64,000 nucleotides of DNA from NCBI GenBank assembly GCA_964199315.1, contig OZ116706.1:31124001-31188000 (forward strand). Direction: 5' to 3'. The position numbers and the translations under genes are program-made. The notes beneath the pieces are model-generated. The model searched no databases. It was not told the DNA's origin and saw only the letters and a program-made list of their open reading frames with translations. This document shows positions 1 to 64,000 of this stretch, one piece after another (positions within the stretch are counted from its first letter, which is position 1; each line of letters opens with the position of its first letter). This stretch comes from Orbicella franksi. Lineage: Eukaryota.

Positions 1-480
1 ATCCAGCAACTCTTTGTCTTCACCTCCCTCCGCCATGCGATCGTCTAATACGAGGAATCTACCCTTCGGAAACCACGACTTGAGATGGTCTGACTCCGGA
101 ATCCCTTCGTGAAATTGCACACCAGCGTCTTTCATGTCTCGGAATCCATTTTGCCACACCCCGTAGCAATAATGAGTCGTGGGAGGAGGTTTCACAAACA
201 ATTCTTCCAAGTGATCCAAGAGTGACGATTCGGTAAAACAAGTCTTGCCACAACCAGAAGGGCCCACGACCAAAATACTGGAGGGGATCTTGAACCGAAA
301 TGCTTCTCCAAATTCTATTCCATTTGAGAACCCATTCTGCTTTTCGCCAGGAAATGGGATCTTTGGGACATTTTCTCGTGGTTTTTCTGATCCACTGCTT
401 TGACAACTATGTTTCTCGTGACGAATTCTACTGTCTGCACGAGAGAATAGTCTATGAAAATATCGACAATAAAGGGACAT
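1..480 (-). CDS. Polinton/Maverick packaging ATPase (FtsK/A32-like), 3'-truncated by window edge
   Basis: Stop-free frame 480->1, absent from the ORF track because it has no stop in the window: ...EFGEAFRFKIPSSILVVGPSGCGKTCFTESSLLDHLEELFVKPPPTTHYCYGVWQNGFRDMKDAGVQFHEGIPESDHLKSWFPKGRFLVLDDRMAEGGEDKELLD. Walker A GPSGCGKT at 241-264, Walker B FLVLDD at 40-57. The true start may be near 320 rather than 480. Confidence 0.8.
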   Translation of the reverse strand, partial: MSLYCRYFHRLFSRADSRIRHEKHSCQSSGSEKPRENVPKIPFPGEKQNGFSNGIEFGEAFRFKIPSSILVVGPSGCGKTCFTESSLLDHLEELFVKPPPTTHYCYGVWQNGFRDMKDAGVQFHEGIPESDHLKSWFPKGRFLVLDDRMAEGGEDKELLD

Positions 481-1274
481 GAGTCCTTGCTAGTTTGACT
501 CAAAATAAAATGAATGGAGGCAGTTTAAGCCTTATTTTTATACATGGTTGACGATAGACGTGGTGAGTGTGGTGGAGGTGGTGGTGGTGGTGGTAGTGGT
601 AGTGGTGGTAGTGAATATGGTGGTAGTGGTGGTGGTGGTGGTGTTGGTGAATGTGAAGGTGGTGGTGGAGGTGTGAGGAATTTACTGCTTCAAGGGCGAG
701 ATGTTGAAGCCACCGCAGTGTGCCATCGTTTTAGTTCCACCTCACAAAGGATTCACGCTGCCTGCCATGATGGTGATAGTGCAAAAATGGAATCTTTACA
801 AGCACACCAAGTCCAGGGAACACTGTAACAACTATAAACTCTTGAAAGATGTTCTGATCAACCTAAGACGCCGGGGCCTGGGTGAGCCGGAAAAATTAAG
901 ATGCCGTCCATTTCTGAAAAACGCTTTGACTCACATCACCGATCTTCAGACTCATATAAAAGCCAGACAGGAACCCTGGAACATTTTCGAGCTGATGTAA
1001 CTCCAGGACTTATTGCTGGACAATCAACTATCGATTGTCGAAGTAAAACCGGCCGATCATTCGTGTCATTTTCTCTTTGTGGAACCACCGGCCCTCGACA
1101 GCCTTTTCAGGAAGGGCCCCATTTTCACGGGTTAAAAAATCCGTTGATCTTTTTTGAAAAATTGTCTTTTCCACTGCTGTTGTTAGATGACCTTTATTAA
1201 AAAAGGCCTTTTCCAGTGTTGTTAAGAAAAATAAATTCAGGTTTGAACGTCGTGAGAGTCTCAGCTTTTGATTA

Positions 1275-1625
1275 CCCACTTAGGGTTCTTAGGATTTAGT
1301 TGGGTTTAAGCCCTTAGGTTTCAGTTGGGTTTAGTTGGGTTTAAGCACTTAGGGTTCACTTAGAGTTACCCACTTAAGGTTCACCACTTGGTTTAAGCAC
1401 TTAGGGTGCACGCGCGCCAGCGCACGGGGTCATCTCGTGGTGAGCAAACTGAGATTTATTAGAAAACCGCGGACGCCAGCCTCGGGTTTAGTTGGGTTTA
1501 AGCAGTTAGAGTTACTCACTTAGGGTGAACCACTTAGGGTTTAGCCACGCTAGCCTTGGGTTTAGATGGGTTTAAGCACTTAGGGTTATAACCACTTGGG
1601 GTTTAGGCACTTAGGGTTATAAAAC
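1275..1625 (+). repeat. Degenerate telomere-like (CACTTAGGGTT / TTGGGTTTAAG) repeat tract in Polinton subterminal region
   Basis: Repeated cacttagggtt, cacttagagtt, cacttaaggtt and gttgggtttaag units. Confidence 0.8.
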
Positions 1626-2947
1626 CACTGGTAGAGCGCGCGAGCTGGATCTGGGACCCGCGCTCTAGAACTTTCCCACGGACCGCGTCAGCCTGTTTAG
1701 CCACTTGGGGTTGTAAAACCACTGGGAGAGCGCACGAGCTGCACCTGGGACCCCACTCTGGAACTTTCTTCAGGGGCCACGTCAGCCTGGGCTGACCTGG
1801 ACACGTTCCACACACAACCCCCCACGGATCACGTCAGCGTTTTAGCACTTTCTTCACCCCCAACAGGCCACGTCAGGTTGGACCGGCCTGGACACGTTCC
1901 ACCCAACCTCCCCACGTTCTAGCACTTTCCACCCAACCCCCCCAATAGAGGGTCCGTGCCCATACTCCCCCAGGGTTGACGTCAGCGCCATCAATCGGAA
2001 TTGACGTCACAGATTGCACCACATCGCCTCCCAAAATCGGAAGTGTCGTCACAGCAAGTGGTGCGGTGGGTGATGACGTCATTTTTTCGAACTTTTTTTG
2101 GCGGCCATGTTGAAAAGTGGGTGCGGGCGGGCTAATCTGGTACCCCATATACTACTGTTCCCGACACAGTCCGAGTTAGGAAAAATGTGTTTTCAGTCTT
2201 CCTTGGTTCATGAATTTCGTTTTGTCGCAGGTGATTGCGAAAGATGGTAGTCGTTTTGTTATTGTTCTGTCTGAAGGGAAAAATATAATCAGCCTTTGTC
2301 ATCGGTATGTACTGAAAAGGTAGAGCTGGAATTGTACTTTTTAGGATGGCTTATGACGAGTGTGTCATAATAAAACGTTAAAAGCTTGGTAAAAAGTGAA
2401 TATTTTGTCGCCAAGCAGAATTAGGGGTGGAAATTAAGCGATATCGGCTACTAGCGAGACAGCGCGATAATAGTAACGATAACAGCAAGGGAAATTGTCC
2501 TATCCACAAGAGAAATACCAGACAAACTAGTCCGCAACTGGCGAGTGATTCGTGATTTCACAGGTCAATTTCAAAGGCACATGGGTGACTAATGTCAAAG
2601 AGATCTAAAAGGAAATTTGAGACAGTTTGCTCTTCACTCGTTCTATCCATTATTTTTAAAATACAGATACCTATATATTCGTCCTTGCGTTTGCCGACTG
2701 TTAGTTCAAATTGCGGCGATATACCATTCCTGTCAATGTTTTGGGGCAATTTTCGTGTTACCATATTTCCACCTTCCCCAACCCTACTCTACACCCTCCC
2801 CTTTCCCCATAGATGACGAAAATACCTACACAGCCCTCCCTAAGTATTAATTTTTGATAAAAACTGGTCTAGAAAATGGTCCAAAAAATGGTCCAAAAAG
2901 ATAGTCCAACAGTCCAGTCCATATCTTACTCTGTGCCTATCCAATTC

Positions 2948-3086
2948 AAGACTAGAGTACAAAAATCATATCCTATATAAGACCAACATGGCTAAAATCG
3001 ATACCTTATTTATGACCAAAACGGCTGAAAAACCATACCTTTTGGGGCTGCACGTACCTATATAGCCCATATAAGGGAGTACCCCC
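2948..3086 (-). mobile_element. Fragment of a short non-autonomous DNA element (MITE-like)
   Basis: Ends in ...atatagcccatataagggagtacccc and resembles an abundant interspersed repeat I recall from coral genomes. The partner TIR was not found. Confidence 0.35.
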
Positions 3087-3791
3087 GACCGATCTCCATC
3101 GTTCTCTCAAGTCAAGGCTTTGCTGTTCCTCCTCAGCCTCGCACTTTTAGCCTAGCCTACCCATGAGGGGTGTTACTGAAACCGTGGGTGTTTTGTCCTA
3201 CATGTAAAAGCAGGGGGGAGGGGACGGGTAGGGAGAGCAGAGATGTAGGGAGATGGTAGTGGGAGAGGGGAGAAACGCCTTCTTCCTTTTTCTTCCTCGC
3301 GTTTCCCCCCCGCCACCCTCCTCTTCAACGTCTACACCGTGTAGATTAGATTTGTATTGTAAGAGTTTTAAACTCATTCATTTAATGTTTTATTTGTCAA
3401 TTGTGAATAGCTTTAATGAATAATTTTGTAAAGCGCATGTGAACGTGTCCACTTGTTAGTATGTGTTATAAAAGTACCATCATCATCATTATTTATTTAT
3501 TAAAATAGATTCTACACTTTCATAATCCTTGTTAAAAGAATCAAGAATATACAACTTCTAAAATCCACTTTTTCTTCTTTCATTTCAGAAGTCTGCATTT
3601 GGTTAAAGTCGACTGCCTCGTAAGAGGGAACAGATTTCCACACCTCCTTAATTCTAGCTTGATACAAGATGTTTTCAAAATGGAGATTGCGTTCTGTTTG
3701 TTGTATGTGCCAGCCATTTGAGTGTGTCCGTGTGACGTAACACCACTCTAATAAACCTTCAAGAGCGTGGTCTTTTATGTGGTTCACACTG

Positions 3792-6700
3792 TCACGGCAG
3801 AGCCATCATGTCAAGCAATGAATTAAGTTTGGCATTAAGCCATGTGACTTGTTTTGGTAGTAATCCATCAATCCAGTCCCGAGGTAGTTCAGAGTATCCA
3901 ACTTTACACCCCAACATGGCGCCCGCTACTGTCCCATTACAGGTGGCATGGCCTCCCTGCATCACAAGCTCGGTTATTGTTGTCCTGTAGACAAAAGAAA
4001 ACCCTTCTTGTAATATTACCGCAGATTACCCAAGCCCTCTTTAAATGAGGTACTTCATGGTTCGCGCATCTTGAAAAGTTTAGCCTAAATTGTTCAATTT
4101 CGTCGTTTGAAATCTGTGTCAATCTTTTCCAATCCTAACTTATGGTTTATTATTATCTCCTTGGTGCTTTTCCATCTTAGCAAACTACTATTTTCAGGTT
4201 TCCTTCAATTCAAAGATAGTTCAGCACGCGGCCAAACCAACTCAAAATACCGTGACTGAGCTCCTTTAAGTGTAGTCGTAAGACTAAAAGAATGCGAAAT
4301 AAAATCGCTTTTTCATTTGTCTGTTCAATTAGTTCAAGAAATATGAAAACAGTATGCTAATTGAGAGTCGCTCATGTATCATTACTAACGGTAACTCATA
4401 TTTTGCTAGCCTCCATTTTACACAGTAAATCAAAATGAAAAGAATGATACTCGTGTGGAATGTATCTTCGTACTTGTAATCTTTCATAGATCTGAGTGCG
4501 ACCAAACCAGCTCCTAATGGTTTCAAAGTGTAATCTGTCAGCCTTGGTTCACAGAATTCCACACTAAAATGGAATAAACATTTCATCAAAATCAACTTGA
4601 CATACGATCTTTTCTTACAAGATAACAGCATATCCCCAAATTCAGTCCGTGTACAACCCAGGTTTAGCTTGGGAACAAATTCTCAGTGGGAATTCGGCGA
4701 GAGGGCAAAGCGCGTTCTCTTAATGCACTCAATGTAGATACCAGCCCCTCTCAAACCTCTTGTTAATGTGGTGCTAGCGAGAACACAAACCACGGTAAAA
4801 TGCATAACTGAAGCAATTTTCAAGCCACCAACTTTACCACAAAGAACTCCTTTCACTACATATTTGTGTACTCAGCATTTCTGTAGGTACCATGCCCATG
4901 CTATGTACTTCGACAGCTGAGGTCAGTGAATTGCTTTAAAACATCTACCAACACACAGAACTATCACATACATGTAGTATATCAACCACCACCAGTTGAT
5001 GGTTGGCTGGCAAGTTGGCTTGTATTACAGAACTTAAGTCACAAATCCACCAATCCAGCATCTAGTACACAATCTTGAGCCCCCAAGCTATTCCATAGAA
5101 AATAAAACAGAAGTTGTGAAGAGGAAACTTACTCTTCCCACGTCTGGCAATTAAAATAGTGGTAAAAATCCTTTTGATGAAAAGATTCCATTAAATGAAG
5201 CTTTCCCTGTTCTTTAGCTTTCTCTAGCATTTCTTCCAGAGAAGACTTGCTTGTCAAGTCATGCTGTCCCTGTAAAAGAAAACAAAACAGCTTTTAAAAA
5301 AAATTGGAAGTTCTACATAGTGTTTAGAGCAATGCTGGGTAATGATAAACACTGAGAGCCTAATCACAAGCTTGGAGCATTCTACATTACTTGTCATTCA
5401 ATAAAATAGTGGGTACAACCCACCTGGGACTCTACAGATACTACAGCAAAGGTTACACTGAAATTAAATACCTGCAACATCAATGCGATGATAATGCATA
5501 CAGCAACACAGCTTGCAATGCATCTAGCAGTTCAAAGCAAAACCACTTATTAATTAAACATAAAATCTTGTAATCTTGTAGAAAGCCTAATCAGTAATGG
5601 TCAGTACCTACAGATCAGGATTTAATGCTACTTGGGTCCTTGTGTTGGCTCAAAATTGGCTGAATTGTTACAAGGTGAGAGAATCTGTCAGGCAGCAGTT
5701 TTTTCAACATATACAGCTGGGTAATCTTGGATTTCATTGTCAACAGTAGTTCTGACTGCCTAAAGCATTTTCTAGTCTGTCTAGTGTGATTGTATGGGTG
5801 AGGGTAGTTTTGGTTCAAGCCATTTACTGTAAAACTTTTCTTTAAGCAATCCTTGAACCCTACTCACCTGGGATCACAGTGAGTAGCCTTGCATATCCTT
5901 ACAGCATTTGTTGCTACTTCATTTAAGTCATGGAAATGAGCAATACCAAGAGCTGCTACTCTCATTACTGCTCCATTAGATGAGGATTCTAACTTGTTTG
6001 CCACTGATCTGGCTGCACCATGAGGATCACTCAGAAACTCTGGATCACACACAACCTACGGCAGGATTATTACAGAAAATACTGCAGTACATCAAATATT
6101 TTAGAAGAATGGTAGAACATGTTACCAAAAGAAGGAGCATGATGTCAGAAAGGCCAAGGCTTACTCCAGCTGATGGATGAACAAAAAGCGGCTCCATGGC
6201 TGAAGAGGCCAGAAAGAAAAAAGAAGGAGGGGGGCAATGAACTTGGATTTCTCAACGAGCTGTTGGGGAGATTGGTTGCATAATAACTCGGTAGAACATT
6301 ACCTTGGCAAGAACACCCCTCACCCCTCGCCCCACGGTATCACCCAGTTCAGGAAAGCCATGTTTGCACCAGGAAAGGAGGCTCTTAGCAAACTCCAGTT
6401 CATCAACAACACCAGCCCAGTGAATGATGTTTTCAAGGATTAACACCTAAAACCAAAGCAAAACAGAGTTAAATTTCAGGAAAACCTTGATAATTTTGCA
6501 CTGTACATTTTGTACCACTATGTATTTGTACAAGTTTGTTAACCAGGTTGCCATAGGTGAGCCCAACTTCTATAACAATCACAACCTGTGCCACTACTGT
6601 ACTTCTCCCCAGACTCACGATTGCCCTATCAAGCAAACCAGCACCAATCCCAGAAAAATGCACGCCAGGCAGAGACTGGTTTTAGTTTGGTTGAGTAGAA

Positions 6701-9334
6701 TGATGCAGTTGGCATGCAATGGTAAACCAAAATGTTATATTCTAGTATTATAACAGCAATATCTAAGCAATAGTTCTGCAGCTACTTATGGCAATTTATT
6801 CCCTACTCTGTGGATTCAGGGTATACTAATGAAGAAACAACATGCATTCATGACCACTCTGTGAACCTGTAGGTCAGGTTCACACAGCCTTCTGATGAGT
6901 TTTCTCACATTCCCACTTTTAAGTATACAAGTCTATGTAAATATTTGCACATCTTATTAATCTTGTTAAATTAACTTACTGTTTGGTCAAATGAGTCTGT
7001 CCAATCTCCTTTCTGCCACTTACTTCTGTGCCTGTCTTTAACCATGTGCTCCCAGGATAACATATCCTTATCATAATGAAAACGGCACTCATCAGGCATC
7101 ATAAACTCTGTACAGAGTCCAATAGCATCACCGATCGCTGCACCATATAGACAACCAACTATCTTGTCCACCAGCTCATCCGGAGGAAGGTAATGTGCAT
7201 TTGGTGGTGGCCTAAGAGGTGTTTTAATGCGACTGGTAGCATTTGTATTTGTCTGTGTTTGAACATACTGTGCCCTAGCAGTGTGAGGGTTTGTGGGAGC
7301 AAGCACCAAAACATCACCCCTTACACGAGGAAACTCATTTCGTCTTATGACAAGCTTTTCATCAGGTTCTTTAGGATTTTGATTCCGCAAATAAGCCAAG
7401 ACTGTTTCTGAGCCCTGATTGCAAATCTGCTGTGGCGGACATTTGCATTTGTTAAAGATTGCTAAGATTAGTTTCAGGGAGCTTGACTTTCCTAAAGTCA
7501 AAGGAAGTGACTCCAGTTCGTTATAACTGACGTTCAAGCTTTGAAGTGACTCCATATTTCCCATAGTCTGTGGCAAACATTTCAATTGATTGTGTGACAG
7601 ATCAACTTTCTGAAGTCTTGCAAGCAAACAAAATGTTTCTGGAAGTTCTTGTAATCTGTTGTTGTTTAACAGCAATGTCTTCAAGTGGAACAAGTAACTA
7701 AAAGAATCTGGTAAATACACCAGGCGATTGTGGCTCAGATCAACAAATGACAGATGAGGAAGGTAGATGGAAAATTCAGAAGGGATGTAGGTGAAGCAGT
7801 TGAATGATGCATCAAACTTTTCGTAGAATGAGATGTTGGTCAGCAACTCCACTGGATAATCAACCAGTGCATCTGGACTGTCTTGTTTCAGATGCTAAAA
7901 GTATCATGAAAAAACAGTTACCTCTCTAGTGATTAATTATTTTGAAATTGAACTTGTGATTCCCATGTCCTCAATATTCACGACAAAGACCACTATTTTA
8001 TCTGTCAGAATAAATTTTAGGGTGCACTCAGAGAAATAATAAAAAAATGCTCTGGCTTATTTCCGTTTTTATGCTTGATTTCTGCCGGCCTCTTAAGTCT
8101 GATTGGACTATGTGTAATAATGGCATCCACGGCTGAGTGTCGATTGATACCCTCCATGGACCCGCAATCGACCCTCCATCAATATCTTACCACTCGATTG
8201 ACATCCCGAGCGATACTCGGCCAACACTCAATCGACAATCAATTAACATCTCAACTGACACTTGATCGACACTCAATAACCAGCTGGTCAATAGTCTGAC
8301 GCATGTCGACTGATTCATATACATCAATCAAAAATTAGTCCACTGTTGACTGATTGGGAAGTGAGATTTCAATTGAGTTTTGACCAATTACTGATAGAGA
8401 TGTCGATCAAGGGTCGAGCGAGTGTATCGGTTGACACTTGACCATGGATGCCTTTAGTACACATGATCCCTCCGGGCTATTAGTGCTGGCTTATTTCCTG
8501 AACAGCGGCTCGTAATCAAGTCTCCTGTAGGGGTTTCATTCAAATTTTCCAAGGAGCATCCCTGAACTTTTCATATGGGAGTGCCCCCCCCCCCCCCGCC
8601 CCCAACCCGGGAGTTACACTAAGCATGATTCCAGAAATTTGTAAAAGGAAAACAATAATTATTATGCTTTACTTCTTAATTTTGAAACCCAATAATTATT
8701 ATGAAAGTTCACAGTTCAAATATATGATCTTTCATCTATTCACTTGACGTATTCTTCACCATCTATGGATATATTACGAACTCACAAAGTGACCAGCTCC
8801 CAGTTGGCTTGATAGCTCAGTTAGTAGTGTTGATATCGCAGAGGTCATGGGTTCGAAATACCATTCAGGCCGGAATTTTTTTCACCCTTTGATGTGCATA
8901 AACTGCGATGGTCAATCGTGTCGTCATATCTTTCTCCGCAATTTAAATATATGATCTTTCATTTATTCCGTTGTTCGAAACTCATCTTATTGTCACAGTT
9001 GCGTGATCGGGTAGTTCTGAAGTTTGCATTAGCATTTCGCCACTGCCACACGTACATATGAACGAAAATAATATAACTAATGTCTGTTTCCAATTGCGTA
9101 AAGATGGACATGTAAAAAAATAAATAAGCACGCCATAAAAGTACACAATTTGACAATAAACAACTGCTGACGTCAACTAAAAAGTAATTATTAAGAAACA
9201 CTGTAGATAAGTGTTGATCCTCTAACCTGTTGATACTCCTCATATCCCAGTGATCGACTGATGTTCAGCTCACGAGAACTCAATCCCTGGAGTTGACCCA
9301 CGTTAATTTTGGCGCTAGATTCCAAGTTTCCCAT
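3792..9334 (-). CDS. LRR + ADP-ribosylglycohydrolase (ARH/DraG/crystallin-J1 family) fusion protein, 608 aa, predicted N-myristoylated
   Basis: complement(join(3792..3984,4474..4563,5133..5269,5472..5523,5868..6055,6303..6446,6980..7894,9227..9334)); all introns GT-AG, phases consistent, 1827 nt. Starts MGNLESS. LRRs (LSFVDLSHNRLVYLPDSF...; LQKVDLSHNQLKCLP...) end in a PPQQICNQGSETVLAYL cap. ARH motifs: LYGAAIGDAIGLCTEF, GDWTDSFDQ, HGFPELGD, SNGAVMR, THCDPRCIASC, YTLKPLGAG, GGHATCNGTVAGAMLGCKVGYSELP. Confidence 0.9.
8105..8469. mobile_element. MITE with imperfect TIRs and internal TCGA-rich repeats, in LRR-ARH intron 1
   Basis: The left end (ggactatgtgtaataatggcatccacggctgagtgtc) is the inverted counterpart of the right end (gacacttgaccatggatgcctttagtacacatgatcc). 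Confidence 0.65.
8712..8968 (+). mobile_element. tRNA-derived SINE-like repeat unit
   Basis: A-box-like tggcttgatagctcagttag and B-box-like gggttcgaaatacc. The flanking motif aaatatatgatctttcat is repeated ~228 bp apart. No intact cloverleaf. Confidence 0.6.
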
Positions 9335-9651
9335 TTCATTATGATCCACTACTTGGGATGAATTTCGTGGTAGATTACTACGTATTCAATAGACAGCAAA
9401 CTCACGAAACATTTAGTTTTCCTCCCCTACCGACCCTTATAAAGCTCACTGTTCATGTTTTATTAATTATCGCTGTCCCGAAGTGAGAAAGTGAGCCATG
9501 GTTGGGAAGTACCGCTGAAACGTATGAAGCTCTCATTCTAACAAAGTTTTTGATTGGATATAAATTTGTAGAGCGCAAGGGTCCTCGGCAAGAACCAATC
9601 AATATCTGCCTTATATGAGGTACCTTTGATCGGTGATTCATCAACAAAAAC
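9335..9651. promoter_or_regulatory. Bidirectional promoter between LRR-ARH (-) and TRABD (+)
   Basis: The two ATGs diverge 317 bp apart, with oppositely oriented CCAAT boxes (ATTGG 9553-9557, CCAAT 9595-9599). Confidence 0.6.
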
Positions 9652-12600
9652 ATGGCTGAAAAGGAGATGAACGGTATGCAAGGGCAATTTTTGGGTGAAA
9701 GTGTGGGTCTAAGTTAGAGTAAATTAGGCCTCGACTCGGGAGGAAGATGTATCGTTCAAGATATTTCAATTGTTTTTTTTCGTTTTCGTAATTTTCGATT
9801 AAAAAAAATTAATGCGGTGGTTATAAAACTCAGCTGATTTTAAGTTTGTCTAGCATAGTAAATGTTTAGGCTTTCACACTTCTACCTTGAGATCTCTTTG
9901 TCTTGGTGATCAGCTTGGTTTTGGATGAGGATTACACTGCAACCTTTTTCCTTCTTTGAAGAATAGTTTGACTTTAAGAGATTCAATCGTGCAGCCAGTA
10001 TTTTTGACCCCCATGTGATCAAATTGTCAGACGCAAGCTTGATCTTTGGTACGGTATCTTTAATACGTTTATCAAGAACTTCATGGCAAACAAGATAACC
10101 AGCTGCAGTGTCCATTTTACTGTTTCTCTTTCCATGAGTATAGCTGCATTCATATTTGTAAATTCATTGAATTAAAACACTTTTTAAATTTAATCCAATG
10201 AAATTCCCATGTTTCATTGTTAATTATTAATAATTGATTTTAGTATTTTATTTGAACAAACATTTCAGATGAAAAGCCAGAAGTAAATGAACAGGGAGAT
10301 AAAGAGGATGGCAGCGATGATCTTGATTTCGAGGATGCAAGGGAAGGAAATGATGATGTTGATGAAAATGCTGATAATGAAGTTGATGACGATGAACAAC
10401 TTATGGTGATAGAAACACCAGAGGGACTGACACTTGTAGAGCCTGCAGAAAACTCATCTTTTTATATTGTGCAAGAACATGAAGGACAGGAAACTCCACC
10501 AGGTACTATTAAGTGGGTTATACAGTTTAAGCTTTTTTAGAATCTCATGGTTCAACATTCTACTGCTTCACTTCTGTATCCATAGCAACTGGACGAGATG
10601 CTGTGCAGGGTTAGTGAGTGACTTGTACCTTTTGGAACTGCACAGATATAGCTTGGAGGTTTTGTTTACACTTTTGCTGCTAGGTTTGCAAAGGATTAAA
10701 TTTTGTGCCAAACAACAAACTTAGATGAGTGCCTTTAATTAATGCTTGCAATACATGTAGTTTACAACAAACCAATTCCATATTCAGTGTTGTTAGCATT
10801 GTGCATCACTGAGAAGGAGATGGCTATACTAGTATTGACTACCTAGAGGTTTCTACATAATTTACCGTGAAATTGTATTACTATGAAGTACATGCATGAA
10901 ATTCATTTTTGATTTTTGATTTGAATATTAAATTTTCTTTTCCTAGGAATGCCTTCAGAGCCTGAAATTCCCCAAGATGTCAGTATTTCTGAAGAACTTC
11001 TGATGAATATCCAGCGATTAAGAAGAAGCTCTTGTCCAGAGTTGCCTGACACAGTGACCAAACTAGAGACTCCAGAGGGATGTAAAGTGTATGTTGTTGG
11101 TACTGCACACTTCAGTAAGGAAAGCCAGGATGATGTGGCAAAGGTTAGTCCTTTTCATCTCTACTTTTAAAACAATGACAGTAGCTTAAGTGTTGAAAGT
11201 TATGGTGTTGATGATGACGACAACAATGATGACAATATTTGGATTGTAGTTTATGCTTCAGAATTTCAGCCATTTTCAAGTTCAGAAGTGTCATAATGGA
11301 CCATTCACCATTTGCACTCACACACGTAATGAAAACCCTTAAAATTTGTAACATTTAAAGTTATAAATTAAAACATTCGTTATAATTTTAAAATTTTGAA
11401 ATAATTTACAGTGCCATTCATCTAATTGTTGCCACCTACAGTACAGGAAAGTTTTTATTAGTTTTTAAAGGGTTAAAGTTGAATTTGACAATCAAACATT
11501 TCTGCTCTCAACTGTTCCCATTTTTTGATTGGCCAGTTCAAATAGAAACCAGTATAAAGTTGTCCGAAAGTTGTCAAAAAGATGTCAAAATTTAATCAAA
11601 AACTTTCTCAAGTAACAACAGTACAGTGCATAGCACTGTAAAACTTGATTGACTTTAGTTCATAAATTATAGTGTGATTGTCCGGGTGAGGGTAGTTCTG
11701 AAAAGAACTGTCATTGGTGACTAATGTTTCGACAACTTGAGCGGAAGTCATCTTCAGAGTCAAGTGAATAGTGTTTATCAGTCAACAGTGTTTTAAGTCT
11801 GGTCCTTTGAAAGTGACTGGTCAGTGTAGCCAAAATGGTATAGGCTGTAAGACTCGTGTAAAGTTTGCCAGTAGTCATTAGTCAGTTTTGGTATTAGCAA
11901 AGTCCCTAATAACTTTCTTTGAATGACAAGTGAAGTCCAATCTAAGATAGCAAAGAAGATGAAAAATTTCAGCCTAGTTTTACCCATTACAAGTCAGATT
12001 ATACTGAGACTGTTACATACATGTACATGCTGGCATAGAGAGAAACGTCCTGAAGGCCAACTAAAATTATTTAAAAACACAACGGTGACAAAGGAGAAAC
12101 ATTGAGAAGATAAGTCTGACAAAATGAAAGTACTAGCGTGTCAAGTGACACCAAGATGGTTGGTGAAATGTTGAATATTGTTTTTGTTTCTGCAGGCTAT
12201 TCAGGCTGTTCAACCTGATGTTGTGTTAGTTGAACTGTGCAAAAGTCGAGTGGACATTCTCAAATATGATGAGGAATTTTTACTAAGGGAGGCTAAGAAT
12301 ATTGACATGCAAAAACTAAAACTTGCAATTAAACAAGTAAGTACCATACACTTTAAATTGATTATAATACATTGTGATATACATGTATGGCTGGCACATG
12401 GGCAGTTTACCATTTTGAATGAGTAAAGGAGGGAATCGTTGTTAGGCACTGTGTGTAGAGCTGGCAGTAACAAGCTGTTATCTAGGATAACCTGTTAACC
12501 TGGTTAACTAAAAACAGGTTCTTATTTGGAAAATCCAAAAACAATTTCAGAGTAGATACTAGAAAAAAATGTATGCAAGGTATTAACCAAGGCATAAAGA

Positions 12601-15600
12601 ACCTGAACTGATTAGCATAGCCAACAATAAATGTTCCTGCTGTCAACCAATCATGAAGAAGTAATTTTCTCATTCATATTATATTAATGATATATTATGT
12701 AAAATTACTACAAACACTTACACTATAACATATCAAGCAAAAACCTTTTCAAGCTAACTTTGAAAAATCTAGTATCTTATATGTAGGTTTTTACATTACT
12801 TTGTGCGACAAGAAAATAGAATTCATGTTTTGTTTTGAGCTGGTGTGTACTAACCGTATTAAATAAAGGTTGAGTTAGCCTTTTTGAGTGCTTGTTTGTG
12901 TTCAAGCATAATGGACAGCCAGGATAAAAATAGTTACAGCACTACAAAACTCCATAATTTATAAGTGTTTGTGATGGTGCAATTCACATCATGTTATTAA
13001 TTTTTTGTTGCTTGTAGAGCGGAGTTATAGGTGGCATAATGAACGTGCTTTTACTAAGTATGTCAGCACACATAACCAAGCAACTTGGAATGGCTCCAGG
13101 TGGCGAGTTTAGAGCTGCTTACAGAGAGGTACTACTAACACTGTACACCATAAATGATACTTCATTCTTTCTGTCTGCAATGGAAAACTGTTGTATTTGT
13201 TTGTAATAAAAAATATGCCTACAAGTGCAAACTTATTTTGTAAAGATTATTTTCCAGTGTATTCACAGACCATTGAGGAATGCTAAAGGATTCATGTGTG
13301 ATGTCCTCAATATTGTTTTTGCCAATGTTTTTGTCAGTTAACATGTTCATAGCTTTGCAACTTACACATATAAATATATGTGTACTAAATTCGGAGATCT
13401 GAGCCAGTATTTGAACATTGTAAACACAATAGTACACAGTATACAAAATTATTGACCCATACTTGAAAGTAACTCTTCAAATTTTTCTCAGGCTAGGAAA
13501 ATACCTGGTTGCCAGATTCATTTAGGAGATCGACCAATTCAGGTAAGTGTATCGTGTACAGAAGAATTCATTGGTTTTGTTTGGAACTTCCACTTGGGGT
13601 GCCTCTTGTAGCTGGCCATCTTGAATTTAGCAGTGTAAAGATGTAACCTCTTCTAAGGGAATACTGTTTTGAGAAGAACAAAGAACAAGTTATGTTTGCA
13701 TTCCAAAGTTAAACTCCCATTTATTAATTTCACTTAACTTCACAAATCATTTGTTCACTCAATAAAACCAAGGAACCCACTTGCAGTTATTGTCCTAAGT
13801 GTAAAATTATATTTAATTAAATTATGAGATGCCTCTCACTTAAACTTACCTGTAGAAGATGTGTTGAACTATAATAAAATGAATATAATCAGTCGCCATT
13901 CAGCTGTGTTCTATTTGAAAACAGTGAATCTGATTCAGGTTCTTTCATCGTTTTCTTTTGCCAATAGACAATGGTGACAGGTGCGCTGCTCTTGAAACTG
14001 AAAATTATTCTTAATTTTGATACTTAAGATTGTGTATTAAAAACAGTTAGACTAAGGTACTTGCAAGTCATTTTCTATGAGTGATAGTCAACTCAGCTAT
14101 GCCTTGTTGGCTATTCGTTCATAAAAAAACTCAGGCTCATAGCTAGTCTTATTGTCTATTATGCACTGTTCTTACATTATGTTAACCATTTGCACTCATT
14201 AACATTTTGATTTCTGTTGCTGTTCTGTACCTGATTTTTTTTTCCTTTTCCAGGTTACACTTTCCAGAGCAATGGGTGCCTTGAGTATTTGGCAAAAAAT
14301 GAAATTAGCTTGGCATCTCATTACAACTAAAGATCCCATAAGGTGTGTACTGGCCACGGTGATGACTAAATAACTAGCACTAGTTATTACTGCATTAATT
14401 TTAACTATGTTTTTTTGCATCTTGATAATTCCAGTTGCATATATGTATGGTTTGGGATATGTGTATTAGAGTGGTTTTCAATTGAGTCTTGTATTTATGA
14501 CGAAAACTTCATTATCACTTGTCAAATGAGCTAATCACAAAGGACACTGACAGTCCACTGAAACAATCAAAACTCAAAGCAAATAGGTGTAGCTGATTTG
14601 AAGTACTTGAAAATGTGTTTGAGCAGAGTGAGGTCAATGTGTGTTGAAAAGGTGGAACAAGTTTTTTAAACCAATGCTTAAGGGAACAAACGCAAAATCA
14701 ATGTGAAAGAATTATATTCTACAGTCAAGCAAAAACCACTCTCCCATTCAAGGGAGTCTCTGTGAGTTGAAGGAATGTATTGCAGCAAAGTCAGTTCAGT
14801 TTATAGCTTTCTTATGCTCCTTTTCTCACACACAGCTGGTAACCATGTCAAGCTGATCGCTACCGCCTGAGCTATATTGCAAAATCAAAGCTAATACAAG
14901 TAGCATTACGCTAGAGATGGGAAATAACGCAAAAAGTTCATGGCTAGTGCATTACACTGGTATTGTATAAAAACTTAAAACTTTGGGTGGGTGGGCGGGA
15001 AAGTTAGCAATGGGGGACGCAACAAAAACAACTGCCCACCCTATAGGTCACATGACCTATACCCAGGCCCCAGCGGTCAGCAAGAAGAACATTTTTCACT
15101 CACCATTTCATTTCACTCAGCCACTGAAAAATTACTCTTCTTTGGCTGGTTTGTTGGCCGAATAAATAACACACTACCTATGTTACTGCGTACATTGTAC
15201 AATTGGCTCATACTGTACTCAACTGTAATTTTTTCAGCCCAGAGGATGTAGAGAGATGTAAACAAAAGGATCTTTTAGCTGAAATGTTGGCAGAAATGAC
15301 AGGAGATTTTCCCACATTGTATAAAGTTTTTGTGTTGGAAAGAGATCAATACCTGGCGAGGTCACTGAGATTATCTGCCAGACCTATTGAAATTCACAAC
15401 CCTGATGGAGGTAACAGACTGTCATATTGTTGGCACATGAAATGACCTTTCTCTGGAGTTGTTCAGATGTGTTGCATTAAGTTCATGAATACCGTGTTAT
15501 ATGGTACCTGTGTATGTGGGTTCAAATTTAATTATTGAGTGACATAGGCAGGTTAATATGTTTTTGTGCTTTTGACAGTACCCCAAGGAGTTGTCCCTAG

Positions 15601-16038
15601 CGTTGTGGTAGGTGTTGTTGGAATAGGACATGTGGAAGGGATTACAGAATACTGGGATAAGGAGACTGATGTTAAAGAACTTCTTAGGTATGAAAAATCA
15701 CATCTGTTTAGTGGCCATTTTTCGTTGTAGTTATATTTGTTGGCTTGAACCTTTATTTTTTTCTCACCCTATGGTCACAAAACCGTCTTTAGGCACATTA
15801 CAATGCAGCATTGCTGTTTATCATGAAATACACTATTTTCTTGGTTGGGTAACTTTGATAGCAATAATATATAAATGATGTTTTGTCTCAATTTTTTTTC
15901 AGAATTCCGGAAGCAAGCAAAGCAAGCAGGCTTATACGTTTTTCATTAAAGGCTTTTTTAGGAATCTTTTTAGCCTGGGGATGTTATAAGCTTGGAAAGT
16001 ACACGCGTATAGCCTCGTATATTCCGTACTTAAACTGA
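9652..16038 (+). CDS. TRABD: TraB domain-containing protein, 420 aa, C-terminal hydrophobic anchor
   Basis: join(9652..9673,10269..10502,10947..11143,12196..12336,13018..13128,13492..13542,14254..14342,15238..15410,15579..15687,15903..16038), 1263 nt, GT-AG. TraB motifs: VYVVGTAHFSKES, QPDVVLVELCKSR, GMAPGGEFRAA, HLGDRPIQVTLSRA, VFVLERDQYLA, VVGVVGIGHVEGI. Confidence 0.93.
11670..11830 (-). mobile_element. Penelope-like element terminal-repeat remnant with decayed minimal hammerhead ribozyme (11718-11762)
   Basis: The minus strand reads TGACT-CTGAAGA-T-GAC..GTC-GAAAC-ATT-AGTCA: a hammerhead core with stems I and II intact, where the expected GTC cleavage triplet reads ATT. Confidence 0.6.
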
Positions 16039-17320
16039 ATAACAACTAAAAGTGTTGTGAAATTGGATTTGCTAGGATGTAATATACCAAGATTACTTAA
16101 TATTTAATTGTATTTATTCTTTTCCTCCACAAAAAAGAATAATTTTAAAATGAAAGTTACGTAAGAAATTTTTGGTTCCAGTTGTTGGATTGCCGTTTTG
16201 AACTAATCCAGAAATAGCTGTATATATGAATTATATCTTGATGAAAGTTTAGGCTAGGAGTTCAAAAACAATGAGATTATGTATTGCCTCAAGTCGTGAG
16301 CCTTACAGACGTCTTAGTTCATGTATAATCTCAGATTAGTCTTACCTGGCGAACAGCAACTGGACGACGATGCCTTGATTGGGACCGTCATCTCTCAAGG
16401 GCTTTTGACAAAGCTAAAGTACCTTTTGACAAGTAAAGAAAAGTCTTTGACCTGCCTTTTACTGTATGGAAAGAAATTTTAACACCACTTTTAAAAGTTT
16501 AAACAAGGTGAACTTTAATGGGTGATTTTATTGCTAACTTGTGTTTTAAATAAAATTTTAGGCACTTTTTGTTTTCGTTTGATTGGAATTTTCCGTCATT
16601 GCTATTTTTTTAGAGCAGATGACCAGTAGATTTTGGCGTAACGTACGTTAAGTGTCTTTTTCCATTTGAAATTACTTTATTGATCAAAGTATCCAAACAT
16701 GGAATATAAGGCAACTGAGAAGAACTTAGAGTAATCTGTCACTGTGAACCATTAGTTATTTTGATGTTGTTGTTTGGGGTAAACGTAAGATGTTGTATAG
16801 CTGTTATTGCAGTTATCATTGGTGTGACATTCAAACGAGGCAATAGGGTAAATGCGGTGAATTCTGCTTTTTATTGACGTGTTATATTCGCCTCGTTTGT
16901 GTGTCCTTTGAAAAAAATAATATATGACTACAGATTCAACTGCAATTAAAGCTTTTTTTCGAATGGAAAAAAACTTTTATATTATGTAAGAAGTTCAGCA
17001 ATTGCCCGGGGCACCAATCAACTATTCATTCGTTCTTGTTGATGCCAGTGGCCAATGTGTGTTAGAATGTGATAAAGGTGCTCTGACAATACTTGCAATG
17101 CGTGGCATATTTCATGAGTGTTTGTTTATGTGTTTGCTAGGTATTTCCTTCAAATGTAATCAGTTCTAAAAGAATAATTAATTCTTCACAATTCGTCGTC
17201 GCAAAATCTCCGTCCGTTGTACTTTCGAATAATTATAAAAGGTCATGAAAAAATCAATATCTTTAACCCGCCCGTTTCCTAAGAAGGTGGGCCGACCATC
17301 TTGAATTATCTCTAATAACA

Positions 17321-17647
17321 GGAGTGCTTACCATTTGGCCAAAAAGTTCGGAAATCTCGGTTGAATGTAAAATGGAACAGCAATTTTCTGGAAAATCCGT
17401 TCAGAAATTGTAGGCTTCTTCCAGAGGTAGTCCTCTTTTTCCGTTCGGAACGAAACAACGGAAATTTCCTTACCGTTTGGTAAATTTTCCAGTTTCAAGT
17501 CTCTCATCAGTCGAAAACAATTACGAGAAATCGAATTACAAATGGTAAGCGCCATCTCGTTCGGTTGGTTTGCTGATCTTGGAAAAATCCTTACCATTAT
17601 TCAACGGTCACCCCAACCTGTTTATTCTTACAGATGGTAACCACCCC
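17321..17647. mobile_element. MITE with ~17-bp imperfect TIRs
   Basis: GGAGTGCTTACCATTTG at the left end versus CAGATGGTAACCACCCC at the right end; no coding capacity. No clear TSD. Confidence 0.65.
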
Positions 17648-17732
17648 AGTCCGTTTGACCAGTTTGACCATGACGTTATCTCCTCATTGGTTGTCAACCA
17701 CTCTTTTGTTCTATGTAAGCTGGACATCTGCT

Positions 17733-18479
17733 TAGGGCTTTCCGCAATTTACGCGAGATTTTCCCNNNNNNNNNNNNNNNNNNNNNNNNNNNNNNNNNNN
17801 NNNNNNNNNNNNNNNNNNNNNNNNNNNNNNNNNNNNNNNNNNNNNNNNNNNNNNNNNNNNNNNNNNNNNNNNNNNNNNNNNNNNNNNNNNNNNNNNNNNN
17901 NNNNNNNNNNNNNNNNNNNNNNNNNNNNNNNNNNNNNNNNNNNNNNNNNNNNNNNNNNNNNNNNNACAAAGTTGCCCGCAATTTCTCAAAAAGTTGCTCT
18001 AAAAGTCAAAAGTTGGTTTTTGTAACGAAAGTTGCTCAAAAGTGCTAAAAAAACGATTTTTGTTGTTGTTGCTCTCTTCCTTCATTTGGTCTGATGCAAA
18101 AATATGCAAATTGTACATCAAAAGTAAGATTTCTAAGTATTTTTGTGCAATTTTGCGGCGTAACCAGCGTTGCTAAATAACATTGTCCTCAATCAAAACC
18201 AAATATTAATATTAATGTTGTGAATATTCTTCACCGGAGACACTCGAGTCAATCGAGTGTGAATCTCCGTCCATCAGTTTGATTTGTTTAAAAAACATTT
18301 CACACTGTGAAATAAGGAGGCATGGCCAATTTAACCACTAAAAGCTGCTCCGATTTCTCAGAATTGATAAAAAAAAACTAGAAATTGCTCAGAGCGCAAA
18401 AAGTTGCGCAAGACGAAAAATGTTGCTTGAAATACAGGAAGTTGCCAAAAAGTTGCCGAGCAACTTGTAGAAAGCCCTA
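17733..18479. mobile_element. hAT-type non-autonomous element spanning assembly gap
   Basis: Termini TAGGGCTTTC...GAAAGCCCTA; perfect 8-bp TSD CATCTGCT at 17725-17732 and 18480-18487; internal aagttgc repeats. Confidence 0.8.
17766..17965. other. Assembly gap (200 N)
   Basis: Run of 200 N. Confidence 1.
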
Positions 18480-18843
18480 CATCTGCTTAAGTTGTGTACG
18501 TAACTGCGATGATCAATCATGTCTTCATCTCTTTCTCCGCAGTTCAAATATATGATCGTTCATATATTCACTCGTACTATCTGGTACGTTCACGCTACTA
18601 CAGCACACTCTTCTCTCTTGAATGTCCAAACAATAACACGCATGTATCTCACGTGTACCTACATTAAATCATTGATAGACACGTCATTTAGGTGTGGTTT
18701 AATAATCTTGGATATGCACTGGACTGGTCTTGTTTCACAGTAAGGAAACAAGAATTTAAGGGTGTTATCCTTTTCAACATTATTCGCATTGATGTGGAGT
18801 ATATATGAAATAATTCATATTTGAACTGCGGTTGTAGATGAAA

Positions 18844-18851
18844 GTGAAGAA

Positions 18852-18884
<33 letters not shown>

Positions 18885-18912
18885 CTGGAAAGAAGAAGCC
18901 TGAAAAAAATCA

Positions 18913-18946
<34 letters not shown>

Positions 18947-18961
18947 ATCGCACCGGTATTC

Positions 18962-18995
<34 letters not shown>

Positions 18996-19064
18996 TGATT
19001 TTTTTCAGGCTTCTTTTTTCCAATTACTTAAATTGGAAAATTAACTGCGATGATCATTCTTCAC
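18844..19064. repeat. Head-to-head inverted pair of tRNA-derived SINE fragments (~100-bp-arm hairpin)
   Basis: 18844-18946 is the near-perfect reverse complement of 18962-19064; B box GGTTCGAATCCC in each arm; 15-nt loop. Confidence 0.85.
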
Positions 19065-19352
19065 ATTCATTATTCACATTCGCCGCAGACAGGTGATTCT
19101 TTAAGAACTGTAAGTCAGTGCTGTAATCGAATGCCTTTCCTGGAAAGGAAATGGGTGCTGAATTAGTGAAAACGGAAATCGAACAAACGTCGCAGCGCTT
19201 ATTACATTTTTCGCGCCTCAAATGCGGTGTTAATAGGCCACTGCCGAGTTGCCTTTTGCCTCTATGTCGAAACGAGTCTTCGTGAAAAACCATTCAAATG
19301 TGTTTCGCCTACTTAAGCAAGACTCGTTTTGAAACAGAGGAACAAGGCCTGA

Positions 19353-19737
19353 GGGCCTGTTTACAAGGAGGGAGAGTTACCCTAGTAAGCGGGTTAACCC
19401 TAGCCGAGGGTAAAAGATAGCCCGGGTTTACAAGCAAAATTTTACAGGTAGGGTAACCCTACAACCCGGGACAACTTAATGCGCGGTTACACTCAAAGGG
19501 TCTGGAAACAATTAGAAAGTTAACTCGGGAAGGCGGGTTAAGTGGCGTGTTTACGAGAGAAAAAGTTAATCCGCCTACCAGGGTAGCCCTAGCACGCAGA
19601 TAGGCTAACCCGCCTACCCGGGTAACCCTAGCTCCCTTGTAAACACGATGAAGAAAAAAAGAGGAAATGTGTGAGTGCTAGGGTAACCCGCCTTCTAGGG
19701 TAACCCTCGGGAACCCTCTCTCCTTGTAAACATGCGC
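19353..19737. mobile_element. MITE (Harbinger-like TIRs) immediately upstream of TSR1
   Basis: TIRs gcctgtttacaaggagggag / ctctctccttgtaaacatgc; many internal GGGTAACCCT palindromes. Confidence 0.7.
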
Positions 19738-19791
19738 ACACCCAAAATCATGGAAATGACTGGTCAGCGGTTTCTTTCGTAAAGCACGAAG

Positions 19792-19817
19792 CACGTGTTG
19801 CAACAAACAAGATGGCG
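19792..19817 (+). promoter_or_regulatory. Myc-type E-box and YY1 motif at TSR1 start
   Basis: CACGTG at 19792-19797 and AAGATGGCG overlapping the ATG. Start-proximal E-boxes are typical of animal ribosome-biogenesis genes. Confidence 0.5.
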
Positions 19818-22800
19818 TCCGAGGAAACCACGACTAGGCATAAATCAGGTCCTTTAAAGCAACAAAACAAGACACACAAACATGGGAGACACAGAAGTAA
19901 GAGCGAGATCGACAAAAACAACAAAGGTACTGTTACACTGTTGTCTCTTGAACTTTATGTGAGCTGCGTCAAGGCATTTGTGGCCGTGTCATCATTTACT
20001 CAGTCGGGTAAAACTGTGACCGTTTAGAGCGTGTACTTCATTAAATGCGTTAGTAAAATACTCCTAATACGGTACAAACTGTGTAAGGAGGACGACATCT
20101 TCACTAATATGTGAAAAAACAAATTAATACAATTACTGGCTTACAACATGCGGCTGGAACATTGGAATGAGATGAAATCAACGGAATAATTCGGTTTTGA
20201 ATGCCCCTATCAATGTTAAAGCCTTAGCGGGGGTGGGGGGGGGGGGGAAGGAGGAGGGGGTGGGTTAGGGTTTAGGGGGAGGGGAAAGCGGTGGAGATTT
20301 TGGTACTTTCTGGGAAAAGAAAAATAAAAAAGATAAAATCCCCACCCCCAGGATAAAATGATGGGTAAAAAGTATCAAAGTTCTCAAACGTGGGGCAAAC
20401 AAAATTCATTCGTGTGTAAACATGCATAGAACTGTCGACACAGTTCTATTAATCATATAAAGCAAAAACTCTGTTTCCTTTCCATAGACTGTATGAATGG
20501 CCCGTATAAACAGATTTAAAATGGATCCACTTAGACTTCTTAATTATTTCTGACCTGATTCCTCTTGTGACTTACAGACATTTACAAGATAGCGGATGGC
20601 TCATTTCCAGACTCTCTTGATCCTTAAGATGGCAACTGTGTCAACTTCCCTACCCTGGGGACATTGTGGACAATTGGAATCCCTGCCCGGGGAACAGACC
20701 ATACAATCAATCCCCCCCCCCCCCTCCTCTGAATGAATGCTTTATTCGAGTGTCTGTACTAAAATAACGATAAAAACATTAAATGGAGACTCATTGACTC
20801 AACTTCAGCTTGTATGTATAGTTTAAAAATCTGAATACTATTTTAATACTATTTTAACATTTGCAGGTCGTGTTGGGGTAAAAATTGTTTCAAAGAAAAT
20901 TCGCCAAGCTGTTGGGAAAGCCAATCGTAGACATCAGGTAGTAATTTATAATACTGTACTAAATTTGGTTTTCTTACATGTAAGTGAGTTCTGGTTTTCA
21001 CATGGTCCAGCTTATAACCCGAGTGAATGTACGCTTCAGTTAATTTAAGCTGTCATAAGTAAGTATTTCAATCAAGTTTAATCATGAATTGTAACTACAC
21101 ATAGAAGTTTGATTATCAAACTGTCATGTACATGTACATGTGTGTAAACTTAATGCACTAGCACTGGTTGTCAAGTTCGTGACATATGGCAACCCTAAAA
21201 GTCAGTTTTGATGACAGACTACTTGTTTACATGCATGTTGTGTTTCTGATCAGCCATGACTAATATTATTGTTTTAAATCAATTGCCAACTCTGCAGAGA
21301 ATTATGTGGTAATTTCAAATGATGAACAATATTTAGTGGTGGTTTTGATGAGGTTTACAAATAACAAACTAGGGCTATAATGTACATGTAAGTGTTGTGC
21401 AGGCAGAAAAATAATACCAAGTTAGGTTAGGTTAACTAATGGCCAATAGTAGTGCTCATTGTATTTGAATGTATGGTATTGTTTCACTGTGTTTATGGCA
21501 ATGGAGTGGTGGTGAATGGGAGAATTCTCTTAAGAAATGATAACTTTGAAAGTTTTGATTTTTTGCAGATAATGTAAAAGGTTCTAAAGTGTCATTGTCC
21601 ATGACTTTTGTTTAGATGTTGTTTTCAATTTTATTACAGGCAAAACAAATAAGAGAGAACAGAAAAGAGGAAGTACTAGAACAGAGAAGGAAAACAGGAA
21701 AGCAAGGAAGCCCACCACATCTTATTGTAAGTAAACCTTTTGGTCTAATGTCTTACAGTATTTCAGAAAAGATCCTGAATATCCAGGATATTAAGCTCCA
21801 GGGTGTTGGCATTCATATGAGTGCTAAATATTTGACTACCAAACTGAGTTTTAACAGTTACGTATGTGTTCCGAAGTGTAATATTTATAGAACTATTACC
21901 AGTGTGATGTCATTTCTCTCATAATGTTTGCATGGTTTCATGTGTGATTAAACATTAGAATATTTCAATTTCTCTAAGGCAATTATTCCATTATCATCCA
22001 ACTGTGATGCTGGGCAGGCCGTGCAGTTATTTAGTGAGTGTGATAGTGATGGGTCACTTTATCCTTCAAGGAACACAACAACCTTAGTGTGAGTAGAGCC
22101 AGCTCAGAGGTAACCACATGTATAGGTGCTTGCCTCAAAGTCCTTATTTTAGAAAATGGACTTTTTAATGAATTCGTAATAATCTATTACTGTAAGTTTT
22201 ATGTATGTACTGTAAGCAGAGTTACCCTCTGTACTCTGGGCTTAAGTTGTAAGGTTGACTCTAGTGAGCACTCAGTTTCCTTGAATTCCTTGTGGCACAG
22301 GGAACAATAAATTGGCCCTCAATTTGCTCTGTAGTCTATATGTGATACAAATAGTTTGTATGTATGGAACAAAATTAATGTCTCAAAACTGTTGTAAAAA
22401 AAGAATGTGCACAACTTCAAATCAGAAATTGTCCTAAAGTTTGTTATTCTTTTGGCCAGACTAGAGTCACATGACAACAACAAAATGAAAGTGACTTTCA
22501 GTTTGCTTTCAAATTATATATGGAAGAACAACAACAATCTTTAAAAATCTTTATTTGTACTCTCTCACACTTTGATACTAATTAAACAAAAATACTAATT
22601 GAGAATGGTTGTGGGATGTTGTGTACCAGTTCTGTAAATATCAGCGATACAAAGTAGTCCAGCATTTGAAGCTGTCAGTTGAAGCTGGCCAAAACTATGT
22701 TGCCAACCTAGTGATGAGCATTCTTTGGCTTTTACCTGTACTCTTTTCCCTTAATATCTATACAGTTAATGTAGTCGTTCAGGGTTCACAAAAATGCCCC

Positions 22801-25800
22801 CGGATAACATTCTTGGCCTGACATCTTATTTATAACCTTTATTTACCCTTGGCAATGTTTATACCACAAGTGCTAGTGGGGCCGAGCAAACAACTGAAAC
22901 AAATAATTCAAATTGAAAATAACATTGTTAAGAATCCCAACGTCTTCCAATTTTACAGCTCAATGCTGCCTTTGGTCCATTTCTGTGATAAATTCCATGC
23001 CAAAATTTTGATTTGTGTGACTTGTGTAGGCCAGGGCTTTATTAGGGTAACTACATCCAAGTGCTTTATGGGGCTGGCTCTAAAAAGCAGGTGTGGCAGC
23101 TTGTCACAAATGTTACAGTGGTGTATTTTCAAAGCATGAACATTTAGTGATCAGCAAGGTATCTTTTTCAACAGTTCTGAGCAACTCAAGCAAAGATTTT
23201 CATTCCTTCAGTTGAAGTATAGGGACTTGTACTCTGTTCTGGATGCAGCAAAGGTTTGTTCAAAATTGGCTTTAGTTAGAACTAATGATTTTAGTAATCA
23301 TAATGCAATGCTTATAAGGTTGGTACATACTGAATTACTTTAGTTACATGTAAGGTATCAAATTTCCTTGAAATATTTTTGATTGGTGTAAACTTGCTTG
23401 TCAGGTTGCTGATTCTCTGCTGTTTCTTCTCTCTGCCACACATCCAGTGGATTCATTTGGTGAGAAGTGTCTGTCGTGTATCTTTGCGCAAGGCTTACCA
23501 ACATATTTTCTTGGATTGCAGGTACAATGTTTGTTAAATATCAGTTGTAAGCCTTTACAGGTTTTAATAACTTTCTTGCTTAGTGTCTGTGACCTTGAAT
23601 ACAGTGTACATGTATGTTGAAATTGTTTGAAATTCTGAATGTTGTTATTGTATGCTTGTTTCAATCTACTGCATGTGTACATATGTTTCTTTAAGGGTTT
23701 GGAGAAAATATCAACAAAGAAAAGGAATGATGTAAAGAAACAAGTTCAAAAGATAGTAGAAAAAAGGTACGCTAAATTTTAGTTTTTGGAGATGTAATAC
23801 TCAGCATTTTCAGCTTAAATTATAGTAAAAAGGGTTTAATCACTAGCTGTTAGACTTTGATTTCAGTTTTTTTAAGCTAACCATAAATAATGTAAAGGAT
23901 GCTCTGAAACCAAGGATAAACAAATGAATCTTTTATGTCATAGCTGAGGGTGTGGTGGCCTCGTGGCTAGTGTGCTTACTACAAGATCGAGTGGTCCAGG
24001 TTCAAGCCCTCTCCGGGAACATTGTCCTTGGGCAAGACACTTTACTGTCACAGTGCATCTCCAGACAGGTGTATAATTGGGTACTGGTGAACTTAATGCT
24101 GGGGGTAACCCTGCAATGCACTAGCATCCCATCCAGGGGGGAGTAAGTCAAGTCCCTTCATGCTACTGAAACCATAGACAAGCATCAGCCTGATGGGCCA
24201 CTTAACTCATATGCTGGTCACTTTTACATTTAGATCATAAATCATATCTAATTTGAGTTAAGACAAATATTTTTATGTGTTATTTGTCTCAATCGCTGCA
24301 GGTCATAGACACCCCTATACACATCTAACTGACAGGTCACTGCTTGGACCCTGTAGAGAAGCCAGTTATCATATGTCTTGCTGTGTAACACTGAGACCTC
24401 CATAATACAGACACCGTTCTTCCCCTTTGTAGCATTTTGACTACAGTCTGCCACATTGACTCACAGCATGTTTTCTTTACTGTTTCTGTCACAGATTTCC
24501 TAGAGATAAATTTCATAGTCTGGAAACCCCCCAGGTGAGGAATTACCCAAAACTGCAAAATAATTATTTTAAATTCACCATTTAAATCAAATTTGCTAAT
24601 TTTTCAAATTGACTGCCTAGTAATAATGTGAGTTTTAGGTTTCTTAAGTTTGTAACACAATATTTTAAGCTTACAATGTTTCAGAGTGCCTCACATTGTA
24701 AAAGAGGTTTCCATGATGACATTTTCTGAGCTGCTGTTATGTTTAAAGGCATACTAAATTCCAATGGATGATTCAAACTATGTACGCATTAGAATGAATT
24801 TAGGATAATCACTTGCAAATAGTTTAAAAGTTGATGAAGTTTTGAGTTCTGTTTAAAAGCTGACATATATGTATTTGTTGAACTACAGCAACTTTCACTA
24901 CATTAGACTGTCTGTATAATTAAATTATTACCTTATTTCTTAGATATTTCTTAGATATTAACAAGGCAGATGTTAAAATATTCCTTTGCAGGATGCACTT
25001 GTAGCATTGAGGTTAATATCCAATCAGCATCAAAGAGTAATCCATTTTCGTGACATACGCCCCCACATTTTAGCAGAAAGTACAACTTATGAACTAAATA
25101 GTGAAGTGACAGATGTCCCCAGGGGAACCCTGAAGGTGTGCGGTTTTGTCAGGGGGAGGCACCTTTGTGTTAACAGGTTGGTTCATCTGCCAGGATATGG
25201 AGATTTTCAAATGTTACAGGTGAATATAATTGCCTTGTAAAATAAAATGTGACTTGGTTGTACATGTAATTCTCACTAATCCAGCATCATTGCTCACTTG
25301 ATACATTCCTTGTGTGAAAGATGTATGAGGCTAAATCTGGTAATGTATACACAACATGTTGATCTGTGGTTTCTTGTTTAATACTTATATTCAAGTTTTA
25401 TTAGCTATTAAGAACAATGGGCTTCCACCAATGTTTTAAGAAAATGTAAAAACAATGCAACCACATCAGTGAGTTAGTTCACAAGAGACTTCACTCTAAG
25501 AAGATATAAATTAAAAATATGTACAGTAGCTGGTAATCCAAAATAAAGATTAAGATCTAAACTAGTCAGGTGACCGGCATTTATTAACAATTACATGATT
25601 TTGTATGTCGAGACTAGCTTGTTTTGACTTGTTTCAACTTGTTTCAGGGTTGCTTTTAAAACACAATGTTTATACAGCTTTTTACATGTTCTTGTGTCTT
25701 TATTGCTACATTAGATTGATGCACCTCCAGACCCTTTCAAATGGCAGAAACAAAAAAGCTCTTCAAATAACAAAGGAGATTCAATGGCTGTTGTAAGTAA

Positions 25801-28800
25801 CATCTTTTTCAAGGAAGTGTCATCTACATGTATCCAAAAAACTTGACTGTTCACTGTACATGTACTGCTCACTAAAGGTGCTCACTGATTTTGTGACACT
25901 TTCACTTCCAAAGCCAGAGATGAAACCTGTATGTGTTACCATTCAGGAGCATACAGTTTATTATGCTTTACAAGGTAACACTACATCCGTACATACAAAA
26001 TGTGTGGAGAAAACCCTTGGTGTGTGGCCATTCAATGTTTGTTTTTTTGTTTTGTTTTGTTTTTTTAAAGTTTGAATGGCAATCACAGACAAAATCTTGT
26101 TCACTTTGTGAACTGTTCATAAGGAATTTGAGTGAACAGTACTACATGGAAGTGTGCTTTTTGCGTTTTTTTTCATGAATAAAAGAATCTGAAGTCATAG
26201 TAACAATTTTAATGTAAGTCCTTCATAATTTTGACCTTCATTTTGGTACATGTGCATGTAGGACAGGGAAGATGGAACAAATGCCATGGATGAAGACATG
26301 AAGCTGCTGGCTCGAGCAGACCCAGCTTTCCAAGAATCACTGCAATCAGAGGTAGAACCCGACCCAATGGAAGGCGAGCAAACATGGCCCACTGACGAAG
26401 AGCTTAAGCAAGCAGAAGGTGTGACTCCAAAGTATTCCATTACAATCCTTGGTCAGACATATTTCCAATCCTCCATCCTCATTAGGGGATCAAGCCCTGG
26501 TCTCCTGTACAACAGGGATCTTCACCACTACACCACAAGACACCTTAGAGGATTTGTAGTGAAAAGAATAGAACTCCTTTACATCTTTTAATCTTGAAGT
26601 TTATAAATATCATTCAGTTGAAAAATGAGTTAAAAATTAATTGTGATTTTAATCGTAATTGGAGGGGGTCATGAGTTCAGCTTCCATTAGAGACTCGTTG
26701 CAAACGGAACTTTAACATTTTTCATACCTCATTTACAGAGCTTAAAATGTACATGTATAATCTTTCTGCAAACCTTGGAGTGCTGTGCAATTATTTGATT
26801 GGTTAACAAACATCTGAAATAGTAGGAACAATCAAACGTATTATTACTATCTTGTTCTTTTGGTCATACTCATTACTGTAACTACATGTACTTGGCTCAT
26901 AGACCATACAAGTTCACCACTTACACTAAAACTTTTGAATTTTATCTGCATAAACAGATGCACTTCAAGAAAAGAAAGTTCTTAAAAGAGTACCAAAGGG
27001 CACGTCTGATTATCAGGCAGCCTGGATAACAAACAGTGACGATGAAGAGGAGCCAGGTGACGGTGAAAATGATGAAGATAATGAATTTGAGGAAGAAATG
27101 GAAGGCAGTGATAGTGAGCAGTCCATGGTAATGATCTTTCTGATTTGCTGAAGTCGTTTGAATATGAAAATGCTTTCTTGTTTGTAGCTTGAGTAAATTC
27201 GATTCTGTCCCTGCTCGGAGATCAAGTGGTGATGTAGATTTGCAGTTCAAGATTGGTCTTTTTCTGCCGTAACTTAACTCTGGCCACAATGTTTATATAT
27301 CTGCTTGAACTTTATGAAGAAAATGACTTTTGTTGTTGAAGTTCCAACTGTTTTTATTTTTTACATTTGTTTACAGCATGATGATGAAGAACAGTATGAA
27401 ACAGTAAGTCAGAAGCCAGTCAGTTGTTGTTGTCTTAGTTTTTTAATGTTGCTATGAAATCACAGGAGACACTTTTGTTATTTAAACATTATTTTTTGTG
27501 TGTGTGATCTGACTAACTAGGTTAGTGCTGTCAGAACTGATCCTTCCTTGTTAATTGTAATGAAAAGTTAAGGGACTTTCAGTTTGTATACTTTTAAAAA
27601 CAACTGTTCATCGCCTGAGCCAAGACGGATCAGCTTTTGATTTCTCCTCATGATGTCAAGCCTACAGGTCATGAGAACTAAGTATATTATTGCCATAGAA
27701 AAAAGTCTAATTCTCCTTACTGGTACTGTATGAAATGTACAGACACGAACTAAGAAGAACTTGTGTGTTGATCCATGGAAATTGTTTCTCTGAAGTTTGC
27801 GCTCTGTACGTGTAGGTGAGTTTAGCGGCCACTGACACAGACAACGTTAAATACGATGAAAATATTGACGTGGATGAAGAAAGAGAACAGTAAGTGGTTA
27901 TAAATAATTATATTCAACATTCGTTCGGCGACTGCAAGAAGCTTTTTTGTCATAAGCCAAATTTTCCTTCCAATGGAGGGAAGCTTCGAATGAAGAGCTG
28001 TGTAAGATAGAGCACGACAGCAAGAAGTGAACCAAATAGAAGGATGGCTTGGAGTAAGGCAGACTAAGGCAAGCAATAAACTTTTGCGTGTTGTACGGAC
28101 ACCGACTATTTAATTTTTTGGATTAGGGCAGTATTTTCTCGTGTTTTGAATGAAATGGCTGTTCACGCAAGAATTAATTTTGCTGAACTGTTCCAGGTTG
28201 GAGAAAATCCGTGCAGAGAGAGAAAACGAAATGTTTCCAGATGAAATGGACACGCCCATAGATCAAGCTGCTCGAGTTCGATTTCAGAGGTTTGTTCGAT
28301 GTCGGCATTATTAATACTAATACTACTAAACGGCCAATGTAAGATTGCCATTGATTCTGTTCATCTTTTTCTTCTAATTAGTTAATAAATCCATATTGAC
28401 ACAAAAAATCAGTTAAAAAAATCGCACGTTCGCTACAAGCCCGGACCACTCATTGACTCAAAGGAGCAGCAGCAGATGGCAGATTTTTTTGCCGTTCTGG
28501 GGAAAACAGTACTGATGCTTATTTTCTCCGTATATGTACACTGTAATAAAAAGGAGGAACAAACATTGCATTAGCTTTTAAACAGAGTTCAAAGTTAACA
28601 GTATTTTTTTCCTTCGTAGATACCGTGGCCTGAAGAGTTTCCGTACTTCGCCGTGGGACCCAAAGGAAAACCTTCCATCAGATTACGCCAGGTATGGTTA
28701 TTGTGGACAAAACCGAAAACACACCACAAACTGACAATGCACACAGTTAGTGTGTGAACTTGTTTTTATTATCTTCGCACCTTTACTGTATGTAGGACTT

Positions 28801-31800
28801 GAGCAGAAGATTTTGCCCCACAAGCCCGGCTTATAGTTATATCTGTATGTTTGTAGAATATTCCAGTTTGAGAACTTCAAAAGAACAAAGAAGCGAGTAT
28901 TGGAAGAAGATGATGTGGATGCAGCGTTGGTGAGATTAACATCTCTGTACTGAACTATAATAATTTTAATTTTTAAGATTACGACATTTTTTAATTTATA
29001 AGACATGTTTCGATGTTACTAACATCATCGTCGGTTACAGAATATTTGAAAAACCGTTAGGACTATATAACAACTAGGCGAACCATGCATAATTAATTAT
29101 GATTAAGTGACAAAAATAGATTACATATTTGAGTGAGTTACAAAGTGTTTGAAAGAATATAAAGCCTAAAGCTTAAGGGACGTCATGAACTTGTTGACTT
29201 AAATTGGACTTTTCCCAATTTATATGCACAGCCTCCTTAAGTTTAAGTTGAAATTTAGTAGGAGCGGAATCAAGGATTTTGAAACAATCCGCAATCTTAC
29301 GAGTTTGAGGCTGTTGTTTTTTAATGTGTTAAGGACAACTTGAACAAAGTTCTGCGTGTTACGACTACAGTCATGATTTGGTATCTTGTATATTTTTCTC
29401 GTAGCCTGGCTGGTACGTGTCCATTCATATCGCTAATGTTCCGCGTGCATTTATGGGTAAGATTAACTAGTTAAGAAATGTTTGTTTGTTTGTTTGTTTT
29501 TTTGATAATTCTCATGATCACAAGGTTAGCCGTCCTATCCAGAACTCAATTTTAATAATACAAGTGCTGTATAATCCCCAGCATTTCATTTCACAGCAGT
29601 CATTTATTAATGCGGTGATAAATCCTTGCTTTACTTTTTATCACACGAAACCGCTGAAAGAGACTGAGGTCGCGCCTGGTAACACGCGCCAAATATGGAA
29701 GAAACTGCTGTAGTTAGTAAGTGATTGGCTTCGGTTTTGTCTCTAGAATCAATGGAGCCCAGTTCTTCGCTGGTGATATTTGGATTGCTTCCTCACGAAC
29801 AAAAGGTAAGAATCAGGATTCACTGTTTTGAAAAGAACATGTTGGGTTAGACGTTCAATTTTTAACTGTTCATGTTTGTTTCTGTTTTGACAAGAGGATG
29901 GTGGGATAAACGTTCAATTTTTAACTGTTCATGTTTATGGTTTGTTAACTCAGGTGTCAGTGGTTCATTTCGTGCTCAAGAGACATCCAACATTTAAGGA
30001 TCCCGTTCAATCCAAGGTGAGTCCATATTGATACAGTCCTTTACAAAGACGCTGGTAACATATGCTAGTAAAGATACGATATTAAAGATCATTATAGATC
30101 ATAGGCGGCAACATCTTCCACTGGACGGCAAAATATGCGTGAATAATTTTTGGCCGCAACCATGGAAATATTCTTTACCCGACTTGACATTACAATAACA
30201 TTGCCCAACTCGTTTACTACATAACCCTGGCTTGTAGCTGCTACATATACGTGTTCGTGCCTATTATTTAAATCGTCCAGTGTTGATTTCTGTAGGTGCT
30301 TTAACTCGTATTGAACCATTTTTTGCCAGGAAAGACTGATTTTCCATTGCGGTTACCGAAGATTTTCAGCGTGTCCCGTATTTTCTCAGCATACATCGGG
30401 GGATAAACACAAGGTGAGACTGTTCAAAGTTGCCACGCCACATATCAGCCAAATATACGATTTGAATTCAGATAGAAGCATTATATTTATATATCAAAAA
30501 ATGCACTTTCTGGAAACATTTGAGCATGAAGATTTTAATCCTCAGTTCATATCGTTCTAATATAAATGGTTTGTTTCTTAAAATATTACTATTACTAATG
30601 GTATTGTGAGAATCAAAATGCTTGGCTCAGTGCCGTTATTAAATGTGAAGGGTAGAACAATTGAGTTGATATCTTGTTCTGTTTTCAGTTGGAGCGGTTT
30701 ATGCCACAAGAAGGAGCATTTGTGGCCACACTCTACGCGCCTATCATGTTCCCTCCCGCCCCAGTCCTAGTCTTCACACAGGATAAACACACAAGTAAGT
30801 GACTTGAAACACGCGAAGTAAGACCAGTGCTTGATTCAAGTGCCTCTACTCAATCCAGAACCTACATAACTCATTCGTTGCGGTGAGCACTTGTTTAACC
30901 TTGCATTATTAGGCAGACTCTCCGTCAATGAAAAAAAAAAAAACGTATTCGCTGAAATATTAAACACAAATGAGATATGATAATGAATACTTTTTTAAGG
31001 GAATTTTCACATAGGGATAACCCCTTAACTTCCTTTTCTAGAGGCATCTACTTTTTTCTCTTTATTTTTAGTTTTTTATTGTATATCTAGTTTGCTTCTA
31101 GACTAGAAATGAAGTATGTATGCAAGTGTATGTACTTCTCTGTTTTGGCTCATCTTAGTGTCTCATTATGTTTGTGTAGGTTGCCACAGCCTCGTGGCTA
31201 CAGGATCGCTGTACAAAGTCGATCCCGACAGAATTGTCGCTAAGAAGATCGTGCTAAGTGGACATCCTTTCAAGATCAACAAACGATCAGTTGTATTACG
31301 ATATATGTTTTTTAATAGAGGTCAGCACTGTTGCGGCTGTTACTAATCTGCTTACTGACAAACACGATATTTCTCAATACAAAATAAACACACTTTTTAT
31401 GCGGTAGACAAGTCGTTAGCTAGGAGTTTCTTTCTTGATGTTTCTCCAGATTCCCAAAAATAACATTAAAAGAACTGAATAGCAATTGCATGTAGTGATG
31501 AGAATTAATCTTGAATTTATTTGAATAACAGTAATCTCTAATTAATCGTGAACAATGATACAGGAGATATATAATGCATTCATTGAGTTAAATCGTAGTT
31601 AACCTTGTTCTGATTCTCGTATGTTGTAGAGGATATCCAGTGGTTTAAGCCAGTAGAACTCTTTACCAAATATGGAAGAAGGGGCCACATCCGGGAACCT
31701 CTAGGTTGGTAAAGATAATGCTGTGTTCATTGCCAAATGCTGGTGTCGTTGTAGTTGTTTTTGTTACACTACTTCCCAATGTAACTGAGTTTTTCGGTAC

Positions 31801-32347
31801 TCCTGACAAGATTAAATTTGTTCTATTTAGGTTATACCGTTTGTCAAAAGGGTTTAGTTTTACGCAGATGATAAAAAATTTCATCTTGTGTCTAAGGCCA
31901 TTTTATAACAAATTTTAAAACGAACAAAGTCGAAACTGAAAGCAATTTCTTAAAGGAACCAAAGGAATTGTCGAAAAAAGATCCTACAGTATTACGATAT
32001 AACTGTCAATCCAAAACAAGCTTGAAAACATGACCGTTTTTATCTATTATGACCCGTTTTCGTTGTTACCATGGTAATAATGCCTTTGTTATGGTTTCTG
32101 TCATTTGGATTATGTCTCTTAAACCAATCCACTGTTGTTGTTTGTGATCTACTCAGTAAGTTGCTTTGATTGTTTTACAGGAACACATGGACACATGAAG
32201 TGCGTATTTGACGGAGCTATCAAAGCCCAAGACACTGTCTGCATGAACTTGTACAAACGAGTATTCCCTAAATGGACATACGAGCCCGCGATATTGCCAC
32301 CTCCAGCAGAAGCAGTAGGGGACACTGAAGATACTATGGAAATATAA
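19812..32347 (+). CDS. TSR1: Pre-rRNA-processing protein TSR1 homolog (40S biogenesis, Bms1/Tsr1 family), 802 aa
   Basis: join(19812..19926,20867..20937,21640..21726,21979..22088,23175..23253,23405..23521,23696..23766,24495..24534,24992..25219,25715..25792,26262..26418,26958..27127,27377..27403,27816..27889,28197..28289,28620..28691,28857..28929,29405..29456,29747..29805,29954..30016,30330..30413,30689..30794,31180..31320,31630..31704,32181..32347), 2409 nt. Motifs: [82 protein letters not shown]. Confidence 0.95.
22706..22826 (+). ncRNA. Candidate intronic box C/D snoRNA in TSR1 intron 4
   Basis: Box C GTGATGA (22711-22717) and box D CTGA (22818-22821), directly preceded by AACATTCTTGGC, which is complementary to the conserved metazoan 18S rRNA segment GCCAAGAAUGUU (recalled). 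The terminal stem and C'/D' boxes are weak. Confidence 0.4.
23944..24225 (+). mobile_element. tRNA-derived SINE with conserved central domain, in TSR1 intron 7
   Basis: A box tggtggcctcgtgg, B box ggttcaagccc, followed by gtccttgggcaagacactt...caggtgtataattgggtact, typical of core-bearing invertebrate SINEs. Confidence 0.65.
28997..29385 (-). mobile_element. Penelope-like element 3' fragment: GIY-YIG endonuclease C-terminus plus minimal hammerhead ribozyme motif (28997-29039)
   Basis: The minus strand encodes [36 protein letters not shown], the PLE GIY-YIG C-terminal signature. Downstream it reads TGTAA-CCGACGA-T-GATG..CATC-GAAACATGTC-TTATA. Confidence 0.75.
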
Positions 32348-34885
32348 AACGAAAATTAAACTGGCTTCGATAAAAGTCAAGGACAGAGACGGCCAAACAA
32401 CGTACAAGAAAATAATGAGATCTTAGTTCTGTTATCAACACTAATTTGAAGGTCAACTCCTTCAAAGTCGCATTAGCGGTTCTTTACAGACTAGATACTG
32501 TTAGGTCTGGCTTAGTATTACACATACTGGGTTTGGGGTTTGCTTGTTGAAAGACTACGTACTCGTTAATACCCGTGTACCCAATCAAACAGCCACAATC
32601 TTAAATAAGTTACATACGTTATATTACTTAGCCTAGGACAATCACGTGCTGAGTCACGTACTCAGTCAGTTCTCCAAGGTAGATTTCTTTGTCCTAAAAT
32701 GGGATCCATTTTTTAAGTGAATCGATCGCAACAAAGGTAAAAGAGAAAATAGGAAGAGACACGTGGGGAATGTTTTATACCTAGCGAAACGTTTTTATGT
32801 TTTAAAAAGTTTGCCCAACTAGTGTTTTGCGAAGTTTTACATTTCTGTAGTTCAAAGTTTAAATCTTTTCTCGTTTTCTTTTGGCGTTGGTAGGATACAT
32901 AAGGTAATATGATTTGAGTTAGGATAGATAAACTTGAACGCGGGTTAATAAATACAACTGACGTACGCTAACTGTAGTTGCGAAGTAACTTCTGTTAGGA
33001 ATAGTGTGGCTAGGTTATTAATATGCATGTGGCGATTTAAAACGAGATCTGTGCCTGGGCTTTCGATCGTTAAGCGTCCCAAACGCAGTCTGGAGAAGCG
33101 CGTGTTTACTGTTTCTAAGTTGCATGACATTTCTCTTAGCTGACTGCCACATGTACATCTTCCATATATTTTCCAACCTCGTCCCAAGAGTCCTTCAGAC
33201 ATCGAATTGCCCGATGCCGATTTTCGGATTTAAGTGAATGAAAGTCTTAGAGGATAAGGTTGCCACTATTTTGTAAGAGGATATTTGACAACTTTGTCAC
33301 TTAACGTGCGAATGTTTACCAGGATTTTCTAGGAAGGAAAAAAGACAAAATAAAACGCGTCTCATCTCAAGAGCTTCATAGCAGTAACATAAGTACGTCA
33401 AAGATCGGGTTGTTTCTTTCACAATGCAGTATTGATCTCGATGTCGTAACGTCCGCTTTTAAGCCGTCTGAATTCTTGTTTTCCTACACAGCTATATTAG
33501 TACGGCTGTCGGTTTGGGGCACGTACAGCCGGCTGTTGTAGAATGTAGCTCCGGAGATGCGGGAATGTCAAAGCTGTGGCGTAGTACAAAACTGTTGCCA
33601 TGGTAACACAGATAAACATGTCCTAATATGTTTCACATTCAAAGTTGTTTTGTCGGACTCCACGGACACCTATTGCAGTCTACACCTTGAGGGTCATATA
33701 ACCGTTCAAGAGAACTTAGAGGGTGCAAACATGGTCCTAAGAAACCACATGCTTTAGTTATCAATTGTCTTATATGGAAATCTGCAAAGTTTATTCTTGT
33801 TAGCGGGCTAAGGTAAAAAAAAAGTAAAAAAAATGCGAGGAAACTGATTGTAAACTTGTACAAACCAGTTCTGGTAGAGTGGTACCTCACAGGCTTGCAG
33901 AAATTAAAGAAAAAAAAAACATTTCCGTGCTCCTATAGAGTCGTAGAAACACTAGTGGATATTTGCAAGGAGAAATGTTTTAGGAGCAGCTTTTTCGAGT
34001 TTCGTCAACCTTACACGGGTGTTTCTAGAACTTGCTAGGAACACGGAAAAGACTGTGAGAAAAAGGAAAGAGAGCACTCGTTTATTTCAATTATCAAAAT
34101 GTAAACTCTGTTTGCTCGTGCCGCCATCACGTCATGGCAACTCGAACTTGTTATGTGTTTAGGTTTGGCTTCTGAATTTTCTTGACTTGTCAGGAAATTC
34201 TTAGAAACAACATTAAAGAAATGGAGAATTTTAACTTGAACAGGTTTATGAATGCTGGTTAATGTTTTGTCTCAAAGAGTTAAAGGTCGAAAAAGGTAAA
34301 GATAAGTTACATAGTCCCATAAATCTGGGGAATTGCTATTTATTAATTTTAATTATGCAAAAGAAACCAAAGTTGTTGAACTGATGAAAAATTAATGGTT
34401 TAGTTTTGCGTGCGATGATTCTGTGTTCAACAAAGAGTTAAACACCCTCGCCATAAAGAATAGAGATTACCAATATTGGGCCATGTAAAAAATAATCAAA
34501 GAACGTATATGGCGACATTGTGAAGTGTACCGGCTTGAAATTATGACAATTTTACTCGAGTATTCCGTATTTTCTCTGGCCGTACTGTTTTGGTAATTTA
34601 TTTCGTCTCTTTCGCTCGACTTAAATTTACATCTTCTTTTTAAGGTAAACAGTGGCTTATCAAACTCGGGTAATTTATGCGCACTGCAGTTCATTGAATA
34701 TGTATGAGCAATTCAGTTAATATGTATATCTTTCCTGTTGAAGTCAGCCGATATAAGAACCTCCACAGGAGGTGCTTCAAAGACATTTTAAGCGAAGCAG
34801 CGCACTATAAAGGACTGTTGCTCAACCAGAAAAATATCACTATAGATATTAGAGTTGCAAAGAAACATAAGCCAAGAAAATCAGT

Positions 34886-37800
34886 ATGGCGCGCGGGTTG
34901 AAACCGTGGTATCAGTCGAAGACTTTGACCATTTTGGTGATCCTCTGGGCTCTTTTCACCGCTTGTTTGGGGATAATGATTGTAGTCATCTTTGTACAAC
35001 CTCACTGGATCAGCGGAGAGAATCCAGCTACTGAAAAGAACGTAAATTTCGGCCTGTACCGTAACTGCTCGGACAATTTAAATGACTGTTCCGGGAGCCT
35101 GAACGAATTCAACAACATTTACTCGACCGCTTGGAAAGCATGCACCGTTTTCGTGGCCCTGGCATTTACCTCGACCTTTATTTCGGTAGCAATGATGTTG
35201 TTGTATTGGTTGTGTTGTTTCGAGTCGACAGGCATTGGATTTCGAACCAGCAGTGGACTTCAAGCCTCTGCAGGTTTGTGCTACTTACGATACTGATTAT
35301 TTCTGGGTCGTGGTTTTTCGACTCTTTACTCATTACTCTTTATATGATATGTAATGCAAGGTTGCAGAGAGGTTAAATAATCTTTTGTTTAATTGATGGT
35401 TTTGCTCCACGCTCAATAAAATTCTATTAAGTAGTACCTCTTAATTAAACGGGCTTTCAAGTTATAAATTATGTCATATATTTGGAGAGGAACGAGAAAA
35501 AAGATTAGCTTGGCTGTTCTTATTAAGCAAGTAAATACTCCGGCGAAAAACTGACTAGCTAGCGATCCGGTAGGCTATTTCCTACTTGACGATTGCTCTC
35601 ATTGCATTTGTTTAAATTAATCGCGCTGTGTTAGTCCAACAGGTTGCAAAATTATTTCCGTTGTAAACATGTTTATCACTTTGTAAGAGAATAATCACCT
35701 CGACCTTTAGAGTCTTGTCAGAAGATTAACAGAAAAGAAAACTAACGTATCGTTAGTTAGCTAAACGAAGTTGCGTTTAATCTGACACAGTCAGGAAGTG
35801 AAATTTTATAAGATTGGCCTCGGTTCAAATGGAAGGCAACAAGTTATGGTAAAGAAGTTTCCTTTTAAGTAGACTTTAACCCTCTCATTTCTTTCCCTGT
35901 ATTTTTTTTTAACAAACTCCTGAAAAGCTCTGTAGTTTTTCTCCTGGACTACGTGAAAAAGCTTTTAAATCCTCTCTACTTTTTGGAAGACTGCTTTCCG
36001 AATAAGAAGTTTAAGCTAAAAAGACGTCCGAAAAAGTAGATAGGGTTGACGTTATATTGTCAGCATTTTAACTCAAAGTCAGTTGTCTTCTGCGACTTTG
36101 ATAAATACTTGACTGATATCGGTCCTTTCCATCTTCACAAGAGCCAGATTCCACTGAATGATTAAAGTGCTCTTTCAACGGCAACAGAATATTTTGGCGA
36201 TGGCCAAGCAAAGTTCAGGCGGTAAAAAACAATTGAACAACGATACTTTTTATTCTTCTTGTTCAATTTATTGGAGATTAGATAAAATTCCGAAGAAAAT
36301 GTGGGCATATCGTGAATGAAGGGAAATGAAGACCCTAAAGGGATTAAGTGAGAGCTATATTGCACGATTTCTCACGAGTAGCTTATACTGAAATATTGGC
36401 CTTCATTGCACACCATTCACGCATGGTTGTGTCTTTTCTTGAATTATCTTTACCTCTTGGACATCTTAATGCCACAAAATGGAAGTTCAAAGTTATGGAG
36501 GGCTACTTTGGGTTTGGCCTGCCGAAATTGTGTTGCCTTTGGCGATTTTACACGGTTTAATTGCGTCTTGATATTAGTTCACGGCATGTGAGTATCACCT
36601 ATTCACCTCATGAAAAAACGTAACACAGTTTATAGTTGAATATCTTGGTCGGTGATCACGGCAAGCGTCAAAACCGTGGGAACATTTTGAATGTGGGTTA
36701 TGGGTGAACGATTTCTTTTCACCGCTAATAATCTTTTAATTGTTTCCCATTTATTCGTGTGCTAGAGAGACCGCTAAAAGCCATTGATTTGTAGTTTTCA
36801 GCAACTCTATGACAAATATTATTAAATTACGGCAATATGGCGTTGGAAGTCAAGTATTCCCGATTCAAACAGTTTCAGAGGTTTTCTTTTTTTCAATTTT
36901 CAATTAGTTTTTTTTAAAGTTAATTGTTTACAGCGTTAACCTACTAGCACGCTTCTAAAGTAAAACTCTTGTGTCTTATATTGGATTGCTGAACCCGAGT
37001 TGCGGGGGGGGGGGGGGGGGGGGAGGGGGAGGAAGAGGGTGCCATTAGCCAACCGAAAAACGCTTTGCAGTTATCACTTAGCCGATAGATGTGGTGCATT
37101 ACAGCACTTAATATGACAAGGCACACCTCTCATGACATAGTCATTGAATCTCCCTTGCTCTGGAAATTTCACCTCTTAAACAACTCTTCTTGTGTTATTT
37201 TGTCTGCCAAGATATATAATTTGAAATGACAAAAATATAAGGACAAATAATTGGCGGGCTTTCTTCTTTTCACGATTTACAGACCTACAGATACTCCTGG
37301 GTTCAAAGTATTTACTAGACTATTGTATATTCTTACTCCCCACTTTCTTAGTTACCTATTCAGTTTTTCTTTACATGTAAGTTGACCCTCCTGTAAATCA
37401 CGTTTGGTCAAGATGAGCTTTACCTACTTATGAGAAAAAGTAGTTATTCATAATCACTTGCAGTTAAAATGATCTGTTAATAAATTATCTACTGCTAACG
37501 CACGGAAACCGTTAAGGATTATTTTTCAGTCGATACGAGTCTCGAAAAGTAAAAGTTCATTATTTTTGCATTACAGGTTTGTGCATGTTAATTACGTGTC
37601 TTGTACACCCTGTTGGATGGGACACTCCAGAAGTCCAGGCAATCTGTGGCCCCGAAGCTGGTGTTTACAAAATAGGAAACTGCAAAGTGAATTGGGCCTA
37701 CTGGATCGCAGTTATTTGTATGGCTGATGCGTTTGTGCTTAGCTACCTCTCCCTCATGTTCATCGAGCGGGAGATTGGGACCCCAGCTGTTACAAGCAGA

Positions 37801-37893
37801 AAGCGATCAAGTGCAGCAAGTGCCGATGACGGCTTCCGAGGAAGGAGAATGGCGTCGAATGGTTACTATGAACAAGACACGACAACACTGTGA
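34886..37893 (+). CDS. LHFPL/TMHS-family tetraspan membrane protein, 234 aa
   Basis: join(34886..35273,37577..37893), 705 nt. Four hydrophobic segments; family motifs VQPHW, FGLYRNC, QASAGLC, HPVGWDTPEVQAICG, YKIGNCKVNWAYW. The specific paralog cannot be assigned by eye. Confidence 0.88.
37272..37317 (+). mobile_element. Penelope-like element terminal fragment
   Basis: gatactcctgggttcaaagtatttacta resembles the tail of the PLE family seen at 11670-11830 (from recalled consensus). Confidence 0.35.
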
Positions 37894-40369
37894 CGAGGGA
37901 AGACATGGGACAATATTCAACACAGTTTTTCTTTATCCTTGCTGTTAGTATGGTCTATTAAGAGCAAGTAGCCGCCACAATGGTCTTAATATTGTAACGC
38001 AAATAAGTCAAGCAGTCTGCAAAGGAGTAAACTTCAGCAAGATGACAATTCATGGAGAAACGTATCCGTCTAAATATCCAAGCAGCAAATTTATCTAAAA
38101 CGCCAAAAGTAGCTATTAAGATTCGGAATAGTTTCTTCTGCAATACTCTCAGCATAGTATTTAGGAGAGACTCATAAAGAAATCAGTCAATTGAGATTTT
38201 AGCTCTTTGCTTAATCAATAGAATGAAGTATTTTAGTCCTGAGATAAAGTTTTTTCTATACCTATACAGTGTGGATGCCGTTTAGAATTTGTAAAATAAC
38301 GGCACTTTTTATGTAACTACATCTACTTGAATGTATCTCTTGTTGTGTGTGAAAGATAGTAATTGTAAAAAAGAGTCAGAATTTTTTTATTTGTCTGTTT
38401 TTTCGATGTTAGCTTCTAGAACTTATTTGCATATCAGTTAATATATACAACGCTTGTATTAAACATGTAAAGTTAAACATTCTAATACCAATGATTAATT
38501 ATGAGTTTATGGTGTAAAGATTCTATAGAAGGAATAGTCGCGATTTATTAATGAAGTGGGTCTAGTAAGTTAGTTTTGTATACAAACCAAATCTGCGAGC
38601 AGAAACATTTCATAAGGTCGAGGGAGGGAAAATATAACTTCTGAAATTGCGTATTTTCTCATTCAACTCACCAGTTGCTAACGAACTACAGAATTATGGA
38701 TCCAGCATAAACTGATCATTGTTTCTTATATATGATTATAAACTACACTGTAACTGATACATGGGGCTTCCGTGGAATGCGCTTTTCTCTCTCAACCGAC
38801 TCACTGCTGTGCTGCGACAAATAGTGGGGGATTACGTCATCGATTGTAGAGGCAAACCGAATGTAAGACTAAAGCATTCTCGTTCGCTTCGTAAATAAGC
38901 GGTTTAGTAGAAAAAGAAAACAGTTTTCTTGTCAAACTTCGAGCTCTTTCTACATTTTATTGCAGGTATTGAATAACATTGTAAAGTACCATAAACTATA
39001 GTTTGGAGAGGCTTGGTGAATTTTTAATTTAAACATTTTAGAGTGGATCTGCTAGGTGTAAAACAAATACTTAAAATATATAGTGATGATAATGAAAAAT
39101 AAAGACGTACAAATGTTGGCAAGGTTGTTTTTTCTCACTTCAGTTGGCAAAATTCTTTATTAAGCAGCCCTCAGGCGAGGTTCCACAGTTTAACGGAAAT
39201 CAGTCAGATTTTTCAGAATGACTCAGAAACCCAGGGAAGGGGACTTTTGGGAGTTAAAATCCAAAACAACTCCTATGGAGCACCTTCGGCGCTCATTGTT
39301 TCGGAAATTGGTCACCGTTTATCCTAGATCTGCGCCTGTCCCTCATCTATGAAATAAGAGTCCCTTTATAATAATCCCCCGTAAGAGATACTTATAAATG
39401 ATCAAAGTAACATGCGAGAATTGATGGTATTTGTTTTGTCAAATTCGAGAATTTTTGGAATGTTACTGAAGCTCATCAAGGAGGTGAAAAGAAACACATA
39501 ATTCGAAACTTCATTTTCAAATGTGCTTCGATGGTTTAAATGTATTTTCTATTCTAAACGGTCACTTCTGAAAATGTATGTCGAAACATACGAAACGTTT
39601 TGTTTTCCAAGATGCGTTTTATTGTTATGTTTGTCACCGCATGCAGTTTGTGTGTAATTTCTTATGAACTGCACTACATCTGACGGTATGTTATAGAATT
39701 TTATTAAACAGGTGTTGGGGATTTTCGCTCCGGTCCTAGCTCTTAATCTTTCTGACCCTAACCCTCATAGGAAAGGAAAGCTAAATCTCTGCAGCTGTGT
39801 TTGGAGCAGGAAGTGTTTCCTTATGACTAAGAGGGCTCATATGGACTATGTGTGCAGAAAGATGGCCACTAGAGTTTGTATTCTGGGTCGTGTTAGAGGT
39901 TTCTTGACAAAAGAGACATCAAGATACTTGTTTTAACACAATAAGTCTTCAATTACTTGACGAATATTGTGGCTTTGCATGGAACAGGTCTGCTACAACA
40001 AGACCAGTATATAGACTACAGCGCCTACAAATTAGACTGCACTGATGCAATGGGATATTTCCGCTGGATACTGGCCCGTGAGCTGAATGGACCTTCCTGT
40101 TAATATAAAGTTTTACTTTATTTGACTTGACTTTACTTTTGGATCACGATGGCGAGATATACGTACATCGAAGCTGTCAGTAGTGTTTGATCATTGTCCT
40201 TTCATCAGGCAATTGTGGGTAATTCTGATTACTTTGCAATTCTTTGTTTATTGTTAACAAGTCGACCGGTGATCCAGACCATTTCTAAACTCTTCAGCGT
40301 AGACCATATATTGTGAGTCAACGGACACTTCTTAAGCTCTTCATAGCTCATCATTTCACTGACGCTATA

Positions 40370-43300
40370 TCACACTACAGTGAGTAGTTCTGTGTATTCC
40401 AGCTCTTCATGTTCGTTTGTCACGGGCTTCTTTATTGTGGCTTTATTAAAAGGACGATTACTCTTGAATTCAAAGGCATCTCCTTCTTCTAAAAGAAAGC
40501 AATATCGCGAGGCCTCGGAATTTCTCAAAGGCGGCACATAAAAAGCACCCGATCCCTTTTCTAGTTCCGTCGTTTTCCGCTCGCTGCTCCAAAGATCTTC
40601 TTCGGGTATTTCAGATGCACGCAGGGAAGGGTCTCTCTGCTCCGGTTCTACATCCGTTGGGACAGGGAGCTCCTGGTATTGGCGGACCTTAGGAACCTCT
40701 GTGTCATTGCGTTTGAAGCGCTTTCGACAAAGAATGATAGCTATTATGATGATAAGGAGTAAGCTGACGAGAACTCCGATGGCAATGTACCGCTTTGATG
40801 TTGAACCTACAAGGACAAACTAGTTATATATTGATCAATTCTTTAACTCTAATTAATATAAAGGACAATGCCTAGGAGATTTATATTTGAAACAGATGTT
40901 TCTCTTACTTGTTTGTGAAACCGAAGATATTTTGCTCGAAATAAATGCTGTAAAAACTCTCAAAATGTCATTACTAAATAAGATAAACGGAAGAATAACT
41001 ATAAATAGTTCACGGCGGCTTTTCGTAGAGCACGACATTGAGAGACTTACCTCCTGCAACAATTTTGCACTTGTGTATTGTTTATGCATGTGGCGGCAAT
41101 ACAGAGTAATAGACCCATAATAGAGTAATAACACAAATGCTACAAAGTTTGATACGACGGTCAGACTCATGCAATCAATTTAAGTCTCGCAGAGTTTACA
41201 GCAAACATCTCTTACCACGAATAGGGAGAACTTTGATAGAAAATCCATTTTTCTCCACCTCCTTATCTGTGAGAAACCTTATCCACAGAACTGCAGTACT
41301 GGAACTGACAGTCGGAGGTTTGCTGTTGCCACATCGCTTGCTTATTTCTTTGGCTTCCTTGAACACTAAACCACCGTCTCTGTAAGCAGAGAAAGGAAGG
41401 AAGCTGGTCAGGTGATCGGATTCTTTGGAAGTCTTGCTCCCTATTGTTGTTGCCGTAGGCTTCTTGTGGTTCCAGTACAGGAGATAAAGAACGCGTCGGC
41501 TCAGATAATAGTGATAATATGCCATTCTTATTGACGCGTTTAAAACTTACATCTATTAATGTAACTAAGGGTTTCAAGAAAGCGGAGGCACAAACTGGTT
41601 CATATTTGCAGATAATGGGAGATAGCTAGGCTGGTTGGCAATTGTTCTTATTTAACAATATAGGTTAAAAGTAAAATATCTAAAAACGATGCGTGATTTA
41701 AGAGGATGCCATCGGAGGTTTCTTAGCGCGGGTTGGGAGTAATGAGATGTGTCCCATTGATTCTTGATCCCGGCTTCCTGATATAATACGATGAGCTAGC
41801 GCTGACAGCAGCAGGATTACTGCTCGGTTCTAACAGTCTGCGTTCCTGATAATAAATAGCTTCTCCTGCTGGGAGCACCAAACACAGATGTTGAAACGTA
41901 TGCCAGGGAACTTTCGCGTAACTGTTCTTGGCAAGAGAAAACTGTGGAGACCCTCAGCTCGAGATTTAGGTTTCATAATGGACGCAAAATTGAGTTACGA
42001 CGAGCATTTCACACAGACATTTTAAAAACGTGAATGTAGTATATGGCAAATTAAGCACATCGTAGATAGCCTGGATGGTTCCAAGGACTTCTCTACCAGG
42101 AATGCTTTGCTAATTTTTGAACATCAATCAATCGATAGATCGAGATCGATCGATCGATTGATTGATCGATTTAAAGAGGGTGGCACATAATAGTTTGTAC
42201 GACTAATTAACCTGTGGCCCTCTAAATAAAGAACAATTAAAAATCAATAAAAACCCTAATTAGCCTAAAACCTAATTAAACATCGAAACGTATACAAGGA
42301 CATAATTTAAAAACGTCTTCCAGCACCTGAAAGAATCAGAAATGCGCTAAGGTCCATGTTCAATCATCCACACCACTCCCACCCCCACCCCCACCCCCAC
42401 GTCTTTCCTACTTAAAATCAAGGAGGACATTAAAGAAGCAAAGTAATCATGGTATTTTGTCGATTTCTTTTGATTTCCAAAGTCAGCTTTTCGGCAGTAT
42501 TGTGTTTCACTGGCTCATTTCTATGTTGTAGGTGTAGGCACGGGTCTCTTAGAGGAGAACTGACTTAATTGACAGCAAAAATATTCAATTTTGTTCAAGC
42601 AATGTGTAGAATATAGCTTAGAACGGTTTCTTGTTGCGTCCCTGTTTCTGGTTTTCTTTTCACTGTACTCACCGCACACTAACATAGTCGTGGCAACCAG
42701 ACTCCAAGTAATTGTTCTCCAGGTCAAATTCCAGAAAAGAGAGTTTGACTTGGTAACCAATCGGAGCCACTATCCTCCATGTACATTGTATGTTCTGGGG
42801 GTAAGGCTTGGGGAAGTTTGGACTGCTGAGTGTTACACTTGTTCTTGAGTTTTTGATTGGCACTTCGCGATAAATATCTTCTGTGTGATTTCCACGGGTA
42901 GTACATGCTGTTAGACCAAAAAAGCAAAGTACGATGATCAATTTCTAATGTGGGAGCTCTCTCGTCGTACTCTAAGCAATACTTCAACTTGAAAAGCAAA
43001 ACGAGACTATGGTGTTCACAGGCAAACTACATTCGCGGTTTAGTTTAAGGCTATCTTACACCTTCTGGTACCATTTTGTCTCTTGTTTTTAAGCTTTTAT
43101 GGGTTTCGACATAGAGATTTCCATTATCGGTACGTGATAACTGTAGGACCAAGGTCACTTCCTTGTTCCATTAAACGCTCCCATTAGTTAAGTTTAAATT
43201 TGCCTGGTGGATACAGCGTTTATTTGACTCCTAAAGCCTTTGCATATTACACAATGGGTCTTAGACATTGTTTTTGACAGGCATATTCCTTGTTATTACA

Positions 43301-45416
43301 CCGGCCGAAAGCTTGGTATACCTTAAGAAGTTTATTTACAATTATACATTGGAGACCTGGTGTTTATTTGAGACTCAGCGTTTAAACAAGAAAATTGGCT
43401 ACTTGAGAGTGTGAAAGGGATGAGTTGAATACTTTAAAAAAAAAAAACTTAAAGAGCCACAAAATTGCCGTGATTCAACCTCCCCCCAAAATAATTATAT
43501 AAGCCAAAAAAATACTCCAACTTTCTTAACTCAAAAGAATTTTCCATCGTTTATAGACAATCACCAAATACTTTTTAGAACATAAGTCACTGGAATAAAA
43601 ACGGAAAACGCCATTGGCTCTTCATATACTGCAGTTAATGATAGCATAGCCCGAATATCCCTTATTTGTATCCTTGATCATACCTCTCGCCTCCCCTAAT
43701 CGAGACTTCAGCTATGGATTAATTAGTTATCAGTGGAAAAGTTGCTGGCAGTTAAGGAATACATGCGAAAACTGCTTAGAGTATCGTTAAAATTCCTCTT
43801 GAGATAAAGAAAACAGTGTGTCAATTGGCCTACCTGTAAACTGGGCGCTACTTAAAGCAAGTTTCGCCAAACCTGCAACCAGTTAAAGAATGAGATATTT
43901 CAGCATTTCACCTTCTCTTTAACACGTTGCGCAAATGATAGAAGCCAAATCGTAGGCTTCCCGGGCCTTCACTGATTTTGGTGTTATTATATAAACATCA
44001 CTCGCTTTCCAGAATTCAATTAAGAGCCAGGAAAAAACGATGGGAAAATATGACTTCTATCTCTTCTTTTTCTGTATTTTTATTTTAATTTCCTAAATTG
44101 GGGTAATGTTGGGTTGAATGTTACACGAGCATGGCAAGTGTAATATTTGTATTTTATGATGATCAAGATCTCTGAGGGGCCACAGTTTGGAACTGAGGTT
44201 CACTTGGTAATAATTAAAAATTAGATTACGAGCTCGAGATTTCTATGAGGTGATAGTTGATGAGGCCGAAGGCCAAATCAACTATCATTTCATAGAAATC
44301 GAGAGCGAATAATCTAATTGTTTTAGTAGAATTCTACCTGAAATTTCCTTGAAATAACGATTTCAATTATATCTGGTCTCAGCATTTGACTTCACGCTTT
44401 AGAAAATTCGCGCAGACTGAATTGTCGATTGACATTTGCAGTTGTGTACGCGCGCTTACCAATTTCTTTCAAACATTTCGAGCTTTTTTGATTAAAGAAA
44501 CCGCAAATGCCCTCCTCTCAGTCTTCTAAGGAATTTGATTATCGATTTACTTATGAATGTTATTTCAAAACTTCGGAGAAACGAGTAAACGTTGCAATTT
44601 TGTCGACCACACCAAGCCATTGCCCACTCATCTTTCCCACTAATTGCTGATAGTGTGCAATGGCTCAACCAATCAGATTACAGCATTTACATTAGTATAC
44701 TATTTAGATCAAAATTTCGAGGTGCTATTCGTGAGATCAAGAGGAAGTTACATTAATTGTATCGAGACTTATTGATCTCGGTTTGACTGATGTATCGAAA
44801 CTTATTGATCTCTGTTTGGCCGATGTAATAAATTACAAAGTTTCTTGTAACAGTTTGCTTGCAGTTTTCTGTAGACCAAATATGTGTACCTACATGAGAT
44901 ATATTTGGAGCTGGCCTCAAAATTATCCAATGTATATGTTTAAAATTTTCTTTGAAATTTGGATGCAAAAAGAACTGGAAAATGTTATAAATTCTGCATA
45001 CTAATCAGGCAGCTAGCGACATTGACAACTTCAAATTAACTTAACACTTAATTCTACATTCAATATCTCCAGTGAGCAATGTAAGCTTTCAAAATTAAAC
45101 GTTCTTCCCTATAGAAAATGGAGACCATATCGAAAACTGGACTTAAAAAAATATTGACAATCATGCTCAGTTAAAATGTTTGGAATCCGATTTTAGCTAA
45201 AGTGAAAAAAATATAATATAGCAAACTTTTATGAGTATAAAAATCTGTCATTCATATCCAGCAAAGTCTGGTATTTCTGAAATTTCCCTTCACATTTCAA
45301 AATTGTTACATGTAATTCAAATCAATTACGGCTCTTTCACACTTACCGTACGCTAGAAAGACCAAGACTCGAGTTTTGAAATTAAATCGTCGACGCGGAT
45401 TTGCTTGTCCCTCCAT
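40370..45416 (-). CDS. Single-CUB-domain type I transmembrane protein, 314 aa
   Basis: complement(join(40370..40806,41216..41379,42673..42907,43834..43872,45347..45416)), 945 nt, GT-AG, phases consistent. Signal-like RVLVFLAYGLAKLALSSA; CUB domain (LSSPNFPKPYPQNIQCTWRI...LSFLEFDLE...CHDYVSVRDG...RCG...LWIRFLTD...GF); TM YIAIGVLVSLLLIIIIAIILC followed by RKRFKR; tail with YQEL and LEYTEL. Confidence 0.82.
41845..42030 (+). mobile_element. CR1/L2-clade LINE reverse transcriptase C-terminal remnant
   Basis: Frameshifted PDNK*LLLLG / FRVTVLGK...SARDLGFIMDAKLSYDEH matches the NPDKTKLL...SARDLGV.LD..L.FDEH pattern. Confidence 0.65.
44212..44705. mobile_element. Non-autonomous interspersed repeat with palindromic head centred on GGCCGAAGGCC
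   Basis: Hairpin aattagattacgagctcgagatttctatg...gatagttgat / atcaactatc...catagaaatcgagagcgaataatctaatt (44215-44325). The right boundary is approximate. Confidence 0.5.
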
Positions 45417-47229
45417 CGGTTCGATCCTTGTCTATCACCGTAAACTTGTTAGATTAATTATCGCTGTATTTTAGCCAGAAAGTGTTTGACACGTCCTAGA
45501 CAAGGTGATAATCAATATTTTCGTCGCGAAGTTCCTCTAATTTACTGCAAGAATATCTTCATTTTCCGTCCTACCACGCAGCGGTAAAGGTTGAAACAAT
45601 TACCGATCGAGATCAATAACCCTCTTTGGTTTATCTTAACAATCCCAAGCCTCGCTGGCGGCGGACAGTTGTTTTTGGCAATTTACAACAAAGCCATTTC
45701 AAGTCTAACAAAAGAATAGATTGATCAATAAGTGACGCACGTCAAGAAATTAAGCAAACCGGAGCAAATAAAGTATAGTTGGCGTAATTTAATGGTTTTC
45801 TCCAAAACAACCATGCAATTTTCTTGAGAAGTTAGGAATCGGAGTTCAAGGAAAAATTGTTTAACGGACAATATTTGTAGCTAATCTAAAGCGTAGGAAT
45901 GAATTTTGTAATCCATTTGTATTCATGGAATTCTATTTTTCACTTGTTTCCATCCAAGATATGTAAAAACAACGATGGTACGTTTCAGTGGTTCACGAAT
46001 TGGCTCTTTTGTTCTTATTTTCCTTTCTTTCATAACTAATCTTTCTTATTGTGCGAATGAAACGAAATCAAATTAAAATTCACAGCTTCTTTTTCTAAGC
46101 CTGATTCAAGGTGTTAAAAACAATTTGGATGGGAAAACAATATATCATATTTTGTGGTAAAAGTAAACGTTTGTGTCTATCGAGCTTCAAGAATCAACTG
46201 GAATAGAATAGGGATAAAATATACCTAAGTTTGCCAAAAAAGGAATTGTGGAGGTAATAAAAAATATTGTACTAAATCTTCGGTATCTACCTTATAGGCT
46301 TGTTTCCGTTTAACACCTCTATGACTGCTGTTTACTATGCAAAAACAATATTTTATAAAGCCGATTTTATTAAAATTCTTACTATTTCGCGAGGTAAGCA
46401 GTCGTCTTGATACTGCAAGTGTAACTAAACACTCGTGCATTTAAGTTATGTTTTTCATGTTACTGTGAGTCACCTCAAAATTCTGTTCATTTTTATTTTT
46501 ATTTCTTTTTTAGTTTTAATCTTCTTAAAATAGCCCGAGAGTTGTCGAAAAATAAAATATTGATCTGCAACTGTAGCCAGCTGTTTAAGACGAGAAATAC
46601 ACTGTTTGCAAACATTGGCGCCAATAACTAATTCATGTCGTTCACTGCTGTCTGTAAAATCGTTCGCTAGAGTCAAAATCGTGATAAAGTACATGTAATA
46701 TTTCAAAATCGCAGTACTGATCTCATGTGCGCCATCGAATCTAGGCAGAGGAAAAAGACTCGCCTCTTCTTTTAGTTAAAAAACAGAATGATAGTAATAG
46801 CATTTTTATCCCATCGGGATATTAAATCGATTATAGTTCAGTGCACCTGTTATGGTCTCGGTTCCAGTGTTCTCGCAGAAAATAATCATTGACTAAGATA
46901 AAGGTCATCTCTCATCGAGATCAACATATTTAGCGAGAAGCCTTAGTAGCTAAAATGGTAAGAAACGTTAAAGGGATAATGTCATAAATTGCACATGTGC
47001 CGGGCGGAACTTGGAACCTCTTGGAAAGTTCAGTCCAAAATTTTTCAACTTTGAATTTCACAAATTCAAAATCGCATCGACCAGTGGCACTTAGCATTCA
47101 AATAGTGTATTTAATTTAAAAATCTGTGGAGATGTACTGGAGAAAGGTGTGTGGATCCTGTTGCAATTCGACATAACTAGAATGCAATATGGAGAGATTT
47201 GCCATAATGGCAAATATGGCATATCAGCC

Positions 47230-48037
47230 CGGTCTCGGCTTCTTTACAGTGCCTCAATAAATCTAAAAAGGCCTAAATTTTGGCCACCATGCACATAACC
47301 AAGCTTTCGATTAGTTTTCGCTTGTCAATTTTACTAAAGGACAAAGTCTTCACGAGTTAGTTTTAAGTCCCTGGGACTCGGAAATATCGTCCAAGTTCTT
47401 GGAAATCAAGTCTAAGTAGGACAAAATCTAAGTTTTCGTAGCCCAGTTCAGTTCTTCTTCTATCCATTGTCAGAGAAAGTCCAACAAGGGCTATATTTCG
47501 GGCCACCATCCTTATAACCAGGCTTTCTATTAGTTTTCCTCTGTCGATTTCACTGAAGGAGCAGGTCTTCGTGAGTTAGTTTGAATGCCCTGGGACTCGG
47601 AAATATCGTCTAAGGTCTTGGAAATCAAGCCTAATTAGGTCAAAATCAAAGTTTGCGCTGCCTGGTGTCTGCTTCTTTCCACTGTCTGAGTAAGTCCAAT
47701 AGGGGCAATATTTCGGCCACCAAGCACATAACCAAGCTTTCGTTTATTTTTTCGTTGTCGATTTCACTGAAGGAGAGGTCTTGGCGGGTTAGTTTAAAGT
47801 CCCTGGGACTCGGAAATATCGTCGAAGCTCTTGGAAATAAAGCCTAAGTAGGTGGAAATCAAAGTTGGTGCAGCCCGGTCTCTACTGTCTCTACTCAGAC
47901 GGTGGAAAGAAGCAGACACAGGGCTGCGGAAACTTTGATTTTATGGTACCTCGACTTGATTTTCAAGGGCTTGGACGATATTTCCGAGTCCCAGGAAATT
48001 TAAACTAACTTGAGAAGACCTTCTCCTTCTGTGAAAT
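47230..48037. repeat. Satellite family A, diverged copies (+ 47230-47885, inverted 47896-48037)
   Basis: Units containing gtccctgggactcggaaatatcgtccaagttcttggaaatcaag; the reverse-complement copy starts at 47896. Confidence 0.8.
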
Positions 48038-48047
48038 AAGAGACCTT

Positions 48048-48466
48048 TATGAATTCAGTTAAATGGCCTTGCTCTCTATGAGTTCTCGTAGCTCAGTGGA
48101 TAGAGCACCCGCCCGGTGTTCGGGAGGTCATGGGTTCGATTCCTGTCGGGGACTCACAATTTTTCTTTGTCCCACTCTCTTGTCATGTTGATTAATTCAC
48201 CTTCACATTTCATTACCGAGCTTAAAATTCACCATCTTTATTAACTTATCACTACTGACGATGACTTCGATAGCGTTGATCCTAGCAGTATGCATGACAC
48301 CTGTCATATATGAACTCAGTGAAATGGCCTTGCTCTCCATGAGTTCTCGTAGCTCAGTGGATAGAGCGCCTGGCCGATGTTCGGGAGGTCATGGGTTCGA
48401 TTCCTGTCGGGGACTCAGAATTTTTCTTTGTCCCACGCTCGTGTCATGTTGATTAATTCACCTTCA
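48048..48466 (+). mobile_element. Tandem dimer of tRNA-derived SINE-like unit (period 261 bp)
   Basis: Two copies of tagctcagtgg...ggttcgattcc (A box at 48089 and 48350) with a shared non-tRNA tail. Confidence 0.75.
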
Positions 48467-49790
48467 CAAGATGGCGGCAAATTAGACTATCATGGCCGTT
48501 GTTTGGACTTCATCCTCTTTTCAACCCGTCAAAGAGATTGGATTCTAGTATCAAGAGATGAAATTCCAGGCGACCAGACTGCCTTGATGTAAAGACAAAA
48601 ACAAGCAAATTGCTAGGAAAAACGCTATTAGACCTGAAATGTATGACTTCGTCTCAAGATGCGGGCCATATCAGACTAACACTGCCGATGTTTGACATCA
48701 CTCTGTTTTTCACCCGTTAAAGGGATGGGATTCTACCTTCGAGAGATGAAGTTTTACGTTACACTTTTATATCTTGATATTCTCATCAAAAGTACCAAGC
48801 TACTAGATAAAAAGTTATTAGACCAGAAAATTTACACTTCGCTTCAAGATGGCGGCAATCTTAGACTATCGTGGCCGTTGTTTGGACTTCATCCTCTTTT
48901 CAGCCCGTGAAAGAGATGGAATTCTAATATCGAGAGATGAAGTTCCAGGCGACAGTAGACTGCCGTGATGTAAAGACAAAAACTAGCAAGGTACTAGGAA
49001 AAACGCTGTTAGACCTAAACTGTTCGACTTCGTCTCAAGATGGGGGCCATATCACACTAACACTGCAGATGTTTGACATCACTCTGTTTTTCACTCGTTA
49101 AAGAGATGGCAGTCTACTATCGAGAGGTGAAGTTTTACGTTACAATTTTATATCTTGACATTCTCATCAAAACTACCAAGCTACTAAATAAAAAGTTATT
49201 AGACCAGAAAAAATTTACACTTCGTTTCAAGATGGCGGCCATGTTAGACTGTCTGGCGAGTTACTAGAGAAAAACGCTATTAGACCTGAAATGTATGACT
49301 TCGTCCCAAGATGAGGGCCATATAAGACTAACACTGCTGATGTTTGGCATCATTCTTTTTTTCACCAGTTGAAGAACAGATGGGATCATCGAGAGATGAA
49401 ATTTTACGTTACAATTTTGTCTCTTGATATTCCCACCAAAACTAACAAGCTACTACATAAGAAGTTATTAGACCAAAACGTTTCAAGATGGCGGCCATAT
49501 TAAAGTATCGTGGCCGTTGTTTGGGCTTCATCCTCTTTTCAACCTGTGAGAGAGATGGGATTCTAAGATCGAGAGATGAAGTTCCAGGCGACAGTAGGCT
49601 GCCTTGATGTAAAAAAAAAAAAAAACTAGCAACGTACTAGGAAAAACGTTAAAAGACCCGAGATGCTGGACTTCATTTGAAGATGGTGGCCATATTAGAC
49701 TAACTGGCCGATGTTTCACAACATTCTCTTTTTCACCAGTTGAAAAGATGGGATTTTACTATCGAGAGACGAAGGTTTAAAAGTTTTATA
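48467..49790 (+). repeat. Satellite family B, ~190-bp subunits in ~380-bp dimers, YY1-motif-rich
   Basis: CAAGATGGCGGC at 48467, 48845, 49228 and 49484, with alternating variant subunits between them. Confidence 0.85.
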
Positions 49791-49859
49791 TCTTGATATA
49801 TATTGATAGTTTTATATCTTGATATAGATATAGAAACTGAAGAACAAGGTCTCTTTTCC

Positions 49860-51312
49860 AGTGTTTAAGTTAGCTTAACAGGGACTATATATATTTCGAC
49901 CTGCATGCTCATCACCAAGCGTTCAATTACTTTTTCCCTGTCGATTTGACTGAAAACCAAAGTCTTCTCAAGTTAGTTTAGAGTCCCTGGGAGTCGGAAA
50001 TATTGTCCAAGTTCTTGGAAATCAAGCCTAAGTAGGTCAAAATGAAGATGCGCGTAACCCGGTCTCGGCGACTTTTCCAGTCAGTTTAAGTAAGTTTAAC
50101 AGGGGCTATCTTTCAGCCAGACTGCTCATAACCAAGCGTTCAATTATTTTTCTTGTCAATTTCACTCTAAACTAAGGTCTTCTCGAGTTAGCTTAGAGTC
50201 TCTGAAAGTGGGAAATATCGTCGAAGTTCTTGGAAATCGACCGTAAGTAGGTCAGAATCAAGGTACGCGAAGCCCGGTCTGCGACTTTCCAGTCACTAAC
50301 AAAGTTTAACAGGGGCTATATTTCGGCCAGACTGCTCAGAACGAAGCGTTCAATTGCTTTTCCCTGTGGATTTCACTGGAAACCAAGGTCTTCTCGAGTT
50401 AGTTTAAAGTCCCTGGGACTCGACAATATCGTCCAAGTTCTTGGAAATCGACCCTTAGAAAGTCAAAATCAAGGTGCGCGTAGCCCGGTCTCGGCGACTT
50501 TTTCATTCAGTTTAGGTGAGTTTAACAGGGGCTATATTTCGGCCAGACTGTCCGAAACCGAGAGTTCAATTATGTTTCCCCTGTCGATTTCACTGGAAAC
50601 CAACGCCTCCTCGAGTTAATTTAGAGTCCCTGGGACCGGGCAATGTCGTCCAATTCTTGGAAATCGATCCTAAGTAGATCAAAATCAAGGCGCGCATAGC
50701 CCGGTCTCGGCGACTTTTTCATTCAGTTTAGGTGAGTTTAACAGGGGCTATATTTCGGCCAAACCCAGCGTTCAATTATTTTGCGCCTGTCAATTTCACT
50801 GGAAACCAAGGTCTTCTCGTCCAAGTTTTTTGAAATCGACCCCAAGAAGATCAAAATCGAGATTCGCGTAACCCAGTCTCGGCGACTTTTACAGTCGGTT
50901 TAAGTGAGATTAACCGGAGCAATATTTCGGCCAGACTGTTCGAAACCGAGAGTTCAATTATTTTTTCTCTGTCGATTTCACTGGAAACCAACGCCTCCTC
51001 GAGTTAATTTAGAGTCCCTGGTACGGGGCAATGTCGTCCAAGTTCTTGGAAATCGATCCTAAGTAGGTCAAAATCAAGGCGCGCGTAGCCCGGTCTCGGC
51101 GACTTTTTCAGTCAGTTTAAGTAAGTTTGAGAGGGTCTATACTTCAGCCAAACTGAGCGTTCAATTATTTTGCGCCTGTCAATTTCATTGAAAAGCAAGG
51201 TCTCCTTGAGTTAGTTTAGAGTCCCTGGGACTCCGCAATGTCGTACAATTTCTAGCAATTCGACCCTAAGGGTGGGTAGCCCGGTCTCGGCGACTTTTTC
51301 AGTCAGTTTAAG
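49860..51312 (+). repeat. Satellite family A, ~213-bp monomers, + orientation
   Basis: The gagtccctggg anchor or a close variant recurs at about 49981, 50197, 50409, 50625, 51013 and 51220. Confidence 0.9.
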
Positions 51313-53030
51313 AATCTCAAACCCAAGCATTGTCCAAATCGACAGACTACCACAAGTGAAATAAACGTGTGTAGATTTTAGAAAGGGTCAAATCTAGCAT
51401 TTTTAAAAGGCCCAGTAAGCATAGTTTGAGATCCCGACACCAAAACCGCGAGTATGGCGCATCTGTAAACGGGCGAGAACTTACTAGAGAAAAGAAAGTT
51501 GATATGGGCAAGAATCTCTCACCCAGGCACTGTCCAAATCGATAAACTTCCACAAGTGAAATACACGTGTGTATTTTTGGGGAGAGGCTAAAAATAGCAT
51601 CTTTAAAAAGTTAGGTAAGCATTAGTTGGGATACCCGCTTCTAAAACGCGAGTGTGGCACATCTCTAAACGCGCGAAAACTTACGAGAGAAAAGAAAGTT
51701 TATATGGGAGAGAATCTTCATCCTAAGCACTGTCCAAATCGGTAGACTTCCACAAAAAAATCTTTTGTGTAGATTGTGGAGAGGACCAAAAGTATCATTT
51801 TTAAAGAGCCATGTAAGCATAGTTTGGGATCCCCACACCAAAAACGCGGGTTTGCCGCATTGCTAATTGCGCGAAAACACGAGAGTGAAAAAAAGATCTT
51901 AATAGGCAAAAATCTTTAACCCAGGCATTGTCCAAAGCGAAAGACTTCGACAAGTGAAATACACGTGTGGAGATTTGAGAAAGGGCCAAATCTAGCATCT
52001 TTAAATATTCCAGTAAACACAGTTTAAGATCCCGAGACCAAAACCGCGAGTTTGACGCATCTCTAAGCGCGCGAGAACTGACTAGACAAAAGAAAATTGA
52101 TGTAGGCGAGAATCTCATAATCAAGTACTGTCCAAATTAATAGACTTCCACAAGTGAAATACACGTGTGCAGATTTAGGGAAATGCTAAAAGTAGCATCT
52201 TTAAAAAGTTAGGTAAGCATTGGTTCGGACCCCTGCACCTAAAACGCGAGTGTGGCGCATCTCTAGACGAGCGAGAACTTACGAGAGAAAAGAAAGTTTA
52301 TAGGGGCAAGAATCTCCAACCCAAGCACTGGCCAAATCGATAGACTCCAACAAGTGAAATACACGTGTGTAGATTTGGGGGGGGGGGGGGGCTAAACGTA
52401 GCATCTTTAAAAAGTCAGGTAAGCATTGGTTGGGATCCTCGCACCTAAAACGCGAGGGTGGTGCATCTGTAGACGCGCGAGAACTTACGAGAGAAAAGAA
52501 GGTTGATATTAGCGAGAATGTCCAATCCAAACACTGTCCAAATCGATACCCTTACACAAGTGAAATACACGTGTGTAGATTTGAGAAAGGGCTAAATCTA
52601 GCATCTTCAAAAAGTCCAGTAAGCATAGTTTGAGACCTCGAAACGTAAACTGCGAGTGTGGCGCATCTCTAAACGCGCGAGAACTTACGAGAGAAAGGAC
52701 AGTTGATTTGGGCGCGAATCTGACTGGTTGGGATCCTCGCACCTAAAGCGCGACTGTGGCGCATCTCTAAACGCAAAGAACTTACGAGAGAAAAAAAGTT
52801 GGTATGGGCGAGAATCTCCAACCCAAACACTGTCCAAATCGATATACCTGCACATGTTAAATGCACGTGCGTAGATTTGGGGGAGGGCTAAAAGTTGCAT
52901 CTTTAAAAAGTTAGGTAAGCACTAGTTGGGATCCCTGCACCTAAAACGGGAGTGTAGCACATCTCCAAACGCGCGAGAACTTACGAGAGAAAAGAAAGTT
53001 GATATGGGCTAGAATCTTTTACCCCATGAG
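51313..53030 (-). repeat. Satellite family C, ~200-bp monomers, reverse orientation
   Basis: cacaagtgaaatacacgtg or a close variant recurs about every 200 bp; the array is the reverse complement of the one at 61460-64000. Confidence 0.9.
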
Positions 53031-53894
53031 GGGACGCAAATGACTTTTACTGGAAGTATTTCTTCCAGTTTTTTTTTAATTCTATGAGAACAGGGCTGTA
53101 TTCCTCTCGGGCTGTGGGTGTAATTCGTAAAAACACTGAATTCTTATAAATCGTTTAGAAATTCTTCGTTCCAGTTCAAATTTATGCTGCTGGCACATGG
53201 GTGGACAATTTATATGTAGAGCGTGATGTAAGATACCTTAAACTATTTTTACTGTTCATGATGCATTGCTACGTTAGTCTGCTTTATAAATATTTAACTG
53301 CAGTGGTCGAGTTGATTAAACGTTCTTTTTAAGCGTTCTTGTTAGAAATGATGCAAAGTTTTTTTTAGGAAATTCAATTTGAAGAAAAGGTCCTGTTAGT
53401 ACCTTCGTGTTACTTAATGACAATTTTGCGGGGTTTCTTTTACCAGGGCGCTTCATGACGCCTCCTGGAATAAGCGGATCAATATCAGCATGTGGGCAAA
53501 TGACCTTACATAAATATAACGATGTAAAATTATCAAAATCGCCTTCTGTTACTCATGACTCCAAAATAGCCTCATGTAATTTTTTTCTTAAATCAGTCGA
53601 ATTAACATCAGTAAATCGGCCGAATTAAAAAAAAATTAAATCGCACTGTTTACTTTTAAAGCACTAATAGTGTCGTGATTGCATTTTAAAGCTTGTCTCA
53701 TATTCCATCGGCCATTTCTGGTTTATTTTTTATTTAACATCATCGACATGTCACTAAAACGGATTATGACGCCTTCCCTGGCCGCAAGACGAAGAATCCT
53801 AGTGAGAGTGTATAAGGAATGCTAGGGAAATTTCCTACCATTTCTCTGCGGTACTTACAATAAAAGCCCCGTGCGTCCCGTCATGCGTCTATTT

Positions 53895-56310
53895 TCAGGG
53901 ACTTGGGCGATATTTCTAGGTGACAGGGACTCTAAACTAATTAGAGAAGACTTTGGTTTTCAGTGAAATGGACAGAGGAAAAATTTTAAAAGGCTTGTTT
54001 ATAAGTAGTCTGGCCGAAATATAGCCACTTAGTGACTAGAAAGTCTCCGAGGCCGGGCAACGCTCAGCGTGATTTTGACCAAATTTGGGTCGATTTCCAA
54101 AACCTTGCGCGTTATTTCCAAGTCCCAGGGACTCTAAATTAAATTAAGAAGACTTTGGTTTTAAATGAAAAGGACAGAGGAAAATTTTTGAACGCTTGGT
54201 TATAAGCAGTCTGGCCAAAATATAGCCCCTCTTTAACTCACTTAGTGACTAGAAAGTCGCCGAGACCGGATTTTGACCAACTTTCTGTCGATTTCCAAAA
54301 ACTTGGGCGATATTTCCAAGTCCTAGGGACTCTAAACTAATTCGAGAAGACTTTGGTTTTCAGTGAAATGGACAGAGGACAAATGTTTGAACGCTCACTT
54401 ATAAGCAGTGTGGCCGAACTATACCTCCTGTTTAACTTACTTATTGACTAGAAAGTCACCGAGACCGGGCTACGCGCAGCGTGATTTTGACCAACTTTGG
54501 GTCGATTTCAAGAAACTTGGTTGATGTTTCCCAGTCCCAGGGACTCTAAACTAATTCGAGAAGACTTTGGTTTTCAGTGAAATGGACACAGGAAAAATTT
54601 TTGAACGCTTACTTATAAACAGTCTGGCAGAAATATAGCCTCTGTTTAACTCACTTAATGACTAGAAAGTCGCCGAGATCGGCCTACGTGCAGCGTGATT
54701 TTGACCAACTTTGGGTCGATTTCCAGAAACTTAGGCGATATTTCCCAGCCCTGGGGACTCTAAACTAATTCGGGAAGACTTTGGTTTTCAGTGAAATGGA
54801 GGGAGAAAACATTTTTGAACGTTTATTTTGGAGCAATCTGGCCGAAATATTAACTCACTAATTGACTATGACTGGAAAGTCGCCGAGACCAGCCTTAGAA
54901 GCAATTTGCCCGAAATATTAACCACCTTAGTAACTATGACTAGAAAGTGGCCGAGACCGGCCCACACCCAACGTGATTTTCACTAACTTTTGTGCCGATT
55001 TCGAGGAACTTGGGTGATATTTCCCAGCCCTAGGGACTGTAAACTAATTCCAAAAGACTTTGGTTTTCAGTGAAATGGAGAGAGGAAATATTTTTGAACG
55101 CTTACTTAGGACCATCTGCTCGAAATATTAACTTCCTTCGTGACTATGACTAGAAAGTGGCCGAGAGCGGCCTACGCGAAACGTGATTTTCAGCAACTTT
55201 GGGCCGATTTTCAGGAACTTAGGCGATATTTCCCAGTCCTAGGGACTCTGAAGTAATTCAAGAAGACTTTGGTTTTTAGTGAAATTGACAGAGGAAAAAT
55301 TATTGAACGCTTACTTGTCTTACTTAGGAGCAATCTGCCCGAAATAATTATTAACTCCTTTAGTGACTATAACTAGAAAGTGGCAGAGACCGGCCCACGC
55401 GCAACGTGATTTTCACCAACTTTGGACCGATTTCCAGAAACTTGGGCGATATCCCCAGCCCGAGGGATTCTAAACTAATTCCAGAAGACTTTGGTTTTCA
55501 GTGAAAAGGACAGAGGAAAAAGTTTTGAACGCTAACTTAGGAGCAATCTGCTCGAAATATTAACTACCTTAGCAACTACGACTAGAAAGTGGCCGCGACG
55601 GGCCCACGGAAAACGTGATTTTCACCAGCTTTGGGCCGATTTCCAGGAACTTGGGCGATATATCCCAGCCCTACGGACTCTAAACTAATTGCAGAAGACT
55701 TTGGTCTTAAGTGAAATGGACAGAGAAAATATTTTAGAACACTTACTTAGGAGCAATCTGCCAGAAATATTAACTCCTTTAGTGACTATGACTAGAAAGT
55801 GGCCGAGACCGGCCCACGCGCAACGTAATCTTCAGCAACTTTGGGCCGATTTCCAGAAACTTGGGCGATATTTCCCAGACCTAGAGACTAAACTAATTGC
55901 AGAAGACTCTGGTTTTCAGTGACATGGACAGAGGAAAAATTTTTGAACGCTTACTTAGGAGCAATCTGCTCGAAATATTAACTTCCTTAGTGTGATTTTA
56001 AGACTGAAAAAGTAGCCGAGACCGCCTTACGCGCAGCGTGATTTTGACCAACTTTGAGTTGATTTGAAGAAAATTGGGGGATATTTTCCAGTCCCACGGA
56101 CTCTAAACTAACTCCTGGTGGCCTTGGTTTTCAGTAAAATGGACAGAGGAAAATAAATTGAACGCTCGCTTACGGGCTTCTAGGTCGAAATATAACCCCA
56201 CTTTATTTTAAGACTGAAAAAGTAGCAGAGACCGCCTTATGCGCAGCGTAATTTTGACCAACTTCGGGTCGATTTCCGGGAACTTGGGGGATATTTTCCA
56301 GTCACTAACT
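53895..56310 (-). repeat. Satellite family A, ~210-bp monomers, reverse orientation (~11 copies)
   Basis: gggactctaaactaatt and aagactttggttttcagtgaaatggacagagg recur about every 200-220 bp. Confidence 0.92.
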
Positions 56311-56329
56311 CGTGATCGGAGCAATTAAT

Positions 56330-56616
56330 TATTTTTCCTCTGTCCATTTCACTAAAACCCAAGGCTATCACAGGTTAGTTTAAAGTCCTTGGGACTGGAA
56401 ATCGACCCAAGGTTAGTCAAAATCACGCTGCGCGTGAGGCGGTCTCGGCTAGTTTTTTAGTCTTAAGATTAACTAAAGCTATATTTCGGCCTAGAAGTTC
56501 GAAACTGAGCCTTCAATTATTTTTCCTCTGTCCATTTCACTAAAAACCAAGGTCACCAGGAGTTAGTTTAGAGTCCCTGATACTGGAAAACATCCCCCAA
56601 TTTTCTTCAAATCGAC
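56330..56616 (+). repeat. Satellite family A, + orientation, interrupted by transposon
   Basis: ttttcctctgtccatttcactaaaa units; the array resumes at 58440-58478 after the insertion. Confidence 0.8.
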
Positions 56617-58439
56617 CAGGAGCCATAATCGGGGACGGAGACCGTAAGCGCGCGCCATTTCTAGTATTGGGGTTGTCCCCATGATATGGGACAATAATGC
56701 TATTTTTAGAACAAATTGCGCTATCGCCTGCGGCACACGCGCGTACATGCTGCGAGGATTTTTGCGGATGTTGCGCGGGAGAAATGGCGTCCGAAATTCC
56801 CGAAATTTTTCATGTTTTTGGCCCACAACTCAACGCGTTTACGTTTGTTGGAATTTTTCTTAAGTAGTTTCGTCGTAAGCTGCTCCAGTTTGAGTGAAGT
56901 AAGACAGTGTCGAATTTAGGTATCTTCCGCTTTAAGCTTATATATATCGCTGACCAGGTTGTGTTTCGACGGATGCTTCTTTTACATGAGCTGTACATTA
57001 CTCCACTTTAAATTTCACGTATGTTGAAGATTAACAGCTTTTCCATTACACAGCAAAAAACTAGGTGGATATATTTCGATACAGCAGAGCTTCAGGACTT
57101 CATAGTTTCCCAGCTCCTCTTGCCACACGCTTGCGAGGAATTTGCCAGTCTATCGTGACTGAAAAGTAAAACAAAATAATTGCTAGTTTGGTCAGTTTGA
57201 GTTTCGCCTGAATTGTAAGCAACGCTTGATGTTTCATCAAGGCCCAATAACTTTACGTCCGTAGATACTGCTCAGTTTTATTCGTGTAAAAATCCAGTAA
57301 ATTCTCTGTTGTCGATGAATGAGAGCGCCCGCCGATGCGTGTTTTGTACAGTCAGTAAATATGACAAATTGTACTTCCGCCGCCAAAGCGTATATCGAAC
57401 TCAAACAATAACTCTATAGTTTTTAAATATGTTTAAGATTGATAAATGTTTGAGAACATATTAGAAGCTAAGCTGAAAATATGTGAATAAAACAGAAATA
57501 ATCAGCAAAGTTACGATGACGCTTTCTTTAATCAACTTCGCATAACGATTTCGATTTTGTTGATCGAGTCATCAAAACTCCTTGTCTATTTTCATTTTCG
57601 CAGTGTAAAACTTCGCTATGCTTATGGTGAAGAAACACACATGATGCTAGTAGCCTTTTTTGCGTTGGTGAAATTTGTTGCAGCATCTCAGCACAAAAGA
57701 TAAAGAGAGAAATCTTTGTCAAGATTTGTTGATTATTGAAAACACCGACTCGGACTTGAAAGTGCACGGGCTGCACTATGCAAATGAGCTAATTGTACGC
57801 GTCAGACTTTCCTTTCAAAAACTTTTGCAAACTCACTAAACCAGCAGAAACAATAAGAAACCATCAAAACAGGCTTTGGTTATGATTAACCATTGTCTGA
57901 GAAACTCACAAATTAACTCGATACCAGAGTAGAGAGTTTTCTTGCTATATTCTTAAGTCAAAACAAACGCAAAAACATGCGTAAGCTTACAACTAGCGCG
58001 AGCAGATCTTATTTCTCATTCCCAGCGCGAGATTGAAGTCGACCCTGAAAAACCCACCTTTTCCGTTAGCTCAGAGCATAAAACTACATATAAGCGCCCT
58101 GTTTCGTATTCCCTGCCTTATTCCCTGCCATCGATGTGAAAAATACGCAAGATAATCTCTCAAGGTCTCTCAACTCTCACCATTTTTATGACGCAACGTG
58201 ACAACATCCCCGCGAGAGCCCCCGACATGTGCCAACCTCGTTCCCAGGGTCCTCTCTTTTCCTCCCTCGAGGGAGGAAGAGAGAGGACCCTGGGAACGAG
58301 GTTGGACATGTGCGTGGATCCGCGCGGATATATGATGTCAGGATAGCGCAATTTGTTCTAAAAATAGAAAAATTGTCCCATATCATAGGTGTGCGCGGAT
58401 CCCAAGGCTTACGGTCTCCGTCCCCGATTATAGCTCCTG
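56617..58439. mobile_element. 1823-bp non-autonomous DNA transposon (P-element-like: CA..TG ends, 7-bp TSD)
   Basis: 33-bp TIR CAGGAGC(C/T)ATAATCGGGGACGGAGACCGTAAGC at both ends; an additional subterminal inverted repeat (atgatatgggacaat...ttagaacaaattgcgctatc); TSD AATCGAC at 56610-56616 and 58440-58446. No transposase recognised. Confidence 0.8.
58233..58304. mobile_element. 72-bp palindromic mini-MITE nested in the P-like element
   Basis: CAACCTCGTTCCCAGGGTCCTCTCT...AGAGAGGACCCTGGGAACGAGGTTG; 9-bp TSD GACATGTGC at 58224-58232 and 58305-58313. Confidence 0.88.
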
Positions 58440-58478
58440 AATCGACCCAAAGTTGGTCAAAATCACGCTGCGCGTAAG

Positions 58479-59165
58479 CCCCACTTCATTTTAAGACTAA
58501 AAAAATAGCCGAGACCGCCTTACGCGCAGCTTGATTTTGACGAACTTTGGGTCGATTTCCAGGAACTTGGGGGATATTTTTCAGTCCAGGGGACTCAAAG
58601 CTAACTCGTGATGGCCTTGGTTTTTGGTGAAATGGACAGAGGTAAAACGATCGCACGCTTGGTTTCAAGCTTCTAGGCCGAAATATAGCCCCACTTCATT
58701 TTAAGACGAAAAAAGTAGCCTAGACCGCCTTACGCGCACCGTGATTTCGACCAACTTTGGGTCAATTTCCAGGAACTTGGAGAATATTTTCCAGTCCCGA
58801 GGACTGGAAACTTACTCGTGATCGCCCTGGCTTTCTGTGAAATGGACAGAGGTAAAACAATCCTACGCTCTGTTTCGAGCTTCTAGGCCGAAATATAGCC
58901 CCACTTCATTTTAAGTCTGAAAAAGTAGCCGAGGTCGCCTTACGCGCAGCGCGATTTTGACTTTGGGTCGATTTCCAGGAACTTGGGGGATATTGTCCTG
59001 TCCCGGGGACTCTAAACTAACTCGTGATGGTCTTGGTTTTCGGTGAAATGGACAGAGGTAAAACGATCGCACGCTCGGTTTCGAGCTTCTAGGCCGAAAT
59101 ATAGGCCCACTTTATTTTAAGACTGAAAAAATAGCCGGGACCGCCTTACGCTCAGCGTGATTTTG
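58479..59165 (-). repeat. Satellite family A, reverse orientation (~3.3 copies)
   Basis: ~208-bp units with ccccacttcattttaagact...gagaccgccttacgcgca. Confidence 0.85.
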
Positions 59166-60689
59166 TTAAGTCGAAAAACATACTTATTTGATAGATATGA
59201 AAATGTGAAAGCTTTCTGGTCAATGAATGAAAACATTTTTTAGCTTTATTTGCGTTCATAATGTATTTAGTTTAACATCGTGAATGCTTTCTGGAGGTAC
59301 AGATAATCATGTTACAACATCTTTATTGCGGCGGAAAGTATATATCTTGTCAGTAATGGTGTTTGAACGAAATATATATTTTTCATAAACGTAGTGATGA
59401 GAATTTCTTTACTTTCATACATCATTTGATTTCGACGTAAACACCACTTTTACCTCTAAAAAATCGGCTAAAAAGAAATTCGCTAAATGATTTCGCGAAA
59501 TTAAAAAAATAGACCATAAAACACAATTTAAAAGCACCTGTTCCAAATAATGGACTATTCCCAAATAATAGAACAAGAACTTGAAAATTGGGAACAAGAA
59601 AATTTCGCTGCATGATTAGCCTGTTTGTGTTAAAACTGGTATGAAATAAGTATTTTACTAAAGTCACGAGATCAGTTGGGCAAATTTTCCTGAAGGGTGT
59701 CTAAGGACTATAAATTATTGTGACAGCTATACGTTAGTTAGAAAGACTGTAGCATAGCTAGAAACAACAACGATTCAACTCTAACTCTGCTCAAATCCCG
59801 TTTTGTTGCAAACAATTCTATTTCTAACGACCATTTTGGAAAGGAAGATTCCTTACAAGCTGCTATAAATAATTAACAGAAGACAAGGACCCCTCAAAAC
59901 CTGAAATACGCTTTTGCCAATTCTGAAATCAGCTTAGGCGGTGTTCGACAAAGTCGTTGAAGAGTTCTTTCTCCGGCGAGGACATGAAGCCTGTATGTGA
60001 TAAATTAAATAAAATTATTTACAGCACAATTGCCACCGCAAAACGGTGAGTGCGTGGTTCGATAATATCATATAAATAGAAAGTAAAATGTTGCTTGCCT
60101 TACTCAGCTAATGTACCTTGTTACTTTGCCCCTTAAATCGTCGATTAAAGCCAGCAGAAACGATTCAAATTGCTGCAACATAAATGCGTTGCTAATTATA
60201 GCGAATACATAAATGGAAATGGAAATTGTATGGCGGTCGTTTGCGAGATTTCTATGTTGAAATGGAATGAGAAGTGTCATTAGTGCGCAGGCAAGGAGCT
60301 AAATTCTACAAGCAAAACGATCACAATCGTTTTAAGGTTGCGTTTTTAGTACCCTTCAGGTGTTACAGGGATATTATTATTGAAAAATGATGATTATGAT
60401 AATGGTTATGATTACTTTTTTATCAGGATCGCCTCATAGAACCGGCGCCTGTTATATACGGTAAATACCTAATTCAATACTTACAGATACTACACTATAC
60501 AAGCTCTCGGGTACTTGAACAAAGAGGCCTTAAGATTGGAAGGTTTTTGCGTGTTTTGGAGCATTTGTTGTACAACTAAAAAGCGCAAGCCGGCCAACGA
60601 GCCGAAAGCCAAGGGTGGTAGTCTAATGCTTTGCGCTTTAGGCGTATAACACCTTTGACAGCTGTAAGTTCTTCTATTTAGCGCAAGGG

Positions 60690-60900
60690 TCAGAACAGTG
60701 AAAGGGCTTTGAGATGGGGCCTACGGTTTTTTGTCCTTATCCTAGAAGACTGGAATGTCTAACCATTTGTATATGTCACAACAAAGGTAGCACATTCTTC
60801 TCAGTTATTTTAAGACCATAATAGTGTTGGTTCGGTCGGGGTTTGAACCCGGACCTCCTGCTTGGCAGACCGCCGCTTAACCCATTGAGTTAACCGGGTG
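60690..60900 (-). mobile_element. tRNA-derived SINE
   Basis: The minus strand has a tRNA-like head (ttaactcaatgggttaagcggcggtctgccaagcaggaggtccgggttcaaacccc) followed by a non-tRNA body. Confidence 0.6.
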
Positions 60901-61459
60901 ACGTTCAACATAAACGCCAGTACTGTTGGTCATGCTTTAAAGTTTACAGGCATTGTTTTCGAAGACGCAGTTTTTGAAACAAGAACAAATATGTGGCATA
61001 CGAATGCTACTATAAAGGTACTGGTGCTGTTGCTTTATCGTATATAAAGTGTGTTACACACTACTGGATATGCCCCATCGTAAGCTAAAGACAGGTACAT
61101 CAATTAGCAGTTAATTGATACGGCAGTACCTTCTGTTTAGGATAGTACGGAGTGGTGTTTTAAGCACCAAAGGCTGGTATTATATCGTAAGATGTGGCGA
61201 GTACCAGCACAGGCACAGCCAGATTAATCGATAATTACAATTGCGACTCAATAATTAGATATATTATATACAGTATATATCTAGGCACCTAGTGCACAAA
61301 TCAATATTTTGCCATAAAGAACGATAGTAATAATAGATATATTTAACAATTAGTTAACGGAAGCTGAGTATGATGTGAAAAATTGTGCATATCGATGTGA
61401 TCTGATAATTCTTCACATCATAAAAAAGCCGAATTCAATAATTAAATCTCACTCATATC

Positions 61460-64000
61460 ATTTTTCCTTTTTCTCGCGCATCCTAGCGCGTTTACCGATG
61501 TGCCACAGTCGCGTTTTTGGTCTCGGAATCCTAAACTATGTTTAATGGATCTTTAAAAGATGCCAGTTTTGGCCCTCGATCAGATCACTACACGTGTACT
61601 TCGCAAGTAGAATTCTAACGAATTGGTCAGTAAGTGGGTTAGAGATTCTCGCCAATGACATTTTACATTCCTTTTAGCGCTTCTTCACGTGCTTAGCGAT
61701 GTGCGACACTTGCGTTTTCGGTATCGCAATCCTAAACTATGATTAGTGGGTAAAAAATACGTCAGTTTTGGCCCTCCATCAAATCTCCACACCTGTCTTT
61801 CACGCGTGGCATTCTATCGAGTTGAACAGTCCTTGTGTTGGAGATTCTAGCCAATGTCATTTTTATTTCTTCTTGCGCGCCTTTACGCCTTTACCGATGT
61901 GCCACTGTCGCGATTTCGCTCTCGGTATCGTAATCTATGCTCAATGGGTTTTTTAAAAGATGCCAGTTTTGACCCTCCGTCAAATCACGACTCGTGTGTT
62001 ATACCCATAGAATTCTAATAAATTGGTCAGTAAGTTGCCTGACGATTCTAGCTAATGACATTTTTCTTTCTTTTGGCGCTTTTTCGCGCGCTTACCTATG
62101 TGCCACACTCGCGTTTTCGGTCTTGGAATCCTAAACTATGCTTCCTGGGTTTTAAAAGATGGCATTGGTCCTCGGTCAAATTACTACACATGTGTTTCCC
62201 AAGTAGAATTTAAACGAATTGGTCAGTAAGCGAGTTAGAGAATCTAGCCAATGATATTTTTTTTCTTTTGGTGCTTCTTCACGTACTTAGCGATGTGCCA
62301 CACTTGCGTTTTGAATGTCGTAATCCTAAACTATGGTTAATGGGTAAAAAATATGTCAGTTTTGGCCGCCCATCAAATCTCCACACCTGTCTTTCACGCG
62401 TTGAATTCTATTGACTTGGAAAGTCTTTGTGTTGGAAATTCTTGCCAATGTCATTTTTATTTCTTCTTGCGCACCTTTACGCCTTTACCGATGTGCCACA
62501 GTTGCGATTTCGCTCTCGGTATCCTAATCTATGCTTAATGGGTTTTGAAAGATGCCAGTTTTGACCTTCCATGAAATCACTACTCCTGGGTTATACCCAT
62601 AGAATTCTGATGAATTCGTTAGTTAGTTGGTCGAAGGTTCTCGCCAATGACCTTTTTTTCTTTTGGCGCCTTTTTGCGCGCTTACCGATGTGCCACACAC
62701 GCGTTTTCGGTCTTGGAATCCTAAACTATGCTTCCTGGGTTTTGGAGGATGCCATTTTTTGGCCCTCGGTCAAATTGCTACACATGTGTTTCCCAAGTAG
62801 AGTTCTAACGAATTGGTCAGTAAGCTGGTTAGATATTCTAGCCAATGACAGTTTTTTTCCTTTTTGGTTCTTCTTCGCGTGCTTAACGATGTGCCACACT
62901 TGCGTTTTGGGTCTCGCAATCCTAAACTACGGTTGATAGGTAAAAATATGTCAGTTTTGGCCCTCNNNNNNNNNNNNNNNNNNNNNNNNNNNNNNNNNNN
63001 NNNNNNNNNNNNNNNNNNNNNNNNNNNNNNNNNNNNNNNNNNNNNNNNNNNNNNNNNNNNNNNNNNNNNNNNNNNNNNNNNNNNNNNNNNNNNNNNNNNN
63101 NNNNNNNNNNNNNNNNNNNNNNNNNNNNNNNNNNNNNNNNNNNNNNNNNNNNNNNNNNNNNNNNNCATCAAATCTCCACACCTTCTTTCACGCGTGGCAT
63201 TCTATCGAGTTGGACTGTCCTTGTGTTGGAGATTCTCGCCAGTGCCATTTTCATTTCTTCTAGCGCGCCTTTACGCCTTTACCGATGTGCCACAGTCGTG
63301 ATTTTGCTCGCGGTATCCTAATCCATACTGAATGGGTTTTTGAAAGATGCCAGTTTTGACCCTCCGTCAGATCACCACTCTTGTGTTATACCCATAAAAT
63401 TCTAATAAATTGGTTAGTAAGTTGGTTGAAAATTCTCGCCAAAGACATTTTTGTTACTCTTGGCGCTTTTTCGCGCGCTTAACGATGTGCCGCACACGCG
63501 TTTTCGGTCTTGGAATCCTAAACTATACCTACTGGGTTTTTAAAGATGCCACTTTTGGCCCTTGGTCAAATTACTGTACACTTATTTTACAAGTAGAATT
63601 CTAACGAATTGGTCAGTAAGCGAGTTAGAGAATCTAGCCAATGACCTTTTTTTCTTTTGGTGCCTCTTCGCGTGCTTATCGATGTGCCGCACTTGCGTTT
63701 TGGATCTCGCAATGGTTAATGGGTAAAAAATATGCCAGTTTTGGCCCTCCATGAAATCTCCACACTTGTATTTCACGCGTTGCATTCTATTGACTTGGAA
63801 AGTCCTTCTGTTTGAGATTCTCGCCAATGTCATTTTTATTTCTTCTTGGGCACTTTTACGCGTCTAGCGATGTACCACATTGGCGACATTGGAGCTTTCA
63901 GTATCCCAATCTACGCCTTATGGGCTTTTGAAAGATGCCAGTTTTGACCCTCCGTTAAGTCTCCAAAAATGTGTTTCACCCGTAGAATTCTAATAAATTT
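61460..64000 (+). repeat. Satellite family C, ~197-bp monomers arranged as a ~590-bp 3-mer higher-order repeat
   Basis: The gatgtgcc anchor or a close variant recurs at about 61498, 61698, 61897, 62099, 62292, 62494, 62688, 62888, 63284, 63484, 63681 and 63869; every third monomer is most similar. Confidence 0.9.
62966..63165. other. Assembly gap (200 N)
   Basis: Run of 200 N. Confidence 1.

Follow-up and report, generated by a model that had tools for sequence, protein, structure and literature searches.

The first 2,156 bp of the window, i.e., of the 64,000-nt stretch of coral DNA that was analysed (G000:C9:31124001-31188000), are best explained as the right half of a 5.1-kb non-autonomous mini-Polinton that belongs to a long-lived coral family and probably lives as a capsid-hijacking satellite of full-size Polintons (probability roughly 0.6). 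The complete element measures 5,118 bp (G000:C9:31121039-31126156, or L001:4039-9156) and runs from AGTAGT to ACTACT. It is a member of a lineage of complete, small, helper-ended and recently mobile elements that occurs in many copies and has a three-gene core under selection. Its features are given below in window coordinates or, left of the window, in coordinates of L001.

L001:4033-4038: left target site duplication (TSD), GTTCCC
L001:4039-4755: left terminal inverted repeat (TIR), starting with AGTAGT
L001:5459-5965, minus strand: basic ORF, rich in Lys/Arg, broken in the window copy (dN/dS 0.29)
L001:6087-6611, minus strand: acidic ORF (dN/dS 0.28)
L001:6656-7000, minus strand: 3' part of the ATPase gene, which ends ~345 bp left of the window
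Window 1..2156: right-hand part of the element (2,156 of 5,118 bp), the remainder of which sits left of the window
Window 1..489, minus strand: 5' portion of the frame for the zinc finger and packaging ATPase, with the ATG at 480, Walker A at 241-264 and Walker B at 40-57
Window 397..480, minus strand: N-terminal C2H2/C2HC-like zinc finger, fused to the ATPase, with its second Cys replaced in the window copy
Window 560..673, plus strand: GGT-rich low-complexity repeat, immediately upstream of the ATPase gene
Window 716..1204, plus strand: ~490-bp segment also present in the C2 sister copy and, at 68-80%, in three host loci outside Polintons
Window 1272..2156: right TIR, which matches the left arm in ~90% of ungapped columns
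Window 2151..2156, plus strand: right terminal motif ACTACT, an (AGT)2//(ACT)2 Polinton end
Window 2157..2162: right TSD, GTTCCC (host DNA); the same hexamer precedes the left end

The left limit of the element lies ~2,960 bp upstream of the window. An inverted copy of the right terminus is found there at G000:C9:31121038-31121227 (91% over 189 nt; E 1e-67), which begins with AGTAGT and has GTTCCC directly before it. The inverted arms extend over ~720 bp with 90% identity counted at ungapped columns. Since both ends, a perfect TSD and an inverted repeat of this length coincide, the limits of the element are not due to chance. The interior of the right TIR contains short repeats (GGGTTTAAGCACTTA-like units), duplications of 94 bp and 91 bp and GACGTCA-type motifs. 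A preliminary description of this DNA had placed a Polinton-type end, ACTACT, at 2156 and expected an inverted copy to the left as well as a GTTCCC TSD, and it was right in all of these respects: ACTACT at 2151-2156 is followed by GTTCCC, the copy lies 3 kb left of the window and a perfect 6-bp TSD flanks both ends. Ends of the type (AGT)2//(ACT)2, inverted arms and such a TSD are hallmarks of Polintons according to section 7 of PMC8097293 and to PMC10748475, and the element has them all. Its length of 5,118 bp lies outside the range of 13-25 kb that PMC10748475 gives for autonomous Polintons. In the host DNA on either side, a 37-bp inverted repeat (89%) occurs at L001:3989-4025 and at window 2212-2248, from which it follows that the insertion fell within a small palindromic host feature.

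The expectation of an adintovirus-like genome further to the left had to be given up. The element stops at the inverted end, and neither within it nor in the 27 kb left of the window was there a marker match to pPolB (for which 5,118 bp would leave no room), the rve integrase, the adenain-like protease or the major and minor capsid proteins; together, these observations rule out a full-size adintovirus upstream. The markers are genes from full-size elements of the same genome and match all 12 full-size regions, across clades too. Those for capsid and protease were assigned by position and size in full-size elements, and the ones run against Pfam gave no family; their names follow the gene order of Polintons. 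The distance of ~1.7 kb between ATPase and terminus, which had been considered unusually short, was itself correct (1,676 bp from the ATG to the terminus), but it follows from the small size of the element, a size usual for its family. The number of family members and their common architecture also rule out a one-off truncation.

The minus-strand frame at 1-489 is stop-free and encodes GPSGCGKT at 241-264 and FLVLDDRM from 57 downwards; the entire ATPase frame comprises 277 codons from stop to stop, or 274 amino acids from the ATG at 480. Both Walker motifs had been recognized correctly in the preliminary description, and its assignment to the A32/FtsK-like packaging ATPases agrees with the profile and fold comparisons. 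Pox_A32 is the best Pfam match of the window protein with 16.7 bits, under the cut-off of 22.8, and it matches 20 of the 24 aligned family members at E 0.01, while zf-C2H2 matches two of them. A 113-row alignment with a mini-Polinton ATPase as its first row shows no variation at the Walker A Lys and the Walker B Asp. For the ATPase domain of a young family copy, a structure was predicted with a pLDDT of 92 (a model from a 24-row alignment reached 46 and was set aside). Its best match is the packaging NTPase B204 of STIV2 (Z 14.8, rmsd 3.1, 179 residues), with which VirB4 ties at 14.6, and adenovirus IVa2 and A32-like ATPases are its best matches in the viral model library. The predicted fold of the ATPase is that of viral packaging NTPases; translocases without a packaging role share folds of the FtsK/HerA type (VirB4 and HerA at Z 13-14.6). 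A cellular ATPase was considered as well and rejected, as a sequence search of the PDB returned Walker A-level matches only and both fold and neighbours indicate viral packaging ATPases. The zinc finger is absent from the ATPases of the aligned full-size elements.

Between the ATPase start and the right TIR, the GGT-rich repeat, which reaches ~1 kb in younger copies, is followed by the ~490-bp segment at 716-1204. The latter has no Pfam match and is likely captured host DNA; the matching host loci were checked as possible parents and none has hallmark genes. For the acidic ORF neither a Pfam family nor a usable Atlas family was found, and the basic ORF gave a weak lead in the Atlas at 0.92, with recognition below the threshold.

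The window copy is one of many. Among the best 150 of 236 candidates scored in a genome-wide ATPase search, 36 are at least 73% identical, and at least 49 loci bear a zinc-finger-type ATPase. At none of these 49 loci did a marker for the major or minor capsid protein, the protease or the integrase match, and pPolB fragments occur at a single one (L036), inside its TIR. When the ATPase matches were compared with the best 74 of 391 pPolB candidates, a pPolB was found at a distance of up to 16 kb for 0 of 36 close matches, one of 21 in the middle group and 56 of 93 in the most distant group. Both ends were called at 22 of the 49 loci. The elements between them measure 3.9-11.8 kb, except for a single one of 15.1 kb that contains a LINE insertion; the other 27 loci are without called ends. 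Perfect TSDs, every one different, flank 20 of the 22 end-called elements, where end calling partly demanded a near-perfect TSD and partly did not. Very recent movement of the family is evident from several copies whose arms share 99-100% identity along ~2 kb. Across at least four terminus types, the three-gene core remains collinear. With multiple independent insertions, helper-type ends and no replicase or integrase of its own, the family has the properties of non-autonomous Polintons. The main terminus also bounds ten elements that lack the ATPase, yet are flanked by perfect TSDs and have arms up to 99.7% identical, which implies that the ATPase is unnecessary in cis for transposition within the genome.

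Some members have a peculiar structure. L029:2513-7545 (G000:C2:34107212-34112244) is a near-perfect palindrome of 5 kb with two head-to-head ATPase genes, resembling a product of snap-back replication. At L031, a RING-finger ORF is present twice (L031:1658-2338 and L031:6146-6826) because it lies inside the long TIR of a young subfamily; a full-size element at L064 has a 31% homolog close to its end. A small AGTAGT-ended element of 4.5-5.2 kb (L187-L189; G000:C11:13727186-13732341) has a distant acidic-ORF homolog and no ATPase marker match.

Relatives with a species name stem from Oculina, Stylophora and Orbicella, and coral metagenomes are among the holders, which makes a stony coral the likely host. 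Of 141 metagenome relatives the best 80 were examined, mostly on short contigs; they include a zinc finger in 69, an acidic ORF in 51 and a basic ORF in 39 cases, and no hallmark gene in any of the 80. Of 67 metagenome loci, 41 have an intact zinc-finger motif. The contigs extend upstream, to where the protease gene lies in full-size elements, by 600 bp or more in 44 of the 67 and by 3 kb in 10. A scan of viral_contigs, which is no test of capsid packaging, found no relative.

The main terminus of the family has 89 occurrences, five pairs of which bound full-size elements of 17-25 kb with hallmark genes. These five carry a different ATPase (~70-75% identical where the frame is readable), and their pPolB is broken or short in every case. 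One mini-Polinton arm is 97% identical over 1.8 kb to the left end of a full-size element. The ATPase of L036 is 98% identical to that of L031, yet L036 has another terminus type, with pPolB pieces in it. The mini-Polintons thus share their ends with full-size elements, and in one copy these ends are visibly spliced from them. The terminus type of the window copy is present in only two elements, of 5.1 and 4.6 kb, and no full-size element with it was found in the genome. The acidic ORF is unmatched in all 12 full-size regions examined, and of the basic ORF only a short 3' fragment occurs, in two of them.

The full-size Polintons themselves are variable. Mosaic elements, with a capsid module 91-95% like one clade and a pPolB 67-69% like another, are found at G000:C1:11553418, C8:12239111, C9:23067818, C6:26559443 and C1:11513867. 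Dozens of stop-free pPolB frames of 1,350-1,390 codons are spread over many G000 contigs, and some elements contain pPolB twice in inverted orientation (C7:22256788/22271494 and C4:14530690/14545983).

Substitution rates, computed on naturally open-frame copies only, show that the ATPase, the acidic ORF and the basic ORF constitute a three-gene core under purifying selection. For the ATPase, a comparison of the window copy with 14 other copies gives a dN/dS of 0.20 (dS 0.27); the value is 0.14-0.15 when pooled over 37 open-frame copies and 0.12-0.13 at a dS of 0.3-0.8, compared to 1.55 and 1.72 in shifted reading frames used as a control. A codon model estimates omega at 0.28 and exceeds the best of four fits at omega 1 by ~96 log-likelihood units. 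ATPase variants shared by at least two copies comprise 116 synonymous and 69 nonsynonymous changes, against 64 and 96 among private variants (p 4e-5). The dN/dS amounts to 0.28 for the acidic ORF (36 rows), 0.29 for the basic ORF (20 rows) and 0.29 for the zinc finger (40 rows). The zinc-finger/linker part has a dN/dS of 0.96 among 10 near-identical copies and of 0.29 and 0.51 in a wider set. This constraint on the ATPase is far weaker than the dN/dS of ~0.001 given in PMC8097293 for autonomous fish Mavericks. In a tree built from 156 of the 162 sequences, the mini-type ATPases group with the zinc-finger ATPases (support 0.94), and this clade contains none of the seven full-size ATPases. The full-size ATPases in the genome are 62-75% identical to those of the mini-Polintons, and the clade also includes 21 database proteins without a detectable zinc finger. 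As would be expected of a satellite, the mini-Polintons are a lineage of their own with selected genes, separate from that of the helper.

A simpler explanation would be that they are ordinary deletion derivatives that arise recurrently from an unsampled full-size lineage; selection would then act in the parents and the ATPase would be a mere passenger in the miniatures. In its favour, ATPase-less elements move too and copies carry many private nonsynonymous changes (the 64:96 ratio above). The metagenome contigs that lack hallmark genes are mostly short, some sister clades come without context, and the pPolB search covers the best 74 of 391 candidates. Nonetheless, apart from the pPolB pieces in one TIR, hallmark genes are missing beside all 49 genome and all 80 metagenome loci, and the same collinear core recurs between at least four terminus types. 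Selection also persists between mini-Polintons of differing terminus type (dN/dS 0.20 at dS 0.27), and the acidic ORF is unmatched in the full-size regions, while its distant matches, checked as possible parents, are without hallmark genes. We consider deletion derivatives unlikely for these reasons.

If the mini-Polintons are satellites, the pPolB of a helper would copy them via a fold-back (panhandle) intermediate and its integrase would insert them, producing the 6-bp TSD. Fold-back replication would explain TIRs of 0.5-4 kb in which one end is copied onto the other, as well as the double-ATPase palindrome of L029. The ATPase may be selected during the multiplication of the element, most simply because it preferentially loads its own genome, in cis, into the capsids of a helper; the zinc finger would then be a DNA- or partner-binding module. 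A helper could supply an ATPase in trans, yet the gene stays under selection, which is most simply understood if it favours the element's own DNA. By analogy with phage satellites, the combination of a packaging-type ATPase with an added zinc finger points to such cis-preferential packaging. Extending this to a general statement, namely that animal Polintons have satellites, represented here by old capsid-less coral mini-Polintons that redirect helper capsids with a zinc-finger motor and swap termini to match the active helper, is a more tentative step, to which we would give slightly less than even odds.

The same selection and tree evidence would be obtained if these elements were selfish and non-autonomous, but selection maintained their ATPase for another role, either interference with the helper motor through mixed rings or translocation during replication or integration of the mini-Polinton. 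The FtsK/HerA-type folds do include non-packaging translocases, as the matches to VirB4 and HerA illustrate, and the identity of 62-75% to the helper ATPases could permit mixed oligomers. On the other hand, the invariant Walker A Lys and Walker B Asp fit an active motor rather than a poison subunit, and the replication and integration of ATPase-less elements argue against a role that is needed there. Such a function appears somewhat less probable still than an origin by recurrent deletion.

How a packaging satellite would relate to known systems is best seen by comparison. Autonomous Polintons/Mavericks (adintoviruses) are described from animals, stony corals included, in PMC8097293, PMC8502044, PMC10748475 and PMC11131425. 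With them, the mini-Polintons share (AGT)2//(ACT)2 ends, a 6-bp TSD, long TIRs and an FtsK/A32-like ATPase, and the RING ORF of the main subfamily has its 31% homolog in a full-size element. The mini-Polintons differ in their size (4-12 kb versus 13-25 kb), in the lack of pPolB, integrase, protease and major and minor capsid genes, in the N-terminal zinc finger of the ATPase and in the acidic ORF that is absent from the 12 full-size regions. Kapitonov and Jurka in 2006, and Repbase, reportedly described non-autonomous Polinton derivatives with helper-type ends and without replication or integration enzymes of their own, a description that fits the mini-Polintons, and the ten ATPase-less elements of this genome are of that kind. 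Unlike such decaying derivatives, the present family keeps a selected three-gene core (dS up to 0.8) and changes its ends. Phage satellites (PICIs, P4-like) are small elements without capsid genes that encode packaging components of their own. The mini-Polintons likewise lack capsid genes and keep a packaging-type gene, and the mode of life proposed here for them would be analogous, but they have an animal host, a linear genome with TIRs and neither an integrase nor a replicase. Transpovirons of giant viruses, too, are small and linear, have TIRs and rely on a larger virus, as is proposed for the mini-Polintons; however, their gene content includes a helicase, and they lack the integration with Polinton ends and TSDs that is seen in the mini-Polintons, which encode a packaging-type ATPase.

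In the literature searched, PMC6431247 and bioRxiv 2025.02.07.637071 included, neither a satellite of animal Polintons nor a lineage with a selected packaging gene and swapped ends was found, although entries for such elements may exist in Repbase or in supplementary libraries. The survey of coral Polintons in PMC11131425 demanded capsid genes and at least 10 kb, and would miss mini-Polintons for that reason. Non-autonomous Polintons as such are already known; apparently new is a lineage of them that retains a selected packaging gene and swaps its ends. If the proposed mode of life is correct, these elements would be a eukaryotic counterpart of phage satellites and would provide indirect evidence that coral Polintons make particles, as an element stripped to a packaging motor and two small genes, all under selection, argues that packaging happens. 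The family, with at least 49 loci, has also acted recently as a mutagen in the genome of a reef coral, and it displays terminus exchange between parasite and helper.

The copy in the window is older and decays neutrally. The same insertion is present in another sample (L111; 97.3% over 7.2 kb including both flanks), and nine nonsynonymous and five synonymous codons separate the two ATPase alleles, a ratio like that expected from drift. Only the window copy has an Arg behind the Walker B aspartates; Leu takes its place in 22 of the 23 other aligned proteins and in L111, in line with the earlier suspicion that DDRM hints at decay. The window copy has next to no coverage in four RNA runs, while the adjoining host ADP-ribosylglycohydrolase gene is spliced in three of the four. 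For the family as a whole, one raw run contained no reads and another 36, on both strands, and the contig depth could stem from DNA carry-over from ~40 copies; an interpretation of this signal as family expression was set aside on both grounds. As the alleles drift and the copy is silent in RNA, selection likely acts on the multiplying element and not on inserted copies. This bears on host domestication, in which the coral would retain the genes, e.g., for defence against Polintons. Many frames are indeed open and the window insertion is common to another sample. Still, the drift-like alleles, the silence of the window copy in runs in which the adjoining host gene is spliced and the stops or frameshifts in many family copies make domestication highly improbable.

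The ADP-ribosylglycohydrolase gene occupies window ~3450-6100 and beyond on the minus strand, with PF03747 in two exons, and the element lies ~1.3-1.6 kb beyond its 3' end. About 12 kb upstream of the element, a reverse transcriptase frame is found (L002:1-2082; L003:7670-9778), with a run of N farther up. Short, very high-copy MITE-like repeats at window 2961-3086 and 4150-4270 have deep coverage in most runs, and tandem-repeat arrays with units of ~200-220 bp extend over window 47277-62965, near the end of the contig.
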